From contig JAGVEX010000006.1 in assembly GCA_020057885.1 (NCBI GenBank), positions 23,850 through 87,849 of the forward strand: a DNA stretch of 64,000 nucleotides, in the 5' to 3' direction. The stretch is from a bacterium. Its GTDB lineage: Bacteria; Patescibacteriota; Patescibacteriia; Veblenbacterales; UBA10138. The translations under genes were made by a program, and so were the position numbers. The notes beneath the pieces are model-generated. The model saw only the letters and a program-made list of their open reading frames with translations, was not told where the DNA came from and did not search any database. Below, piece after piece: positions 1-64,000 of this stretch (the first letter of the stretch is position 1; each line of letters begins with the position of its first letter).

Positions 1-2
1 TT

Positions 3-668
3 TTGGACGTTAAATTTAAAGACCAAGATTTATTGCGGCAGTCTTTGGTGCATCGTTCTTATTTAAATGAGAATCCTGGTTTTCCCTTACCCCATAATGA
101 AAGATTGGAATTTTTAGGTGACGCTGTACTGGAATTAGTAGTTACAGAATATTTATATCAACATTATCCTAATCCCGAAGGCGAGCTTACCAACTGGCGT
201 GCGGCTTTGGTAAACGCCATTATGCTTTCCGGCATCGCCGCTGGTTTGGGGCTGGAGGATTATCTTTATTTATCCCGCGGTGAGGCTAAAGATAGCGGTA
301 GTAAAGCGCGACAGTACATTTTAGCTAATGCCATAGAAGCTGTGATAGGCGCTATCTATTTAGATCAGGGCATGGCGGCAACTGCCAAGTTTATTCATCA
401 GTGCGTAATTTCCAAATTTCCCGAGGTGTTAAAACAAAAATCTTATCTTGATCCTAAAAGCCGTTTTCAGGAATTGGCGCAGGAGATTTATGGCATTACC
501 CCGAGCTATTTGGTGCTAGATGAGCACGGGCCGGATCACGCTAAAGAATTTAAAGTCGGGCTTTATTTGGGTGAGGAATTAGTGACTGAGGGAGTGGGAT
601 CTTCTAAGCAAGAGGCCCAAGTAGCCGCCGCCGCCGAAGGCTTGAAAGTGAAAAAGTGGAATAATTAG
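3..668 (+). CDS. rnc: Ribonuclease III, N-terminally truncated by window edge
   Basis: RNase III signature ERLEFLGDAVLELVVTEYLY and C-terminal dsRBD-like segment; ORF open at window start. Confidence 0.85.
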   Translation: MDVKFKDQDLLRQSLVHRSYLNENPGFPLPHNERLEFLGDAVLELVVTEYLYQHYPNPEGELTNWRAALVNAIMLSGIAAGLGLEDYLYLSRGEAKDSGSKARQYILANAIEAVIGAIYLDQGMAATAKFIHQCVISKFPEVLKQKSYLDPKSRFQELAQEIYGITPSYLVLDEHGPDHAKEFKVGLYLGEELVTEGVGSSKQEAQVAAAAEGLKVKKWNN

Positions 669-792
669 AGAAATATAGTTTTTAAAAAATATTAGCGTCT
701 TGGACCATCTAATAAGGGTGGTTTTTGGGTAAATAAAAAAGCCCATCTTTTTAATGAAAATGGGCCGGATGAATCGCTACTTTATTATTTTT

Positions 793-1191
793 TTATGGCT
801 CAAATAAAGTACCATCTTTTAATCCTTGCGCAACACCGACGATTGAATAAATGATTACCCACCATACCAGGCTCAATACCACAGTCACAAATCCTTGATA
901 TAATATTGCTTTCCAGAAAAACCCTAATTCCATATTGGTCCACGTAAGGGCAATTATTATTACCCCAATAATATATGAAAGAAGTGAATAGAGAGCAGCA
1001 GAAGTATATTTTTTTAGGTAGGTAAGTAGTATAACAAGCATTGTTGGCCAGATTATTAATGCTAGGATATGGTATTTTATTTTTGTTTTTTTGTGAATTA
1101 GTCCACCATCTTTGACTGTGTTTGAGATGTAAAAATGGCCAATGATTTGAGAGATAATTACAGTGATAAATATAGTAATTATGGTTTTCAT
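793..1191 (-). CDS. Hypothetical integral membrane protein (4 predicted TM helices)
   Basis: Hydrophobic segments throughout; native AT-rich codon usage; flanked by hairpin terminator near 735-770. Confidence 0.4.
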   Translation of the reverse strand: MKTIITIFITVIISQIIGHFYISNTVKDGGLIHKKTKIKYHILALIIWPTMLVILLTYLKKYTSAALYSLLSYIIGVIIIALTWTNMELGFFWKAILYQGFVTVVLSLVWWVIIYSIVGVAQGLKDGTLFEP

Positions 1192-1356
1192 GATTTTAAC
1201 CCTCTTTTTTGTTTAACATTAGTTCACTATTTATTTGCTCAAACCTTACAGTAAATGATTATATTTGTCAATCGTTTGTGTTGGCAGAAAATTGGCTTTT
1301 GTTTATTTTTTCGTGTAAACTTAAGTAGTATCTGATTATATCTTTTTTATAGTTTC

Positions 1357-3951
1357 ATGTATCTTCAGAAATTAGAAATCCAAGGTTTTAAATCGTTTGC
1401 CAGTAAAACCACTTTAGAATTCAATCGCCAACTAACGGCGGTGGTTGGCCCCAATGGCTCAGGCAAGTCCAACATTGCCGATGCTATACGCTGGGTACTG
1501 GGTGAGCAATCTTTAAAACTTTTGCGTGGTAAGCGAGCGGAGGATGTAATTTTTGCCGGGAGCGATTTAAAGAGCCGTTTGGGCATGGCGGAAGTTTCGC
1601 TTTATTTAAATAATGAAGATGGCCAAGCGCCCATTGATTTTTCTGAAATTGTGGTGACTAGGCGGATATTCCGCGATGGTCAAAGTGAATATTTATTAAA
1701 CCAATCGCCTATTAGATTGCAGGATATTCAATTGCTTTTGGCGCGGGCGCATTTTGGTCAAAAAACTTATAGCGTTATTGGGCAGGGAATGATAGATTCC
1801 ATTCTTTTGGCCAGCCCAGCCGAACGCAAAGAATTTTTTGAAGAGGCCACTGGGGTTAAACAGTATCAAATCAAGCGCGACCAAGCTATTCAAAAACTTA
1901 CTACCACTTACGAAAATTTAGAGCAAGCCGAAGCAGTAGTGCAAGAAATTGAACCACGTTTGCGTGCCTTAACCAGGCAGGTAAAACGTTTGGAGCGTCG
2001 CGAAGAATTAGAGCGAGAGCTTAGGGAGATGCAAAAGCTTTATTTTAGAGCGCGTTTTTTTGAGCTCGAAGGCAGGCGGCAAGAAGTTAAAATTAAGACA
2101 GATGAACACAGCGAACAATTAGTTAAACAAAAAAAAGTTACTCGTGAGCTTGAATCTAAATTAAAAGAATTAGAGGGCGCTGAGCTTGTCTCAAAACATT
2201 GGCATGAGCTGCAAGCCAAACAGACCGAATTGAGAAACAAATTATCACGTTTAGTTAAAGAGCAGGCCGTGGCGCAGGCTGAGGAAGAGGTTGGTCATAT
2301 AAAACGAGGTGAGGGCGAAGTAGCTTGGATTAAACAGCGTTTGGCCGAAATTGAGGTTGAGCAAAAAAATTTGGAGGCACGCGCTAAAGCTATTGCTGGC
2401 GAGTTAACTAACAAGCAAGATTCTTTGCAAAATAAATTGGCTGAGCAAGCTAAGGTAGTGGAAGGTTTTGACCGCTTAACAGGCGAAAGCGGCGATAAAT
2501 GGTTAATAAAGGAAATTAATAGTTTGGCGCAGGAGCAAAGTGAATTTCGTCGCCATTTGGTTCAAATAAAAAATTTAACAGAAGTGCAAAGTATGGCTGA
2601 ACGCGCTTCGACTATTGAAGATAGGCTACGCAGCCTGCTTAAACGTTTGGAGCAAGGGGGAAGGCTTTCCACTGAAGAACTTAATCGGGCTTTGTTAGAG
2701 CGTGATACTTTGGTTAATGAAGTAGCTAGCTTGCAGGCCGGCCTTAAATCATTACAACACGAGCAAATTAATTTAATTGAATCACAAAATCGCCTTAAAG
2801 AAACCAGGGTAAAAATAGAGCATTCACTTAGTGGTACAGCCAAGTCAAACAGTTCGCACTTGCCAGAAATTTCAAAAAATATTATTGAGGCTGAGAAAGA
2901 GCTTAATCAAACAGAGCACGAGCTAAATTCTTTTCAAGCGCAAGCCGAAACTCGCAAAGCGGAATTTTTTAGTATTCAGCGCGAACTTACCGCCACCACT
3001 GGTGCCGAACGCCGATTGGAGCAGGAGACGCACGAAATAACAGTCGAACTTGCTCGCTTAGAAACAAAATTAGAAGATTTAGAGCGCGAAATGGCACAGG
3101 AAGTGCCCTCTGAATTGGTGCACGAAATTAAGACCCCAGGAACCGTTACCGCCATTGATGAAGGTGGTGTGGCGCTGGAGCTCCAAAAACTTAAACACCA
3201 ATTAGAGTTAACTGGTGGTATTGAACCTGAGGTGGTAACAGAGTATCAGCAAACCAAAACACGCTATGATTTTATTAATAACCAGCTGACAGATTTAAAA
3301 ACAGCCATCGGCTCGTTGGAAAGTGTTATTCGAGATTTAGATGAAACTATTCAGAAGAAATTTTTATTGAGTTTTAAAGCAATTAATGAAAAGTTTAGTA
3401 AATATTTCCAGCTTTTATTTAGCGGTGGCAAGGCGCAGTTGGTACTGCAAAAAGAGGAGCCTAAAAAAGAACCGGAAGAAGTTGAGGAGGGGGCGGAGTT
3501 GGCTGAAGACGAAGAAGTGCCTAAACTTGGTATAAAAGATAAGTTTTTGCAACAAGAGCGGCTGAGAGCCTCGCTTTTTTCCGGAGTGGAAATGAGCGCT
3601 ACGCCGCCAGGCAAAAAACTTTCTTCTATTAACGCTCTTTCGGGCGGCGAAAAAGCCCTTACTTCTATTGCGCTTATTTGTTCAATTATTTCTAATAACC
3701 CTTCACCTTTTGTTGCGCTGGATGAAGTTGATGCCGCTTTAGACGAAGCTAACTCCGAACGTTTTGCCGCTATTTTAGATTCATTAATGAGTGAAACGCA
3801 ATTTATTACTATTACCCATAACCGAGCTACTATGAAAAAAGCCGCTATTCTTTATGGTGTAACTATGGGCGAAGATGGCGTTTCTAAACTTTTGTCAGTT
3901 AAATTGGACGAAGCCAAAGAAATGGTGGGTACTTCAAAAAAACGCGTTTAG
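1357..3951 (+). CDS. smc: Chromosome segregation SMC-family ATPase (short, 864 aa)
   Basis: N-terminal Walker A FKSFA..VVGPNGSGKSNIADAIRWVLGEQS; long coiled-coil; C-terminal ABC signature LSGGEKALTSIAL and Walker B ALDEVDAALD. Confidence 0.8.
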   Translation: MYLQKLEIQGFKSFASKTTLEFNRQLTAVVGPNGSGKSNIADAIRWVLGEQSLKLLRGKRAEDVIFAGSDLKSRLGMAEVSLYLNNEDGQAPIDFSEIVVTRRIFRDGQSEYLLNQSPIRLQDIQLLLARAHFGQKTYSVIGQGMIDSILLASPAERKEFFEEATGVKQYQIKRDQAIQKLTTTYENLEQAEAVVQEIEPRLRALTRQVKRLERREELERELREMQKLYFRARFFELEGRRQEVKIKTDEHSEQLVKQKKVTRELESKLKELEGAELVSKHWHELQAKQTELRNKLSRLVKEQAVAQAEEEVGHIKRGEGEVAWIKQRLAEIEVEQKNLEARAKAIAGELTNKQDSLQNKLAEQAKVVEGFDRLTGESGDKWLIKEINSLAQEQSEFRRHLVQIKNLTEVQSMAERASTIEDRLRSLLKRLEQGGRLSTEELNRALLERDTLVNEVASLQAGLKSLQHEQINLIESQNRLKETRVKIEHSLSGTAKSNSSHLPEISKNIIEAEKELNQTEHELNSFQAQAETRKAEFFSIQRELTATTGAERRLEQETHEITVELARLETKLEDLEREMAQEVPSELVHEIKTPGTVTAIDEGGVALELQKLKHQLELTGGIEPEVVTEYQQTKTRYDFINNQLTDLKTAIGSLESVIRDLDETIQKKFLLSFKAINEKFSKYFQLLFSGGKAQLVLQKEEPKKEPEEVEEGAELAEDEEVPKLGIKDKFLQQERLRASLFSGVEMSATPPGKKLSSINALSGGEKALTSIALICSIISNNPSPFVALDEVDAALDEANSERFAAILDSLMSETQFITITHNRATMKKAAILYGVTMGEDGVSKLLSVKLDEAKEMVGTSKKRV

Positions 3952-3974
3952 TTTTTAATAAGGAATAACCGCAT

Positions 3975-4301
3975 ATGGATATAAATAAACTTGAGATTGT
4001 TGTACGCCGTTCGCGAAAATTGTTTGTAATCAGTCTAGTATTGATGTTTTTAACCCTTCTTATCGCAGTAGTAGCGAATTCTATTTCATTGCCACCACCA
4101 GGCAATGAGCCGGCTTCATCTCAGTTCTATCAGATGGTTAGTGGTATTAGTTCCAGTGTAACGATTATACTTTATGTGAGCATTGTTTGTACGGCAGTAT
4201 TTTTCGTTGTTCTTGTTTCTAGTAGTATGATTTTAGGTTCTAGACGTAAGAAGCAACACCCAATGCAACCACCTACACCACCTTCCTCGTCCAATATTTA
4301 G
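3975..4301 (+). CDS. Hypothetical small membrane protein with Pro-rich tail
   Basis: Two hydrophobic segments; no recognisable family; sits between smc and the rpsP promoter. Confidence 0.3.
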   Translation: MDINKLEIVVRRSRKLFVISLVLMFLTLLIAVVANSISLPPPGNEPASSQFYQMVSGISSSVTIILYVSIVCTAVFFVVLVSSSMILGSRRKKQHPMQPPTPPSSSNI

Positions 4302-4314
4302 TTTTAACAATCCC

Positions 4315-4343
4315 TTGACATAAATTTATTTTCGAGTTAATAT
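4315..4343 (+). promoter_or_regulatory. Sigma70-like promoter TTGACA-17-TAATAT upstream of rpsP
   Basis: Exact -35 hexamer and 17-nt spacer read directly from sequence. Confidence 0.4.
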
Positions 4344-4385
4344 CATTTTACGTTTTAATTAGTATTTATTCTATCCAATATTGTT

Positions 4386-4715
4386 ATGTTAGTTATCCGT
4401 TTAGCACGTATCGGTAAAAAGAAACAGGCTTATTTCCGCTTGATTGTATCGGAAAAAACCAAAGATACTCAAGGTGATTATTTGGAATTATTAGGCCAAG
4501 TAAATCCACACACCAATCCCCGCCAAATTACTTTAAAGGCGGATCGGATAAAGTATTGGTTAGAGCACGGAGCCACAGTTTCGCCCTCAGTGCATAATAT
4601 TTTAATTGAGCAAGGTGTATTAAAGGGCGATAAATTACGCGTGTGGAAGGCAAAAAAAGTTGAGAAAACAGAAGTCGCGGCGCAACCTGCCGCACCAGCT
4701 ACGCCAGCCGCTTAA
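4386..4715 (+). CDS. rpsP: 30S ribosomal protein S16
   Basis: MLVIRLARIGKKKQAYFRLIVSEKTKDTQGDYLELLGQVNPHTNP is the canonical S16 N-terminus; Ala/Pro-rich C-terminal extension. Confidence 0.9.
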   Translation: MLVIRLARIGKKKQAYFRLIVSEKTKDTQGDYLELLGQVNPHTNPRQITLKADRIKYWLEHGATVSPSVHNILIEQGVLKGDKLRVWKAKKVEKTEVAAQPAAPATPAA

Positions 4716-4903
4716 TGAATTTTTAGGGGCGCGGTTAGTGTATTAACATTTAACGTTTAACTAACAGGAACAGTTGTAAGTAATTAATTACTTTTGCGGA
4801 CAAAAGGTCGAGCACATTAACATTCTTCGCAAAATCATAAAACTTAAAACTATTTTCCTATTAGAAACGAAATTATCACAGTTAATTATTTATTACCACA
4901 CAC

Positions 4904-5263
4904 ATGAGCGAATCTATACCGAAGGACCAAGAGTTCATTGACTACGTCGTGAAAGCTTTGGTCGATCATTCAGATGATGTAAAAACCGAACGCACGGTTG
5001 ACGAAATGGGAGTACTTATTACTCTACACGTCAATCCGGAAGACATGGGTCAGGTAATTGGCCGCTCTGGTCAAACCGCCCGCAGTTTAAGAACATTACT
5101 ACGCGTCGTTGGTGCGAAGAACAATGCTCGCGTGAACTTGAAGATTTACGAACCAGAAGGAAGCCAAGGCCCTCGTCGCCCACGCTTTGAGCGTGAGTCT
5201 ATGCATGGCACTGGTCCTGTCGGTACTGCCGACACCTCCATGGTAGATGATCTCAAGATATAA
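4904..5263 (+). CDS. KH-domain RNA-binding protein (YlqC/UPF0109-like) with C-terminal extension
   Basis: VKALVDHSDDV...GVLITLHVNPEDMGQVIGRSGQTARSLRTLLRVVG matches the KH fold protein usually encoded after rpsP; C-ending-rich codons atypical for this genome. Confidence 0.7.
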   Translation: MSESIPKDQEFIDYVVKALVDHSDDVKTERTVDEMGVLITLHVNPEDMGQVIGRSGQTARSLRTLLRVVGAKNNARVNLKIYEPEGSQGPRRPRFERESMHGTGPVGTADTSMVDDLKI

Positions 5264-5273
5264 TATCTAAAAT

Positions 5274-5307
5274 TAAAACCACCCCGCCATTCGGCGGGGT
5301 GATTTTG
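5274..5307. terminator. Bidirectional rho-independent terminator hairpin between convergent genes
   Basis: AAAACCACCCCGCC-attc-GGCGGGGTGATTTTG; near-identical hairpin sequence recurs at 16063-16096. Confidence 0.5.
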
Positions 5308-5314
5308 TATTCGT

Positions 5315-6154
5315 TTATTTTTGTAAATGGAAGAATTTGTGGCAGAATTTTTTATATGCTTCTGCTCTAGTTTGATTATGTGAGATGGTAATTCTTACTC
5401 GATGGTTCTGTTTGAGAATGACTGTAAGGCGCGCATTAGCTTCACTATTCCATAGGGCGATCCGTTGATAAAAATTATCAATTGCATTCGACATTTTTTT
5501 ATCGAGCCAGACTTCAATCAACACATTGCCGAATACATTCAGATAATAGTTATTATTTTTAAAGCGTGGCTGTGAAAGTGGGTGATACTGACTGCATTCG
5601 CCGTCAAAGTATTGGCGTACATGTCGGTCGAGTGGAGTATTATGACCAGCGAGTAGTAAAAATTGTTTTCCTCGGGATGTTATTGTTCGAATGACTTCTG
5701 TTTCATTCTCATGTCGTGCCAGCAGAAACCATTCATGAGGATTGTAAAGGTACACCGGTTCTGAAGCAGGAGCGTGTTCAGCGAGCAAATAGAATGCATG
5801 GGTCCAAAATACATCGGCCTTTAACGGGTTTGCAAAATGGTATGTAATGCGGTCGCCAGGGGAAAGGTTAGTAACATCGTCTCCAGCAACTTCACCACCC
5901 GCATAGTTGCGCTTGGCGTTAACAATAAACCGTGTGAGTCGATTAAGCCAGGTGGCGTTTAGGGCCGCGGTACCTTTGTACATCACAACTTCCTCACGAG
6001 ATTTTTGCTGCCTGAGTGCAGAATACACCGCCTGTTTTGTAGTATGGCGCCGTAAATGCTGAATTTCCTCTACTAGCTTAATGGCTAGTAGGGGGCCTTT
6101 TGCTAGTCGCTCAACTATTAAATCCTCAATTTTTCTTGGTTTGAGTAGTGACAT
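5315..6154 (-). CDS. Hypothetical protein with N-terminal winged-helix-like domain and about 200 aa C-terminal domain of unknown family
   Basis: 279-aa ORF, Trp/His-rich, codon usage (CTA, CTC, ACA, CGA, TAC) unlike neighbouring core genes; N-terminal 60 aa resemble a wHTH; no family recognised by eye. Confidence 0.5.
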   Translation of the reverse strand: MSLLKPRKIEDLIVERLAKGPLLAIKLVEEIQHLRRHTTKQAVYSALRQQKSREEVVMYKGTAALNATWLNRLTRFIVNAKRNYAGGEVAGDDVTNLSPGDRITYHFANPLKADVFWTHAFYLLAEHAPASEPVYLYNPHEWFLLARHENETEVIRTITSRGKQFLLLAGHNTPLDRHVRQYFDGECSQYHPLSQPRFKNNNYYLNVFGNVLIEVWLDKKMSNAIDNFYQRIALWNSEANARLTVILKQNHRVRITISHNQTRAEAYKKFCHKFFHLQK

Positions 6155-6292
6155 AGTATAGTATTCCAGTAAAATATTTTTTTACTAATAAACCAATTAT
6201 AGCGTATTTATTGCCATTTGTCCAGCCCCAAAGTAGCCTGCATGGTTAAAACAAAAATAACTATCTTTAAAAAATTAATAAAGGAGAATACA

Positions 6293-7090
6293 GTGAAAAG
6301 ACTCATAATTATTAATGGCGTCACAGGCGCCTTGGGCAGCGCCTGCCTTGCTCTCTGCAGTCGCAATCCAGAAAATACAATTTATGGATGGAGTCGTAAA
6401 GGATTGCCCTATATGGATTTCCTAGTGTCAGGAATTATGCCCGATGTAACTTTAATTTGTTCCGTAGGCAAAGAAGATTTGAAAGGTTATCACATGCTCT
6501 TGGATAGAATTAATTTCTCGTTGTATGAGAAAGTAATCTATATCCATGCCCTAGGAGTATATCCCTTTGAAATTAGTCCAGAAGGAACAATTACGGTTAC
6601 TGACGACCACGATAAGGATGGTATCAATGACCTTGTCACTAAACTGTCCCACGACTTTTTCTTGAGCGTGCTGAATAAGCTTATTAAGAAAAGTGCCAGG
6701 GTGCAGGCTTTGATTTTCGGTGGACTGGTTGATAAGCATGAGCCGTTAGTTCATCAATCATGGTGGAAAACCATGAAGAAAATTAAGGCGCGATGTATTG
6801 AGGTTGTGTCTAAAAACAAAAAAGTTAGCGTTATGGTGCTTAATATCAGTAGTGTTATTTGTCCTAATGAGCTGATCACTCGGCCATTCGTCTTTAGGGA
6901 TACCGACGCTAAGTCTTGTTTTTGGCTAATGCCGCACGAGGTCGCGGAAGAGGTAGATCGTCTGACCACTGGTGACTCTCAAGGTTTTTACGAGTGCGAG
7001 TTATTTCATCCATCAGGGTACTATCGACCAGGGTACTATGCGGATGAAAATTTCACTGTGCGAAAAAAACGGGAGCTGGGTATTCTATAG
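6293..7090 (+). CDS. Hypothetical Rossmann-like (SDR-like) protein
   Basis: GTG start 6 nt after AAGGAG; N-terminal KRLIIINGVTGALGSACLAL resembles a dinucleotide-binding glycine motif; atypical codon usage; the ORF track extends upstream to 6218. Confidence 0.5.
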   Translation: MKRLIIINGVTGALGSACLALCSRNPENTIYGWSRKGLPYMDFLVSGIMPDVTLICSVGKEDLKGYHMLLDRINFSLYEKVIYIHALGVYPFEISPEGTITVTDDHDKDGINDLVTKLSHDFFLSVLNKLIKKSARVQALIFGGLVDKHEPLVHQSWWKTMKKIKARCIEVVSKNKKVSVMVLNISSVICPNELITRPFVFRDTDAKSCFWLMPHEVAEEVDRLTTGDSQGFYECELFHPSGYYRPGYYADENFTVRKKRELGIL

Positions 7091-7275
7091 GAAAAATCCA
7101 AACAAAGTGTGCTGAAAAATAGTAGCGCCTCTGGTTAGGTGGGTTGCTTCCCGCCTGAAACTGAAAACTGTCGTGAGATAGTCAATAAGCAAAAAATAAA
7201 AGTCAGTCGCTATAATCGTAACTGACTTTTTTATTATTGAAAAAATTACTACTATGTGTTAACGTATTAATGTTT

Positions 7276-7974
7276 ATGAAACATTTTGATATTATTTCCA
7301 TTTTTCCAAATTCGCTTGATTCGTACTTTAGTACGAGTATTTTAAAGCGCGCGCAAGAAAAGAAACTTATTAAAATTCAAACACATGATTTGCGGAAATA
7401 TTCCACTGATAAGCACCACAAAGTTGACGACCGTGTGTATGGCGGTGGGGCGGGAATGGTGATGAAAGTTGAACCTATCGTTCGTGCGTTGCACGAAATC
7501 AAATTTAAAAATCCCTGCCTTGCCGGCAGGCAGGAAAAATCAAAAATTAAAATTAAAGAACGAATTATTTTACTTGCGGCGAATGGGAAGCAATTTACCC
7601 AAAAAGACGCCAAGCGGCTAGCCAAGTATGAACGTTTAATTTTTATCTGCGGTCGGTACGAAGGCGTGGATGCACGCGTGGAAAAATTTATTGATGAAAA
7701 AATTTCAATAGGTAATTATGTCGTAACCGGCGGTGAACTTCCAGCGGCAATTATTATTGATGCCGTGTCACGCATGATCCCTGGCGTGGTAGGCAAAGAA
7801 GAGTCGGTGCAGAACGAATCTTTTTCTGAAGGAGTTAATTTGGAGCATCCGCAGTATACTCGCCCTGAGGTTTTTGTGGCAGGTAAAAAAAAGCTAATAG
7901 TCCCCAAAGTTTTACTAGGTGGAAATCACAGGAATATAGCCGTCTGGCGAGCAAAGAAATCAAAAGGTAAATAA
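7276..7974 (+). CDS. trmD: tRNA (guanine37-N1)-methyltransferase
   Basis: MKHFDIISIFP...VDDRVYGGGAGMVMKVEPI...LLAANGKQF...IFICGRYEGVDARV...GNYVVTGGELPAAIIIDAVSR: TrmD motifs; the ORF track starts at an upstream TTG, and ATG 7276 is more likely. Confidence 0.85.
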   Translation: MKHFDIISIFPNSLDSYFSTSILKRAQEKKLIKIQTHDLRKYSTDKHHKVDDRVYGGGAGMVMKVEPIVRALHEIKFKNPCLAGRQEKSKIKIKERIILLAANGKQFTQKDAKRLAKYERLIFICGRYEGVDARVEKFIDEKISIGNYVVTGGELPAAIIIDAVSRMIPGVVGKEESVQNESFSEGVNLEHPQYTRPEVFVAGKKKLIVPKVLLGGNHRNIAVWRAKKSKGK

Positions 7975-8023
7975 TAAAGGCGTATCGTAATTGATGCGCC
8001 TTTTTCTGTAATGTAAGTTTGGA

Positions 8024-8524
8024 TTAATTTTTATGAAATCCGATGTGTTCCAAAAGTTGATATAATCTTTCGAGCCGATCATCTTTCTCACCCCTAAAAA
8101 CCCTTTGTAACGTCAATTGACCTCGTGCTAACACTTCAAAATTTATGGGTTTGATATTATTTTTTTGATTTTGACTTACTTTTGATAGATAAAGAGTAGC
8201 TTCTTCTACATACCAGCGAGTTACACCAGAGACATTTTCTTTGTATAGTTTGGCTTTTATTAATAATGAGGGGGAAAGAGCCTTGCCATAACCAAACCTG
8301 GTGGTTTTTATTATAACCGTGCGGTATGTGTAGTCTAATGTAGAATTATCATCCTCCTCTATATTGGGTAGAGTATAAAAATCAATTTCTCCTTCGTGAT
8401 TTGGCCAACATAAATTTGGAAGTTTATTTTCATTGAATTTATGTATAGCTAAATCTATTGAAGTTACAGTTTGAATAACAGCAACTGTAAAACTGTGTAT
8501 TTCTACTTTTTTATTTTTAGGCAT
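8024..8524 (-). CDS. Hypothetical protein
   Basis: ORF with plausible start MPKNKK after AGGGA; no recognisable family; lies between trmD and the rRNA promoter where rplS would be expected. Confidence 0.4.
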   Translation of the reverse strand: MPKNKKVEIHSFTVAVIQTVTSIDLAIHKFNENKLPNLCWPNHEGEIDFYTLPNIEEDDNSTLDYTYRTVIIKTTRFGYGKALSPSLLIKAKLYKENVSGVTRWYVEEATLYLSKVSQNQKNNIKPINFEVLARGQLTLQRVFRGEKDDRLERLYQLLEHIGFHKN

Positions 8525-8739
8525 AAACTTATCCCTGTTCCGCAAGCATCGCGCTTGCAATGTTGGTTTGACATCGCCGCCCTCACGGTGGCTATTTAGT
8601 TTTTTAGGTACTACTTTTGATTTTATATTAACTTAGTCCAAACTATAGTTTTTGTCAACAGAATGAGTGGTTGTTTGGAGGCAAAAAACCTCTAAAAAAG
8701 CGAAGATTTAAGCATGTTGTTAAGTTGTGGGTTAACCTC

Positions 8740-8768
8740 TTGACAAACCTAAACCCGGGGGTTATACT
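8740..8768 (+). promoter_or_regulatory. rRNA promoter TTGACA-17-TATACT about 330 nt upstream of 16S
   Basis: Perfect consensus -35 and near-perfect -10 with 17-nt spacer. Confidence 0.5.
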
Positions 8769-8918
8769 ACAGGAGCTTACTTTATAAGTAACTTTCAAAA
8801 CTGGCACATAAAATACTTCTCTATCAATTCGTTCGGAGGAGAAAAAACAGTGGTACTTGAGCTCAAAGCTCTCTAGTATCTCTGTTTTTTCTACGCCATA
8901 AATAGTGTAGAGAAAATT

Positions 8919-8931
8919 TGTTCTTTAATAA
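8919..8931 (+). promoter_or_regulatory. boxA-like antitermination element in rRNA leader
   Basis: TGTTCTTTAATAA versus the boxA consensus TGCTCTTTAACAA (2 mismatches), located in the leader between promoter and 16S. Confidence 0.3.
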
Positions 8932-9090
8932 GTGATAGGAAGAACCAAGTACGTCAGTTTCTATCTATGCGAATTTATTTTTGCATAAGATGATTGGTTT
9001 TAGGTTCTAGCAACACTTGCTGTGTTGCCTGTAACCTGGCTGTCCAATTTAAAAAACAGCCGAATTTATAGAGCCTTCAATACTCTAAAA

Positions 9091-10596
<1,506 letters not shown>

Positions 10597-10934
10597 AGGG
10601 AGTTTTCTCTAGGGTGGTTATACACTACCTTTAATTTTATTAAAGATGTCGTATGATCACTATAGGTCGTTTTATTCCATTTTTTGGGATAACTCCGGAA
10701 TTGACACCTCATTACCCGTAAGGGTTTATGTAGGTAGTATGAATTTCTTCCTCTCACTTATTAGAGAACAAAATAAAATCCAGCTTATTAAAAAGCTGGA
10801 TTTTGTATAATAGACTTGATTTACAAAATCTATTTTGCTACTATACGGGAGCGATTTTGGCTCGTATATAAATGGTAGTATTATTAAGCAGTTAGACTGC
10901 TTGCCATAAACTATTAGCCATTTGCTAAATTAGG

Positions 10935-11011
10935 GGGTGTGTAGCTCAGCTGGTTAGAGCACTTCACTGATAATGAAGAGGCCGATGGTTCGAGTCCATC
11001 CACACCCACCA
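10935..11011 (+). tRNA. tRNA-Ile (anticodon GAT) including encoded CCA
   Basis: GGGTGTGTAGCTCAGCTGGTTAGAGCACTTCACTGATAATGAAGAGGCCGATGGTTCGAGTCCATCCACACCCACCA folds as a cloverleaf; 7-bp acceptor stem GGGTGTG/CACACCC; anticodon loop CTGATAA. Confidence 0.9.
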
Positions 11012-11202
11012 GAGCTCTGCTCGCGTAATCTGCGGGAAGAGCTCTGGTTTTGTTTAGGGGACGAGAAGGGCGCGAGAGAAAGCGAGCGAGCATAGCTTTC
11101 GGTGCGCAGCGCCCAGGTGCCCGAGTCGGAGCGAGGGAGAGTCCCTGCCTACCGGATTTCGGCGAGCTCAATCGAGTCGCAGGCAGGCATCCACACCCAC
11201 CA
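11012..11202. repeat. GC-rich 176-nt insert followed by a 15-nt perfect direct repeat (CATCCACACCCACCA) of the tRNA-Ile 3' end
   Basis: The 15-mer occurs at 10997-11011 and again at 11188-11202; the insert holds the palindrome CCTGCCT..AGGCAGG and a 50-nt core shared with 43326-43384. Confidence 0.55.
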
Positions 11203-11390
11203 CTCGACTCGCTTCACGTTTCGCGCTGAGCTCAACATTGAAGCCTCGCTCGTGGTAAACCAAAAAGCGAGGCGAGTGCCCTGAGTTAATCGAAGGGCAA
11301 CAAAATGATTTAATATGACCCACAGGGTCGTTTTTTATTGTTTTGAAAAAAGTGTTAGAATTAAGGTAGTTAATTATTAAATAAACATTT

Positions 11391-12956
11391 ATGATAACCG
11401 ATCAATTGCGGGATTATGTTAAACAGCAACTTGCTTTGGGTGTTACCAAGGATGATGTTAAAGCCAGACTTGTGGCTCGCGGCTGGGTTCAAAATGATAT
11501 TGAAGCTGTTTTAGCTCCCTCTGTTCAAGGTACGGCCCCATCTCAACCTAGTGTACAATCACAACCATTATCACCGTTTCAAGCTTTAGCACAACAACCA
11601 AATCCCGAAGCTAATACACAGCCAACTGTGTCTACTCAGCAGGTTTCACCGCTTAAGCCAGTTTCGACTCCTACTGTTATGCCACAAGTTTCTTTGCAGG
11701 CGGCTATGAGCGCTTCGCCTACTTTTGCACAAAATTCTAAGTCTAGTAAAAAAATATGGCTAGCAGCTGGTTTGGCAGTGGTGGTTTTATTATTAGCCGG
11801 TGGAGCGTGGGCTTATTATACTTATTATTTGCAGGCACCAGAAAGAGTTTTAGTAAAAATGCTCGATAAATTAGCCGAGGTGAAGTCGAGCGAATATTCA
11901 GGTGAAATAAAAATTGAAACAGATTTTAGTAAATATAATTCTTATTCGCTTTTACCTTCCAATAATAAAGATAATCAGGCTCAAACTGGAAAATTAACAA
12001 TTAAGTTTAATGGTATTTCAGAAACGCAAGTACAGGATTTAAATGATTTAAAAATGGCTGCCTCAATTACAGCTGTTCCAGAAAATATGGCCGAGCTTAA
12101 TAGTAATTTAGGTATTGAACTTAGGATGTTGGGTAAAATTATGTTTATTAAATTAACCGAAGTTCCTAACTTAGGGTTAGTTGATTTGAGTACCATTAAA
12201 GATCAGTGGATAAGATTTGATTTTGATGCTATGGCCAAACAATTTGGTGCGGCAGAAAAAGTTCAAGAGTTTGAAACACAACAGAAAGCAGTTTTAGATA
12301 AATTTTCCCAGTTGCGCCAAGCCGTTATAACTTCTGGTTTATTTAAGGTAGCCGAAAAACTATCAGGGGAGACAATCGATGGCGTTTCTACCTATCATTA
12401 TAAAATTATTTTAGATAAAGATGGTTTGCAAAATTTCTTCACCCAAGTTAATAAAATTATTAATGAATCCGAACTTACCACAGATCAACAAACTGAGCTT
12501 GAGACTAATTTAAGCAAGTTAGCGAGCTTACCGGCAGGAGAAATTTGGATTGGTAAAAAGGATTATTTACCCCGTAAAATTTATTTTGAAAATACTACGC
12601 CAGCCGATGAATCAACTTCTTCCACCAAAATCACCGTTACTTATTTTATGTCCAAATTTAATGAGCCAGTGCAGGTTGATATTCCAGAACAATCAAAATC
12701 AATTGAGGAGCTTGTTGCTGGTATAATGGGTGATTTAAATACGGAGTCCAATATTCCTACACCAGATTTAAACAAAGATTCAGATAATGACGGTTTGTCA
12801 GATTATCTGGAAAGTTATTATGGCACTAATCCTAACAATCCAGATACAGATGGTGATGGCTACAAAGATGGCGATGAAGTTAAAAATGGATATAATCCTA
12901 ATGGTTCGGGTAAGGAAATTTTACCGCCACCCCAGCCCGCTACTCTTCCTGAATGA
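11391..12956 (+). CDS. Hypothetical membrane-anchored surface protein with C-terminal Asp-rich calcium-binding-like repeats
   Basis: Pro/Gln-rich N-terminus, one TM helix (IWLAAGLAVVVLLLAGGAWAYY), C-terminal DSDNDGLSDY..NPDTDGDGYKDGDE (thrombospondin-type-3-like DxDxDG). Confidence 0.6.
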   Translation: MITDQLRDYVKQQLALGVTKDDVKARLVARGWVQNDIEAVLAPSVQGTAPSQPSVQSQPLSPFQALAQQPNPEANTQPTVSTQQVSPLKPVSTPTVMPQVSLQAAMSASPTFAQNSKSSKKIWLAAGLAVVVLLLAGGAWAYYTYYLQAPERVLVKMLDKLAEVKSSEYSGEIKIETDFSKYNSYSLLPSNNKDNQAQTGKLTIKFNGISETQVQDLNDLKMAASITAVPENMAELNSNLGIELRMLGKIMFIKLTEVPNLGLVDLSTIKDQWIRFDFDAMAKQFGAAEKVQEFETQQKAVLDKFSQLRQAVITSGLFKVAEKLSGETIDGVSTYHYKIILDKDGLQNFFTQVNKIINESELTTDQQTELETNLSKLASLPAGEIWIGKKDYLPRKIYFENTTPADESTSSTKITVTYFMSKFNEPVQVDIPEQSKSIEELVAGIMGDLNTESNIPTPDLNKDSDNDGLSDYLESYYGTNPNNPDTDGDGYKDGDEVKNGYNPNGSGKEILPPPQPATLPE

Positions 12957-12990
12957 AATAATTAAGTAGATTTCACTAAAAATAAACATT

Positions 12991-13018
12991 AAAATCCGCC
13001 TCTTGGGGGCGGATTTTA
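12991..13018. terminator. Bidirectional terminator hairpin between convergent genes
   Basis: AAAATCCGCCTCTTGGGGGCGGATTTTAG. Confidence 0.5.
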
Positions 13019-13465
13019 GTTTATATTCCAACTGATTATTCTTTCGTTTTCATGTTTACCATGCTGGAATTGTATATTTATTATTTTTTTACCTTTTATT
13101 TTTAATTTATCTGCCCATTCAATAGCGACTATAGTAGAGGGTTCGTTTAAATGATCATTTAAGCCTATTTTTGAAAATTCAATTCTTGGTAGGCGGTAAC
13201 AATCCACATGTACCAATTGTTTAATGCGGCCATGTTTAACAGTATATACTTTCATTAGCACAAAAGTCGGACTGGTGATTGTTTGTTTAACACCGAGCCT
13301 TTTAGCTAACCCTTTAAGAAAAGTGGTTTTGCCCCCACCTAAATTGCCATTAAGTGTTAGTATTTCCCCACCTCTTAATTGTTGGGCAATTTTTTGTCCC
13401 AACCTTTCAGTTTCTTGCGTACTGTGGGAGATGATTTTATTCTTGATTCTTGATTCTTGATTCAT
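13016..13465 (-). CDS. tsaE: tRNA threonylcarbamoyladenosine biosynthesis protein TsaE (P-loop ATPase)
   Basis: LKGGEILTLNGNLGGGKTTFLKGLAKRLGV...ITSPTFVLMKVY...VHVDCYRL; start chosen at MNQES, while the ORF track begins further upstream. Confidence 0.8.
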   Translation of the reverse strand: MNQESRIKNKIISHSTQETERLGQKIAQQLRGGEILTLNGNLGGGKTTFLKGLAKRLGVKQTITSPTFVLMKVYTVKHGRIKQLVHVDCYRLPRIEFSKIGLNDHLNEPSTIVAIEWADKLKIKGKKIINIQFQHGKHENERIISWNIN

Positions 13466-13475
13466 AATTCTTGTT

Positions 13476-14537
13476 TTAATTCCACAGTTCCCAATTAGCA
13501 TTGGCTTGTAGTTTTTGCCAACTTTTAATAAGTTTATTCGGCTTGAAATTTTTAATCTTTATGGCCGCCGCTAGGGCAATCATGGCAGCATTGTCACCAG
13601 TAAAACTTAATTCCGGAAAGAATAATTTTACATTTGGCATATCTATTTTAACTTGTTTAGTGAGTTCTTGGCGCAAAGCTTGGTTGGCAGAAACCCCGCC
13701 GCTTACTATTATACTGCGCGCTTTATATTGTTTAGCCGCCCGTAAAGTTTTATTTATTAAAACATCTAAACTAGCCTGTTGAAACGAAGCGCAAATATCA
13801 GCCTTTAGTTTAGTTGTAATTTGCGCGGTTTGGTATTTTTGCAAAGTGTAAAGTACGGCTGTTTTAAGTCCAGAAAAACTAAAATTATAATCATTATTTT
13901 TTAACAGTGGTCGGGGAAAAGTAAAGGCCTGTTTATTGCCTTGTAAAGCTAGTTTGGCAACTTGTGGCCCGCCGGGATATGGCAGTTTTAACATTTTAGC
14001 TACCTTGTCAAAAGCTTCACCGGCGGCGTCATCTAAAGTTTTGCCTAAAAATTTGCGTTGCCCCAATGAACGCATTAAATAAAGTTCAGTATGTCCGCCT
14101 GAAATTACCAAAGCTACTGCTGGCCAAGTAGATGCTTTGGAGACTAGTGGCCAATTGGTTGGCGAGAGAAACGGACTAACCAAGTGTCCCTCGATATGAT
14201 TTATGCCAAGCAGAGGCTTGTGCCACGCCGCCGCCAGGGTTTTAGCAGTTTCTACACCTACTTGTAGTGCCGTAATAAGCCCCGGGCCAGAGGTTACAGC
14301 CATAAGATCAATCTGTGACGGTTTAACTTTTGCCTGGTTAAGCGCGTCGTGGAGTAGGGGAACAATAGTTTCATTGTGACGTCTGGCTGCTAACTCCGGT
14401 ACCACTCCGCCCAAACGAGCGTGCAATTTGGTTTGTGAAGAAATAATAATTGATTCAATTTTAAGCTTGCCCCTGTTCAGGTTTAATAAAGCAAGTGAGG
14501 TTTCGTCGCAAGAGGTTTCAATACCAAGTATTCGCAT
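13476..14537 (-). CDS. tsaD: tRNA N6-adenosine threonylcarbamoyltransferase TsaD (Kae1/YgjD family)
   Basis: MRILGIETSCDETSLALL...GINHIEGH...ISGGHTEL...SGGVSANQ; metal-binding His pair conserved. Confidence 0.9.
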   Translation of the reverse strand: MRILGIETSCDETSLALLNLNRGKLKIESIIISSQTKLHARLGGVVPELAARRHNETIVPLLHDALNQAKVKPSQIDLMAVTSGPGLITALQVGVETAKTLAAAWHKPLLGINHIEGHLVSPFLSPTNWPLVSKASTWPAVALVISGGHTELYLMRSLGQRKFLGKTLDDAAGEAFDKVAKMLKLPYPGGPQVAKLALQGNKQAFTFPRPLLKNNDYNFSFSGLKTAVLYTLQKYQTAQITTKLKADICASFQQASLDVLINKTLRAAKQYKARSIIVSGGVSANQALRQELTKQVKIDMPNVKLFFPELSFTGDNAAMIALAAAIKIKNFKPNKLIKSWQKLQANANWELWN

Positions 14538-14668
14538 ATAGTTTATCAATAATGAAAATTTGAGCTTTAGCTTATTTAGCTTATCAAGTTAACTGATTTT
14601 TTGCTATACTAGGGTCGTTTTATAAAATTTATTTTATAAGTACAATTTTTTCTTTTTTATCCCAACCC

Positions 14669-14697
14669 TTGACAGAATTATACTATAGTGCTATACT
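14669..14697 (+). promoter_or_regulatory. Sigma70-like promoter TTGACA-17-TATACT
   Basis: Perfect hexamers 27 nt upstream of the 14724 ORF. Confidence 0.4.
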
Positions 14698-14723
14698 GAT
14701 TTGTTCTTAAATGAACGTTATTT

Positions 14724-16037
14724 ATGAAACTATATTTAACTAAGAAATTATGTTTAATAGGTGTTTTTACCATCCTAATGTTGGGTTGGCCTAGTTTTGT
14801 TTGGGCGGATGAATTAATAATAAACAGAATGACTGTTGAGGAAGTTAAGCCTGAAATAGGAATTAAAGTATCTGGAATTATAATGAAAATTAGTTGGTTT
14901 ACAAACAAGGAGGCGGATGGAAGAGTTAATTATGGTCCTAATAGTGGTTATGGCTACAACGTTGGTTCTTCCATAGTAGGTTTGTATCATGAGGTTACAT
15001 TGGCTGGCCTCAAAGGCGAAACTGTTTATCATTTTAAAATTACTTCTAAAGCCACTACTGGCCAACTAATGCAATCTTTTGATCAAACCTTTAAAACACC
15101 TAAATTTACAGATATAGGGGATCCTCCAATTATTTCTGATGTTAGAGTTTCTTATGTCCGCGGAACATATTTTTTAGTAACCTGGTATACAGATAAACCC
15201 ACTGATGCTGCGGTGGAATATGCCACTGAGCCAACCTTAGCACGTACAAGCCGGTCTGGTGGTTCTCGCAATGTTACAACTCATGAAGTACTGGTTCGTA
15301 GTTTAAAATTAAATACTACTTATTATTTCCGCGTGCGCTCAATTGATAATAATGGTAATAAACAAGTGCGTGGCGGTTTTAAAGTTACTACCGCTTCCAG
15401 TAATTCAGCGGAAAAAGAACCGTTGGCCATTAGTCAGATTTCTCCGATTTCGTGGCCCGATCCTCTTATTACTGATACAGCTATAACTTTCCGTTGGCAC
15501 ACTAATCATCCCACTCGTGGTCGTGTGGAGATTGCTCGACAAAAAGTGGCTGAAACTGGATTTTTGGAAACTGAACATGAACTTACTGTAAAAAATCTTA
15601 AGCCAAATACAACTTATGTGGCTAAAATTTATGCTGATACAGTGTGGCGTTTAAGCGCCCAGACTGGCGAAATAACTCTAATGACTTCTACGACTTATGT
15701 GCCAACAGCACCATTGCCTGATTATTCTGGTCGGGTAGCAGGTGATGCAACTTGTGTAAATTATAGTGCTTATGGTATTACTTGCCGTGATTTGGCAGCT
15801 GAGCGTAAAGCCGCTACAGAAATAAAGGATGCACTTTATAAGAAATATCGTGGGCGTACACCCAGTGGTGCGGCTCGCAATTGGTTTACTCTAGTACGCG
15901 CTCGTGCTTATGGCGGTTATCCAATTAATGCCATTGTGCAAACCGTAAGGTTTGGAGGCAAAACCGTTCACCCCTCTATTCCTTGGAGTAGCTGGAAAAA
16001 TTCTAAGGATTACAAGACTTATATAAATAAAAATTAA
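14724..16037 (+). CDS. Secreted protein with three Fn3-like (purple-acid-phosphatase N-terminal type) repeats and a C-terminal domain
   Basis: Signal peptide; three repeats of the pattern W(F/Y)T(N/D)KP..G.VEY....L......T.HEV.L.GLKPNTTY.F.V. Confidence 0.55.
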   Translation: MKLYLTKKLCLIGVFTILMLGWPSFVWADELIINRMTVEEVKPEIGIKVSGIIMKISWFTNKEADGRVNYGPNSGYGYNVGSSIVGLYHEVTLAGLKGETVYHFKITSKATTGQLMQSFDQTFKTPKFTDIGDPPIISDVRVSYVRGTYFLVTWYTDKPTDAAVEYATEPTLARTSRSGGSRNVTTHEVLVRSLKLNTTYYFRVRSIDNNGNKQVRGGFKVTTASSNSAEKEPLAISQISPISWPDPLITDTAITFRWHTNHPTRGRVEIARQKVAETGFLETEHELTVKNLKPNTTYVAKIYADTVWRLSAQTGEITLMTSTTYVPTAPLPDYSGRVAGDATCVNYSAYGITCRDLAAERKAATEIKDALYKKYRGRTPSGAARNWFTLVRARAYGGYPINAIVQTVRFGGKTVHPSIPWSSWKNSKDYKTYINKN

Positions 16038-16062
16038 TTTTTAAAATTAGAATGTATATTTA

Positions 16063-16096
16063 AAAATCACCCCCGCCATGGCGAGGGTGATTTTAG
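16063..16096. terminator. Bidirectional terminator hairpin
   Basis: AAAATCACCCCCGCC-atg-GCGAGGGTGATTTTAG; same sequence family as 5274-5307. Confidence 0.5.
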
Positions 16097-16111
16097 TTTT
16101 TAGCACAAGTA

Positions 16112-17206
16112 TTAATTAAGAGAACGTTCGCCTAAAATAGCGTTTAAATATATTTCCGTACCATTACGTAGGATTTTTAATTTTATCTCTTGGTTTGCTT
16201 GGTAACGGGAAATAATATTAGATAATGAATTTTGTATAGTTGGTTTTTCGCCATTAATATCTAGAATAATATCTCCCAGTTTTATACCAGATTTATCAGC
16301 TGGACCATCGGGCAATACCCCAGGTTCTCCCTCGCTAGTTTTGATTAATACGTAAGCGCCTTGGTTGTAAGGTAGATTGTAAGCTCGCGCTACAGTGCGA
16401 TTAAGCATTACATAGCGCACGCCCAAAAAGGCTCGCGTTAATTTTCCAGTTTTACGGAAAATTTGTAAAGCTTGTTTGGCGCGATTAATTGGAATAGCAA
16501 AACCTAAGGCTTCACCCGAACGATTAATAGCCGTATTAATACCAACTACTTCACCGCGCAAGTTAATTAATGGCCCGCCTGAATTACCTGGATTAATAGA
16601 GGCATCGGTTTGAATAGTGCCCTCGAGAGTCTCCGTTATGCCACCACCCGAGGCAGTAATGGTGCGGCCAATACCAGATATAATACCGCGCGTTAAAGTA
16701 TTGCGAAATTCGGCGAGCACATTGCCAATCGCTAAAGCGGTTTGGCCAATGCGTATTTTATCAGAATCACCAAGCTTAGCAGGTTTGAAGCCACTGCCTT
16801 CAACTTTTACAATAGCAACATCAAATAAAGGGTCGCGTGCCAACACCGAGGCCGTATATTCTTTGCCATCGCTTGTCATGACAGTGTAGTCAACATTATC
16901 GTTAGCAACTACATGTTTATTGGTAATAATATAACCATCAGTGGAAACAAAGAATCCAGTACCGCCGCCAGTATCCTGCTTAGAAACTCCACCGACCAAG
17001 TTGGCCACCTCTTCGCTGATAATTATACTAACTACCGAAGGTAGGGTATTTTCATAAGCGCGAATTACGGCCTCTTCTTCGGGCACGGTAATATTTTGTT
17101 GAACAGCAGTTGGTTTTGTTATAGTTTTAGTAGTACCTACACTAGCCGCTAAAGCCAATTGAGGTATTAAAGTAACTATTAATAAGAGAGAAAAGTATTT
17201 TTTCAT
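16112..17206 (-). CDS. htrA: Periplasmic serine endoprotease HtrA/DegP family (trypsin domain plus PDZ)
   Basis: GTGFFVSTDGYIITNKHVV (His), D in DPLFDVAIVKV, GNSGGPLINLRGEVVGINTA (Ser), C-terminal PDZ-like GIKLGDIILDINGEKP. Confidence 0.85.
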   Translation of the reverse strand: MKKYFSLLLIVTLIPQLALAASVGTTKTITKPTAVQQNITVPEEEAVIRAYENTLPSVVSIIISEEVANLVGGVSKQDTGGGTGFFVSTDGYIITNKHVVANDNVDYTVMTSDGKEYTASVLARDPLFDVAIVKVEGSGFKPAKLGDSDKIRIGQTALAIGNVLAEFRNTLTRGIISGIGRTITASGGGITETLEGTIQTDASINPGNSGGPLINLRGEVVGINTAINRSGEALGFAIPINRAKQALQIFRKTGKLTRAFLGVRYVMLNRTVARAYNLPYNQGAYVLIKTSEGEPGVLPDGPADKSGIKLGDIILDINGEKPTIQNSLSNIISRYQANQEIKLKILRNGTEIYLNAILGERSLN

Positions 17207-17260
17207 AAATTAAAAATTAATTATTACATTATAAGTAATACGTAAATGTAGTTATATTTC

Positions 17261-18598
17261 TTACACAATTAACGGTAGTTGCTCCACTTCTAATTTTTTA
17301 CCAGTAATAAGGCTTTCAATACGATAAGCCCCATGTGTGGGGGCTTCAATAAAACCACTCCAAGCTACGCGCGCTAAGCCACCAGAATTTGCCCAATCAA
17401 ACAGCCATTCATTAACATAACGCGGATCGTTTTGAGTAATACCGCCGCCTACCGTATGGAGCCACAAACGGTTGAATTGTTCCTGTGAGCCTATGGGAGG
17501 GGCTATTATAATAGGTAGGCCTAAACCGGTATAAAAAGATAATTCTGAAGGTTTGGTCCAAAGCACATCCGTAGTGTGCAGTACTTCACTGAATTTTTTA
17601 AAATAACTATCTCTGTTTTCGTTGTGAATAATATTAATTCCGTTTCCTAAATATTTTTTAAGCCCCAAGTCTTTTACACCCTGTTGATAATAAGACAAAG
17701 CGTCATGATGTGTTCCAGTAAGCAGATTCAAACGTATTTTCCCCTGGCTTATTTTAGTGTTTAAACTTTCGGCTATCTGCAAACCAATATTTTTTTGCGC
17801 GCCAGCTCCGCCCAAAGAAAAAGTAAGAGTAAAAGGATGTTTGTGATTAAGTTTTCGCCAATTGCGGCCCAAGTATCTTGTTAGGGCATGGTCGTATTTA
17901 TCAGCAAAGATTCCTTGTGGATCTAAGTTTTGCAAACGACGCGAAAGATCTCGTTTAAGTATTGGCATACGCGCTCCACCAATAAGCTCTTTGGGTAGCG
18001 GAAAGCCGGTAAGAAAAATATTTTCGTGCCTAACTCCATAAAGCTTTAGGCGTTCTACCACACGGCCGTTGGGCGCTAAATATTTAATGCGACTAGCGCG
18101 CGGGTCTAGGGGCGCCCAGGTGCGGCTACAATCAGCATCACAAATAACACAATAGATATCTCCCGGGTAATTGTACTCTTCAGCTGCAAAAGCAGCTTGG
18201 AAAAAAGTGGCTATTATGGGCAAGGGCTTTTTTTTCATTAAATCAACCAAATGCTTCCCCAAACCCTTATGCAACAAACTATAAGTTTCCTTAAGTTGCA
18301 TATTAGGTTCAGATAGATCGCGTCGCGGATAAAAAGGTTCAATCTGCTGAAACTGATCCATCGCATCAAAAAGCAGGTTGCCGATTAGGGGAAAGGTTTT
18401 TAAACGTGAGACGGTTTCATAAAGCTTTCTAAGTTGTACCCAATGCTTGCGCTCGTTTTGGGGAATACCCGGGTATTTGTTAGCTATTAGTACCTGGCCG
18501 CCATAGGCAAGCTCACGCAGGCCATAGGCCGCGCGTTCGTGACCGTAACCCATATCTACGGCTATTACCCAAGCTTTGGGAGAATGTGATATTTTCAT
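17261..18598 (-). CDS. Putative GT-B glycosyltransferase, MGDG-synthase/MurG-like (GT28-like)
   Basis: N-terminal AWVIAVDMGYGHERAAYGL fits the G-x-G-H-xx-AA pattern of MGDG-synthase/UgtP N-termini; C-terminal GLGLPIIIAPPIGSQEQFNRLWL resembles a GT-B C-terminal sugar-donor motif. Confidence 0.4.
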   Translation of the reverse strand: MKISHSPKAWVIAVDMGYGHERAAYGLRELAYGGQVLIANKYPGIPQNERKHWVQLRKLYETVSRLKTFPLIGNLLFDAMDQFQQIEPFYPRRDLSEPNMQLKETYSLLHKGLGKHLVDLMKKKPLPIIATFFQAAFAAEEYNYPGDIYCVICDADCSRTWAPLDPRASRIKYLAPNGRVVERLKLYGVRHENIFLTGFPLPKELIGGARMPILKRDLSRRLQNLDPQGIFADKYDHALTRYLGRNWRKLNHKHPFTLTFSLGGAGAQKNIGLQIAESLNTKISQGKIRLNLLTGTHHDALSYYQQGVKDLGLKKYLGNGINIIHNENRDSYFKKFSEVLHTTDVLWTKPSELSFYTGLGLPIIIAPPIGSQEQFNRLWLHTVGGGITQNDPRYVNEWLFDWANSGGLARVAWSGFIEAPTHGAYRIESLITGKKLEVEQLPLIV

Positions 18599-18730
18599 AC
18601 ATTTTTATTATATCAAAAAATACCAATTTGTGGTGGTGTATGATATTTGGACTATTGACTGATTAATTATTTGGATGTAAGGTGTGGCAAAAGGATAAGT
18701 AAATAAAAATATAAATAAAAAGGAATTAAC

Positions 18731-19369
18731 ATGCGTAAATTAATAATTAGCACTAGCATAGCGTTAGTTTTTTTGTTTGCCCGAGCGCAACCTGTTGATT
18801 CATCCCGATATCACTTTAGTTTAATGAGTAGCTACAAATTAAAGGCTACCGCGGCTTTTTTATCTCTAACTGGGCAATGGATTTTTTGGGGCGGAGCGCC
18901 TGACAGCTTTATTTTGCACGAAGAGATAGATTTAGTTAATAAAACAGAAAATTTTTCTATTTTATTAATAGATGACGAAGGGGTTAACTGGGTTAAGCTT
19001 TACAGCGATACAACTAAACATTCAATAGTAAAATTACCGACGCAGTCTGTTAAAATTATGGGGACAGACGGTATTAAATTTATTGGATCCTTATTTCGAT
19101 TATTTGTCGATACAGCATTACACTATGTTTCTGGTAAAGTTACTTTGGGTGATAGCTTGTTTGTTGCTGAAGCAACTGAATCGGGATGTCTAACCAATAA
19201 CACTAGGCGCTTTACGGTTAGTACCAAGGACAAAAATAGCACTTATATCGAAGGTGAAGTGCTAATTGAATACAAAGATGATGTTTTGATTTATCGTGAG
19301 ATAGATGTTTCCCTAAAGCGCAGTAAATTACAAATGAAGCTCACGCTTCTAAACACCCAAATTAAATAA
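18731..19369 (+). CDS. Hypothetical secreted protein
   Basis: N-terminal signal peptide ISTSIALVFLFARAQ; no recognisable family. Confidence 0.45.
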   Translation: MRKLIISTSIALVFLFARAQPVDSSRYHFSLMSSYKLKATAAFLSLTGQWIFWGGAPDSFILHEEIDLVNKTENFSILLIDDEGVNWVKLYSDTTKHSIVKLPTQSVKIMGTDGIKFIGSLFRLFVDTALHYVSGKVTLGDSLFVAEATESGCLTNNTRRFTVSTKDKNSTYIEGEVLIEYKDDVLIYREIDVSLKRSKLQMKLTLLNTQIK

Positions 19370-19478
19370 TATTAATATCTTTACACGAAAGGCTTTACTA
19401 CTTAAAGGTAAAGCCTTTTTAATTTGGTGGGGGTGCTTTAAACGAGTGGGGGTTAGAGCATTGTTATAGTCAACAGAA

Positions 19479-20456
19479 TCAAAGTATTAATGAGTAAATG
19501 TAACCAAGTAAAATAATAGCCACTGTTACTACACCATAGAATATAGTAATGAGTTTGCCTGTCATTACCTTTTTCAGCATCACTGCCGAAGGAATAGATA
19601 GACCAACCGCCGCCATCATAAAAGCTAATACGGCGCCTAATGGTATACCCTTATCCACGAGTACCTGCGCTATTGGTAATATACCAGCAGCATTGGCGTA
19701 TAATGGCACCGCTACAATCACAGCAATCGGCACAGCTATCAGGCTATTAATATTCAGATAAGTCTCAAAAAAACTAACAGGAACAAACCCATGAATAAAG
19801 GCACCAATGCCAACTCCTAAGACTACATATAAACCGACGGTTTTTATAATATCCAGAGACTCACCAAAGGCAATTTTTATTTTTTCAGTAAAATTTTTAT
19901 TCGTTTGAGGCGTAATATTATTATCAGTTTGTGCTGTGGATTTTAACACCCATGGCGATAGATATTTCTCAAGGGACATTTTTCCCAGTATGTAACCAGC
20001 GATTAAGGATACAATTATTCCACTTATTACATATATGATGGTTGTTTTGATGCCAAACACACCCATAAGCATGGCAATAACCACCGAATCAACCAAGGGT
20101 GAGCTAATAAGAAAAGTTAGCGTAACGCCTAAGGGAATACCTCCGCGCACAAATCCTATAAAAAGCGGTACTGAAGAACATGAGCAGAATGGTGTAATAG
20201 TGCCAAAGAGTGCAGCTAGTAAATAATCTGCTCCATATAATTTTTTGGTGGTAAGGTATGTTCGAACTTTTTCTACAGGAAAGTATGCATTTACTAACCC
20301 CATAACCGAGGCAATGACAAAAAGAAGAATAAATATCTTTAGTGTGTCATAAATAAAAAAGCTACTACTTTCGCCCAATTGGCTTGTCTTATCTATTAAA
20401 AAAATACTATAAGTGACCCAGTTGGCGAATAGTTGCAGTGGGTAGAAGATATCCAT
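19479..20456 (-). CDS. Predicted permease (COG0701/DUF318-like, multi-TM)
   Basis: About 8-10 hydrophobic helices with a Cys-rich segment FCSCSSVPL; the family is typically paired with a redox-active disulfide protein, as it is here. Confidence 0.6.
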   Translation of the reverse strand: MDIFYPLQLFANWVTYSIFLIDKTSQLGESSSFFIYDTLKIFILLFVIASVMGLVNAYFPVEKVRTYLTTKKLYGADYLLAALFGTITPFCSCSSVPLFIGFVRGGIPLGVTLTFLISSPLVDSVVIAMLMGVFGIKTTIIYVISGIIVSLIAGYILGKMSLEKYLSPWVLKSTAQTDNNITPQTNKNFTEKIKIAFGESLDIIKTVGLYVVLGVGIGAFIHGFVPVSFFETYLNINSLIAVPIAVIVAVPLYANAAGILPIAQVLVDKGIPLGAVLAFMMAAVGLSIPSAVMLKKVMTGKLITIFYGVVTVAIILLGYIYSLIL

Positions 20457-20457
20457 A

Positions 20458-20697
20458 CTAAATAGCTTGTTTGAGTAGTGTTGTTATTTCATCAGTACTA
20501 TGCAATTGGCCAACCATAATAGCTTTGCCGTTTACCATTAAAATAGGACTTTGGATAAAACCCATAGCGATTATTTTTTCTACATCGGTTATGTAATCAA
20601 CTGTAACCTCAAGGCCAAGAGTTTTTACAGCCTCCTGAGTACGGTCAAATAATTTTTTACACTTAGGGCAACCACTACCCATAACTTCAATTTTCAT
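20458..20697 (-). CDS. Thioredoxin-fold redox-active disulfide protein 2-like
   Basis: MKIEVMGSGCPKCKKL CxxC motif at N-terminus, about 79 aa, matches the small TM0979/MTH895-type family. Confidence 0.7.
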   Translation of the reverse strand: MKIEVMGSGCPKCKKLFDRTQEAVKTLGLEVTVDYITDVEKIIAMGFIQSPILMVNGKAIMVGQLHSTDEITTLLKQAI

Positions 20698-20742
20698 AAT
20701 TTAATTATATCACCAAACTAAAAAACCACCCTCACCAGGTGG

Positions 20743-20960
20743 CTCTAGAATTTTTAGCCAAGCATGCCCCGTACCGTCCGCCCGTGGCGGATTGGTACGT
20801 GAGTGGGAGTGAGGTGACTGTCCGCCGTAGTTTTAGCGAAGGAGGAGAACCCCTAGTTCTAGAACTTAGGGAGTGGTGGAAGCTGGGGAAGATGGTTAAA
20901 GAGGGGCAACTTAGCCCTATAGATGTTATATAGACCCTAGGTTGAGGTACTGCCAAGAGG
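20743..20960 (-). ncRNA. Candidate structured ncRNA or structured 3' UTR (GC-rich island), terminated by the hairpin at 20720-20742
   Basis: About 220-nt GC-rich segment with multiple stable helices (for example GTACCGTCCGCC-cgt-GGCGGATTGGTAC) between two AT-rich genes; the ORFs predicted here overlap on both strands. Confidence 0.25.
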
Positions 20961-21021
20961 GAGTAGAATATATCTATTAAAAAACATTAAATATATTTGT
21001 ATACTATTATTAGTTAATTAT

Positions 21022-21702
21022 TTATGGCTGTTCAGGCGCTTTGTACATTTCACTATTATAAGCATTTTCACATAATGCACGTTCCTCTGCTTCGTTTATT
21101 TTTGGGCAGATCGTGTCATTCACTTTAGCACAAGCTATCCATTTAGCTTGAGCGTCAGCAGAATTATCTGAATTATATTTTTCAGTACATGGTTTATCTA
21201 ATTCACCATCTCTAAAATTTCTATAACAGCTAGCTTTTTCTAGAATATTATCTTGTTTACTACATAAACCCAATAAAGAATAATTTTTATTCTGTGCCGC
21301 ATAGGTATATACATTTCTGATACACTCCTTAGTACTTCTTTCTACCCATTTTTGTTTATCTAATTCGGGTAAATTATTGTCGAATCCTTCCCCCCTTGTT
21401 GTTTGTAATTTACAAATATTTATATCGCCTTTAATAATGGCTACCTGACTCACGCAATAATTATAAAATCGCACTGCTGTACTGTTAAGTAACTCATCAC
21501 ATTGTTCTAATCCTCTTCCTTTGTCATAAGCAAAGCCAGCAAGGTTACTTACTGATAATATTTTATCTTTATCTACAGGTATCTCAATTTTATCTTTAGA
21601 CTCCACATATTGCGATGAAGTATTATTTTTGGATAAAGAACAACTCGCTCCCAACAGAATTAAGAATCCAGATAAAATTAAAAAGGTATAATATTTTCTC
21701 AT
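21022..21702 (-). CDS. Hypothetical Cys-rich lipoprotein
   Basis: Lipobox LLGASC; 14 Cys; no family recognised. Confidence 0.5.
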   Translation of the reverse strand: MRKYYTFLILSGFLILLGASCSLSKNNTSSQYVESKDKIEIPVDKDKILSVSNLAGFAYDKGRGLEQCDELLNSTAVRFYNYCVSQVAIIKGDINICKLQTTRGEGFDNNLPELDKQKWVERSTKECIRNVYTYAAQNKNYSLLGLCSKQDNILEKASCYRNFRDGELDKPCTEKYNSDNSADAQAKWIACAKVNDTICPKINEAEERALCENAYNSEMYKAPEQP

Positions 21703-21740
21703 ATATTTAAGTTAATAATGATGATTTAATTATATCACTA

Positions 21741-21768
21741 AAACAAAAAACCACCCTCATCAGGTGGT
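21741..21768 (-). terminator. Rho-independent terminator after tRNA-Glu (minus strand)
   Basis: Minus-strand CCACCTGATGAGGGTGG followed by TTTTTTGTTTT. Confidence 0.5.
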
Positions 21769-21777
21769 TGAAAGTGT

Positions 21778-21852
21778 TGGTAGCCCCACCGGGAATCGAA
21801 CCCGAATTCCCACATTGAAAGCGTGGTGTCCTAACCATTAGACGATGGGGCC
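21778..21852 (-). tRNA. tRNA-Glu (anticodon TTC) with encoded CCA
   Basis: Minus-strand GGCCCCATCGTCTAATGGTTAGGACACCACGCTTTCAATGTGGGAATTCGGGTTCGATTCCCGGTGGGGCTACCA; anticodon loop CTTTCAA; Glu-type D-loop. Confidence 0.85.
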
Positions 21853-21858
21853 AAATTT

Positions 21859-21975
21859 TGGTGGGCCGGTTAAAAAGCGTGGTGCTTGCCCTGTACTTCT
21901 GCCTCAGCGGATAGTGTTGTACCCTAACCATTACCCGTCTCCGCTTGAAGCTACGACGGGCAGGGACGATTGGGC
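21859..21975 (-). other. tRNA-like remnant or unresolved structured RNA upstream of tRNA-Glu
   Basis: Minus strand shares TAATGGTTAGG and CACCACGCTTT blocks with tRNA-Glu and ends GGCCCACCA 6 nt before tRNA-Glu, but no complete cloverleaf could be folded by eye. Confidence 0.2.
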
Positions 21976-22049
21976 CACAGTGTTGCTTATTGTAGTGTGA
22001 TATAAATTTTACGTCAAGGTGTACACTTGGTATACTAATTATATCATTT

Positions 22050-22496
22050 ATGTCCTCTATTTCACTTTTGAAACCAGACGGTGATTCGCCTCAGGAAATT
22101 TATTTATCAAACAACCCTAGTAATGTACCAGGGGTAGAGTGGTATTCGGGCGAGTACGAGGGGCAACTATCGGTTGACGTTTATCAAACCAAAGAAGCTT
22201 TGGTTATAAAATCAACTATTGCTGGCGTAAAGCTGGAGGATTTAGAAATAACGCTTAATAATGACGTGGTAACTATTCGTGGGAAACGTTACCAAGAAAC
22301 AGCAGTGGCACCGGAGGATTATTTTTACCAAGAGTGTTACTGGGGCGGTTTTTCGCGTTCCATTGTTTTGCCAGTGGAGGTAAAATCAGAAAAGGCGCAG
22401 GCGGCTCTTAAAAATGGCGTGCTCACTATAATTTTACCTAAAGCGGCTAAAGCCAAAATCGTATCAGTAAAAGTGCGAAATGAAGAGGAGGTTTAG
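22050..22496 (+). CDS. Hsp20/alpha-crystallin family small heat shock protein
   Basis: Alpha-crystallin-domain pattern: ...VDVYQTKEALVIKSTIAGVKLEDLEITLNNDVVTIRGKR...FSRSIVLPVEV...NGVLTIILPK. Confidence 0.85.
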   Translation: MSSISLLKPDGDSPQEIYLSNNPSNVPGVEWYSGEYEGQLSVDVYQTKEALVIKSTIAGVKLEDLEITLNNDVVTIRGKRYQETAVAPEDYFYQECYWGGFSRSIVLPVEVKSEKAQAALKNGVLTIILPKAAKAKIVSVKVRNEEEV

Positions 22497-22501
22497 GTTT
22501 T

Positions 22502-22723
22502 ATGTCAGCCAGCGTTTTAATAGTTACTATAGATAGGTTTGAGGGCGACAAAGCGGTTTTACATTTTGATGACGGGCAAGAGTTAGTAGTAGAGCGTAAT
22601 TTATTACCTCCACAAACACACGAAGGTGCTAAGTTATTTTTAGAGTTAAAAAATAATAATCTTGAATCTGATAAACGAGTAGAGGCTAGAAATTTATTAA
22701 TGGAGATTCTTCAAGGTAAATAA
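22502..22723 (+). CDS. DUF3006-like small protein
   Basis: 73 aa; IDRFEGDKAVLHFDDGQEL matches the DUF3006 signature. Confidence 0.5.
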   Translation: MSASVLIVTIDRFEGDKAVLHFDDGQELVVERNLLPPQTHEGAKLFLELKNNNLESDKRVEARNLLMEILQGK

Positions 22724-22726
22724 TTT

Positions 22727-24598
22727 ATGCTGTCTAAATCTAAGCACCAGAAAAAAAGATGGCTCTGGTGGCCTATTATAGTTATAGCGGCTTTGATTGT
22801 ATTAAGCGGCAGTGCTTTTATTTATCGCACTATTTATAATGGTAAAATTTTTCCTGGGGTTAAGGTTGGCGATGTATCTTTGGCTGGACTAACACCTTTA
22901 AAAGCGGAAGAAAATTTGCAATCTGCTTGGGATAAATTTGCTGAGGCAGGAATATTACTATCTGCTGACAAACAAAATATTATTTTAAAACCTATTATAG
23001 CCCCTGCTACCAATCCCGATTTAAGTTATGAGTTAGCTAGTTTTAAAGCAACTGATTCTGCCCAAGAGGCTTATGGGGTTGGCCGTCAGGGAAATTGGCT
23101 AAGACAATTAGTGGAACCGATTGCTGTGGCAGTTTATGGCAAAGAACTAAACCCTAAATTAGATATAGAGTTTGAACGCATTTGGCAATATTTGCGAGAA
23201 AGTTTATCTAGTTTTGGCAAGCAGGCCCAATCTGCGCGTTTGGTAATAGATGAAGCAGATAATATTAATGTTGAACCGGAAACTAATGGCTTGAGTATTA
23301 ATCGTGAAAAATTAAAAACTGAACTCGTACAAAGTTTTAATTCTTTGAGTGTGGCCAAACAGCCTATTGTGTTGGAGCTTAAAACAGCCAAACCGAGTCT
23401 CACAGAAAAAGAAGTTTTAAAAGTTTTGCCCCAAGCACGTGAACTACTTAAGGACCAAACCTTAGTTTTTAAATTTGAAGATTATAGCTGGAAAGCTGGT
23501 CCGGCCATATGGCATAAATGGTTAGAGGCGCGCGCAATGAATGGTGGTGTGGAAGTTGGTTTATCAATTGCTTTGTCGGAGGAATTTTTTGTTCCCATAT
23601 TAACTGCTATTAATCAGTCGGCACAGGATGCACGCTTTGAGTTAAAAGACGGGGTAGCAACTACTTTTGAACCAAGTCAGCCCGGTCGCGATGTAGACGA
23701 ATTAGCAACACTGAAAGCGGCTGAAGCCATAATACGAAGCGGTGGCAATGATTCTATTCCAATTACAGTTGCTATTACCGAACCTAAAATTAAAACTTCC
23801 GATGTTAATGATCTCGGGATTAAAGAAATTATCGGCGTGGGAAAGTCTAATTTTGCTGGTAGCCCTAAAAATCGTCGCCATAATATAAAAACGGGTGCCG
23901 ACAGACTTAATGGTGTGCTTATTCAACCAGATGAAGAATTTTCCCTTATTACAACTTTGGGCGAGATAGATGCCGAATCTGGTTATTTGCAAGAATTGGT
24001 TATTAAAGACAATAAAACTATTCCGGAGTTTGGCGGAGGTTTGTGCCAGATTGGTACCACTACTTTCCGAGTTGCTTTGGCTTCAGGTTTGCCTATTTTA
24101 GAACGTCGAAATCATTCTTACCGCGTGGTTTATTATGAGCCAGCCGGGACCGACGCTACTATTTATGATCCCAAGCCAGATTTGCGTTTTAAAAACGACA
24201 CTGGTAACGCTATTTTAATTAAGACTAAAATAAAGGGAGATGATTTGATTTTTGAATTTTGGGGCACTAAAGACGGTCGTGTAGTTGAACAAACTAAGCC
24301 ACAAATTTCTAATATTAAATCACCACCGCCAGGCAAAATAGTGGAAACAGAAAATCTAAAACCGGGTGAGAAAAAGTGTACCGAGAAAGCTCACAATGGT
24401 GCAGACGCGGAATTTACTTATACTGTAACTTATGTAGACGGTCGTCGCGTAGAGGAAGTATTTAAAAGTCATTATGTACCTTGGCAGGAAGTGTGTTTGG
24501 TAGGGGTGCCAAAGGGCACACTTCAACCTAGTAATGTTACAGGAGATGGTTCAGTAATTTTGCCTTTGCCTAATACATCCGTTCCAGTAGGAAATTAA
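22727..24598 (+). CDS. VanW-family protein (N-terminal TM anchor, VanW domain, C-terminal extension)
   Basis: GGGLCQIGTTTFRVALASGLPILERRNHSY is the VanW core motif. Confidence 0.7.
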   Translation: MLSKSKHQKKRWLWWPIIVIAALIVLSGSAFIYRTIYNGKIFPGVKVGDVSLAGLTPLKAEENLQSAWDKFAEAGILLSADKQNIILKPIIAPATNPDLSYELASFKATDSAQEAYGVGRQGNWLRQLVEPIAVAVYGKELNPKLDIEFERIWQYLRESLSSFGKQAQSARLVIDEADNINVEPETNGLSINREKLKTELVQSFNSLSVAKQPIVLELKTAKPSLTEKEVLKVLPQARELLKDQTLVFKFEDYSWKAGPAIWHKWLEARAMNGGVEVGLSIALSEEFFVPILTAINQSAQDARFELKDGVATTFEPSQPGRDVDELATLKAAEAIIRSGGNDSIPITVAITEPKIKTSDVNDLGIKEIIGVGKSNFAGSPKNRRHNIKTGADRLNGVLIQPDEEFSLITTLGEIDAESGYLQELVIKDNKTIPEFGGGLCQIGTTTFRVALASGLPILERRNHSYRVVYYEPAGTDATIYDPKPDLRFKNDTGNAILIKTKIKGDDLIFEFWGTKDGRVVEQTKPQISNIKSPPPGKIVETENLKPGEKKCTEKAHNGADAEFTYTVTYVDGRRVEEVFKSHYVPWQEVCLVGVPKGTLQPSNVTGDGSVILPLPNTSVPVGN

Positions 24599-24635
24599 TT
24601 ACATTTATTATCAGGAAAGATAATTATTAAAATTA

Positions 24636-24704
24636 GGGAAAAATAAGCAACCCCGCATAATCCGCCTTTGACGGATATCACGGGGCAAGTCGCTTATTTT
24701 TCCC
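24636..24704. terminator. Nested triple hairpin (13-bp outer stem) between convergent genes
   Basis: GGGAAAAATAAGC...GCTTATTTTTCCC outer stem enclosing CCCCG/CGGGG and ATCCG/CGGAT stems. Confidence 0.4.
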
Positions 24705-24784
24705 CTAATGTAGTATTTGGATAGAAAATAAAAAATAAAAAAGCCAACCATTTATACAGTTGGCTTTTATTGCGATGGAGATTT

Positions 24785-25207
24785 TTATATATGTGATCTT
24801 GCTCTTGGCCGCCTGGAGTTTGTTCGTGGCTTGTTGATTATTTTATAACTAATACTACTGCCATCTTGCCATATTCGTCGAAGTTTCATTTTTTCTTTAG
24901 GAAACAGGTTTAACAATATTTCTTCGAGTTCTATTTCTGGTGGTGGCCACTTTTCTATACTATGAAGAATAGTTTCTTGAGGATTTGCAAGATCATCTAC
25001 AAATAAAAATTTTGTAGGTATATCATGGCTCATAATGGCCATGGTTAAAAGTGTGGTTTTAGGAGAATCGGTTTCTCCTATAATTAACACACCGCCGTTG
25101 GGTGGTTTTTTTATATCTTGCTCGCCGTACCGGATAATTAATTCCTCTGGTTTTATTGATATTTTTTTATTGTTTGAATTAATAAAGAACCCATTTTTTG
25201 TTGGCAT
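24785..25207 (-). CDS. Hypothetical P-loop protein (HprK C-terminal-domain-like)
   Basis: GGVLIIGETDSPKTTLLTMAI P-loop resembling the HPr kinase C-terminal domain; about 140 aa. Confidence 0.4.
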   Translation of the reverse strand: MPTKNGFFINSNNKKISIKPEELIIRYGEQDIKKPPNGGVLIIGETDSPKTTLLTMAIMSHDIPTKFLFVDDLANPQETILHSIEKWPPPEIELEEILLNLFPKEKMKLRRIWQDGSSISYKIINKPRTNSRRPRARSHI

Positions 25208-25629
25208 TTTGTACTCCGTTTTGTTTAATTATGTTTACTTAGTTTTTAAGAGCTTAGCAAATAGTAGTTAATTGTCAAATTAAACTAAAATTAATTACCA
25301 AAGAATCAACCACCTCTTAGTAAGAGGTGGTTGAGTAATAAATTTTAATTAATTATACTTGTTGTGTAGTTACACCAAGAGGGGGTGGCAAGAAAATCTA
25401 TTCAGGATTATCCGAGCCTAAGCCAAGATATCCTATATTAGATTCCCATGCTTGTCGTGCCACCTCCTCTTGGGGTACCTAAACTCTTTATAAATAGCTT
25501 TTTAAATAGTAGTTATTTTTAGCTTGTTTCGCAGGGTTTAAGCAACCCTTAGTACGAAACATATAACATTAGCACAGGTTAAAAAACTTGTCAAGAGGTT
25601 GCTTAGAATGGTAGGCTAAGTGTGTATTT

Positions 25630-26667
25630 ATGCCTGAAATTACTAATAAATCAGCCCGTCTAATAACAAGTGAGGAGCAAGTTGAAGATAAGCAACTTGA
25701 TACCCAATTACGCCCCAAAACACTGTTGGAGTATGTTGGTCAAGAGCAGGTAAAGTCTAACTTACATATTTTTTTAGAAGCGGCACGACAACGTAAAGAG
25801 TCAATTGAGCATGTTCTTTTGTATGGTCCGCCTGGTTTAGGTAAAACAACTTTAGCGCACATTATTGCTCACGAAATGCACGCGCCAATTAAAGTAACTT
25901 CTGGTCCGGCTATTGAACGGGCGGGAGACTTGGCAGCTATTCTTACCAATCTCGAACCAGGGTGTATTTTATTTATTGATGAAATTCATCGCCTTAATAA
26001 AGTGATAGAAGAAGTGCTTTATCCGGCGATGGAGGAATATGCACTTGATTTGGTAATTGGCAAAGGTCCATCGGCGCGCACACTTCGTTTGGAGCTGCCG
26101 CGTTTTACTTTAATTGGTGCTACTACACGTTATCATTTGCTGTCGGGGCCACTTAGGAATCGTTTTGGTGCAACTTACAGATTAAATTTTTATAATCCAG
26201 CAGAAATGGCTCAAATTGTGGCCCGCTCAGCCAAACTTTTAAATTTGCCGCTGGATGAAGGCGCTACCAAGGAAATAGCTATTCGTTCGCGCGCTACACC
26301 TAGAGTTGCCAATCGGCTACTAAAGCGCGTGCGTGATTATGTGCAGGTAAAAGGCGGAGGTAAAGTTACAGCTGAGCTTGCCAAAGCCGCACTTGATCAA
26401 TTGGCAGTTGATCCAGTTGGTTTGGATGATTTGGATAGGCAAATTTTGCGTGTAATAATTGAGAAATTTAAAGGCGGTCCAGTAGGATTAAATTCCGTGG
26501 CGGCGGCTTTGCAGGAGGAAATGGGTACAATTGAAGAAATTTATGAGCCATTTTTAATGCAATTAGGCTTTTTGGCCCGCACACCGCGCGGTCGCGTAGT
26601 TACCGAAGCGGCTTATGAGCATTTAGGTATGAAGCCGCCGATTCAAAAACAAACCAGTTTGGTGTAA
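25630..26667 (+). CDS. ruvB: Holliday junction branch migration ATPase RuvB
   Basis: [16 protein letters not shown]...[23 protein letters not shown]...[12 protein letters not shown]+ motifs plus C-terminal winged helix. Confidence 0.9.
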
Positions 26668-26759
26668 TGTATTATTTTTCATTTGGTTGCTTTAGCAACC
26701 ACCCCGCTTATAAGCGGGGTCAAAGTCAAACTTTGATTTTTGCATTTTACATTTGAAAC

Positions 26760-27011
26760 ATGCCCATTCCATTTATTGCTTTTTTAGGACTTTATTTAAT
26801 AGCAGTTTTTATAGTGTTACTTTTTGGTATTTCTAGTTTGTATCATTTGTTGCGTTTTGGTTTTTTTTCGCCCACCTCTATTACCATGACTTTTATTATG
26901 CTCGCCGGTACCGCCTTGCTAATGTTTATTTCCTATCGTTTACTAATAGTGTTTGATTGGAGCCAATCATTTGACGTGTGGGTATTTATTATTAGCCTTA
27001 AACCTTTTTAA
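26760..27011 (+). CDS. Hypothetical small membrane protein (2-3 TM)
   Basis: Hydrophobic; located immediately upstream of a bPH_2-type protein (YdbS/YdbT-like pairing). Confidence 0.4.
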   Translation: MPIPFIAFLGLYLIAVFIVLLFGISSLYHLLRFGFFSPTSITMTFIMLAGTALLMFISYRLLIVFDWSQSFDVWVFIISLKPF

Positions 27012-27014
27012 TTT

Positions 27015-27575
27015 ATGTGGCTTGGTCGTGTTTTGCCTTCACCATTACCTAATGAGCGCATAGTATTTATTTTGCGCCGCCATTGGTTTGTGTTTGCCCA
27101 AAAAGTAATTTGGTATGTTATTTTGTTTGCTTGGCCAATTTTAGCGCGCTACGTTATTTTAAATTTTTTCCCGCAAATTTTAGAAAAGATTTTTAGCGGC
27201 GGCGTACTTGAAGCCTTAATGCGGCTCGGGGTTAGTTTGTATTATTTGGCGATTTGGTTGTTTTTTTGGAGTGCCTGGACAGATTATTACTTAGACGTCT
27301 GGGTAGTTACCACCGAGCGTATTGTTTCTTTGGAACAGCGCGGATTGTTTAATCGCGAGGTAGCTGAGCTTAGGCTCTCGCGCGTACAAAACGTTTCTGC
27401 CAAAGTTCGCGGTTTGGTTAACACAATGTTAGATTTTGGCGAAGTGGAAATAGAAACAGCCGGCGAACAATCAGAAACGCTTTTTGGTTTTCATCAAATA
27501 CCACATCCTTACCAAATTTCCGAAAAGATTATGCATTTAACTGATGATTGGCGGCACACACACCAACAAGTTTAG
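27015..27575 (+). CDS. Bacterial PH-domain (bPH_2/DUF304-like) membrane protein
   Basis: ERIVFILRRHWFVF followed by two TM helices and a PH-like C-terminal domain. Confidence 0.5.
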   Translation: MWLGRVLPSPLPNERIVFILRRHWFVFAQKVIWYVILFAWPILARYVILNFFPQILEKIFSGGVLEALMRLGVSLYYLAIWLFFWSAWTDYYLDVWVVTTERIVSLEQRGLFNREVAELRLSRVQNVSAKVRGLVNTMLDFGEVEIETAGEQSETLFGFHQIPHPYQISEKIMHLTDDWRHTHQQV

Positions 27576-27599
27576 AGTTAAATTTTGCACCGCCACCCC

Positions 27600-27666
27600 T
27601 TGACACAAAACCTCGTTAGTGCTAACATATTCAAGTTAAAAACCCTCAAATTTGAGGGTTTTTTGT
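27600..27666 (+). promoter_or_regulatory. Promoter-like TTGACA-17-TAACAT followed 12 nt later by a terminator hairpin
   Basis: AAACCCTCAAATTTGAGGGTTTTTT hairpin directly downstream of the promoter-like element. Confidence 0.3.
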
Positions 27667-27679
27667 TAAAGAAATTACT

Positions 27680-28153
27680 ATGTTTTATAAGCTCAAATTC
27701 AATTATCTTAAGCATTTAAAGAATTTATTATTTGTTGCCTCGCTTTGTTTGGTGGTGGAAGCCATGTTCCCTCAAATAGTTTTGGCACAAACAATAATGT
27801 CCTATGTTAACAGTGATGCCGTAAATATGGTTGACCGTTTTCCAGTTGCGGAAAAGCGTTCAGCGCGTTATTTTACGCACGTACCAACAACCGCTTACTC
27901 TTCTACTCCCGACCAGACAGATGATACACCTTTCATTACTGCCAGCGGAACCACTGTACGGGCTGGCGTAGTGGCGGCTAATTTTTTGCCGATTGGCACC
28001 CGCTTGCGGATTCCCGATTATTATGGTGATACAATTTTTGTGGTGGAGGATCGTATGAACGAACGCTATGACAAAAGACTTGATATTTGGATGGAGACAC
28101 GTGAACAGGCCATAATCTGGGGTCTGAGATATGTAGCAATTGAAGTATTGTAA
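27680..28153 (+). CDS. 3D-domain (MltA-like, Asp-rich) cell-wall-associated protein
   Basis: Signal peptide; C-terminal GTTVRAGVVAANFLPIGTRLRIPDYYGDTIFVVEDRMNERYDKRLDIWM fits the 3D domain. Confidence 0.6.
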   Translation: MFYKLKFNYLKHLKNLLFVASLCLVVEAMFPQIVLAQTIMSYVNSDAVNMVDRFPVAEKRSARYFTHVPTTAYSSTPDQTDDTPFITASGTTVRAGVVAANFLPIGTRLRIPDYYGDTIFVVEDRMNERYDKRLDIWMETREQAIIWGLRYVAIEVL

Positions 28154-28199
28154 CGTTATGTTTTCCCCTCCGTCGTATTAGTACAGGAGGGGAAAATTT

Positions 28200-28568
28200 A
28201 TGCCAATACTTCTCTACAATTCATCAACGTTACTGTCAAGCTTACTAATGCTGGTGGTTTTATTAAAGATGGCAACCACAGAAGTTTCCAATATATTAAA
28301 ATATCAAGATGTAACATTTGATTTGTCACCTGAGCGTGTTATTACAAATTTAATACAGATAACCAAGGCTGAGAAGGTAGAGCACGAAAGAGAAAAACGT
28401 GAATATGATACGCACACTGAAGAAGTTAAATTGATAGCTGAGTGGCGTACTTATAAAATTACCCCGACAATTATCTTTCGTGGCCAGCGGGGGGAGAATA
28501 GAAACTTTAACTTAGCTCATTCTTGGTCTCACCGTATGTATAATTATCAACCGTTAAATATTATTTAG
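28200..28568 (+). CDS. Hypothetical protein with N-terminal TM segment
   Basis: ORF only; no family recognised. Confidence 0.35.
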   Translation: MPILLYNSSTLLSSLLMLVVLLKMATTEVSNILKYQDVTFDLSPERVITNLIQITKAEKVEHEREKREYDTHTEEVKLIAEWRTYKITPTIIFRGQRGENRNFNLAHSWSHRMYNYQPLNII

Positions 28569-28726
28569 TGATTAATATAACCCCGCGGCCGTGGGGTGGC
28601 TGGAATCGGGAAGGTAAACACAGAACACAAACTGGGCAAGAGCCCAGTTTGTGTTATTTGCCCTGAGGGCTATTTTTTGGTAGAGTATTGTTTGCTATAA
28701 TCTACTATAATAAATATAAGTGGCCT

Positions 28727-28823
28727 GGTAGCTCATCACTCCGCGAGACCTAGCGTAGCTACGGCAAGCAGTAAGGCAGAGGTCTGTCCCGCTACGCGGG
28801 ATCTGGCGTAGCCATGACAAAAC
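28727..28823. repeat. Two tandem units (type A then type B) of a roughly 45-nt two-hairpin repeat, upstream of the GIY-YIG ORF
   Basis: U1 tcactccgcgagacc-TAGCgtaGCTA-cggcaa; U2 ggtctgtcccgctacgcgggatc-TGGCgtaGCCA-tgacaaaac; related units occur at 29166-29265. Confidence 0.6.
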
Positions 28824-28831
28824 TATTGTTT

Positions 28832-29086
28832 ATGAAGTATTACGTCTACATTTTAGTTAGTCTGGCAAATGATGATATTTATGTAGGTAGTACAGCCGAT
28901 GTTCAAGTTCGCCTTCACTTACATAATCAAGGTAAGGTAAAATCTACTAAAGGATATCGCCCTTGGCGTTTATTGGAGTATTATGAGTATATAACACGTG
29001 CTGAAGCAGTTAAAGCTGAACGGTTTTATAAATCTCATCACCAAAAAGAAATATTAAAAAATAAATATGGCCATGTGGTGAAGTAG
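28832..29086 (+). CDS. GIY-YIG nuclease family protein (small standalone, UPF0213/YhbQ-like)
   Basis: MKYYVYILVSLANDDIYVGSTADVQVRLHLHNQGK...RPW.L: GIY-YIG motifs; the ORF 3' end (last 18 nt including the stop) overlaps the 5' end of tRNA-Cys; the ORF track starts at 28814. Confidence 0.7.
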   Translation: MKYYVYILVSLANDDIYVGSTADVQVRLHLHNQGKVKSTKGYRPWRLLEYYEYITRAEAVKAERFYKSHHQKEILKNKYGHVVK

Positions 29087-29145
29087 TCTAACACGGCGGT
29101 CTGCAAAACCGCTATTCGCGGGTGCGAATCCCGCCATGGCCTCCA
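29069..29145 (+). tRNA. tRNA-Cys (anticodon GCA) with encoded CCA
   Basis: GGCCATGTGGTGAAGTAGTCTAACACGGCGGTCTGCAAAACCGCTATTCGCGGGTGCGAATCCCGCCATGGCCTCCA; acceptor GGCCATG/CATGGCC; anticodon stem GCGGT/ACCGC with loop CTGCAAA; T-arm GCGGG/CCCGC. Confidence 0.85.
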
Positions 29146-29165
29146 AGTAGTTAAAAATAATAGAT

Positions 29166-29265
29166 GGTCTGTCCCGCTACGTGGGATCTCCCGTAGGGAC
29201 GACAAAACCTCTATACATGGGTGTCTCACTCCGCGAGATCTGGCGTAGCCACGACAATTTTCTTG
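29166..29265. repeat. Two further units (type B then type A) of the two-hairpin repeat, downstream of tRNA-Cys
   Basis: U3 ggtctgtcccgctacgtgggatc-TCCCgtaGGGA-cgacaaaacc; U4 tctcactccgcgagatc-TGGCgtaGCCA-cgacaatttt; the 4-bp stem of the GTA-loop hairpin varies with compensatory changes. Confidence 0.6.
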
Positions 29266-29349
29266 TCTGACGAGGCCAGATGCCCAGGCCTCCATTACGT
29301 TACAATTGCCATCCGCCACTGGTGGGTGGTTTTATGATAAACTAATATT

Positions 29350-32109
29350 ATGCCCAGTATTCCCAAATTGGTTATTTTTGACGGCAATGCGTTATTACAT
29401 CGCGCTTTTCATGCCCTTCCGCCATTCACTACCCGTGACGGCATGTTAGTAAATGCGGTGTATGGATTTACTACGATTTTTTTACGCGTGTTAAAAGAAC
29501 TAAAGCCGGAATATGTGGCAGTAACTTTTGATAGAAAAGAAGCAACCTTTCGCCACGAGGCTTTTAAGGAGTATAAAGCTCAGCGCGTTAAACAACCACA
29601 GGAACTTTATGACCAAATTCCCTGGATAAAAAAAATCATATCGGCTTTTCGTTTGCCAGTTTTTGAGATGGCAGGGTTTGAAGCAGATGATGTTATAGGT
29701 ACTATTGCTGAAAAAGTTGGACATACTACCGCGCCCATAGAAACTATTATTGTTACAGGTGATTTAGATACCCTACAATTAATTGATGATCATACTAAAG
29801 TTTATACTTTGAAACGGGGTATGAACGATACCATAATTTATGATGAGGCGGCGGTTAAAGAACGCTATGGTTTGCAGCCCGCACAATTAATTGATTTTAA
29901 AGCTTTACGAGGCGATCCCTCGGATAATATTCCAGGCGTTAAAGGCATTGGAGAAAAAACCGCTTTAGAGCTTATAAAAGAGTTTAACAGTATAAAAGGA
30001 ATTTATACCGCTTTGCATAAAAGTGATAGCGCATTTGAAAATTTTTCCGTCAAAGTAGTGGAACTACTAAAGAATTTTGAACCAGAGGCCGAGCTTTCCC
30101 AAAAACTTGTCACTATTGTAAGAAATGTTGAGTTTGATTTTAATTTGGATAGCTGTAAATTACAGGCTTTTGATAACGCTAAATTAGTGGAACTTTTTCA
30201 GCGTTTAGAATTTAAATCTCTACTGTCTAAAATTCCTGAGTTACAACAAAAATTAGAACTTAAATCTCCCAATGAATCCGGTGTCACAGCAGTTGGTCGG
30301 CCGAATCATGGAAAATATCATTTGATTGAATCAGAAACTGAACTGGGGGAGTTAGTAAATAAAATTAAGCACGCGGGTGAATTTACTTTTGATACCGAAA
30401 CCACTGCGCTTGATCCTTGGCAGAGTGAATTAGTGGGTATTAGCATAGCTGTTAAAGCTGGTGAAGCTTATTTTATTAAAAAATCATTAGTTATTTTAAA
30501 GAGTAAGGCTTGGGCAGAATTAGCAGCTTTATTTAATGATAAAAAAATATCCAAAATCGCTCATAATGCCAAATTTGATCTAGAGGTATTAAGAGCCGCC
30601 GGGCAAGAAGTGAGTGGTGTTTACTTTGATACTTTAATAGCGGCTTATTTAATAAAATCCGGTGAGCGCGTGCTTGATTTAAAATCACTTGTTTTTCAGG
30701 AACTGGGCGTGGAAATGCAAACTATTGAGGAATTGATTGGTAAAAAAGGCAAAGGGCAAAAAAATATGTCCGAAGTGCCTATAGCAGAAGTTACTCAATA
30801 TGCTTGCGCGGACGCTGATTTTACCTTGCGTTTGAAAGATAAACTAGAACCAGAACTTAAGTCTGCTAAATTATTGGAATTGTTTAATGAGGTAGAAATG
30901 CCTTTAGTGCCGGTACTGGCGCAAATAGAAGAAGCTGGTATAAAGATAAATACATCTTACTTAGCGGTGATGGAGAAAGAATTAAAAAACGAATTAGCTT
31001 CTTTAGAAAAACAAATACATAAACACGCTGGCCGAGAATTTAATATCAATTCTCCCAAACAACTTAAAGAGATTCTTTTTGACGAGCTTAAAATTTCTCC
31101 AGAAGGTTTGCGGCATACCAAAACAGGTGTTTCTACCGCGGCGGCGGAGTTAGAAAAAATGCGAGGACTTCATCCAGTAATTGAGTTGTTGTTTGGTTGG
31201 CGCGAACTTTCCAAATTACTTTCCACCTACGTGGAAGCTTTGCCCGAGTTGGTAAATAAAAAAACCGGCCGGGTGCACACAAGTTTTAATCAGACAGTCA
31301 CTGCTACCGGCAGGCTTTCATCTTCTGATCCTAATTTACAAAATATTCCTATTCGAGGCGATTGGGGCAAACGTTTGCGGCAGGCTTTTATAGCGGAAGC
31401 AGGATTTAAATTACTCTCAGCTGATTATTCGCAAATTGAACTGAGAATAGCCGCCCATTTAGCGCAGGATAAAAGGATGATTCAAATATTCAAAAATGGG
31501 GAGGATATTCACACTTCCACAGCCGCTTTTATATTTGGCATAGAGCCATCTCAAATTACACCAGACCAACGCCGTAGTGCCAAAGAAGTTAATTTTGGCG
31601 TGCTTTATGGCATGGGTGTATGGGGACTTTCGGAGCGCACCGGTATTTCACGCAGTGAGGCTAGCAGTTTTATTGATAGATATTTTAAAGCTTTTTCCGG
31701 AGTAGCCAAGTGGATTGAAGAAATTAAAATAAGCACGCGGGAGCAAGGATTTGTTACCACACTTTTGGGCAGAAAACGCAATTTACCGGAAATTAATTCA
31801 GGTATGCAGCAAGTGAGGTCGGCAGCTGAACGTATGGCTGTAAATTTGCCTATTCAAGGCACGGCCGCTGATCTTTTGAAAGTCGCTATGGTTAAGGTGG
31901 CTAAAAAATTGCCAGAAATATCCAAAAAAACTAGAATGATACTTCAAGTGCACGATGAATTAGTTTTTGAGGTGCCACAAAAGGATGTGGCCAAAGTTGC
32001 CAAGTTGGTTAAACGCGAAATGGAGCAGGCCATAAAACTCTCCGTGCCAATTGTGGTGGATGTTAAGGCGGGAGATAATTGGGGTGAGATGGAAGGCATA
32101 GCCTTGTAA
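29350..32109 (+). CDS. polA: DNA polymerase I (5'-3' exonuclease, 3'-5' exonuclease and polymerase domains)
   Basis: N-terminal LVIFDGNALLHRAFHAL; exonuclease motif FTFDTETTALDP; polymerase motifs RRSAKEVNFGVLYGMG and ILQVHDELVFEV. Confidence 0.9.
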   Translation: MPSIPKLVIFDGNALLHRAFHALPPFTTRDGMLVNAVYGFTTIFLRVLKELKPEYVAVTFDRKEATFRHEAFKEYKAQRVKQPQELYDQIPWIKKIISAFRLPVFEMAGFEADDVIGTIAEKVGHTTAPIETIIVTGDLDTLQLIDDHTKVYTLKRGMNDTIIYDEAAVKERYGLQPAQLIDFKALRGDPSDNIPGVKGIGEKTALELIKEFNSIKGIYTALHKSDSAFENFSVKVVELLKNFEPEAELSQKLVTIVRNVEFDFNLDSCKLQAFDNAKLVELFQRLEFKSLLSKIPELQQKLELKSPNESGVTAVGRPNHGKYHLIESETELGELVNKIKHAGEFTFDTETTALDPWQSELVGISIAVKAGEAYFIKKSLVILKSKAWAELAALFNDKKISKIAHNAKFDLEVLRAAGQEVSGVYFDTLIAAYLIKSGERVLDLKSLVFQELGVEMQTIEELIGKKGKGQKNMSEVPIAEVTQYACADADFTLRLKDKLEPELKSAKLLELFNEVEMPLVPVLAQIEEAGIKINTSYLAVMEKELKNELASLEKQIHKHAGREFNINSPKQLKEILFDELKISPEGLRHTKTGVSTAAAELEKMRGLHPVIELLFGWRELSKLLSTYVEALPELVNKKTGRVHTSFNQTVTATGRLSSSDPNLQNIPIRGDWGKRLRQAFIAEAGFKLLSADYSQIELRIAAHLAQDKRMIQIFKNGEDIHTSTAAFIFGIEPSQITPDQRRSAKEVNFGVLYGMGVWGLSERTGISRSEASSFIDRYFKAFSGVAKWIEEIKISTREQGFVTTLLGRKRNLPEINSGMQQVRSAAERMAVNLPIQGTAADLLKVAMVKVAKKLPEISKKTRMILQVHDELVFEVPQKDVAKVAKLVKREMEQAIKLSVPIVVDVKAGDNWGEMEGIAL

Positions 32110-32199
32110 TTTGTATGACAAAAATTTTAAAAGTGTTTATATTACAAATAAAAAAGGTAAACCCTGTGGTTTACCCCTACTAAAGTTTTATTCATTTGT

Positions 32200-32511
32200 T
32201 TAGGTTGATTTGTGGGTTGCTATTAGGCTAAATAATATAGCTATGTTAACTGAAAACAGCATCAGCATTATTAAGCCGGTATAAATTAGTGTAACAATAT
32301 CTGGTTCCAAGGAACTCAGTATAATTTGTTCTTTGGAAAATAGTGATATTATTAAAGGTGCGTGAGTGGACAACAACAATGTGGTTGTAAGTATGATACC
32401 GACAAAAGAAAATGCATAAGCCTCTGCTCTACTTTTACGCCAGAGACAAAAACCTCCACAAATTACAAAAATAAAATCTAGCACGAGCAACCATCTTATT
32501 AAATCAGACAT
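32200..32511 (-). CDS. Hypothetical small membrane protein (3 TM)
   Basis: Hydrophobic ORF; no family recognised. Confidence 0.4.
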   Translation of the reverse strand: MSDLIRWLLVLDFIFVICGGFCLWRKSRAEAYAFSFVGIILTTTLLLSTHAPLIISLFSKEQIILSSLEPDIVTLIYTGLIMLMLFSVNIAILFSLIATHKST

Positions 32512-32611
32512 GTGAATACCTCTTATTTTGTGAAAGAAAATTGTTTTATTTTTTTAGATTGTTTAGGCTTTAATATATCTTACCATTATTGTCAATATTG
32601 AGAGATAATTT

Positions 32612-33646
32612 ATGGCTAAAAAAGAGACATCATCAATTCAAAAGAAATTAGCCCCGATTCAGCTTTGGTATGGGGAAAATCAATCGCTATTAGCGCTTGA
32701 GGTGGCGCGCTGGCAGGCAGAATTTCGCAAGCGGCATCCGCAGGCCACGATTACGCGGCTGGAGTACACTTTGGGCAAGGCTAAGGAATTTGTGGCGAGT
32801 TTACATAGTGCGGTTTATGGCGGCGGTTTATTTACCGAAAAAAGATTAGTGATTATTTATGATGTTTTACAGGCCGAAGCAAAAAGCGAAACAGCTGATT
32901 TAATTAAAACTTTGTCCGCAATGCCGCCAGCAGGAGTATTTATTTTATTAATAGAAACTGAAAAAGTCAGCTGGTCAAAACCGTTTCCTTCGGCTATTCG
33001 TAAATTGGCCGAAGAAAAAATAATCACGCGCGAGTTTAGCAACTTAACGCCCCCCGAGTTAGAAAAATGGATTATAGCGCGCGCTAAGGTAGAGGGCGGC
33101 AATATGCCGCCAAGCGCCGCTCGTTTATTGGCCGCTTTGGTGGAAAATGATTTTTTTAAACTGTCGCAAGAAGTTGCTAAGTTGGTGGCTTATCGGGGAA
33201 AGGGTGAAATTAAAGCGGCTGATTTGGATTTATTAGTAACCTCAACCCTGCAGGACGACGTGTTTGTTTTTGTGGAAGCAGTAGGTAAGCGTGATTTTAA
33301 AGCGGCGAGCGCGGCACTAGCACGCCAGTTTGAGCAGGGCGTTACAGCGCAAAGTTTGGTGGGGCTTTTGGCCTGGCACTTGCGCGTATTAACTTCAGTG
33401 CGCTTAGCGCTTGATGAGGCTAAAACAAAATTATCGCCGCGAGAAATTGCGGGAGAGTTAGGTTTGCATCCCTATGTAGTTACTAAAGCCTTGCAGCAAA
33501 TTCCTTATTATTCGCAAGATCGTTTGCTTTGGCTTTATAGCGAACTTTCTGAGTTAGATGTACAACTAAAAACAAGCCGCACAGCACCGGAGGTTTTGTT
33601 TGGCTTGTTTTTGAGTAAACTAGCGACTTTAAAGCTGGCTAAGTAA
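32612..33646 (+). CDS. holA: DNA polymerase III delta subunit-like (HolA family)
   Basis: Size, position next to polA, and clamp-loader delta-like N-terminal pattern (LVIIYDVLQAEAK...LLIETEKV); assignment by overall pattern only. Confidence 0.5.
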   Translation: MAKKETSSIQKKLAPIQLWYGENQSLLALEVARWQAEFRKRHPQATITRLEYTLGKAKEFVASLHSAVYGGGLFTEKRLVIIYDVLQAEAKSETADLIKTLSAMPPAGVFILLIETEKVSWSKPFPSAIRKLAEEKIITREFSNLTPPELEKWIIARAKVEGGNMPPSAARLLAALVENDFFKLSQEVAKLVAYRGKGEIKAADLDLLVTSTLQDDVFVFVEAVGKRDFKAASAALARQFEQGVTAQSLVGLLAWHLRVLTSVRLALDEAKTKLSPREIAGELGLHPYVVTKALQQIPYYSQDRLLWLYSELSELDVQLKTSRTAPEVLFGLFLSKLATLKLAK

Positions 33647-33686
33647 AATTTAAGTTAGAAAATCGTCGCCTATTTCAAACAGTGAT

Positions 33687-33956
33687 TTAGGATTTTGAAT
33701 TTTTACCACGCAACGCTTTCATTAAGCGGGATTTTTTACGTGCGGCGGTATTGGCTTTTATAATGCCCTTTTGAGCGGCTTTATCCAAAGCCTTAATAAT
33801 ATTTTTTACACTTGTAGCCGCCTCTTTAGTATTGGCGGTGATGGCACGACGAGCTAATCTTGTTAAAACTTCTAATTGGGAAAGCACCGCACGGTTATGG
33901 GCAGTATGCTTTTTGGTTTGGCGTAACGCCTTAACAGCGGCTTGTTTATTTGGCAT
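33687..33956 (-). CDS. rpsT: 30S ribosomal protein S20
   Basis: MPNKQAAVKALRQTKKHTAHNRAVLSQLEVLTRLARRAI...; the ORF track starts 16 codons upstream. Confidence 0.85.
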   Translation of the reverse strand: MPNKQAAVKALRQTKKHTAHNRAVLSQLEVLTRLARRAITANTKEAATSVKNIIKALDKAAQKGIIKANTAARKKSRLMKALRGKNSKS

Positions 33957-34020
33957 AGAATTATTTAAGTAATAGTGAAGAGTAAGTGTAAGAGTAAAGT
34001 ACACGGTCTTAACAAAGTTG

Positions 34021-34470
34021 TCAACTTGTGGCCTTAACTTTATTCACCATTAAACTACTTTTATAAAGATGCGGCTTGTAAGCCCCAAGTCGTATAACTT
34101 TGGTTTTAAGACCAAAACGCTTTAAATCAGCCTTTAAATTTCTAGTTAAATATTTTTGATCGTACCCTAAACAAATAATGTCAGGGTTTATTTTTATTAT
34201 AACATCATAACGTTTTTTAAGATTGAGCGCTCCCAATTGAGCGCGGGTTACATAAGGCAAGGCACGAATACTTTTCAAACGCACTTTTTCAGTTTGTTGC
34301 GGCTGGTGCGATTTTTGTTTATCTACGTTTTTATCTCGCGCCACAATAACATAAAGTTTGGGGCCTAATTTTTTCGCCTGACTCAAAAACCAGCGGTGGC
34401 CAGGGTGAAGCATATCAAACACGCCGAAAACTAAGACTTTTTTGTGTTTTATGGGAGGGCCTTGACGCAT
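34021..34470 (-). CDS. Cytidylyltransferase-fold nucleotidyltransferase, RibL-like (FAD synthase-like)
   Basis: KKVLVFGVFDMLHPGHRWFLSQAKKLG...LYVIVARDKNV: HxGH motif and strong overall resemblance to archaeal-type RibL and glycerol-3-phosphate cytidylyltransferase. Confidence 0.6.
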   Translation of the reverse strand: MRQGPPIKHKKVLVFGVFDMLHPGHRWFLSQAKKLGPKLYVIVARDKNVDKQKSHQPQQTEKVRLKSIRALPYVTRAQLGALNLKKRYDVIIKINPDIICLGYDQKYLTRNLKADLKRFGLKTKVIRLGAYKPHLYKSSLMVNKVKATS

Positions 34471-34559
34471 ATTGGATTATCAGTTAAGGTGTCTTAATAA
34501 AATAAACTGAAAATAAAATTGCTATTTATCATTATATCTTTTTGAAAGGTTAAAACAAA

Positions 34560-35225
34560 ATGTCTAAAACTAAGAAGCTAGAAAAGACGATCCCCCGTGG
34601 TCGTATAGTTGTTATTAAAGGGAAGCCATATTGGTTTGTTACTGAGTCTCAAGAACGGCAGTTAATGAGTAGGGCAATAAACGATTTATTGACCAGTGGC
34701 TATGACCCGCATGCTGTTATAGCTATTACTAAAGGTGGCAACTTTGGTATGGATTTAGCTGATGATGTTCTTAATGTTCCTTATGCCTGTATCGCCTCCA
34801 AACATTATAAGAAGGGCAAAAAAGGACAGTTGGCTAAACAGGTGAATAAAAGAGTGAAACTGGCAGAGCATTTCTCAACAGTATCTAATCTTTTGAAGTT
34901 ACTTGAGGTTGGCAAAAGAGTTCGTTTACTTATCGTGGACGATTTGACGGATTGGGGTGATACTTATGTAAAACTGGAGTTTAAGCTCCGCCAACAATTT
35001 GGTCATCGTTTTGAGATGAGAACCTTATGTTTATGGAAAAAGGATCGCTCTACATTTCGCGCTGATTTTGTCGGCAAAGTTATTCACCGTCATAGGGCAA
35101 CTGGTAAATATCCTTGGATTATTACTACCGAAGATCAGCTTTTTGCTAATGCTGTTAAAGGTGTTGACCAAGGTTTACTCCGTCGTTACAATCGTCGGCG
35201 CAAAAAACACCAAATAATTATGTAA
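34560..35225 (+). CDS. Phosphoribosyltransferase-fold protein (type I PRTase-like)
   Basis: VIAITKGGNFGMDLADDV and LLIVDDLTDWGDT resemble the PRPP-binding motif. Confidence 0.5.
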   Translation: MSKTKKLEKTIPRGRIVVIKGKPYWFVTESQERQLMSRAINDLLTSGYDPHAVIAITKGGNFGMDLADDVLNVPYACIASKHYKKGKKGQLAKQVNKRVKLAEHFSTVSNLLKLLEVGKRVRLLIVDDLTDWGDTYVKLEFKLRQQFGHRFEMRTLCLWKKDRSTFRADFVGKVIHRHRATGKYPWIITTEDQLFANAVKGVDQGLLRRYNRRRKKHQIIM

Positions 35226-35264
35226 TATATTTTCAAAAAATGAGAACACAGGGGAGAGTTACTT

Positions 35265-37280
35265 TTATTTTCTAGTATCTCCCCTTTTATTTTTTTCAGA
35301 TAATTTTTTAATTTCTGTAATCTGATCGCGCAAAGCCACGGCGTGTTCAAACTCCAAATTTTGAGCCGCCAGTTCCATTTGGTTTTCCAAATCTTTTACC
35401 AAATGCGCTAATTCTTCGCGCGGTAGTTTATTAATAGATAAATCTTTTACCAAGGATACAATTTCTGGCACCTTAGCTCCGCCTGCTAAGCGATCACTGG
35501 AAATAGTTTTAATAATGGTGCTGGGAGTAATACCATGTTTTTTATTATAATCTTGCTGTATTTTGCGGCGTCTGTCAGTTTCTGTAATAGCTTGGCGCAT
35601 TGATTTAGTAATTTTATCAGCGTACATAATAATATGCCCCTCGCTGTGCCGAGCGGCTCGGCCCATAGTTTGTATAAGAGCGGTGGCTGATCTTAAATAG
35701 CCTTCTTTATCAGCATCTAATATAGCTATTAGTGAAACTTCGGGCAGATCAAGGCCTTCACGCAATAGATTTATCCCCACTATTACGTCATATTTTCCCA
35801 AACGTAAGTCGCGTAAAATTTCCAACCTGTCAAAAGTATCAACTTCCGAATGCAGATATTGCACTTTAATACCCTCATCTTGTAAATAATCAGTCAAATC
35901 TTCAGACATGCGCTTAGTTAAAGTGGTAATTAACACGCGCTGTTTTTTAGCCACCCGTTTTTCCACCTGCGTTACCAAATCATCCACTTGATGTTTGGTT
36001 GGTTTTATTTCAATAGTTGGATCAAGTAGTCCAGTTGGCCTGATAATTTGTTCTACTATATTTTGGGATATTTGACGCTCGTAGTCCGCTGGTGTAGCAG
36101 AAACATATATTAATTGATTCATTCTTTTATTAAATTCCCCAAAGGTAAGCGGACGGTTATCAAGCGCCGCGGGCAAGCGAAAACCATAGTTAACCAATGT
36201 TTCTTTGCGCGCTCGGTCGCCTGCTGACATGCCTGTTATTTGTGGTATGGTCATATGCGATTCGTCTATAAATACCAGAGCGTCTTTGGGCAAGTAATCA
36301 ATGAGAGTGTAGGGCGGTTCGCTTTTTTGGCGGCCGTCAAAGTAGCGTGAATAATTTTCAATGCCATTGCAATAGCCAACCGTACGTAGCATTTCCAAAT
36401 CAAAGTTTGTGCGTTCGCTTAAACGTTGCGCCTCTAATAATTTTTTAGCCTTGGTAAATTTTTTGACTTCCGTAGCCAAATCTTTTTCAATTTGTTTTAA
36501 AGATGGTTCAAATCGTTCGGCTGAGGCTACGTAGTGGCTGGCTGGATATACATCAATTTGGGGGAGGGCAGTTATTACTTCACTGCTTAAGATTTCACAT
36601 TCTTCAATTCGTTCAACTTGGTCTCCGGTATAGCGTAGGCGTAAATAACGATCTAATGAATCAGCTGGAAAAATATCCACTATTTCGCCTTTGACGCGAA
36701 AAGTGCCGCGGTGAAAATCAATATCATTTCTTTTATATTGCAGGGAGGTTAATTTGCGTAGTAATTTTTGGCGCGGCCATACTTCTCCGTTTTTTATGGT
36801 TAAGCGCACACGCGCGTATTCCTCCGGACTACCCAAGCCGTAAATACAAGAAACAGAGGCCACAATAATAGTGTCACGCCGTGAAAGTATGCTTTGGGTG
36901 GCGGCGTGACGCAGGCGATCTATTTCCTCATTTATCTGAGTTTCCTTTTCTATGTAAGTATCCGAGACGGGCAAATAAGCCTCAGGCTGGTAGTAATCAT
37001 AATAAGAAACAAAATAGTGTACAGCATTTTCAGGAAAGAATTGTTTAAATTCGTTGGCAAGCTGAGCCGCCAAGGTTTTATTATGAGAAATTATTAAAGT
37101 AGGTTTTTCCAATTCGGCAATAACATTGGCCATGGTAAAAGTTTTACCAGAGCCAGTAACGCCAAGCAGGGTTTGGTGGTGTAGATTATTCTTTAGCCCT
37201 TTTATCAAATTAGCTATAGCCTGCGGCTGGTCCCCGGTGGGCTTGAAAGATGATTTTAAGATAAAGCTTGCTTTGCTCAT
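35265..37280 (-). CDS. uvrB: Excinuclease ABC subunit B
   Basis: LLGVTGSGKTFTMANVI Walker A, helicase motifs, and C-terminal UVR domain ALRDQITEIKKL. Confidence 0.95.
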   Translation of the reverse strand: MSKASFILKSSFKPTGDQPQAIANLIKGLKNNLHHQTLLGVTGSGKTFTMANVIAELEKPTLIISHNKTLAAQLANEFKQFFPENAVHYFVSYYDYYQPEAYLPVSDTYIEKETQINEEIDRLRHAATQSILSRRDTIIVASVSCIYGLGSPEEYARVRLTIKNGEVWPRQKLLRKLTSLQYKRNDIDFHRGTFRVKGEIVDIFPADSLDRYLRLRYTGDQVERIEECEILSSEVITALPQIDVYPASHYVASAERFEPSLKQIEKDLATEVKKFTKAKKLLEAQRLSERTNFDLEMLRTVGYCNGIENYSRYFDGRQKSEPPYTLIDYLPKDALVFIDESHMTIPQITGMSAGDRARKETLVNYGFRLPAALDNRPLTFGEFNKRMNQLIYVSATPADYERQISQNIVEQIIRPTGLLDPTIEIKPTKHQVDDLVTQVEKRVAKKQRVLITTLTKRMSEDLTDYLQDEGIKVQYLHSEVDTFDRLEILRDLRLGKYDVIVGINLLREGLDLPEVSLIAILDADKEGYLRSATALIQTMGRAARHSEGHIIMYADKITKSMRQAITETDRRRKIQQDYNKKHGITPSTIIKTISSDRLAGGAKVPEIVSLVKDLSINKLPREELAHLVKDLENQMELAAQNLEFEHAVALRDQITEIKKLSEKNKRGDTRK

Positions 37281-37295
37281 AAGTTTTTTATAGCT

Positions 37296-37375
37296 CGTCC
37301 CTGCCTGCCGGTAGGCAGGTCGCCCCGTATAGTCCCGCCTGTGGCAGGACTTGTTCGGGGTCGCCAGTTGGTTTG
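37296..37375. repeat. GC-rich palindromic repeat (CCCTGCCTGCCGGTAGGCAGG plus second hairpin) in the uvrB/ruvA divergent intergenic region
   Basis: CCTGCCT/AGGCAGG stem; same motif family as 11143, 43283, 43328 and 43435. Confidence 0.5.
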
Positions 37376-37779
37376 AAGGGTGATTTTAGTTTGAAATTCA
37401 TATCTTCAGTATAGACTGTATTTTAAATTAAAAAAGCCGATATCTATATTATACAGATTTCGGCTTAGACTGTTTTGATAATTGTGGCGATCTTCATGAT
37501 TTTTTAAAAATAAATGAGAAAATAAATGACCAAATTCCACTACCAGATACAAATACAAGTGGATAGGACAACGATCGATCTATCCTTTCTTTTTTTGATT
37601 TAAAGGCTACAATGTAGATCGCTACACACAAAACAAGTACAATTATTGAGATTAAAGTCCAGGAGGACATATATTACCTCATAAGTGTTTAGTTTTTTAG
37701 GAACTCTGTTAGTTATATTTACAATTTAGTTCGTAGCTTCAGCTTTGTCAATAATTTAAAAACGAATTATAATTAGCTT

Positions 37780-38346
37780 ATGATAGCTCAAATTGCAGGT
37801 AAAGTAGTGGCCAAAACTATACGTTCGGTAGTGATAGATACCGGCGGGGTTGGTTATGAGGTTTTTTGCACCAAAGATTTAATAGCCCGCTTAGTTGATG
37901 GTACGACAGTTGGTCTTTTTACTTATCTTAATGTGCGGGAAGATTTGATGGAGCTTTATGGTTTTATCAGCCAAGCTGATTTGTTATTTTTTAAATTACT
38001 TTTAACTGTTTCCGGCGTAGGCCCTAAATCAGCTCTTAATATTTTAGAGGTAGCTAAACCAGAGGATATTCGGCGGGCAGTGGCGGCGCAGGATGCCAGC
38101 ATTTTGCATGCGGTGCATGGCTTGGGTAAAAAAACAGCAGAGAAACTAGTAATTGAATTAAAGGATAAATTAGAGGCCATAGAGCCACAAAGCGGATACA
38201 GCGACGATCAGGCAGTGCTAGAGGCGATTGTTACTTTGGGTTACTCTACTTCTGAAGCGAGAAATGCTTTGCAAGCTATTAAAGGTAAGGGCGATACCCT
38301 GGAAGAAAAAGTAAGAGCGGCGCTTAAGGCGCTCTCGCGCACTTAA
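37780..38346 (+). CDS. ruvA: Holliday junction DNA helicase RuvA
   Basis: MIAQIAGKV...VVIDTGGVGYEV...LLTVSGVGPKSALNIL...HGLGKKTAEKL helix-hairpin-helix motifs. Confidence 0.85.
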   Translation: MIAQIAGKVVAKTIRSVVIDTGGVGYEVFCTKDLIARLVDGTTVGLFTYLNVREDLMELYGFISQADLLFFKLLLTVSGVGPKSALNILEVAKPEDIRRAVAAQDASILHAVHGLGKKTAEKLVIELKDKLEAIEPQSGYSDDQAVLEAIVTLGYSTSEARNALQAIKGKGDTLEEKVRAALKALSRT

Positions 38347-38350
38347 AATT

Positions 38351-39382
38351 ATGGAGTTAAGAAATATTACAGCCGCCGAGCTGTCCAAGTTTATATTGGA
38401 ATATCCGCCATCGGGCGGTTTATTTTTGCAAACTCCCGCTTGGGCTAAATTAGAAAATAATTCCGGCGGCCAGACTGATTTTTTAGGTTTGTATGAAGGT
38501 GATTTTTTGGTGGGAATAGCCTCGATAATTTTTCGTAAGCTACCGGGTGGTTTTAAATATATTTATATTTCACGTGGTCCGGTAGTAAAAGAAAAAAAGT
38601 GTTTAAAATTATTTTTAGAATTGTTAGTAAAATATTATAAGGACAAAGGTTTTTTGTTTTTGAGAGTTGAGCCAGTTTGGCATAGTCATGAATTACACAT
38701 AGAGAATAATGATTTTGGGGAAAAAGATTTTGGTTTTAAAAAAGTGTCCGATGTTCAGCCCCGCGCCACAGTAATTTTGGATTTGACACATCCCGAAGAA
38801 AGATTACTCTCAGCTATGCATGAAAAAACTCGTTACAACATTAGGTTGGCATTAAAAAAAGGTTTGGAAACTAGTTTGATTGGCAGAGAGGGGTTAGCTG
38901 ATTTTTGGAACTTGCTTAAAACTACAGCTGGTCGCGATGGTTTTGCCACCCATCCTAAGAGTCATTACGAGGCCTTGCTTGTTAACTTTGGCGCTGAGCC
39001 GCTAGTGCAAGGTGAGCTAGCAGTTCGTTTAGTTGAAGTGCGTTGGCAAGGCAAACTTTTAGCTAGCAATATGTTGGCTTTTTCCAACGGCGTCGTGACT
39101 TACTTGCACGGCGCTTCGTCTAATGAACACCGTGAGCTTATGCCAACTTACTTTTTGCATTGGCGCACCATACAGCAGGCCCAAGGACTTAATTTTAAAT
39201 TTTATGATTTGTGGGGTGTGGCACCAAGTGATGGCTCTAAAAGTTCTTGGCAGGGCATTACGCGTTTTAAGCTTGGTTGGGGCGGTAAGAGAGTTGAATA
39301 TTCGGGCACTTTTGATTTTCCCTATAAAAATACTACCTATTATTTATATCGTCTTGTTAATAAACTGCGCAGATTATTTTAA
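38351..39382 (+). CDS. FemAB-family peptidoglycan aminoacyltransferase
   Basis: Two GNAT-like halves; GFKYIYISRGPVV and LHGASSNEHRELMPTYFLHW resemble FemX/MurM family. Confidence 0.65.
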   Translation: MELRNITAAELSKFILEYPPSGGLFLQTPAWAKLENNSGGQTDFLGLYEGDFLVGIASIIFRKLPGGFKYIYISRGPVVKEKKCLKLFLELLVKYYKDKGFLFLRVEPVWHSHELHIENNDFGEKDFGFKKVSDVQPRATVILDLTHPEERLLSAMHEKTRYNIRLALKKGLETSLIGREGLADFWNLLKTTAGRDGFATHPKSHYEALLVNFGAEPLVQGELAVRLVEVRWQGKLLASNMLAFSNGVVTYLHGASSNEHRELMPTYFLHWRTIQQAQGLNFKFYDLWGVAPSDGSKSSWQGITRFKLGWGGKRVEYSGTFDFPYKNTTYYLYRLVNKLRRLF

Positions 39383-39391
39383 GATTTAATT

Positions 39392-40327
39392 ATGTCACCT
39401 TTAGAGCGGGCTATTTTAAGAACATTAACTTGGTTTGATATTTCTAGTTATCCATTAACTGCTTTTGAGTGTTGGCAGTATCTCTATACAGAAAGTGAAA
39501 AAATTGATAATTATAGTATTAGTCAGGTAATAAATACTCTAGAGAAATTAACAAAGGAGGGGATGATAAAAAATGAAAATGGTTTTTGGCAATTAGCTAG
39601 TTCGCCCTCGCATTTTTTTAACCGCCAACAACAAGCTCGTTGGGCGTTACCAAAAAGGAAGCGTGCCCAAAAGGGCGCCAGACTTCTTTCTTATTTACCT
39701 TTTGTACGTTTTGTTGGCTTAGCCAACACCATGGCTTTTGACGCGCCGCGGCAAGCAAATAGTGATATTGATTTTTTTATAGTTTTAGGTAGTAACAGGC
39801 TTTTTATTGGCCGTTTGTTTGTGACTTTAATAGTACACTTATTTGGCTGGCGTCGTTATGGAGAACGAGTGCACAATCGTTTATGTTTAAGCTTTTACAT
39901 TACAGAAAATAATTTAAACTTAGAACAATTTTCTAAAAAAGATGATCCATATTTGCGCTTTTGGGTAGCCAGTCTAGTGCCTTTATTTGATAGAGGCATT
40001 TATGATCGCTTGATAAAAGCAAATGCTTGGGTGACAAAGGATTTACCCAATTGGCAAAAAATTTATTCAAGTTATATAAACAAAAATAAAAAAAGTTTAC
40101 CAAGTATTATACAGCGTATTTTAGAACTATTGTTTGGCGGAGCTTGGGGAAATTGGTGTGAAAAAGTTTTTTATAAATTTCAAATGAAACATATTTTACC
40201 CTATGTGGCTGATCATTTAAATAATGGAACAACTGACGTGGTTATTTCGGAAAAAGTTGTTAAAATGCATACTAATGATCGCCGCGTAGAATTGGCAGCC
40301 GCTTTTCGCAAACGTTTGCTTGGTTAG
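39392..40327 (+). CDS. Hypothetical protein
   Basis: ORF with native composition; possible nucleotidyltransferase-like core (DIDFFIVLG), weak. Confidence 0.4.
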   Translation: MSPLERAILRTLTWFDISSYPLTAFECWQYLYTESEKIDNYSISQVINTLEKLTKEGMIKNENGFWQLASSPSHFFNRQQQARWALPKRKRAQKGARLLSYLPFVRFVGLANTMAFDAPRQANSDIDFFIVLGSNRLFIGRLFVTLIVHLFGWRRYGERVHNRLCLSFYITENNLNLEQFSKKDDPYLRFWVASLVPLFDRGIYDRLIKANAWVTKDLPNWQKIYSSYINKNKKSLPSIIQRILELLFGGAWGNWCEKVFYKFQMKHILPYVADHLNNGTTDVVISEKVVKMHTNDRRVELAAAFRKRLLG

Positions 40328-40461
40328 TAGATAAATAAAGTAGTTTGGCCCCTGTAGTTTCCTCCTACGCTCTCGTTGCACTTGAGCTCCGGCGGACAAG
40401 TAATACTAAACAAAGTATTACTCGCTCATCGAAGCTCTGGTGCTAGCCAGAGCATGGTTTG

Positions 40462-40536
40462 GCCCCCGTCGTTTAATGGATAGGACACGAGATTCCGGAT
40501 CTCGTAATAGAGGTTCGATTCCTCTCGGGGGCACCA
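40462..40536 (+). tRNA. tRNA-Arg (anticodon CCG) with encoded CCA
   Basis: GCCCCCGTCGTTTAATGGATAGGACACGAGATTCCGGATCTCGTAATAGAGGTTCGATTCCTCTCGGGGGCACCA; acceptor GCCCCCG/CGGGGGC; anticodon loop TTCCGGA. Confidence 0.85.
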
Positions 40537-40620
40537 CGTAAAACTCATTTCATTCGCCACGTGGTAAAAAGATTGGACACTCGCGTCTCGTCCCGTGACG
40601 AGTATCAGCGAGTTATACGA

Positions 40621-40642
40621 GATTCGATTCCTCTCGGGGGCA
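40621..40642 (+). repeat. 22-nt direct repeat of the tRNA-Arg T-arm/3' acceptor end, 85 nt downstream of the tRNA
   Basis: GATTCGATTCCTCTCGGGGGCA versus tRNA GGTTCGATTCCTCTCGGGGGCA; an additional 18-nt copy of the tRNA 5' end plus upstream flank sits at 40344-40360. Confidence 0.55.
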
Positions 40643-40801
40643 TAGATGATGGTAGACGGGTGAAGTAGCTTATAAAAGGTTGTAATAAAGTTGTAATATT
40701 GAAGGCTTGTTTGCTGGTTATGGTAAATTATACTATAATAAACAATATCTTATCACTTTCCCTCGAATTTTCGAGGTTAATAATTAACCCATATAATATT
40801 T

Positions 40802-43204
40802 ATGGACTTTGCCCAAGCTGTGGCTGATACTTTTATGCCCTCACACACCAACCCAGTGGTTAAATACCTGGATTTGGTTTTGGATTGGGGGTTAAAAATT
40901 TTAATAGCCTTAGTCCCCTTAACATTTTTACCGTGGACATATGAGATTTTTGAATTTAATAAACAGTTTTTGTTATTAGGCTTGGGTGTAATTTTATTGG
41001 CTGTCTGGGTAACCAAGTCAGTTATTTCGCGTGAGGCCAAGCTGGTTAAATCGCCTTTAAATTGGGTAGTTTTGGCGTTTTTGGCGGCGGCAGTATTAAG
41101 TGTGGTATTTTCAGTTGATCAAATTACTTCAATTTTAGGTTTTTACGGCAGATTTAATGGTGGCTTGGTGAGCATAGTTGGTTACCTTATATTTTATTTT
41201 TTGGTTTTACAACTAAGCCAGCGTGAAAATGCTAAGCGTCAATTTTTTGGTTATTGGCTTGGTGGAGTAGGGCTTGGTGCTTTGGTTTTATTACTGCAGA
41301 TTTTAGGAGTGCGTTTTTTTAGCTTTCCAGCTGCGCAAGCAATTAATTTCTCGCCCTTGGGTAGTTCACTGAATTCTGTTGTATTAATATTAACCGCCAG
41401 TTTACCATTAGCTTTGTTCTTTGCTAAAGATAGCCGCCAGGCATTAACGCGTTGGCTAAGTTTAGGCTTTGTTATTCTTACCTTAGTACTCGTTTTTTTG
41501 ATTGATTATCAGTTGGGTTGGATTGGATTATTAATAAGTTCAGCAGTGTGGTTAGCTCTAATATTTTGGAAAAATGAGATAGTTGGTTTTAAATGGACAA
41601 TTTTGCCTTCACTTGCCTTGCTTTTGGCGGTAGTTGGTTGGCCGTTAATTACTACTAAACTTACGCGGCTTAATGTGCCAGTAGAAGTAAACCTTTCTAT
41701 GTCAGCTAGTTGGAAAATTGCTTGGGAAAATATTAAGCTGAATCCTGTTTTAGGCACTGGGCCAGAAACATTTATTTACGGTTTTTCCAAATATAAACCA
41801 ACCAATTTTAATGACTCTGATTTTTGGGCTTTCCGTTTTGACAAAGCCTCTTCTGAATTTGCCCAAATGTTTGGTACTGTTGGTTTTTTGGGTTTGGCTG
41901 CTTATTTGTCCTTATTTATATTAGCTTTGTATTTGAGCTGGCGCTTACTAAAAAATCAGGGTAGTTCAGAATGGTATATATCGGGCGCTATTATTACCTC
42001 ATTCTTAGTTTTGTTGGTGGGAAATATATTTTATTTTTCCAATACTACGCTAGCTATGTTTATGTGGTTTATATTGGCGCTGTTGGCCTCTTGGAGTTCA
42101 AAGGGTACGCGTAGTTGGTCGCTTAAAGGTTCACCACGAATGTCTTTCTTATTCTCTTTTGGTTTGGCAGTAGTGGTTTTGTTGGCTGTTGGCGTTTGGT
42201 TTGGTATTGGCCGTTTGTGGGCGGCTGATAATGCTTATATGCAGGCGCAAATTAAGGGTAATAATGTAAATACTTTGGAGCAGGCACAGGTTGATATGAC
42301 CAAAGCGGTTAATCTTAATCCATGGCGCGATATTTATCGTATTGGTTTGGCGCAGGTTGATTTGGCCTTGGCCAACAGAGTGGCCAAACAAACAGCTGGC
42401 AAAACCGAAGCCGAACGCCAAGCACAAATTACAAAATTGCAACAGTATATTGCCGATTCAATTGCGGCTGCTAAATCGGCCACTGAATTATCCAAAGAGA
42501 GCGTGTCTAATTGGGAAGCACTTGGCTCTATTTATCGTGGTACAGTGTTATTTGCACGCGATGCCGAAAGTTGGGTAATAGATTCTTTCCAAAAAGCTAT
42601 TAAACTCGAGCCTTCTAATCCAGCACTTTATACCGAGCTTGGTAAGGCTTATTTAATTGCTGGCAATCGTCAGCAACAACAAGCCTCTGGTTCCACCACC
42701 GATGAAGCTGCTAAAGCTAAATTGGCCGGCGAAGCTACTATTAATATTAATAAGGCTATAGAACAATTCGAGTTGGCTATTAAACTTAAGAGCAATTATA
42801 CCCCAGCTCACTTTAACGAAGCGCTGGCTTATGAGTTGCAAGGCAAGATTGATCAGGCGATTGATAAACTAGAGCGCATTCGTTCTTATAATCAAACAGA
42901 TGTAGATGTGCTTTATGAGCTTGGTAGTTTGTATTATGGCAAAGCAGTGTATGATAAAGCGGCCACAGTATTTAAATCCGTTACTAGTTTAGTGCCTAAC
43001 CATGCCAATGCTCATTACGGACTTTCGTTGGTCTACCAAAAAACTGGCGTGTTAGATAAAGCAATTGAGGAAATGCAAAAAGTGTTGGATCTAAATCCTG
43101 GCAATCAGCAAATTCAACAGCAACTTGATGCTTTGAAAAAAGGCGAAACACAAAATCCGGTAACACCAACGCCGTCTACCAACACCCCAGCACCTAAAAA
43201 GTAG
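40802..43204 (+). CDS. O-antigen ligase-like (Wzy_C) polytopic membrane protein fused to C-terminal TPR repeats
   Basis: About 12 TM helices in the N-terminal 450 aa; C-terminal region with repeated TPR-like A..Y..G/A..Y.....A...F..A pattern. Confidence 0.6.
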   Translation: MDFAQAVADTFMPSHTNPVVKYLDLVLDWGLKILIALVPLTFLPWTYEIFEFNKQFLLLGLGVILLAVWVTKSVISREAKLVKSPLNWVVLAFLAAAVLSVVFSVDQITSILGFYGRFNGGLVSIVGYLIFYFLVLQLSQRENAKRQFFGYWLGGVGLGALVLLLQILGVRFFSFPAAQAINFSPLGSSLNSVVLILTASLPLALFFAKDSRQALTRWLSLGFVILTLVLVFLIDYQLGWIGLLISSAVWLALIFWKNEIVGFKWTILPSLALLLAVVGWPLITTKLTRLNVPVEVNLSMSASWKIAWENIKLNPVLGTGPETFIYGFSKYKPTNFNDSDFWAFRFDKASSEFAQMFGTVGFLGLAAYLSLFILALYLSWRLLKNQGSSEWYISGAIITSFLVLLVGNIFYFSNTTLAMFMWFILALLASWSSKGTRSWSLKGSPRMSFLFSFGLAVVVLLAVGVWFGIGRLWAADNAYMQAQIKGNNVNTLEQAQVDMTKAVNLNPWRDIYRIGLAQVDLALANRVAKQTAGKTEAERQAQITKLQQYIADSIAAAKSATELSKESVSNWEALGSIYRGTVLFARDAESWVIDSFQKAIKLEPSNPALYTELGKAYLIAGNRQQQQASGSTTDEAAKAKLAGEATININKAIEQFELAIKLKSNYTPAHFNEALAYELQGKIDQAIDKLERIRSYNQTDVDVLYELGSLYYGKAVYDKAATVFKSVTSLVPNHANAHYGLSLVYQKTGVLDKAIEEMQKVLDLNPGNQQIQQQLDALKKGETQNPVTPTPSTNTPAPKK

Positions 43205-43282
43205 CGCGGGTAACGGTTAAGAAATTTAAAAGTACCCCCAAAGCGGGGGTACTTTTGATTTAATGAAGCTCGCATGGGTTTA

Positions 43283-43454
43283 CTTGCCTGCCGATAGGGC
43301 AGGCGTTTAGTTATTTTTTTGCGGAATCCCTGCCTTGCCGGATTTCGGCGAGCCCAATCGAGTCGCAGGCAGGCACCGAAGCAATCATTTCAACTGCGAG
43401 GGCTGAACATTTATAACTTAACGGCCAAGGCTTTCCCTGCCTGCGGTAGGCAGG
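43283..43454. repeat. Three GC-rich palindromic repeat copies in one 280-nt intergenic region
   Basis: TTGCCTGCC-gatag-GGCAGGCG; CCCTGCCTTGCCGGATTTCGGCGAGCCCAATCGAGTCGCAGGCAGG (50-nt core shared with 11143-11187); CCCTGCCTGCGGTAGGCAGG. Confidence 0.55.
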
Positions 43455-43487
43455 TGCAAAGGTGGATAAACTTGCTATACTAGCTTT

Positions 43488-44825
43488 ATGCGACTTAAGA
43501 CTTTTATTCGTTCTTTAGCGCCCCAGTGGCTTTTGAGTTTGTATCATTTTAAGCGGTCGGTTTTGGCGGCGATAATTTATGGTTTTCCGGCCAAGCGTTT
43601 GATTATTATTGGCGTAACCGGCACTAAAGGAAAAACCACTACCAGTGCTATGATATGGTATTTATTGCAAGCCGCTGGGCACAAAGCTGGGCTTATTTCT
43701 ACTGCGCAAATTTCTATTGGCGCCGAGACCAAATTAAATGATTTAAAAATGACCATGCCCAGTCCGTTTGTTTTGCAGAGATTATTGCGTCGTATGGTAA
43801 AAGTTGGTTGCAAATACGCTGTGGTAGAAACTTCGTCCGAAGGCTTGGCGCAATGGCGACACCTAGGGATCAATTACGACATAGCGGTTTTTACCAATCT
43901 TGATCCGGAACACTTGGAAACACATGGCAGTTATGAAAATTATCGCGCGGCTAAGGGTAAATTGTTTAAGGTTTTAGTGAAGAGTAAAATTAAAAAAATT
44001 CCTACTCTTGCCGCAGTTATAAAAACTTCAATTATTAATATTGATGATAGGGAATCAGCTTACTTTTTACAGTTTCCAGTGGCGCGTAAAATAGGTTTTA
44101 CAATAGAGGGCAAGGTGGTACCCAATTTAGCTACTGTTTATTCGGCTGATATTAAAGATGTAACACCACATCACTCAAGCTTTACAGTTAATAACAAGGA
44201 AGTATTTTTGCCCGTGGGCGGGAATTTTAATATAGCGAACGCCACAGCGGCTTTAGCAGTAGTGGCAACTTTGGGCGTGCCGCTGGCGAGAGCGGCAGAT
44301 AGTCTAGCGGATTTTTCAGGCACACCAGGTAGGTTAGAATTTGTAATTGCCAAACCATTTAGTGTGGTGGTTGATTATGCGCACACCCCAGAGTCGCTCG
44401 AGGCCGTTTACAAGACTTTAAAAGGTACAGATGGGCGTTTGCTCGCTGTACTTGGTTCTTGCGGTGGCGGGCGCGATAAAGCCAAACGCGAAGTTTTGGG
44501 GCGGCTCGCTGGCAAGTATGCGGATTTGGTTTTTGTGACAAACGAAGATCCTTATGACGAAGATCCACATATAATTATTGGCGCAGTGGCGCGCGGCGCC
44601 CGTACGGCTGGTAAAAAAGACGGCGAGAATTTGTGGGTTAATCTAGACAGGCGTTCAGCAATTGCCCAAGCGTTGAAAGTGGCTAAACCAGGCGATACCG
44701 TGGTTATTACCGGCAAAGGCGCGGAACAGTGGCTTTGTGTGGCAGGAGGTAAAAAAACTCCATGGGATGATAGGAGAGTTGTGAGAGAGGAGTTTGATAA
44801 ATTGAATAGTGAAACTAATTTATAG
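43488..44825 (+). CDS. murE: Mur ligase family enzyme, MurE-like (UDP-MurNAc-tripeptide synthetase)
   Basis: IIGVTGTKGKTTTSAMI P-loop, VVVDYAHTPESLEAVYKTL (MurE-type DYAHTP motif), C-terminal Mur ligase domain; short (445 aa), so family-level call. Confidence 0.6.
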   Translation: MRLKTFIRSLAPQWLLSLYHFKRSVLAAIIYGFPAKRLIIIGVTGTKGKTTTSAMIWYLLQAAGHKAGLISTAQISIGAETKLNDLKMTMPSPFVLQRLLRRMVKVGCKYAVVETSSEGLAQWRHLGINYDIAVFTNLDPEHLETHGSYENYRAAKGKLFKVLVKSKIKKIPTLAAVIKTSIINIDDRESAYFLQFPVARKIGFTIEGKVVPNLATVYSADIKDVTPHHSSFTVNNKEVFLPVGGNFNIANATAALAVVATLGVPLARAADSLADFSGTPGRLEFVIAKPFSVVVDYAHTPESLEAVYKTLKGTDGRLLAVLGSCGGGRDKAKREVLGRLAGKYADLVFVTNEDPYDEDPHIIIGAVARGARTAGKKDGENLWVNLDRRSAIAQALKVAKPGDTVVITGKGAEQWLCVAGGKKTPWDDRRVVREEFDKLNSETNL

Positions 44826-44921
44826 AATTTAGTTTTAATATTGCGCACAACAGAGAGTAATAATTTAAATAATTTGATTCCTAATACTTCTGAATCTAAA
44901 ATCGTCCTTTTTGGATAGTTT

Positions 44922-46115
44922 TTGGTATACTATAGATATATGTTTTTTAGAAAAACATTCACAGAAGAATGGTCACAAAAGAATGCGCCAGTATTTTGGG
45001 TTGAGATGATCCACCGAGGTGACGTAGTTGAAATGCCAAAATTGTTTGGTTTTTCTTTTGGCGAGCATTGTTTTATTAGTCGTAATCAAACCACAACATT
45101 CTATGCCAATAATCGTACCCAACAACGCGCGTTAAAGTGGGGTAAGTTGTGGTACAACAAAACACGCAATCTGTCGCGGCTTTTGCATTTAACTGTAATT
45201 GCAGACAGACATTTATGTAGTGTACTGAAAAATTTACGTAAGTTAGATTTAAAAAATGCTAGTACACATCAACTTTACAGTAGATTAGAAAAAATATTTA
45301 TAGCTTACGCGCGATTTATAGCGGTATATCGTTTTACTCGTCCTAGTTTTTATAACGACCTTGTTTTAAGTCTTCAGTTGCTTATTCCAAAGCCTACAGA
45401 ACAGAATTTAAGTAAGTTACTCTCCAGTAGACCACGTTCACTTCAATCTCGTGTACCAACTAAGATGTGGAAGTTGACAGGGCAATTAAAGAAAGTCGGA
45501 GAACGCAGACTTGCGATGCATACGACTTATATGGATAGTTTTAAAAAAGTATACCCATTGTTTGTTGCGATTGGTCGTAAGTTGGGTGTAAGTAGTAGCT
45601 CGATACAAAATACTACACTGGATGAACTGAGAGCATGTTTACTTGATGACAAGCCATTTCCACGACGCGCAGCAGAGGCACGCTTATTTGGTTATAAATT
45701 TATCTATCGCAGAAGATCTTTTTTTATTTCAATTAGGTACACATCTATTGGACGAGCTAGTTTTCGTGATTCAACTCCAGTCAAGTTGGTTGGGCAAGTA
45801 GCATGCACTGGTCATATTCAAGGAAGAGTGAGGGTTATTGAGCAGTCCTTAAGGGGTATAACATATAAGGAAGCACAACATATGAGACATGGAGAAATAT
45901 TGGTAACCTCCAGCACCTCACCTGATATGATGCTAGCGATAAATAAAGCCAGTGCTATTGTGACTGATGTTGGTGGGCAATTATCCCATGCCGCCATAGT
46001 ATCACGGGAGCTTAGGATACCTTGTGTGATAGGGACTATGCGTGCTAGTAAAGTTTTTCATGATGGTGATTTTATAGAAGTTGATGCTTATAAAGGGATA
46101 GTTAGGAAATTATAG
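44922..46115 (+). CDS. Protein with C-terminal PEP-utilising enzyme mobile domain
   Basis: GEILVTSSTSPDMMLAINKASAIVTDVGGQLSHAAIVSRELRIPCVIG is the phospho-histidine mobile domain; N-terminal 280 aa unassigned. Confidence 0.55.
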   Translation: MVYYRYMFFRKTFTEEWSQKNAPVFWVEMIHRGDVVEMPKLFGFSFGEHCFISRNQTTTFYANNRTQQRALKWGKLWYNKTRNLSRLLHLTVIADRHLCSVLKNLRKLDLKNASTHQLYSRLEKIFIAYARFIAVYRFTRPSFYNDLVLSLQLLIPKPTEQNLSKLLSSRPRSLQSRVPTKMWKLTGQLKKVGERRLAMHTTYMDSFKKVYPLFVAIGRKLGVSSSSIQNTTLDELRACLLDDKPFPRRAAEARLFGYKFIYRRRSFFISIRYTSIGRASFRDSTPVKLVGQVACTGHIQGRVRVIEQSLRGITYKEAQHMRHGEILVTSSTSPDMMLAINKASAIVTDVGGQLSHAAIVSRELRIPCVIGTMRASKVFHDGDFIEVDAYKGIVRKL

Positions 46116-46430
46116 TTAGTACATATTATTAGGCTGTGGATAACTTTAATTAATTTATCCATATTTTACGCAAAAAGTAGCATTTTCCCTTTAAAATAGA
46201 GATTTTGGCTAAAATAGGCACTTTTCCACACTTGACAACTTGACATAGAACACTCAACTTGATAAACTCGAACTACTTAGTTATAGCTTTTAGGACCATT
46301 TGATGGGTCTAATTAAGGACTTTATTTTTGGCGCACGCTTCATGCGTCTTAGATTTCTTGCCTAGTTTGCAAGAACGAAACATCTCATTCCCTAATAATT
46401 AAGAGGGATAAAGGGAACGAGTGCTTTTTT

Positions 46431-49400
46431 ATGTCTGCCAATTTAACGGCCCCACATCTTTTGCGCGAAAGGAAAACTTTCACGCCTATAAAAGACGCTA
46501 TTTCCTTGCCTGATCTCATTGAGATTCAGAAGTCTTCTTATCAATGGTTTTTTGATGAAGGCTTAAAGGAGCTTTTTGACGAGATTTCTCCAATTCATGA
46601 TTTTATTGGTCGTGATTTGGAGCTTTATTTTTTGGATTATTATTTAGACGAGCCTAAATTTGACGAAGTGACAGCACGAGCCAAGAACACCAGTTACGAA
46701 GCGGCCTTGCGCGTAAAAATTAGGTTGGTTAACAAAAAAACCGGTGAAATAAAAGAGCAGCAAGTTTACCTAGGCGATTTTCCGAGCATGACACCGCGTG
46801 GCACTTTTGTGGTAAACGGCATTGAGCGCGTGGTAGTATCACAACTTATTCGTTCCGCTGGAGTATTTTTTACTTCCGAATTTTTGCGTGGCCGCCGTTA
46901 TTATGGCGCTAAGATAATTCCCAATCGCGGGGCCTGGCTGGAGTTTGAAACTGATTTAAATAATGTCTTGTGGGTAAAAATAGATCGCAAGCGTAAAGTG
47001 GCCGCTACTTCACTCTTGCGCGCTTTTGGTTTTGGCGCGGAGGAAGAAATTAAGGCGCAGTTTACCGATGTTGATACTCATTCAGAAAACCATTATATCA
47101 ATTCTACTTTAATAAAAGATTCGGCTAAGAATGAGGCAGAAGGTTTAATAGAAGTTTATAAGCGTATTCGTCCAGGTGATTTAGCGACCGTGGATAATGC
47201 CAAACAACTTATTCATAACATGTTTTTTAATTTTGCGCGTTATGATTTTGGTCGCGTGGGACGCTATAAATTAAATCAACGTTTTGGTTTTAAAATTGAG
47301 AACACCAAAGAGAACAGAGTACTACGGCCAGAAGATTTGGTAATGATTATTAAAGAAATTATTAGGCTTAATAATACTCAAGAACAACCAGATGACATTG
47401 ACCATTTGGGCAACAGGCGCGTGCGCGCGGTGGGCGAATTAGTGCAGAACAAATTCCGTGTTGGTTTGGCGCGCTTGGAGCGTATTATTAAAGACCGTAT
47501 GTCCACTTTGGATATTGCCACTTTAACTCCCAACCAATTGGTAAACGCGAGGCCTATTATTGGCGCCATTAAGGAATTTTTTATGTCCTCGCAGCTTTCC
47601 CAATTCATGGATCAAACCAATCCATTGGCGGAGCTTGAGCATAAGCGTCGGCTTTCGGCTATGGGTCCGGGTGGACTTTCGCGCGAACGTGCTGGCTTTG
47701 ATGTGCGCGATGTACACCGTACTCACTATGGTCGTATTTGTCCTATTGCTACCCCCGAAGGTCCTAACATTGGTTTGGTAGGGCACTTGGCTTCTTATGC
47801 GCGAGTGAATAGTTATGGTTTTATAGAAACACCTTTCCGTCGCGTGGTGCATGATTTAGCCAACGACAGCGTTTCGGCTGTTGGTGAAAAATTGCGTCAA
47901 GACGTAGTGGATATTAATGGAAAAATATTAGGCAAGAAAGATGATTCTATAACATCGGAATTAGCTCGTAAATTAAAAGACAGTGGTGCTAAAACAGTGC
48001 CGATTGTTCCACACGTTACCACTGAGATTTTGTGGCTAGACGCTTTTGAAGAAGAGAGAAATGTTACTACTGCCGCCACTACTCCAATTAACGAACAAGG
48101 ATATTTTAAAAACGAACGAGCTGAGGTTCGTGAACATGGCGAACCAACTATTGATTGGGTTTGGAAAATTGATTACATGGATGTTTCCCCCAAGCAAATT
48201 GTTTCAATAACTACAGCTTTAATTCCTTTCTTGGAACATGATGACGCCGTGCGTGCTTTAATGGGTACAAATATGCAACGCCAAGCCGTACCTTGTATTA
48301 AGCCGCAGGCGCCAGTGGTTGGTACTGGAGCCGAGGCCAAAGCCGCGCAAGATTCAGGCCAGGCGGTAGTGGCGCAACAAGAGGGTGAAGTAGTAGTAGT
48401 GCAATCTGATCGCGTAGAAATTAAAGATAGCAAAGGCCAAGTTCATATTTATAATTTAGGAAAATTTGTACGCTCCAACGCTTCTACTTGTATGAATCAA
48501 AAGCCAATTGTGGAAAAGGGGCAGAAAGTTAACAAGGGTGATGTGCTGGCCGATGGTGCTGCGACTGATAACGGCGAATTAGCTATTGGGCAAAATGTAT
48601 TGGTAGCTTATATGCCTTGGGAAGGTGGCAATTATGAGGATGCAATACTTATTTCGGAACGTTTGGTAAAAGATGATCGTTATACCTCTATTCATATTGA
48701 GGACTACACTATTGATGTGCGCGACACTAAACTTGGTCCGGAAATTGTCACGCGCGATATTCCCAACGTGGGCGAAGAGAAATTAAAAGATTTGGATGAA
48801 GAGGGGGTTGTGCGTGTGGGCGCGGAAGTTTCTTCGGGTGATATTTTAGTTGGTAAAATTACTCCCAAAGGCGAAACTGAGCTTTCGGCCGAGGAAAAAC
48901 TTTTACGCGCTATTTTTGGCGAAAAAGCCAAGGACGTGCGCGATTCTTCACTTTATTTGGAGCATGGCGAACACGGCAAGGTGGTGGGTATAAAAATATT
49001 CTCGCGTGAAAACGGCGACAGGTTGTCTTCTGGTGTTATTAAATCAATTCAGGTTTCCATTGCTCAACTGCGCAAGATTCAAGTAGGCGATAAAATGGCC
49101 GGCCGCCACGGTAATAAAGGCGTAATTTCTAAAATTGTACCGGTAGAGGATCTACCTTTCTTGGCCGACGGTACGCCAATAGATATTATTTTAAATCCCT
49201 TGGGTGTAGCCTCTCGTATGAACATTGGTCAGATTTTGGAAACTCATTTAGGTTTGGCCGCTTGGAGTTTGGGTTATCACGTAGCTACTCCAGCGCTCGA
49301 TGGCGTGCCGGAAGAAATTATTAAACAACAATTAGTAAAAGCTAAGTTTCCAGCGGATGGTAAAATAACACTTTATCATGGTCGCACGGGTGAGCCGTTT

Positions 49401-49817
49401 GATAACCAAATAACTGTTGGTATTACTTACATGCTTAAGTTAAATCATTTGGTAGAAGATAAAATTCACCAGCGTTCTATAGGTCCTTATTCTTTGGTCA
49501 CCCAGCAGCCTCTTGGTGGTAAGGCACAATTCGGCGGTCAACGTTTCGGTGAAATGGAAGTGTGGGCACTTGAGGCTTATGGTGCCGCCCATACTCTGCA
49601 AGAAATTTTAACGATTAAATCCGATGACGTGCCGGGTCGCTCCAAAGCCTATGAGTCGATTATTAAGGGCGAGCCGATTAAAAAACTTAACGTGCCAGAG
49701 TCATTCAATGTACTTATTAGAGAACTTAAAGGTTTGGCACTCGATGTTGAATTATTGAAAGATGGTCGAGTAATTAAAACAGATCAACCAGAACAAAAGC
49801 CTACGGTCGAGGCCTAG
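46431..49817 (+). CDS. rpoB: DNA-directed RNA polymerase subunit beta
   Basis: Conserved blocks [16 protein letters not shown], rifampicin-cluster region, [37 protein letters not shown]. Confidence 0.97.
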
Positions 49818-49834
49818 GGTTAATTATATTTATT

Positions 49835-52800
49835 ATGTTTCCTGAACGCGATTATTTAAACGTAAATGACTTTGATTCTATTAGGCTTAAATTAGCCTCG
49901 CCAGAAGGGATTTTGGATTGGTCTTTTGGTGAAGTAACAAAGCCTGAAACTATTAACTACCGCACGCAAAAGCCGGAAAAAGACGGTTTGTTTGATGAGC
50001 GAATTTTTGGTCCGACCAAAGATTGGGAATGTTATTGTGGCAAATATAAACGCATTCGTTATCGTGGCATTGTTTGTGACAAATGTGGTGTGGAAGTTAC
50101 TCGTTCAGTAGTGCGTCGTGAGCGTTTTGGCCATATTCGTTTGGCCTCACCCGTTTCTCATATTTGGTTTTTGCGCGGTGTACCTTCTAAAATTGGTTTG
50201 GTACTCGGGCTTTCAGTACAAGAATTGGAGAAAGTAGTTTACTTTGCTTCATTTATTATTATTTCAGTTGATGAGGTAAAAAAACAGGCGCTCTTAGACC
50301 AAGTAACAAATGAATACAAAACTAAGCGCAAAACCATTGAAAGCGAGGCCCAGCGTCAGGTTGTTGAAGCGGGCAAAAAATTTCAAGGTAAGGATTTGGA
50401 AGCCGAACGTAAATCGCTGGAAGCCTTGAAAAATGAAAAAGTAAAGAAATTAGAAGAGGCTTTTGAAATCGCCCGCCGCGAGCTTAAAGAGTTGCGCGTA
50501 ATGCAAATTATTTCAGAGAGTCAGTATCAAGATCTTTCCTTAAAATATGGTCAAGTATTTGAAGCGTCCATTGGCGCGGAGGCTTTGCGTGAGCTTTTGG
50601 AGCGCGTTAAATTAGAGAATGAAATTAAATTGATTGAATCGGGTCCAGATAAAAATTTACCAGCGAAGCAGAAAAAAATTACTCGTCGCTTAAAATTATT
50701 AAAGAGTTTATTGGCAGTTGGTTTGCGGCCAGAGTGGATGGTATTAACGGTTTTGCCCGTTATTCCGCCAGATTTACGACCAATGGTGCAGCTCGACGGC
50801 GGCCGTTTTGCCACTTCCGATTTAAATGATCTTTATCGCCGTGTGATTAATCGTAATAATCGCCTCAAGCGTCTTTTAGAGTTGAATGCGCCAGAAGTTA
50901 TCTGCCGCAATGAAAAGCGTATGTTACAGGAGGCGGTAGATGCTTTAATTGATAATAGCGCTCGCCACGGCAAAACTGTTACAGCTTCTACAGGTCAGCG
51001 TCGTATGCTTAAATCAATCGCTGATATTCTAAAGGGTAAGCAAGGGCGTTTCCGTCAAAATCTTTTGGGTAAGCGTATTGATTATTCTGGCCGTAGCGTA
51101 ATTGTGGTTGGACCAAAACTTGAATTGCATCAATGCGGTCTGCCCAAGCGTATGGCTTTGGAATTATTTAAACCTTTTATTATTTCCAAACTTATTAAGC
51201 GTGAATTAGTGCATAATGTGAGAAGCGCTAATCGCTTTATTGAATCGGGCCGCAGTGAGGTTTGGGATATTTTGGAAGAAATTATTAAAGGCGCTTATGT
51301 GTTGTTAAACCGCGCGCCTACTTTACACCGTCTTGGTATTCAAGCTTTTCAACCGATTTTGATTGAAGGTAAAGCCATTCAGGTTCATCCACTTGTTTGT
51401 CCGGCTTTTAATGCTGATTTCGATGGCGACCAAATGGCTGTGCATGTCCCGTTAACAGAAGAAGCCAAGTGGGAAGCAGCCAATATTATGCTTTCCTCAA
51501 AAAATCTTTTAAAACCAGCCACTGGTGAGCCAGTATCTACCCCAGCACAAGATATTGTACTTGGCTGTTATTACATGACTAATCAAGCCAAAGTACCAGA
51601 GAGTGCTAAGCCTAAACTTTTTGCTAATAAAAACGAGGCTATTTTGGCTTATCAGAGTGAATATATAAAGTTACAAGAGGCTATTTTGGTGCATTTAAAT
51701 AATGAAAAAACAGAAACCTGCGTAGGACGGATTTTATTTAATGAAATTTTGCCGCCCGAACTTGGCTTTGTCAACAAAACGGTGGATAAAAAAGCCCTTA
51801 AGAATTTAGTGTCCGAATCATTACTTCATTTGGGTATTCCCATTACTGCTAAATTTCTTGATCGATTAAAAGAAATTGGTTTTGATTATCTTACTCGCTC
51901 GGGGCTTTCTTGGGGGATGTCCGATTTGCCGGGATTACCGGAGCGTGAAGAAATTTATAATGAAGCCGAAAACCAAGTGGCAGAAATTAACGACCAATAT
52001 CAACAAGGTTTGCTGACTGAAGAAGAGCGTCATGTTAAAGTAATTGAAATTTGGGCGCAGGTAAAAGAGCGCGTTACAGAGTTTTCTCGACGCGCGTTGC
52101 CTTCGCATGGTTCTGTTTATTCAATGATTGAATCAGGTGCTCGTGGTTCTTGGGGGCAAATTACTCAAATGATGGGTATGAAAGGTTTGGTAACTAACCC
52201 AGGTGGCGAAACCATTGAGTTGCCGGTTAAGGGTAATTTTAAAGAAGGTTTTGATGTACTGGAATATTTTATTTCCACCCACGGCGCCCGTAAAGGTTTA
52301 ACCGATATTGCTTTGCGTACCGCTAACGCTGGTTACCTAACACGTCGTTTGGTAGATGTAGCTCACGATATTGTGGTGGTAGAGGAGGATTGTGGTGATA
52401 AAGAGGGTGTTGTATTAACAGCGGCCGAGAGTGAAGAAATGGGTGATACGTTAGGCGCAAGAGTGGTGGGAAGATTCTTATTTCAAGAAGTTAAGGATCC
52501 TGCGAGCGCTAAAGTGGTGGTAAAAAAGAATGAGTTGGTAAATCTTGAACAAGGTAAATTAATTACTAAAATTAATCCCACCGAACTTAAGGTACGGTCA
52601 GCTTTGTCTTGTAAAACTAAACGTGGTATTTGCCAAAAATGTTATGGCAGTGATTTAGGTTGCAATGCTTTAGTTGAAATTGGTACGGCTGTTGGTATTA
52701 TAGCGGCGCAATCAATTGGTGAGCCAGGCACACAGCTAACTATGCGTACGTTCCATACTGGTGGTGTGGCCTCAGCTGAAGATATTACACAAGGTTTGCC

Positions 52801-53830
52801 GCGCGTGGAAGAAATATTTGAAGCGCGACCAGTTAAGCGCCCAGCTTTATTGTCTCTTGGTCAAGGTCAGGTTAAGGTGGAGAGCCGCGGCCGACAGAAA
52901 TTTATTAAACTTACTTATATGGATAAGGCGGAAGAAAAATTTGTCTTAGCCAAATATCCGGATTGTAAAGTGTTAGTTAAAAAGGGTGCCAAATTAAAGC
53001 CCGGCAACCCGGTATTGAAAATGGGAGAAACTATTGTGCCAACGGTGCATGGGGGTGTAGTTAATCAAGTCGACAATGAGGTGGTGGTTGCTGGTTTTAT
53101 GGAGACTACTAAAGAGTTTGCCGTGCCTATTGGTATGGCGTTGTGGGTTAAAGATGGAGATTTAGTTACGCGTGGCCAACAGCTTACCGAAGGCAGTCTT
53201 GATTTGCATGAACTTTATGCACTTAAAGATAAAGAGGCAGTGCAAAAGTATATTCTTAAAGAAATTCAATACATTTATTCTTCGCAAGGCCAAAAGCTTA
53301 ATGATAAACATATTGAAGTAATAATTCGTCAAATATTCTCTCGCCTTTATATTACTGAACCGGGCGATACCGAACTTTTGCCAGGTGAAGTTGTAACCGT
53401 AGCGCAATTTGGCGAAGCTAACGAGGCCTTGCCCGAAGGTGCCACACCAGCTCAAGGAGATAATTTACTGCTTGGTATTACCAAGTCATCTCTTTCAACC
53501 GACAGTTTCCTTTCAGCCGCCTCGTTCCAAGAAACAGCCCGCGTGCTTATTGATGCCGCGGTTACCGGCAAGGTTGATAAATTGCGTGGGTTAAAAGAAA
53601 ATGTAATTATCGGCCGTTTAATACCAGCAGGTACTGGCTTGGGACCACAAAAGGGTCGTTTGCAGGTTGCTATGGACGAAGTTGAGCATCAGCAGGCCAT
53701 TGCGCGCGTTGCCGCTGCAGCCGCTGCTTCTCAAGCGGCTCAGGAGGCCGCCCAAGCCGCTTTGCTGGCGGAGCAAGCACTGATAGATGGAACCCCAGAG
53801 GAACCTAAAGTTGAGTCCACTCAAATTTAG
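49835..53830 (+). CDS. rpoC: DNA-directed RNA polymerase subunit beta prime
   Basis: Zn finger [16 protein letters not shown], catalytic [12 protein letters not shown], trigger loop and C-terminal clamp. Confidence 0.97.
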
Positions 53831-53899
53831 AATTTCTACCTACCCTATATTACAATCAGGACGGCGAGTAAACACGACAGAAAAATGTAACTTTTTAAA

Positions 53900-53922
53900 C
53901 CACCTGATAAGGGTGGTTTTTG
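53900..53922 (+). terminator. Rho-independent terminator after rpoC
   Basis: CCACCTGATAAGGGTGG+TTTTT; reverse complement nearly identical to the hairpins at 20726 and 21751. Confidence 0.55.
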
Positions 53923-53990
53923 GTATAAAAAGAGGACTCGCATTTTATACTAAAGATGCGAGTCCCTATTATTGCACTTATTATGGAGTG

Positions 53991-55805
53991 CTATTTATTA
54001 AACAAAGAGTCAATTTCTTTATCGCTCATATGTTTAATTTTGTCCCTTATTGTTTGGACATTTTTTGTGGCTTGTGTCTCTGATGTTCTGATTTCCACTC
54101 TAGATTTAAGCTCACCTTGAGCAGTGGATTTGCTCAATACGATATTTTTATTATCGAATTGAACTACTGGTATAACATCTTCCGGAGTATCGACATATTT
54201 CAGAAAAATGGCGTCACCAGATTTTGTAATAGGTAATTTAGGCGAAAGACCCGCTCCGCATATGAATATATGTGCAAGTGCATTATTGTAAATGTAGTAA
54301 TTACCTTCACGTGGTTCGTATGAAATACGATCTGCAGTTATGGTAATAGTTACTTCATTATGTTTGAACTCCGGGGCAATTTGTTGACCACTGGCTTGTA
54401 ACTGCTTTTGGTAGTCGCGATATGCCTCAAGTTCGTTTTTACCTTCTGCTACAAGCATGTTATTTACATCACAAATGGCGACTTCTTGGAATGTATGATT
54501 CTCACCAAGAACTGGTACGATATATGCCATTGTGCCATATATGTTGTAAAGTACTGGAGAGGATCCGTGCCATTTTTTATAAGACACTTTATTATTTACA
54601 GCAGTTAGTACACCTGTTTCAGTACTTCCTTGCGAACGGTAGTAGAATGTCTCTCCCGTACGGCTATCGATATAGTATAACCCGACCATTGAGTTCTCCA
54701 CACCGTTCGTCGAAGTGATTGCCATGACCCAGTAGGGTTGATGGTCAGCACCGTAGACCAAAGTAGCAGATTCGGGTTGCGTAACATTTTTCTGTGCGAA
54801 TATACTATTCCAGAATCCGCCGGACAACGATCCATGTTGAGTCACGTAGTCTTTGGCAAAACTGGCTGGTACGCAGCGATCAATCCATTTGGGTATGGAT
54901 CCTAAAGCGTGGAAGGTGATTTCACCGGAAGTTGGATTAACAACAGCTACACCGATGGCTTTTTCGCCCCACCAAGAAATTGTTGGTTCGTACACACTGA
55001 CAACCCACCAGGGATTCAGATCTTCGTCCAGCTCGAGCGAAATATCAGTTAGTCCTTTGGACATGTATCCGTTGTACCACAGATGCCGCATCAGATTTTT
55101 GTCGAAGTACGCACCAGGCGTGTACATGAATTTTTTGTCTGATACTACTTTGACCGGGGCATACGGATCGCAGCCATGAACCATGACATATCCTGGAGCA
55201 ACATCGGCGTTCCACCATTTGAAAATATCAATGAAGTCGAGTGGCGCTACATACCACAATTCACCGTGGATGACTTGAAGTGCCATACAATCTTCATCAA
55301 CTTTGAATTGGCTACCTATCACTCCGCCTTGAGCTGACCCGAGTTGTTTATCAGCCAGGAAATTAGCGGCTTCGTTTGAGACCAGTCTAATGTTCTTTGG
55401 GTCTTTGGGTTGGACGTCCTGCGTCCATTGTCGTTCTTGGAATTGACCAATCAAATTAGCATAGTCGTTGGAACGTAGTAATGTGCAGCCGCTGCAACCA
55501 GAGACGAAGAGACTAAATATTCCGATTACTGGAAGCGCCCAAGTTAGCACCATATTGGCATCAGATGATCTATACCCGATAGGAACTGTGCCGGCAATTG
55601 CAGATATAATCGTCCAGACTATTGTGAAGATTGTAACCAGACCACCGAGTGGCCAGACCAACGAGGGTACTATGCAGTAGAAAAGCAGCCACGAGAGGAG
55701 GAAGTACACTGCAGCCAGAATAGCTGCGACGGTCCATCTTTTTGAAAATAGGACCGGTACCGTTCCTATTGCTGCCGATAACAGCGCAAACAAGAAGAAT
55801 AACAT
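53991..55805 (-). CDS. Hypothetical membrane-anchored protein (3 N-terminal TM helices plus about 480-aa Trp/Tyr-rich extracytoplasmic domain)
   Basis: 604-aa ORF; codon usage (TTC, CTC, GTC, TAC, ACA, ATA rich) clearly different from flanking rpoC and ftsK; no family recognised. Confidence 0.55.
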   Translation of the reverse strand: MLFFLFALLSAAIGTVPVLFSKRWTVAAILAAVYFLLSWLLFYCIVPSLVWPLGGLVTIFTIVWTIISAIAGTVPIGYRSSDANMVLTWALPVIGIFSLFVSGCSGCTLLRSNDYANLIGQFQERQWTQDVQPKDPKNIRLVSNEAANFLADKQLGSAQGGVIGSQFKVDEDCMALQVIHGELWYVAPLDFIDIFKWWNADVAPGYVMVHGCDPYAPVKVVSDKKFMYTPGAYFDKNLMRHLWYNGYMSKGLTDISLELDEDLNPWWVVSVYEPTISWWGEKAIGVAVVNPTSGEITFHALGSIPKWIDRCVPASFAKDYVTQHGSLSGGFWNSIFAQKNVTQPESATLVYGADHQPYWVMAITSTNGVENSMVGLYYIDSRTGETFYYRSQGSTETGVLTAVNNKVSYKKWHGSSPVLYNIYGTMAYIVPVLGENHTFQEVAICDVNNMLVAEGKNELEAYRDYQKQLQASGQQIAPEFKHNEVTITITADRISYEPREGNYYIYNNALAHIFICGAGLSPKLPITKSGDAIFLKYVDTPEDVIPVVQFDNKNIVLSKSTAQGELKSRVEIRTSETQATKNVQTIRDKIKHMSDKEIDSLFNK

Positions 55806-56044
55806 GATTTTACCTTTCAGTTATTTATAGATGGTTGTGATTTGTGATTTATTTTTATAGTTTATAGTTCTCTTCTAGACGCTATAAAAAGTGCCCAAAA
55901 GAGAACCATAAACGTTTGTTAAAGAACAAGGTAGTATGGCCTATCTAGGTACTTTTGTCAAGAGTAATCTTTTCTGGCGGATAAATTTGCTTGTTTGCCC
56001 AGTTAATTATATTAGCTTTTTTGCCTAAAATTAGCTATGATTAA

Positions 56045-58273
56045 ATGGTATTATTTATGGCTAAACCTAATTTTGATAACGAAAAAGGTAGGTTCAAGAA
56101 TGGCTCAGGTGCTAATTTATCATCTGCCACAAAACATGGTTTGGTAGTGGTTTTTTTATTTGCCATCACTATAATAATCACTCTATCTTTTTTTAACTTA
56201 GCCGGTGTAGTAGGCGAGTCTATTAAATACAGTTTAAAAATTCTTTTAGGTTGGGGAGCTTATGGCGTACCATTATTACTTTTAGGTGTGGCGTATTCTT
56301 TACTTCCTGGCGAGCGCACTTGGCACTGGCTTCATGGTTTAGGGTTACTTTTAATGGTGATAGGTATAACCGGTTTGTTTCACTCCACTTTGCCTGTAGC
56401 TGATCGTTTAATAGCCGCGCATAAGGGGAGTGGGGGCGGATATTTGGGGTGGGCAAGCTTAACTCCATTAGCTAGGTTTTTGGGTTTTTGGGGTGCGATT
56501 GTTTTTTTATTAGCTTTAGTGCTAGCCGGAATTTTACTTTTATTTGAAACATCTTTACAGAGTTTGTATGAACGTTTGCGTAAAATTGCCCAAGGCTTTC
56601 GTGGCCGCGCTAAATTACCGCAGGTTAATTTTCCGGAAATTCCTAAATCCCAAAGTTCTTCAGTGGTGGAAGAAACTTCTTTATCATCGTTTAAAAAAGT
56701 TTTTCAAAGTCGTAGTCTGGCGGAAAAAGGACCAGTGCAACCTCCACTTTTGGAAATAAGATCAACTAAATCTCGCGCCCCAAAACTTTCCCTCGATTTG
56801 TTAGAAGATCGTGTGGGCAAGCCAACCTCTGGCGACATTGAGGCTAATATGGAAAAAATTCGCAAGACTTTGCAGAATTTTGGTATTGAAGTGGAAATGG
56901 GAACTGTTAATGTTGGGCCTACAGTTACGCAATACACTCTAGCGCCAGCCGAAGGGGTTAAGCTTTCTCAAATTACAGCGTTAGCTAACGATTTAGCTTT
57001 AGCGCTGGCGGCTCACCCTATACGTATTGAAGCGCCTATTCCTGGGAAATCATTAGTTGGTATTGAGGTACCCAATCAAGTGGTAGCTACAGTGGGGCTT
57101 AAAGAAATTTTGCAGTCGGAGGTTTTTAAAAAGCGCGCTTCTAACCTAACAGTGGCCATTGGTAAAGATGTTGCTGGCTCAGCTTTTGTGGCTGATATTG
57201 ATAGAATGCCTCACCTTTTAATTGCCGGTGCCACCGGTTCTGGTAAATCTGTTTGTATTAATTCAATAATTGTTTCTTTGTTGTATACTAACTCGCCTGA
57301 TGATTTGAAATTTATTATTATTGATCCCAAACGGGTGGAGTTGGCTTCTTATAATGATATTCCCCATCTCTTAACTCCAGTAGTAACAGATGTTAATAAA
57401 ACTATTAATGCACTCAAATGGGTAGTAGCGGAAATGGACAGGCGTTATCAAATACTTTCGGTGAGTGGTAAGCGTAATTTATATTCACATAATCAAGAGG
57501 CTGAAGAACGAATTCCATATTTGTTGGTAGTAATAGACGAATTGGCCGATTTAATGGCGGTAGCCGCGGCTGATGTGGAAACAGCTATTATCCGTTTAGC
57601 GCAAATGGCCCGTGCCGTTGGCATTCATTTGATAGTAGCCACACAGCGGCCTTCAGTGGATGTTATCACCGGACTCATTAAGGCTAACATTACTTCGCGT
57701 ATAGCGTTCGCCGTGGCTTCGGGAACTGATTCTAGAACTATTTTAGACACCAGTGGAGCGGAAAAATTATTGGGCCGGGGTGATTGTTTGTTTGTATCGG
57801 CCGAACTTTCTAAACCAAAACGTTTGCAGGCCGCCTTTATTGGTGATGCGGAAATTGAGCGTGTAACTGCAACTCTTAAAGAAACCGATCAACCGGATTA
57901 TAACCCAGAAGTTGTTTCTAAAACTCAATTTTCAAATGGCGTGGCCTCTGCGGGCAGTAGTGGCGATGACGAACTTTTAAGTGAAGCCAAACTAGTTGTA
58001 GTACGAGCCGGTAAAGCTTCAGCCTCATTACTACAACGTCGTTTAAGAGTTGGTTACGCGCGAGCCGCCAGGCTTTTAGATTTATTAGAGGAGCAAGGAA
58101 TAATTGGTCCAGGCGATGGTGCTAAGCCTCGCAATGTGTTAGTTAACAGAAACGATATAGAACAAGATTTTACCACTATGCCAGAAGAAACAGGTGAAGA
58201 AGTGACGACCGACGAAGAGATTGTTGAATCAGATAATAACGATGAAACACCAGAAGATGATAAAATTCAATAA
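56045..58273 (+). CDS. ftsK: DNA translocase FtsK/SpoIIIE
   Basis: N-terminal TM segments, motor domain HLLIAGATGSGKSVCINSII, C-terminal winged-helix gamma domain LLQRRLRVGYARAARLLDLLEEQGIIGP. Confidence 0.9.
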   Translation: MVLFMAKPNFDNEKGRFKNGSGANLSSATKHGLVVVFLFAITIIITLSFFNLAGVVGESIKYSLKILLGWGAYGVPLLLLGVAYSLLPGERTWHWLHGLGLLLMVIGITGLFHSTLPVADRLIAAHKGSGGGYLGWASLTPLARFLGFWGAIVFLLALVLAGILLLFETSLQSLYERLRKIAQGFRGRAKLPQVNFPEIPKSQSSSVVEETSLSSFKKVFQSRSLAEKGPVQPPLLEIRSTKSRAPKLSLDLLEDRVGKPTSGDIEANMEKIRKTLQNFGIEVEMGTVNVGPTVTQYTLAPAEGVKLSQITALANDLALALAAHPIRIEAPIPGKSLVGIEVPNQVVATVGLKEILQSEVFKKRASNLTVAIGKDVAGSAFVADIDRMPHLLIAGATGSGKSVCINSIIVSLLYTNSPDDLKFIIIDPKRVELASYNDIPHLLTPVVTDVNKTINALKWVVAEMDRRYQILSVSGKRNLYSHNQEAEERIPYLLVVIDELADLMAVAAADVETAIIRLAQMARAVGIHLIVATQRPSVDVITGLIKANITSRIAFAVASGTDSRTILDTSGAEKLLGRGDCLFVSAELSKPKRLQAAFIGDAEIERVTATLKETDQPDYNPEVVSKTQFSNGVASAGSSGDDELLSEAKLVVVRAGKASASLLQRRLRVGYARAARLLDLLEEQGIIGPGDGAKPRNVLVNRNDIEQDFTTMPEETGEEVTTDEEIVESDNNDETPEDDKIQ

Positions 58274-58287
58274 TATTTAAAAGTTGT

Positions 58288-58983
58288 ATGGGGCGATTTT
58301 CTATACACCAAATATCGTCAGTAAGTGGGGGCGTGGAGACATTACGGGCAACGCGTGAAAAAAAAGGTTTTAAATTAGCACAAGTGGCCAAGCTTTTAAA
58401 ATTACCTGTTAAATATTTGGAGGCTTTGGAAGCGGGCGAGTGGTATGAGTTGCCGCACGGTAATTACGCCCGTTATTTTTTACGCGCTTACGCTAATTTT
58501 TTAGGTATAGCGCCAGAGCCGTTGTTACAAGAATTGGAACAGGTGGTAGAGCAGAAAGATTTACCAACAACAACCGTTTCTACTATTAAAGGAAAACATT
58601 TAAATAAACCACTCACTCATCCTTTTCGTCGCTTACTTTTAATTTTAGTAGTTTTGGGCATATTAGTTTATTTGGGTTTGGTGGCTTGGCGTACTTTTTT
58701 GCCGCCTTCGCTTAATATAATTAGTCCAGCCATTGATTTTACTACCAGCTCGTCTATTGTAGTAGTGAGTGGAATAACTAAACCAGGCGTGCAAATAACT
58801 ATTAATACTGAAGCAGTACAAGTTAATAACGAAGGTCGGTTTAGTATACCAGTTTCCTTAATCCCGGGGCTTAATACAATTGTTGTGACAGCTCAAAAAA
58901 CTTATAGTCAGCCAGTTATAGTGTCAAGACAAGTTCTCTATACGCCAATAGTTGGCGAGAGCAATAGCTCTGTGGTACCATAA
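58288..58983 (+). CDS. RodZ-like HTH (XRE-type) domain protein with TM segment
   Basis: N-terminal HTH LRATREKKGFKLAQVAKLLKLPVKYLEALE.G.W..LP then a TM helix and extracellular domain. Confidence 0.5.
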   Translation: MGRFSIHQISSVSGGVETLRATREKKGFKLAQVAKLLKLPVKYLEALEAGEWYELPHGNYARYFLRAYANFLGIAPEPLLQELEQVVEQKDLPTTTVSTIKGKHLNKPLTHPFRRLLLILVVLGILVYLGLVAWRTFLPPSLNIISPAIDFTTSSSIVVVSGITKPGVQITINTEAVQVNNEGRFSIPVSLIPGLNTIVVTAQKTYSQPVIVSRQVLYTPIVGESNSSVVP

Positions 58984-59016
58984 ATAAAGAGATATTAATT
59001 TTTTAAAGATTATCTT

Positions 59017-60063
59017 ATGCCACCAGTAAAAAAAGATAACATTAAAAAAACTACACCAGAACTTAGTGAACGCGGCAAGGCGGCTCAGCTTGCTATAGAT
59101 CAGATTAAAGAACGTTTTGGTGAGGGCGCCATTATGAAATTAGGTGAGGCGCACGCTATGGCAGTAGATTCTATTCCCACTGGTTGTTTAACCCTTGATC
59201 TGGCTTTGGGCGTGGGCGGTATGCCAAGGGGACGTGTGGTGGAAATTTATGGTCCAGAGGCTTCTGGCAAAACCACTCTTACACTTCATGTGATTGCCGA
59301 AGTACAAAAACTTGGCGGTTTAGCCGCTTTTGTGGATGCAGAGCATGCACTTGATCCAGTTTATGCTAAAAAAATTGGCGTGAATATTGATGAACTTTTT
59401 ATTTCTCAACCGGATACTGGCGAGCAGGCTTTGGATATTGTGGATACTTTGGTTCGTTCCAACGGGGTGGATGTAATTGTAATTGATTCGGTGGCCGCCC
59501 TAACGCCCAAAGCAGAAATCGAAGGTGATATGGGAGATTCACATATGGGGTTGCAGGCTCGGTTAATGAGTCAGGCTTTGCGCAAGTTAACTGCCATTAT
59601 TTCTAAATCTAAAACCGTGGTTATTTTCTTAAACCAAACTCGCATGAAAATCGGCGTATTTTTTGGCAACCCCGAGACCACTACCGGTGGTATGGCGCTT
59701 AAATTTTATTCTTCGGTGCGTTTGGAAATTCGGCGGATTGGCCAGCTTAAACAAGGCGAGCAAATGATAGGCAATCGCGTACGCGTGAAAGTAGTTAAGA
59801 ATAAGGTGGCGCCGCCATTTCAAGTAGCCGAGTTTGATATTATGTATAATGAAGGCATTTCCTTAAGTGGTGATTTGGTTGATGCTGGTGTTCAACATGA
59901 AATAGTAAAAAAGCTTGGCAATACGATTTCTTTTGGCGAAACTAAATTAGGCGTTGGCAGGGAACAGGCTAAACAATTTTTGCGTGAAAATCCTAAAGTA
60001 GCCAAAGAAATTAGAGAAGCAGTGTGGCAAAAGGTGAAGCAGGCCAGAGCCGCAGAAAAGTAA
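59017..60063 (+). CDS. recA: Recombinase RecA
   Basis: [20 protein letters not shown] Walker [15 protein letters not shown]2 loop region. Confidence 0.95.
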
Positions 60064-60257
60064 AGAGATTAAATGTAGTTTGAACAATAGTATTTAGTAT
60101 GATTTGACTTGTCTGTCGCGGAATCCCGTAGTGGGCTTGGCTATACTATGGGATAAAAACCCAACGCGCGGTAGAGAAATAGTTTTGATAACAATTATAA
60201 TATTAAAAAAGAGTTTCCGTTTTAGGAAACTCTTTTATGTTGGTGGTTATTTTAATT

Positions 60258-60860
60258 CTAATCCATGATTTTTCTTCGAAATGGAATGTCTGGAGAAGAA
60301 TCACCTTCTTTTCGTGCCTCTAATCCCATAGGGCCAGTACATCTTTTTAGCATATCTTTGCCGCCGGTGATTAATTTATCAAGCAAGCTTAAGAATTGCA
60401 TGACCACAGCCATAGTTATTGATGGTATTTCAATTGGTTCATTTAGGTTGGGCATGCAAAGCTCGAGTGTCTTTGGTTCATTTTCGTCAATTTTTTTGTA
60501 TACCAACCTGATTACGGCGGCGTCCAAACCACTAGATTTTTCAATAATGTGTAGTGGCAACTTTTCAAGAAAGAAAGAATATAGTTCTAATTTCATATAG
60601 TTGCCATTATTCAAAATACTAAGTACTAGTGTGAGTGGTACATTATTATTTATTTTCATTTTACCAAGTATGGTGTATTCTGGTGATTCATTTTTGGTTT
60701 TTAAATAAATCGAATCAGTGCCAATCAAGCAATGAAACATTTTCATTATTACGTCCTTTAATCGTATATTGGTAAAACGATTAATTATTTGTTCCACTAA
60801 TTTATAATCAGTTTGTATAAATAATTCTGATTCTATTACAAGGTCCGATGTTGAGTTCAT
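60258..60860 (-). CDS. Hypothetical protein (AT-rich, no family recognised)
   Basis: 200-aa ORF with strong terminator hairpin downstream (60208-60235); composition more AT-rich than neighbours. Confidence 0.4.
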   Translation of the reverse strand: MNSTSDLVIESELFIQTDYKLVEQIINRFTNIRLKDVIMKMFHCLIGTDSIYLKTKNESPEYTILGKMKINNNVPLTLVLSILNNGNYMKLELYSFFLEKLPLHIIEKSSGLDAAVIRLVYKKIDENEPKTLELCMPNLNEPIEIPSITMAVVMQFLSLLDKLITGGKDMLKRCTGPMGLEARKEGDSSPDIPFRRKIMD

Positions 60861-61003
60861 TTTAATTATCCTTTTTATTAGTTTATATTTATTTTTTATG
60901 TTTAGATTTTTTAAAACTTTAACACATATAGTAATTTTGTCAACTATTTGTTAACAAAACAACGCCATTTTAATGGCGTTGTTTATAGTACAATTTATTA
61001 TAA

Positions 61004-61570
61004 TTAAGCCCTTTCTACATATTGGCCTGTTTCGGTGTTTATCATTAACATTTCGTCATTCTTAATAAATAGAGGTACATTTACCGTTAAACCAGTTTCT
61101 AATTTAGCTTGTTTAAATCCGCCGGTGGCAGTGTCGCCACGTACGCCAGGAGCCGTTTCTATAACCTTAAGTGATACTTTATTAGGAAGCTCCACGGTAA
61201 TTGGCAGGTTGTTGAAATTTAAAATGTTAACTTCCAAACCGTCTTTAAGGTAGTTTATTTGTTCGCCCAGTATTTCTCTGGGAAAATCAAATTGTTCAAA
61301 AGTTTCCTGATTCATAAAATGGCAGTGCGTATCGTCGGCGTAAAGAAAGTTAGCTTTGGTGCGTGACATATCAGCCTCTTCCACTTTGTCACCCGGCTTA
61401 AAACTTTGTTCCAGCACGCGGCCAGTGAAAAGATGACGAAGTTTAGTGCGCATTACTGGTTTGCGCTGTGCGGTACGCATAAAAGAAGCCTCTAGCACTT
61501 GATAAGGCTCGCTGTTCACTAATATATTTAAGCCAACTTTAATTGAATTTAAGGATGGAAGAACCGGCAT
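61004..61570 (-). CDS. efp: Elongation factor P
   Basis: VGLNILVNSEPYQVLEASFMRTAQRKPVMRTKLRHLFTGRV matches the EF-P N-terminal domain including the conserved K-loop region. Confidence 0.9.
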   Translation of the reverse strand: MPVLPSLNSIKVGLNILVNSEPYQVLEASFMRTAQRKPVMRTKLRHLFTGRVLEQSFKPGDKVEEADMSRTKANFLYADDTHCHFMNQETFEQFDFPREILGEQINYLKDGLEVNILNFNNLPITVELPNKVSLKVIETAPGVRGDTATGGFKQAKLETGLTVNVPLFIKNDEMLMINTETGQYVERA

Positions 61571-61592
61571 AAAATAATAACAACTCGTGTGC

Positions 61593-61832
61593 CTATTGCA
61601 CCATAAATGGCACTAGCGCCATAATGCGTGCGCGTTTTACCGCCATAGCAAACTTGCGTTGATGTTTTAAACAGGTACCAGTGCGGCGACGAGGGAGTAA
61701 TTTACCGTGACTGGATAAAAATTTTTGTAAAATACGCGTATCTTTGTAATCTATCTCATTAAGACCGTTGATACAAAAGTAGCAAACACGTATTTTGGGA
61801 GCTTGAGTTGTTCTCTTATATTGTTGTGGCAT
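61593..61832 (-). CDS. rpsR: 30S ribosomal protein S18
   Basis: CYFC...[48 protein letters not shown]. Confidence 0.85.
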
Positions 61833-61886
61833 AGAGAGTAATTAAAATCAGATATTTTTTAGGATTTAGGATTTCGAATTTAGGAT

Positions 61887-62318
61887 TTAAAATGGTATAT
61901 CCTCTACATTAACAGGTGTTTCTTCAATTGGTGAAGTTTGTTGTACTTCAGTTTCGTTATTGTTTGGTGTATCGGTTGAACCGCCATTTTTATCTCGGCT
62001 TAGCATAATCATATTGTCGGTAATAACTTCGGTACGCCAGTGTTTTTGACCTTGGGCATCGTCCCAAGAACGAGTTTGCAGGCGACCTTCTACATAAATT
62101 TTCATTCCCCGTTTTAAATATTGCGCGCAAATATCAGCCAATTTTCGCCAAGCTACAATATTGTGGAATTCGGCTTTTTCTTGTTTTTCGCCAGCGGCAT
62201 TAGTCCAGCGTAGGTTAGTTGCGATGCTAAAAGTAGCCACATTAGCACCTTGGGGTGTAGTGCGTACTTCGGGGTCGCGCGTTAAATTGCCAATAAGCAT
62301 TACTTTGTTGAGGTCCAT
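61887..62318 (-). CDS. ssb: Single-stranded DNA-binding protein
   Basis: MDLNKVMLIGNLTRDPEVRTTPQGANVATFSIATN...FHNIVAWRKLADI...KIYVEGRLQTRSWDD OB-fold; acidic C-terminal tip EDIPF; the ORF track starts 13 codons upstream. Confidence 0.85.
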   Translation of the reverse strand: MDLNKVMLIGNLTRDPEVRTTPQGANVATFSIATNLRWTNAAGEKQEKAEFHNIVAWRKLADICAQYLKRGMKIYVEGRLQTRSWDDAQGQKHWRTEVITDNMIMLSRDKNGGSTDTPNNNETEVQQTSPIEETPVNVEDIPF

Positions 62319-62388
62319 AAAGGTATTCCTCGTAAGATTAGCTATTGCTCGAGGCAAATAGCAACCTATTAATTAGTAAAATTAATTA

Positions 62389-62880
62389 TTATTTAACAAC
62401 TTTTTCTTCTAAAATTTGTTCTAATTTTTTATCTAAATCATCCAAATCAACTTTTACTTTACTTACCGCTTCTTTTTTCTCCTTAATTTCTTCTTGTTTA
62501 ATTGGAGTTGGTTTAACCACTTCTTCAGCTTTGGCGTGTAGGCGAGCTAGTTTTTCTTGGAAAGTTCGTTCACGCTCCATTTGTTCGGGAGATTTGAGTT
62601 GTTTTGCTACAATTTGTGCGCGCAATATTTCAGGCGACATACGGAACCAATCATTTAAGTTTTTAACTTTAGTTGGCTCTAAATTACATTCTATTACCAC
62701 ATAGGAGCCGTGGCGTATATGTTTAATAGGGTAGGCTAACTTGCGTTTGCCCATTTCTATCTCATTAGTAATTTTAGCGCCTTCACTTTGTAGCATAGTG
62801 CGCACTTTTTCTTGAACAGTAGTTGTTTCATCACTTCCTACTTTAAGAGGAATGATGTACATAATTTCGTAGTGGTTCAT
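62389..62880 (-). CDS. rpsF: 30S ribosomal protein S6 with Lys/Glu-rich C-terminal extension
   Basis: MNHYEIMYIIPLKVGSDETTTVQEKVRTMLQSEGAKITNEIEMGKRKLAYPIKH..GSYVVIECN. Confidence 0.85.
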   Translation of the reverse strand: MNHYEIMYIIPLKVGSDETTTVQEKVRTMLQSEGAKITNEIEMGKRKLAYPIKHIRHGSYVVIECNLEPTKVKNLNDWFRMSPEILRAQIVAKQLKSPEQMERERTFQEKLARLHAKAEEVVKPTPIKQEEIKEKKEAVSKVKVDLDDLDKKLEQILEEKVVK

Positions 62881-63031
62881 ACCCGTTTTAATTAAAGGAT
62901 AATAAAAAACGCCCGAAATAGGCCCCTAAAAGTAAAACCCCTCTAACTTTTAGGGATCCCCCGAAAGGAGGATATGGAGCGCTTGAGAGCGCTTATGGGC
63001 GAATATTAGCATAGGCTTTTAAACTTGGCAA
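62881..63031 (-). promoter_or_regulatory. rpsF promoter (TTGCCA-17-TAATAT on minus strand) and about 115-nt structured leader
   Basis: Minus-strand -35 at 63026-63031 and -10 at 63003-63008; leader contains 10-bp stem CCCTAAAAGT/ACTTTTAGGG and AGCGC/GCGCT hairpin. Confidence 0.35.
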
Positions 63032-63095
63032 GCCCTTAAAAGGATAGTATATTTAAGTGATATTAATTAAATAGTGGTATACTAAAATTACCTTA

Positions 63096-64000
63096 TGTCA
63101 GAATACATTTTTATACTTGGTCGCGAGCCGGAGTTTAGCATAGCTGAGCTGGTGGCTGTGGCCGCGCGCGCCAAAATAAGTTTGCAATTCAGTGTTATTA
63201 CAAATTTTTATGCCGTGGCGCAAGCAGAATTATCGCCTGACTTTTTGTCTGAACTAGCAGGCTTAGTTAAAGTGGCGCAGGTGCTAAAACCAATCCCAGC
63301 GCAAAAAGACGAGTTAGTTAACTTAGCCAGAGAAACCTTAGTAACAACTAAAAATAAATCCTGGTATTTTGGCTTTAGTTGGTATGGACAAAAACCAAAT
63401 TGGTTTAAAGAAGTCGGGATGACATTAAAACATGAGGCGCGCGAAGAGAATAGGCGAGCGCGTTTGGTTGTTTCACGTGACCCAACCTTGTCGTCGGTAG
63501 TGGTGGCCAAAAATAAACTTTTGCCACCAACTGGTTGTGAATTTATTATTGTGCCGCAAGACAAAGGAAGAGTATTAGTAGGCAGAACTATTTTTGTGCA
63601 AGCTTTTGAGGAATGGAGTGAACGTGATTATGGTCGGCCAGAGCGCGAAGCGCGCGTTGGTATGTTGCCGCCTAAACTCGCGCGGATGATGATTAATTTG
63701 GCAGGAAATTCGTCCGCTGGCTCATTGTTGGACCCTTTTTGTGGTTCTGGCACAGTTTTGCAAGAAGCCGTTTTATTGGGTTATAAAGATTTGTGGGGTT
63801 TTGATGTAGATGCCGCTGGTATTACGCGCACTCAAGTTAATTTAAAATGGCTTAAAGAAAAATATCCCAAGTTAGAATTTAAATTACAAGTGGCCCGAGC
63901 GCCAATTGAGCAATTATCAAATCAATTAAAAGATAAGCGCTTAGACTCTATTGTTACCGAGCCTTATTTAGGTCCGCCGCTTAATGGTCGTGAGGATGAA
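63096..64000 (+). CDS. THUMP-like/SAM-dependent RNA (guanine-N2 type) methyltransferase, 3' end beyond window
   Basis: ATG at 63096 preceded by TATACT; translation contains ARMMINLAG and motif I DPFCGSGTVLQEAVLLG typical of Trm11/RlmL-class N2-G methyltransferases; frame is open to the window end; not in the supplied ORF track. Confidence 0.7.

Follow-up and report, generated by a model that had tools for sequence, protein, structure and literature searches.

A putative homing-type GIY-YIG cassette with double-hairpin units in a disrupted tRNA-Cys gene of Patescibacteria

Directly ahead of polA in a Patescibacteria chromosome, a small GIY-YIG nuclease ORF and a tRNA-Cys gene lie among copies of a short two-hairpin repeat. 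Is this a mobile nuclease/tRNA cassette, or an acquired tRNA gene with processing signals? The original prediction offered both possibilities. We addressed this question by analyzing the locus in the window (the whole 64-kb stretch of DNA under study) and in related genomes. In the reading that we consider probable, if well short of certain, a self-complementing, homing-type selfish cassette invaded the anticodon loop of the resident tRNA-Cys(GCA) upstream of polA.

A broken tRNA-Cys gene around an intact one

The key to the locus lies at its two ends. The motifs GGCCTGG (28722-28728) and CCAGGCCTCCA (29284-29294), which are placed here 3-5 nt away from their originally predicted positions, had been interpreted as mimics of a tRNA acceptor stem. 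They are instead the true termini, 5' and 3', of a resident tRNA-Cys gene that has been disrupted, and its two halves extend over 28722-29294 (all features are on the forward strand). When the four units were removed from this outer sequence, hereafter the shell, 58 of 59 positions were identical to the intact tRNA-Cys of the relative L002. The units are not merely terminal repeats, as had been proposed, since each of them interrupts a loop (D, anticodon or T) of the tRNA-Cys gene.

In the left half, outer positions 1-11 (28722-28732), resident and now dead, comprise the acceptor 5' strand GGCCTGG, TA and GC, and are followed by U1, a 32-nt double-hairpin unit in the outer D loop (GC|CAAG; 28733-28764). 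Outer positions 12-34, which are the remaining D arm and the anticodon-stem 5' strand through C32 U33 G34 (28765-28786), lead to U2, a 31-nt double-hairpin unit in the outer anticodon loop between G34 and C35 (28787-28817). CAAAAC, corresponding to outer positions 35-40, and an 8-nt spacer (28818-28831) then precede the start codon of the GIY-YIG ORF (28832-29086; 84 a.a. from MKYYVY; Pfam PF01541), for which an alternative upstream ATG is located inside U2, at 28814. The ORF overlaps the inner, intact tRNA-Cys(GCA) by 18 nt, exactly as predicted, and this tRNA (29069-29145; U73, encoded CCA; detected by ARAGORN and by the Rfam tRNA model with 63.2 bits) supplies the last codons and the stop of the ORF.

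In the right half, GGTCTG (29166-29171), a 5'-truncated remnant of the outer anticodon arm, stands ahead of U3 (29172-29202), the right-hand 31-nt double-hairpin copy at G34|C35. Outer positions 35-53 (29203-29223), comprising the 3' part of the anticodon loop, the stem, the variable loop, the T-stem 5' strand and the T-loop TG, are followed by U4, a 31-nt double-hairpin unit in the outer T loop (GTG|CAATT; 29224-29254). The rest of the T loop (CAATT) and U5, which takes the place of the T-stem 3' strand, fill 29255-29283; U5 itself (29266-29280), the fifth element, is a degenerate single 15-nt hairpin module, and L002 has an intact single hairpin, TCCGGCGAAGCCGGA, at this site. The shell ends with the acceptor 3' strand CCAGGCC, complementary to 28722-28728, the discriminator T and CCA (29284-29294). 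A terminator-like hairpin with a T run (29308-29336), conserved in L002 and L003, closes the old tRNA-Cys transcription unit directly ahead of polA (ATG 29350), and a single transcription unit between a promoter-like region and this terminator holds the whole module. The GIY-YIG ORF is the sole ORF between the shell halves, with no tyrosine or serine recombinase gene there.

An allele comparison revealed that the inner tRNA-Cys is a different allele from the shell, and it is the functional replacement copy. With its ORF and inner tRNA intact and the T arm of its shell destroyed, the window copy is an old, partly decayed example of the cassette.

Might the outer tRNA-Cys nevertheless be the functional one, with the units, the ORF and the inner tRNA removed from its precursor, as in the archaeal multi-intron and split tRNAs or the bacterial group I tRNA introns? 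Insertions in loops, including the anticodon loop, would suit such an arrangement, as would the acceptor strands of the shell, which are still complementary and co-vary between the window and L003 (GGCCTGG/CCAGGCC versus GGCCAGG/CCTGGCC). However, every cassette examined contains an intact, unit-free tRNA-Cys, and the shells show truncation or decay: the 3' half is missing from about half of the loci, and the window lacks the T-stem 3' strand. Furthermore, the naive allele in the relative L090 is free of units, units elsewhere are translated in-frame within protein genes, and there was no match to a group I intron or any other ribozyme even at E<=10. Taken together, excision from a precursor is very improbable. 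More broadly, a search for known RNA families (ribozymes, group I intron, tmRNA, CRISPR repeat) returned tRNA only, both at E<=10 in 28300-29500 and at the gathering score in the window, and ARAGORN found no tmRNA.

We also considered a repeat termed D6 (29054-29070 versus 29151-29167, 76%) as the remnant of a second ORF tail, and rejected it. Comparison with L002, L003 and L005 identified the stretch before U3 as a degenerate anticodon-arm remnant, and hence the D6 resemblance is probably due to chance in AT-rich sequence.

Double-hairpin units as DNA-level elements

A covariance model, R1, built from 53 units of many genomes, matched exactly four sites in the 64-kb window, U1-U4, with scores of 28.5, 45.0, 41.6 and 40.1 bits, respectively, and E values from 4e-6 to 3e-11 (U2). 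The predicted arrangement of four related units thus stands; the units are 31-32 nt long, and the degenerate fifth module had been overlooked. A simple pattern test was weak by itself (4 matches versus 1.05 expected, with 4 reached in 3 of 100 shuffles), and our regular-expression hairpin finder was too noisy and was replaced by the covariance model.

The units are built from GC-rich hairpin modules of 15 nt, usually in pairs of the form TCTNNC-TNY-GNNAGA / TCTNNC-RNA-GNNAGA. The first hairpin described as a separate "type A" (TCTC-actccgc-GAGA) is in fact the canonical 15-nt TCTCNC-NNN-GNGAGA with an A.C mismatch. The compensatory changes noted in the hairpin-2 stem (TAGC/GCTA, TGGC/GCCA and TCCC/GGGA) were confirmed, and U2 and U3, which are 86% identical, differ by a compensatory change in this hairpin. 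U2 alone folds well as two hairpins (-8.5 kcal/mol, z -2.4); U1, U3 and U4 are partly decayed, and the fold of U1, the most decayed copy, is poor. Among the 53 units, the stems were paired in 94% of cells, versus 75% in shuffles and 19-52% in slid controls, and double-sided changes were found at 7 of 12 pairs, with 111 compensatory cells. This strong covariation across many genomes bears out the proposal that the structure of the stem, and not its sequence, is conserved.

The consensus of the units is identical to its reverse complement, and the two strands obtain about equal scores. Without exception, loop 1 is TNY and loop 2 is RNA, and this symmetry is confined to the loop classes: exact complementarity of the two loops of a unit was not above expectation (16 of 53 observed, 13.4 +/- 3.0 expected) and was discarded. 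The units are inserted before CAA/AAA-type sites in the loops of tRNA-gene arms, inside other units and, occasionally, in-frame in protein genes; units of 30 nt are read through in-frame in a 235-a.a. ORF of L071 and in the IF-2 genes of L071 and L016, where the two insertion sites differ. The self-reverse-complementary consensus and the in-frame insertions in protein genes favor a DNA-level element, and we therefore regard the behavior of the units as that of DNA-level palindromic mini-elements.

These properties bear on an RNA-level explanation, in which an acquired or duplicated tRNA operon carries hairpins that act in the transcript, either as 5'/3' stabilizers or as RNase processing sites separating the nuclease mRNA from the tRNA. 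The start codon always has a unit 10-25 nt ahead of it, and a further unit is often found after the inner tRNA, all within one transcription unit from the promoter-like region to the terminator, and covarying stems would be expected of any selected hairpin. However, an RNA function does not predict a self-reverse-complementary consensus with equal strand scores, nor units that occupy the D and T loops of defunct tRNA fragments, lie nested in other units, or are in-frame in IF-2 and another protein gene. In addition, no Rfam family matched the units in searches of the locus and the window, and the window units are partly decayed even though the ORF and the tRNA are intact. The acquired tRNA with processing signals, the second suggestion of the original prediction, therefore fits poorly, and signals at the RNA level are quite unlikely to explain the units. 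A hammerhead-like three-way junction, considered on visual inspection both for the unit and for CTGACGAG (29267), was likewise dismissed, as the core motifs are absent and Rfam was silent.

The insertion sites recur among relatives. The left unit at G34|C35 occupies the same position in most of 80 related loci, the D-loop site is also occupied in L002, L012, L025, L030, L105 and others, and T-loop units are also found in L008, L019, L023, L027, L030, L035, L045 and L083. Elsewhere in the 64-kb window, no unit lies outside the cassette, and in 294 kb of polA-anchored control loci the units were restricted to L105, the single cassette-bearing one; at the cassette loci, ~7 of roughly 175 unit sites fall outside the cassettes. 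Units are found only where the nuclease cassette is, a link that consists in co-occurrence only, and they are most likely structured DNA that the predicted domain-less nuclease would recognize or cut. The left and right units are often identical within one locus, which is not predicted by a cassette with fixed ends, unless gene conversion or duplication at insertion occurs.

The predicted nuclease and the mobility of the cassette

We next turn to the protein. Its Pfam PF01541 score was 56.2 bits, against a cut-off of 22.6, with residues 8-78 spanning profile positions 1-74 of 78. Among 34 homologues, whose alignment begins at MKYYVY, Y23, R33, H37 and E69 show no variation, and Y12 and N38 are conserved to at least 90% (numbering follows the 90-a.a. 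form). The ORF is under strong purifying selection, with dN/dS of 0.06-0.18. The AlphaFold model (pLDDT 90.7) has a three-stranded sheet plus helices, and the catalytic domain takes up the whole 84-a.a. length, with no C-terminal sequence-specific DNA-binding domain. The sequence matched 1zg2 (a solved UPF0213 protein; E 1e-10), 1ywl (6e-9) and SLX1 (3e-6) better than I-TevI (6e-4). The same order was obtained with Foldseek, in which SLX1 and 1zg2 reached E values of about 2e-4, versus 0.16 for I-TevI and 0.2 for UvrC; the SLX1 fold matches, DNA-flap complexes included, had TM scores of 0.61-0.66. By sequence and modeled fold, the predicted nuclease is thus assigned to the YhbQ/UPF0213-SLX1 structure-specific branch, not to the I-TevI type, which settles the choice of subgroup that had been raised at the outset. 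A phage or defence origin was rejected: viral contigs contained no relatives except one weak match (35%), there was no PHROG family, and the PADLOC defence-system models gave marginal matches only (E 0.004-0.007 at 14 bits). No vector was evident among these searches.

Is the cassette mobile? The empty sites called for by the original prediction were found in the relatives L090 and L092, in which a plain tRNA-Cys, with neither ORF nor units, lies 60-65 nt upstream of polA; in L090 the order is plain tRNA-Cys, hairpin and polA. We take this plain arrangement as the ancestral state. The empty L090 and the occupied L105 share 99.9% identity in the upstream 1153 nt and 99.7% in the downstream 716 nt, and L105 has a 496-nt insertion after tRNA position 11, consisting of a unit, CAAGTAGTAAGGC, the GIY-YIG ORF and a foreign rbfA 3' fragment. 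The tRNA after the insertion carries two D-loop SNPs and the displaced fragment keeps the resident sequence, so that co-conversion of flanking markers is seen in L105. L090/L105 is the single clean occupied/empty pair, with the L105 ORF C-terminally truncated, and the L105 polA is missing segments of 110 and about 118 nt that L090 has, making contig quality a caveat.

The locus is not unique, but a member of a family with 532 relatives in species-representative genomes, and its architecture recurs across Patescibacteria. The ORF core is within 30 nt of the start of an intact tRNA-Cys in 76 of the 80 loci fetched, and the stop codon is inside the tRNA in 63 of 81 ORF instances. A strict finder detected an upstream tRNA-Cys 5' fragment with a unit in most loci (60/81), the canonical left junction being unit-CAAAAC-(0-10 nt)-ATG, and in about 37 ORF instances the inner tRNA is followed by the downstream remnant (...GGTCTG), a unit, CAAAAC and the 3' half. 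Paralogues with the same layout sit at tRNA-Ser(GCU), and the hairpin type tracks the nuclease clade, not the tRNA target. Tandem cassettes of different clades occur, as do nested or serial shells (L020, L027 and L021). The identity between shell and inner tRNA ranges from 100% to about 70%, indicating that the alleles are mosaic; L002 agrees with the window in shell and ORF, though not in the inner tRNA allele, and a U3/U4 recombinant in L002 removes outer positions 35-53. The genomic contexts of the cassettes differ. Many loci have rbfA/IF-2 on the upstream side and tRNA-Leu(UAA) on the downstream side, and the polA neighbor is kept in the lineage of the window. Occupied and empty sites in 99.9%-identical backgrounds, nested shells and differing contexts all uphold the idea of a mobile GIY-YIG/tRNA cassette.

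The same family data can be read as those of a vertically inherited host factor, for instance a repair or structure-specific nuclease, co-transcribed with tRNA-Cys, in which ancient tandem duplications and palindrome-prone repair left the tRNA fragments and hairpins behind and there is no ongoing mobility. The low dN/dS, the catalytic residues invariant across deep lineages, the conserved neighbors (rbfA/IF-2, tRNA-Leu(UAA) and, in the lineage of the window, polA), the absence of viral copies from our searches, and the fact that YhbQ-type proteins are ordinary chromosomal genes elsewhere are consistent with such domestication. On the other hand, passive debris does not account for an occupied/empty polymorphism that carries a foreign rbfA fragment and D-loop SNPs, for shells that are mosaic or nested, for cassettes of different clades in tandem and for the shift of target to tRNA-Ser, or for different inner tRNA alleles behind the same shell and ORF in the window and L002. 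The gene is also patchy, with 532 species-level genomes of a much larger phylum. We consider a purely domesticated gene unlikely.

In the homing-type reading that we prefer, the nuclease would cut in or near the tRNA-Cys gene, and repair of the break from an occupied allele, with the shells as homology arms, would copy the entire cassette. The ORF would be expressed as a co-transcript from the old tRNA promoter, and RNase P cleavage at the inner tRNA, by removing the stop codon, would limit its expression. Since the cassette carries its own tRNA-Cys, the insertion would be phenotypically silent, and the old tRNA halves persist as shells. Against homing, the restored intact tRNA-Cys also restores a possible target for the predicted nuclease, and a domesticated, vertically inherited gene would likewise be in line with the strong purifying selection, with the spread over the whole phylum and with the tRNA-Cys/tRNA-Leu synteny that is often found.

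We tentatively extend this reading to a broader one, which we hold to be possible but on balance doubtful: the ~80-a.a. YhbQ/SLX1-like protein and the 15-nt hairpin modules might form a previously unrecognized bacterial mobile system, in which DNA structure picks the target. Here, the predicted nuclease, without a DNA-binding domain, would nick or cut the loops of hairpins or cruciforms (tRNA-gene arms, other units and occasional G|CAA-type coding sites), hairpin modules would be copied into the loops, with a hairpin type for each nuclease clade, and the replacement tRNA gene would make the invasion of an essential single-copy tRNA harmless.

If the homing-type reading is true, then a selfish element can enter an essential tRNA gene, of which a minimal genome probably has one copy only, and does no harm because it brings a spare. 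The YhbQ/UPF0213 family is widespread and poorly understood, and a fixed double-hairpin partner and target (tRNA-Cys, tRNA-Ser, G34 C35) make it accessible to experiments. The cassettes also complicate annotation, giving rise to tRNA fragments, to false N-terminal ORF extensions through a unit (as in L003) and to insertions of 10 residues in conserved proteins, IF-2 among them. As a record of earlier invasions, the shells could serve to track gene flow among uncultured Patescibacteria. Our literature search for CPR/Patescibacteria, tRNA and GIY-YIG found no paper describing this layout, and the combination of the cassette with units in the loops of a broken tRNA is apparently undescribed.

Comparison with known systems

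Integrase-mediated islands and prophages insert in tRNA genes, often in the anticodon or T loop, restore the tRNA and leave direct repeats. The cassette similarly enters a tRNA gene, restores a functional tRNA by a carried copy and is flanked by direct repeats of tRNA sequence. In contrast to the islands, it has no integrase, its cargo is about 0.4 kb, it restores the 5' part or the whole of the tRNA instead of the 3' end, and its boundaries are marked by 30-nt hairpin units that are missing from the naive allele. The Rickettsia palindromic elements, of about 100-150 nt, are located in-frame in protein-coding genes and are translated, a property shared by the units described here. However, our units are 30 nt long, are concentrated at the nuclease/tRNA cassette and are not dispersed in high copy, with no copy in the remaining 63 kb of the window and, in the 294 kb of controls, only those in the cassette of L105.

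Among the free-standing GIY-YIG homing endonucleases of phage T4, SegB resides in a tRNA gene cluster (PMC2330249). SegB and I-TevI share with the cassette the catalytic fold of the GIY-YIG family, the location of a selfish nuclease gene beside or inside tRNA genes and, in the reading preferred here, spread through the repair of breaks; the accompanying co-conversion of neighboring markers is seen here in L105. The predicted nuclease differs in being a catalytic domain of ~80 a.a. only, with no linker or DNA-binding domain, in being nearer to YhbQ/SLX1 in sequence and fold, and in being carried by a Patescibacteria chromosome, not a phage; moreover, its target gene is split, a full replacement tRNA is carried and hairpin units are present. 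Group I introns have been described in Patescibacteria tRNA genes, in the anticodon loop at 35/36 of tRNA-Asn/Asp, some with HNH homing endonuclease genes, and tRNA-Cys is not mentioned there (PMC13011429). The phylum and the anticodon-loop insertion (34/35 here) are common to both, whereas our cassette has no ribozyme and no contiguous exons, affects Cys and Ser tRNAs, encodes a GIY-YIG rather than an HNH protein, and rescues function with a replacement gene rather than by splicing.

YhbQ/UPF0213 and SLX1 are the best matches of the protein in sequence and fold, and its single-domain size agrees with UPF0213. Unlike SLX1, it has no RING/PHD domain or SLX4 partner, and YhbQ genes are not known to be fused in this fixed manner to a tRNA gene and to hairpin units.

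In Allomyces mitochondria, a mobile endonuclease ORF in atp6 reportedly carries a duplicate gene end. Such mobile ORFs and the cassette have in common a self-complementing insertion that brings the displaced part of the gene and leaves the old part as a pseudogene. Mitochondria also harbor double-hairpin elements (Paquin et al. 2000, as cited in PMC4478555) and palindromic GC clusters (PMC4478555); like the units, the mitochondrial hairpin elements are short GC-rich modules, single or double, in an AT-rich genome, which merge, nest, move and co-occur with endonuclease ORFs. The present case differs in its bacterial chromosome, its tRNA target, the duplication of a 5' part or a whole tRNA instead of a protein C-terminus, modules of only 15 nt with a defined TCT...AGA stem base, and a much tighter association between module and nuclease clade. 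If the homing-type reading is true, this cassette would be a bacterial counterpart to the mitochondrial cases of a mobile ORF plus a duplicated gene end.

Anatomy of an interrupted tRNA-Cys gene

A covariance model trained on 53 units from other genomes and searched over the 64-kb window matched exactly four sites, U1 to U4, at 28734-28763 (28.5 bits), 28787-28816 (45.0 bits), 29172-29201 (41.6 bits) and 29224-29253 (40.1 bits), with no further units elsewhere in the window. Repeat finding likewise bore out the four related units of the original prediction, at ~31 nt each. The bare consensus pattern was weakly above chance (4 matches in the window vs 1.05 expected), and the strength of the unit observation therefore comes from the model and the comparative data. 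The GIY-YIG ORF (28814-29086; domain match 56 bits) runs 18 nt into a tRNA-Cys(GCA) at 29069-29145 (ARAGORN, Rfam), as had been noticed.

Without U1-U4, the outer sequence consists of GGCCTGGTAGC, CAAGCAGTAAGGCAGAGGTCTG, CAAAACCTCTATACATGGGTG and CAATT ... CCAGGCC T CCA. This unit-free sequence is identical at 58/59 positions to the intact tRNA-Cys of a related contig, L002, indicating that the locus is an interrupted tRNA-Cys gene, which we call the shell. The flanking motifs, first read as mimicking a tRNA, are thus the ends of a real tRNA-Cys; they are present, but lie a few bases from the positions initially assigned, at 28722-28728 and 29284-29294. U1 lies in the D loop of the shell (site GC/CAAG), U2 and U3 between G34 and C35 of its anticodon loop, where they enclose the ORF and a second, intact tRNA-Cys, and U4 in its T loop (site GTG/CAATT). 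A fifth element, a degenerate single hairpin (29266-29280), stands in place of the 3' strand of the T stem, and a terminator-like hairpin (29308-29336) lies 3' of the shell, before the polA start at 29350. We are highly confident of this anatomy, a split tRNA-Cys shell with a nested cassette.

The inner tRNA-Cys allele differs from that of the shell. Among the window units, clean folding is kept by U2 alone (-8.5 kcal/mol, z -2.4), and the hairpin previously set apart as "type A" is the canonical 15-mer with an A.C mismatch. The window copy is old and decaying, except for the ORF and the inner tRNA. The cassette region is enclosed by hairpins that have CCACCC/GGGTGG-type stems followed by T runs, one past the upstream gene (28580-28600) and one past the shell (29308-29330); similar hairpins in L002 (1870-1890, 2560-2585) and another relative, L003 (3475-3500), make them look like a lineage-typical terminator motif.

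Recurrence and mobility among relatives

Scanning a single genome per species gave 532 relatives of the ORF; its close homologues number 41, and those named come from Patescibacteria. The architecture recurs in the loci of the best 80 of the 532, which were fetched for locus-level comparison: in 76 of these 80, an intact tRNA-Cys(GCA) begins at most 30 nt from the conserved ORF core, often with tRNA-Leu(UAA) next. In 63/81 ORF instances the stop codon falls within the tRNA, and the C-terminal ...KYG(H/L/Q)V(A/V)K of many homologues is the translated tRNA 5' end. On the left of nearly all loci, a tRNA-Cys 5' fragment (...GGTCTG), in many cases with an additional D-loop unit, is followed by a unit, CAAAAC and, within ~10 nt, the start codon. 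About half of the loci continue, to the right of the inner tRNA, with a 5'-truncated remnant (...GGTCTG), then a unit, then a 3' half that often has a T-loop unit. These patterns show the A-B-ORF-tRNA-B-A order of the window to be a general layout in its complete form. The shorter forms are explained by deletions between direct repeats, as in L002, where a recombinant of U3 and U4 has eliminated shell positions 35-53. Serial or nested shells of differing alleles (L027, L020) and tandem cassettes (L021, L050) also occur.

Some cassette contigs (records L009, L060 and P0037) are titled as archaea (Pacearchaeota, Nanoarchaeota or Nitrososphaeraceae) or as Gammaproteobacteria; L009 and L060 have tRNA-Leu(UAA) just downstream of tRNA-Cys (ARAGORN), as in Patescibacteria loci, and these labels likely reflect mis-binning. 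For the annotated 104-aa product P0003 of L003 (3001-3057), ATT occupies the aligned start position, and the deposited gene call begins upstream, within the tRNA shell, and reads on through the unit (MGVRLPFGRSPVGTTKPSF...); the N-terminal extension is either genuine or an artefact of annotation.

Occupied and empty tRNA-Cys genes were compared in polA-anchored metagenome loci. Two of these, L090 and L092, have, 60-65 nt before polA, a plain tRNA-Cys accompanied by neither ORF nor units; this is the ancestral state of the window shell. A third, L105, shares 99.9% identity with L090 across 1153 nt on the upstream side and 99.7% across 716 nt on the downstream side. Following tRNA position 11, it carries 496 inserted nt, composed of a unit, CAAGTAGTAAGGC (the resident sequence of the D loop), a GIY-YIG ORF cut short near residue 72 and a foreign rbfA 3' fragment. 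The intact tRNA-Cys that follows has two D-loop SNPs; since L090 has neither the unit nor these SNPs, its empty allele is not a simple revertant. Mosaic shells are another indication of turnover: shell-to-inner tRNA identity ranges across loci from 100% down to about 70%, and the window and L002 have shell, units and ORF (81% identity) in common, with differing inner tRNA alleles. Taken together, the occupied and empty alleles and the mosaic shells support the mobile cassette originally proposed.

Two polA stretches of L090, of 110 nt (2366-2475) and about 118 nt (about 2919-3036) and together 228 nt, are absent from L105, the rest of which is 99.7-100% identical. They look like ordinary coding sequence, and the gaps may stem from faulty assembly or from deletions in a polA that is decaying; the L105 contig may thus be imperfect. 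The rbfA-like 3' end (L105 1390-1649; ...LRIRPVPKMYFVVDDTEVEASKIEKLIDSVEIIPAEEEKTEE*) immediately precedes the restored tRNA-Cys, and rbfA lies just upstream of the cassette in L006 and L019, which suggests that the insert derived from a genome with the rbfA-cassette gene order.

Structured units as DNA-level elements

The canonical unit is 30 nt long and comprises two 15-nt hairpins, TCTNNC-TNY-GNNAGA and TCTNNC-RNA-GNNAGA, whose loops conform to TNY and RNA, respectively, in 53/53 distinct units. The covariation argued from the window copies was confirmed and greatly extended: in the 53 units, standard pairs fill 94.2% of pair cells, compared with 75.5% for shuffled and 19-52% for slid partners, with both-sided changes at 7/12 pairs and 111 compensatory cells. 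Within a locus, the left and right units often match fully or almost fully (13/20 at >=90%), and units from different loci average 71% identity.

The observation itself stands, and its first interpretation is supported in part: the mobile cassette is upheld, tRNA mimicry is not, and the reading of the units as processing signals is disfavoured. The consensus is its own reverse complement, with both strands scoring about equally in model searches; units occur within dead tRNA fragments and nested in one another (L005, L015, L036, L060, L076); and 30-nt units are inserted in frame and read through in protein genes, namely IF-2 (L071, L016, each without the other's insertion) and another ORF. All three features favour an element at the DNA level over an RNA signal. 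Each protein-gene unit adds 10 residues and lies within ~1.5 kb of a cassette: L071 (1047-1076 and 3422-3451) has an IF-2 reading ...AYQAVVG[LPSGDLPKGD]KMITFLDTPGHEAF and a 235-aa ORF with SLREISRREK, and the IF-2 of L016 (1359-1388) has LSIYDRSPAG at a different site. A G/CAA or G/AAA flavour is common to the insertion sites.

The units are tied to the cassette. Cassette-bearing loci contain roughly 175 unit sites, most beside the ORF, and 294 kb of loci anchored on polA and chosen without regard to the nuclease gave a single match, in the one cassette-bearing locus. Paralogous mini GIY-YIG genes show a like layout at tRNA-Ser(GCU), with a tRNA 5' fragment, a hairpin, the ORF and an intact tRNA (L036 ~150-520, minus strand; L066; L019; L076 2350-2860). 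Paralogues of ~40% identity have another hairpin (CCTGCCTGCCGGYAGGCAGG). The Cys-type ORF at tRNA-Ser in L076 keeps TCT...AGA units, again between G34 and C35, and the L021 paralogue has TCA...TGA stems; the hairpin type therefore follows the nuclease clade, not the tRNA target.

The nuclease, a homing model and known systems

The entire 84-aa protein is one GIY-YIG domain (predicted structure, pLDDT 90.7) with no DNA-binding domain. Its catalytic Tyr/Arg/His/Glu set varies little or not at all among homologues, and dN/dS of the ORF is 0.06-0.18. The closest solved proteins by sequence are UPF0213 BH0048 (E 1e-10), EF2693 and SLX1, with I-TevI marginal; by fold, SLX1 structures, among them complexes with DNA flaps and branched DNA, and BH0048 match best, with I-TevI and UvrC far behind. 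By sequence and predicted fold, the nuclease thus belongs not with I-TevI but to the UPF0213/SLX1 branch, known for structure-specific cleavage (as in PDB entry titles). Given this branch and the lack of a DNA-binding domain, the hairpin units are natural candidates for what it recognises.

A tRNA-Cys gene is split by a cassette that supplies the replacement tRNA and leaves shells on either side; a selected, conserved nuclease gene is fused to that tRNA; and structured units occupy the G34/C35 site and other loops, with both occupied and empty alleles. In the mechanism we propose, the nuclease would break tRNA-Cys or unit-bearing DNA, and the break would be repaired from an occupied allele, the shells serving as homology arms. 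The old tRNA promoter would drive ORF expression, which RNase P would limit, as its cut at the inner tRNA would take off the stop codon. The units would be either a structured substrate of the nuclease or mobile modules mobilised by it. We consider homing of this kind reasonably probable.

No description of this cassette was found in the searchable literature. A group I tRNA intron, as just described in Patescibacteria (PMC13011429), was rejected, with no such match in Rfam. Classical GIY-YIG homing enzymes have a defining DNA-binding domain that the cassette nuclease lacks, and palindromic repeat families have a dispersed high copy number, unlike the units. Integrase islands restore the tRNA that they split, and Rickettsia palindromic elements occur as in-frame insertions; the cassette resembles the former in the restored tRNA and the latter in the in-frame units. 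Among mitochondrial mobile ORFs, atp6 provides an example carrying a duplicate gene end. The cassette logic matches T4 SegB, a free-standing homing endonuclease gene in a tRNA cluster (PMC2330249). A better match than such free-standing genes is offered by the mitochondrial mobile ORFs with a duplicate gene end together with double-hairpin or GC-cluster elements, the latter described in fungal mitochondria (PMC4478555; Paquin et al. 2000, as cited in PMC4478555).

Follow-up and report, generated by a model that had tools for sequence, protein, structure and literature searches.

tRNA genes are classical landing sites of mobile DNA. The tRNA gene fragments left behind by the integration of mobile elements (attL/attR repeats) have been reviewed (PMC9897764), and a tRNA gene disruption model has been put forward for Caldiarchaeum subterraneum (Sugahara et al. 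2012, PMC3293823). SegB, a free-standing GIY-YIG homing endonuclease, belongs to the tRNA gene cluster of phage T4 (PMC2330249). The general class of tRNA gene fragments from mobile DNA, together with the archaeal model for 5' fragments, is thus known. Our literature search found neither a variant in which the inserts are tiny and enzyme-less, relics flank the gene at either end, the spacer is conserved and relatives show nesting, nor a nuclease-linked nested tRNA-Cys module with double-hairpin units. Here, both are described from a stretch of 64,000 nt (referred to as the window, ~40% G+C), whose source, judged by its relatives, is a Patescibacteria (CPR) bacterium with a very small genome.

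The flagged stretch of the window contains exactly one tRNA gene, tRNA-Arg(CCG), on the plus strand at 40462-40536 with an encoded CCA (40534-40536). Its cloverleaf is accepted by ARAGORN and by the Rfam tRNA model (60.5 bits), and there is no second tRNA gene, in agreement with the initial annotation, which had taken the locus for a single intact tRNA. A repeat search found that 18 nt at 40343-40360 (GTTTGGCCCCTGTAGTTT) recur at 40457-40474 (GTTTGGCCCCCGTCGTTT) with 16/18 identity, the starts being 114 nt apart. The upstream copy, hereafter the outer 5' relic (plus strand), consists of five nucleotides of flank, GTTTG, which are repeated directly 5' of the gene at 40457-40461 on the same strand, and of tRNA positions 1-13 (GCCCCTGTAGTTT). 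Its end, at position 13/14, falls within the D-loop, and it begins 20 nt past the stop codon of the upstream gene. On the other side, the outer 3' relic (40619-40642, plus strand, GAGATTCGATTCCTCTCGGGGGCA) repeats 40510-40533 with 23/24 identity, from the T-arm through the acceptor 3' strand to the discriminator base, and its onset lies 85 nt beyond the discriminator base of the gene. It lacks CCA, carries a G53 to A change that breaks the T-stem and is followed by TAGATGA. The initial annotation had likewise given 18 nt for the upstream copy and 85 nt for the distance of the downstream one, but had put the upstream spacing at about 118 nt and the downstream copy at 22 nt instead of 24. Each repeat pattern occurs only twice in the 64 kb, and with shuffle expectations of 0.00 for the 3' copy pattern and 0.07 for the 5' copy pattern chance does not account for either. 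The sequence of the locus is identical in an independent Logan assembly (L001), which makes an assembly artefact unlikely.

Between the gene and the outer 3' relic lie the CCA and 82 further nucleotides (85 nt, 40534-40618, plus strand), which have no counterpart at the orthologous site of the relatives L077 and L159. On folding, the CCA is tied up in a hairpin, CCACGT...ACGTGG, at 40534-40564. CCA is encoded in each of the four tRNA genes of the window, but in none of the orthologous tRNA-Arg genes of L077, L159, L002, L003, L079 and L172. No residual tRNA similarity was detected in the 82 nt or in most of the 96 nt that separate the 5' relic from the gene. The initial annotation had proposed a search for similar inserts elsewhere; neither insert has a further copy in the window or in the subset of relatives' loci compared, and viral contigs scanned three times for the inserts or their junctions gave no match, so that there is no sign of mobility of the inserts.

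The outer 3' relic extends further into the tRNA than the direct repeat itself. At 40571-40580 (plus strand), a D-arm-like GATTGGACAC matches the D-loop/D-stem of the gene (GATAGGACAC) at 9 of 10 positions, a match equalled in 46 of 20,000 shuffles of the spacer (P ~0.002), which suggests an onset of the relic at about tRNA position 18. Where its 17-nt anticodon arm belongs stands a 33-nt hairpin, CTCGC...GCGAG (40580-40612, plus strand), followed by TTATA (TAATA in the gene) and then by the T-arm with G53A. The outer 3' piece therefore looks, from these matches, like approximately positions 18-73 of a tRNA-Arg and the outer 5' piece like positions 1-13, and since the former reaches the D-arm it complements the latter. 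The resulting split, 13 | ~18, would match that of a nested tRNA found at this locus in two relatives, L081 and L161. When the outer pieces were joined in silico, none of 10 alternative joins gave a tRNA (ARAGORN, introns allowed), and Rfam at E<=10 reported no second tRNA at the locus. The rejection of the joined pieces as a tRNA is the reason for regarding the outer copy as dead; its decay comprises G53A, an expanded anticodon arm, the missing CCA and rejection by both ARAGORN and Rfam. We infer that the outer relics have no tRNA function.

Both outer copies are nonetheless paired in the minimum free energy (MFE) fold of 40340-40650, which is more stable than shuffled sequences (z = -3.8). 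The outer acceptor pairing comprises 7 bp, one of them G-U, in a helix GCCCCUG/CGGGGGC with C3-G70 and no CCA. It is this pairing that makes a tmRNA-like idea suggest itself. Of the marks of a nested tRNA, the break at 13 and the acceptor pairing are thus present in the window, the D-arm onset is a 9/10 match, and L077 has no 3' piece. A one- or two-piece tmRNA was rejected, as it had been in the initial annotation: neither ARAGORN nor Rfam at E<=10 reports one. Nor does a tmRNA-like superstructure fit, with no G3:U70, no tag reading frame, a broken outer T-stem and, in L077, no outer 3' piece. A group I intron was also rejected, since no model matches at E<=10 at the arginine locus and an uninterrupted gene exists there; at the Cys and L087 loci, taken up below, there is likewise no match.

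The order of genes around the locus, UvrB (on the minus strand), RuvA, FemAB, a 311-aa protein, tRNA-Arg, a Wzy_C/TPR protein and a Mur ligase, is kept in relatives, so that the same site can be compared. L077/L078, at 77% identity in the neighbouring protein, share the 5' relic (GCCCTCATAGTTT) and have a spacer homologous to that of the window; their tRNA, without CCA, is followed directly by TAGACAA, with no 3' copy. In the alignment with L077, positions 40534-40642 of the window form a clean 109-nt insertion right after the discriminator base. L159 (neighbouring protein 48% identical) has a plain tRNA 21 nt past the stop codon, again without CCA and followed by TAGGTGA, and plain tRNAs with neither relic are found in L002, L079 and L172. 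The comparison of orthologous loci recommended earlier thus finds the sites of L077 and L159 without the 3' copy: in the window, a direct repeat of the tRNA end brackets DNA that is missing at the relatives' site. Because the distance from relic to stop codon and the TAGA flank are as in the relatives, the ancestral junctions are found, on either side, with the outer pieces; judged by sequence comparison, it is the material between them that is derived. Furthermore, 13 of the 72 tRNA positions differ between genomes that are ~80% identical in DNA over the neighbouring genes. Metagenome and genome scans with the neighbouring protein gave, besides P0002 at 79%, no relative closer than 53%. On the JGI contig that encodes P0002 (sample 3300075153), the intergenic region measures only 259 nt. 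In L171, whose TPR protein is 67% identical, the tRNA neighbourhood is lost, and we observed in its place ~700 nt without a called gene (L171 878-1573).

Two hairpins (40399-40422 and 40434-40453) and a conserved block, TCTCGTTGCACTYGAGCTCC, lie in the 96-nt spacer upstream of the gene (40361-40456, plus strand). Both hairpins named in the initial annotation appear in the MFE fold, whereas its description of the spacer as GC-rich holds only moderately (51% G+C against 40% in the window). The 3' hairpin, GCTCTGG/CCAGAGC, is kept in L077 and is the only one retained by the consensus fold of the window and L077, which is built on two sequences. Identity to L077 amounts to 73/96 (76%) over the spacer, against 58% at four-fold degenerate sites (P = 1.4e-4); for these sites, identity is 0.58 with n=740 and ranges from 0.51 to 0.59 across three adjacent genes. 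The corresponding values are 59/72 (82%) for the tRNA, 17/35 for the stretch just 3' of the outer relic and 84/92 for the promoter region of the next gene. On this measure, the spacer would be either under selection or else younger than the split between the lineages of the window and L077, and because it is conserved above the neutral rate, the locus is not all passive scar. It may now be the promoter or leader of the tRNA, which is the simplest guess because the insertion has come between the gene and the reading frame 5' of it. Neither a consensus promoter nor a terminator was called in the spacer, and it has no Rfam match. The possibility that it is a degenerate copy of the double-hairpin unit described below was tried and dropped, as R1, a covariance model made here from those units, has no match in 40300-40700 at E<=1.

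Among relatives, the locus proves hypervariable. L081 and L161, which are Kerfeldbacteria-like, have an unambiguous tRNA-in-tRNA: the outer tRNA-Arg(CCG) is interrupted behind position 13 and continues from G18, and the insert consists of a double-hairpin unit and a 10-bp stem bracketing a complete, different tRNA-Arg(CCG). Removing the insert in silico leaves a valid outer tRNA-Arg(CCG) in both, and even by itself the outer 3' part reaches a tRNA score of 29.9 bits. The acceptor stems, GCCCTCA and GCGCCCA/GCGTCCA, identify the inner and outer tRNAs as different alleles. Between L081 and L161 the neighbouring protein is 58% identical and the nested unit ~95% identical, with unalignable flanks and one compensatory change in the outer anticodon stem. 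We found no publication on this tRNA-in-tRNA arrangement. From the likeness between the inner tRNA of L081 and that of the window we had considered the latter a foreign 'cassette-type' allele, an idea that was dropped because the same type is a plain resident in L159 and the 'outer' type a plain resident in L172.

In L003 and L081, the neighbouring proteins are 99% identical and the tRNA-Arg loci unrelated (L081 1100-1470, L003 2960-3500), with only GAACAGTGACGGGGTGGA after the tRNA in common. The one tRNA-Arg of L003 is of a different allele, and after it comes an island with an XRE-like gene and a fused restriction-modification methylase of 973 aa. In L160 (4680-4900), tRNA-Arg is followed by two 3' fragments, each interrupted by a small hairpin in the T-loop after GTTCGA; the last one ends in CCA, and the gene itself has none. 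In L087 (5960-6630), two 5' fragments, broken at 13/14 and 35/36, lie upstream of a tRNA-Arg(TCT), with up to 11 nt of upstream flank duplicated along. A truncated-looking tRNA-His adjoining a complete tRNA-His was also observed in the L087 region. Taken together, these loci bear the signature of a hot spot at which tRNA ends are repeatedly displaced and regenerated. The sharing of the spacer and 5' copy with a relative, the reach of the 3' relic to the D-arm and the tRNA-in-tRNA at the same locus are all features that go beyond the initial annotation.

That annotation had also noted a second tRNA with a duplicated 3' end and remarked that the pattern recurs, which is an understatement, since partial copies accompany every one of the four tRNAs in the window. 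For tRNA-Ile (region 10935-11202), the last 15 nt, CCA included, are repeated exactly 191 nt downstream at 11188-11202, and the 176 nt between the two are 62% G+C. At the minus-strand tRNA-Glu, a degenerate copy of positions 1-35 lies just upstream (21976 to 21874) and holds two insertions of 31 and 34 nt. As further observations, the 176-nt stretch at tRNA-Ile opens with a terminator-like hairpin, GAGCTCT/AGAGCTC, and then a T-rich run, TGGTTTTGTTT, and the tRNA-Glu copy is followed by ...CCGGCCCACCA, which resembles the 3' end of some other tRNA. The tRNA-Ile itself follows a 16S rRNA gene (9092-11011); no 23S gene lies within the window, and the rRNA genes appear unlinked. The window also has, at 43265-43467, an unrelated 203-nt insertion relative to L077, between the terminator of the TPR gene and the Mur ligase gene, with no long target duplication and with three CCTGCC...GGCAGG hairpins. 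A 52-nt block of it is 92% identical to the stretch just 5' of the tRNA-Ile 3' copy (11139-11189). Small G+C-rich insertions of a second family are thereby indicated.

The fourth tRNA locus is the most elaborate of the window. An outer tRNA-Cys at 28722-29294, with its 5' end (GGCCTGGTAGCTCA) at 28722-28735 and its 3' end (GCCCAGGCCTCCA) at 29282-29294, is interrupted by double-hairpin units of ~33 nt in three loops, the D-loop, the anticodon loop (exactly at G34|C35) and the T-loop. Inside it lie a GIY-YIG gene of 84 aa (28832-29086, Pfam E = 3.5e-15) and, after this, a complete tRNA-Cys (29069-29145), flanked by a 43-nt direct repeat. The GIY-YIG gene and tRNA-Cys are paired in all five lineages inspected (the window, L162, L163, L164 and L166), upstream of polA in four of them, the fifth (L164) not being seen as far as polA. 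A recent arrival of the GIY-YIG gene was considered and rejected, as it lies immediately upstream of tRNA-Cys in 5/5 lineages. An outer tRNA-Cys broken up by units was read in the window, L162, L163 and L166, and in L164 there are matches to model R1 only; in L166, the outer tRNA-Cys is valid once the inserts are removed in silico.

The double-hairpin unit consists of a first stem with a triloop, AUY, a second stem with a G[UG]A triloop and NGACAA. In the window, units lie at 28735-28767, 28787-28820, 29172-29205 and 29224-29257, and in relatives at L161 3455-3487, L081 1183-1248, L014 7506-7538 and L076 3948-3981. Covariation is clear: in six of its nine pairs both partners vary, and pairing holds in 90% of cells, compared with 31-47% once the partners are shifted against each other. 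Model R1 gives strong matches at the Cys locus of the window, in L161 and in L081, and no Rfam family matches the unit. The copies read with their flanks, new ones found by R1 among them, are inside tRNA loops, 5' of CAA; near the L014 unit ARAGORN finds no tRNA. The GIY-YIG and tRNA-Cys module, nested in a broken tRNA-Cys and accompanied by double-hairpin units, looks undescribed.

Taking the arginine locus and its relatives together, we think it probable that the relics are dead gene ends that arose from short insertions at or into tRNA-Arg(CCG), which would be a hot spot of insertion and replacement in this clade of Patescibacteria. Short segments would enter or adjoin the gene, and each time an intact gene would be retained while the displaced original end moves outward. 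Two histories, each of two events, could produce the present arrangement. In the first, one cassette with a complete tRNA-Arg would have split the resident gene in the D-loop (13 | ~18) in a common ancestor, and in L077 the right half would later have been removed when the duplicated 3' parts recombined. In the second, an older 5' event common to L077 would have been followed by a younger 3' event in the lineage of the window, each event regenerating a gene end in the manner of attachment-site duplication. A single old nesting would need gene conversion, because the 3' ends are 23/24 identical but the anticodon-arm regions are unrelated. It is insertion, as the mechanism behind either history, that we infer. 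Against the insertion reading we count that no integrase, transposase or nuclease gene is found in or beside the inserts, and the duplicated upstream flank (5 nt here, 11 nt in L087) is more readily explained by local duplication than by a cassette from outside. The earlier suggestion of insertion scars at tRNA genes is thus supported, by a 3' copy, CCA and 82 nt that are missing in L077 and L159 and by a locus that differs between strains with a 99% identical neighbouring protein. Its attribution to integrase-type integration and excision is not, given that no integrase or remnant occurs in or next to inserts of only 82-96 nt.

A more specific form of these events is conceivable and is offered tentatively: an undescribed selfish element of Patescibacteria might invade tRNA loops and bring its own replacement tRNA. 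Such an element would travel with the ~33-nt units, which insert 5' of CAA in D-, anticodon and T-loops; the GIY-YIG and tRNA-Cys module would be its nuclease-bearing form, kept across lineages, and the tRNA-Arg locus of the window a decayed form without the nuclease gene. In a bolder variant, the outer tRNAs that are still intact though interrupted (L161, L166) would be repaired at the RNA level by a bacterial route as yet unknown.

Among the alternatives to short insertions, classical integrase attachment sites come closest, although we regard them as rather unlikely. Elements would have integrated at both the 3' and the 5' end of the tRNA and later been deleted almost wholly, leaving attL/attR-like repeats with 82-96 nt between them. 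A 24-nt identity block from T-arm to discriminator base is a typical integrase attachment site in size and place. The site without the 3' part in relatives suits this explanation, as do the imperfect distal copy and the new CCA, which would be expected of a tRNA end borne by an element, the island that adjoins the same tRNA in L003 and the archaeal precedent in which an insert with a recombinase is preceded by a 5' fragment (PMC3293823). However, the bracketed 82-96 nt hold no integrase or remnant of one, and the deletions would have had to spare nothing except the junctions, and to do so at either end and at several tRNAs. The outer 3' similarity, moreover, runs back to the D-arm, unusually far for an attachment site, and the 5' spacer is under constraint.

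A purely local origin, in which slippage or unequal crossing-over makes tandem tRNA copies that then decay without any mobile DNA, appears improbable to us. It would account for the upstream flank copied along with the 5' end, here as in L087, and for the serial tandem partial copies of L160 and L087, and in the spacer GAGCTCCGG recalls, as a weak observation, the anticodon arm of tRNA-Arg(CCG). Decay, however, would not preferentially spare just both ends with ancestral outer junctions, nor erase all similarity to the tRNA from the 82 nt and from most of the 96 nt, and it is the proximal copy that gained a CCA although the ancestral gene had none. In L081/L161 the inner and outer tRNAs clearly differ as alleles, and the nesting there is therefore not the product of local duplication.

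Very doubtful, finally, is a functional nested RNA, a transcript of ~295 nt whose outer copies pair as an acceptor-like helix round the tRNA and which might serve as a scaffold for processing, as a tRNA in two pieces or with an intron, or as a regulatory RNA resembling a tRNA: for all that the MFE fold pairs the outer copies, the spacer exceeds neutral conservation (76% against 58%) and the outer tRNA of L161/L081 is intact minus its insert, with a compensatory anticodon-stem change where the neighbouring protein is only 58% identical, L077 has the 5' copy without any outer 3' copy, so that the outer helix is not conserved, the T-stem is broken, the anticodon arm replaced and CCA missing, ARAGORN rejects every composite, no Rfam family matches at E<=10, the long hairpin is lost in the consensus fold of the window and L077, and a stable fold is expected anyway of a sequence that contains a tRNA plus copies of tRNA ends.

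In this lineage of very small genomes, the footprints are unusual, consisting as they do of relics on two sides and of inserts shorter than 100 nt that encode no enzyme, and, in relatives, of complete tRNA genes nested in the D-loop or anticodon loop of another copy. If general, such events would explain large tRNA allele differences at one locus between close relatives and would call for caution from annotators over fragmentary or nested tRNA calls in Patescibacteria. They would also hint at a possible new class of tRNA-targeting elements linked to a small, widespread GIY-YIG protein.

Paquin, Laforest and Lang reportedly described double-hairpin elements in Allomyces mitochondrial DNA in 2000 (cited in PMC7218506). 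Like the units of the Cys locus, these are short, G+C-rich, two-hairpin sequences scattered in an A+T-rich genome and optional between relatives. They belong, however, to fungal mitochondria and are unrelated, whereas the units here are found in tRNA loops 5' of CAA, with none detected at the arginine locus. SegB resembles the tRNA-Cys locus of the window in that a small GIY-YIG gene lies among or beside tRNA genes and, by analogy, could drive replacement of a tRNA region. It leaves no nested tRNA fragments, though; the arginine locus has no nuclease gene, and the protein in Patescibacteria is a putative nuclease. Self-splicing tRNA introns, known from the same phylum, likewise interrupt tRNA genes with extra sequence, and annotation tools can therefore be misled in both cases. 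These introns sit in the anticodon loop of otherwise single genes, while the window shows no group I match, a complete gene alongside and a break in the D-loop.

The C. subterraneum case shares with the window a 5' tRNA fragment upstream of a complete gene with inserted DNA between them, and its locus is heterogeneous within the population, which we count as a likeness. It is archaeal, has a 1.8-kb insert with a recombinase and is tied to the gain of spliceable introns; the window is bacterial, with tiny inserts and no evident recombinase or splicing system. Nearer at hand, the nesting in L081/L161 shows the same gene neighbourhood, a break after 13, an outer 3' part from ~G18 and a complete tRNA-Arg(CCG) inside. 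There, the outer tRNA is intact minus the insert, with a double-hairpin unit and a 10-bp bracketing stem, and in the window the outer copy is decayed, with no unit detected and no bracketing stem seen. From integration-derived tRNA fragments, the window differs in inserts of only 82-96 nt without an integrase and in having relics on both sides, a 3' relic that reaches the D-arm and a conserved 5' spacer. What it has in common with them is that direct repeats of a tRNA end bracket inserted DNA while the gene stays intact, that the displaced end keeps its old flank, that relatives retain an insert-free site and that the locus is a hot spot.
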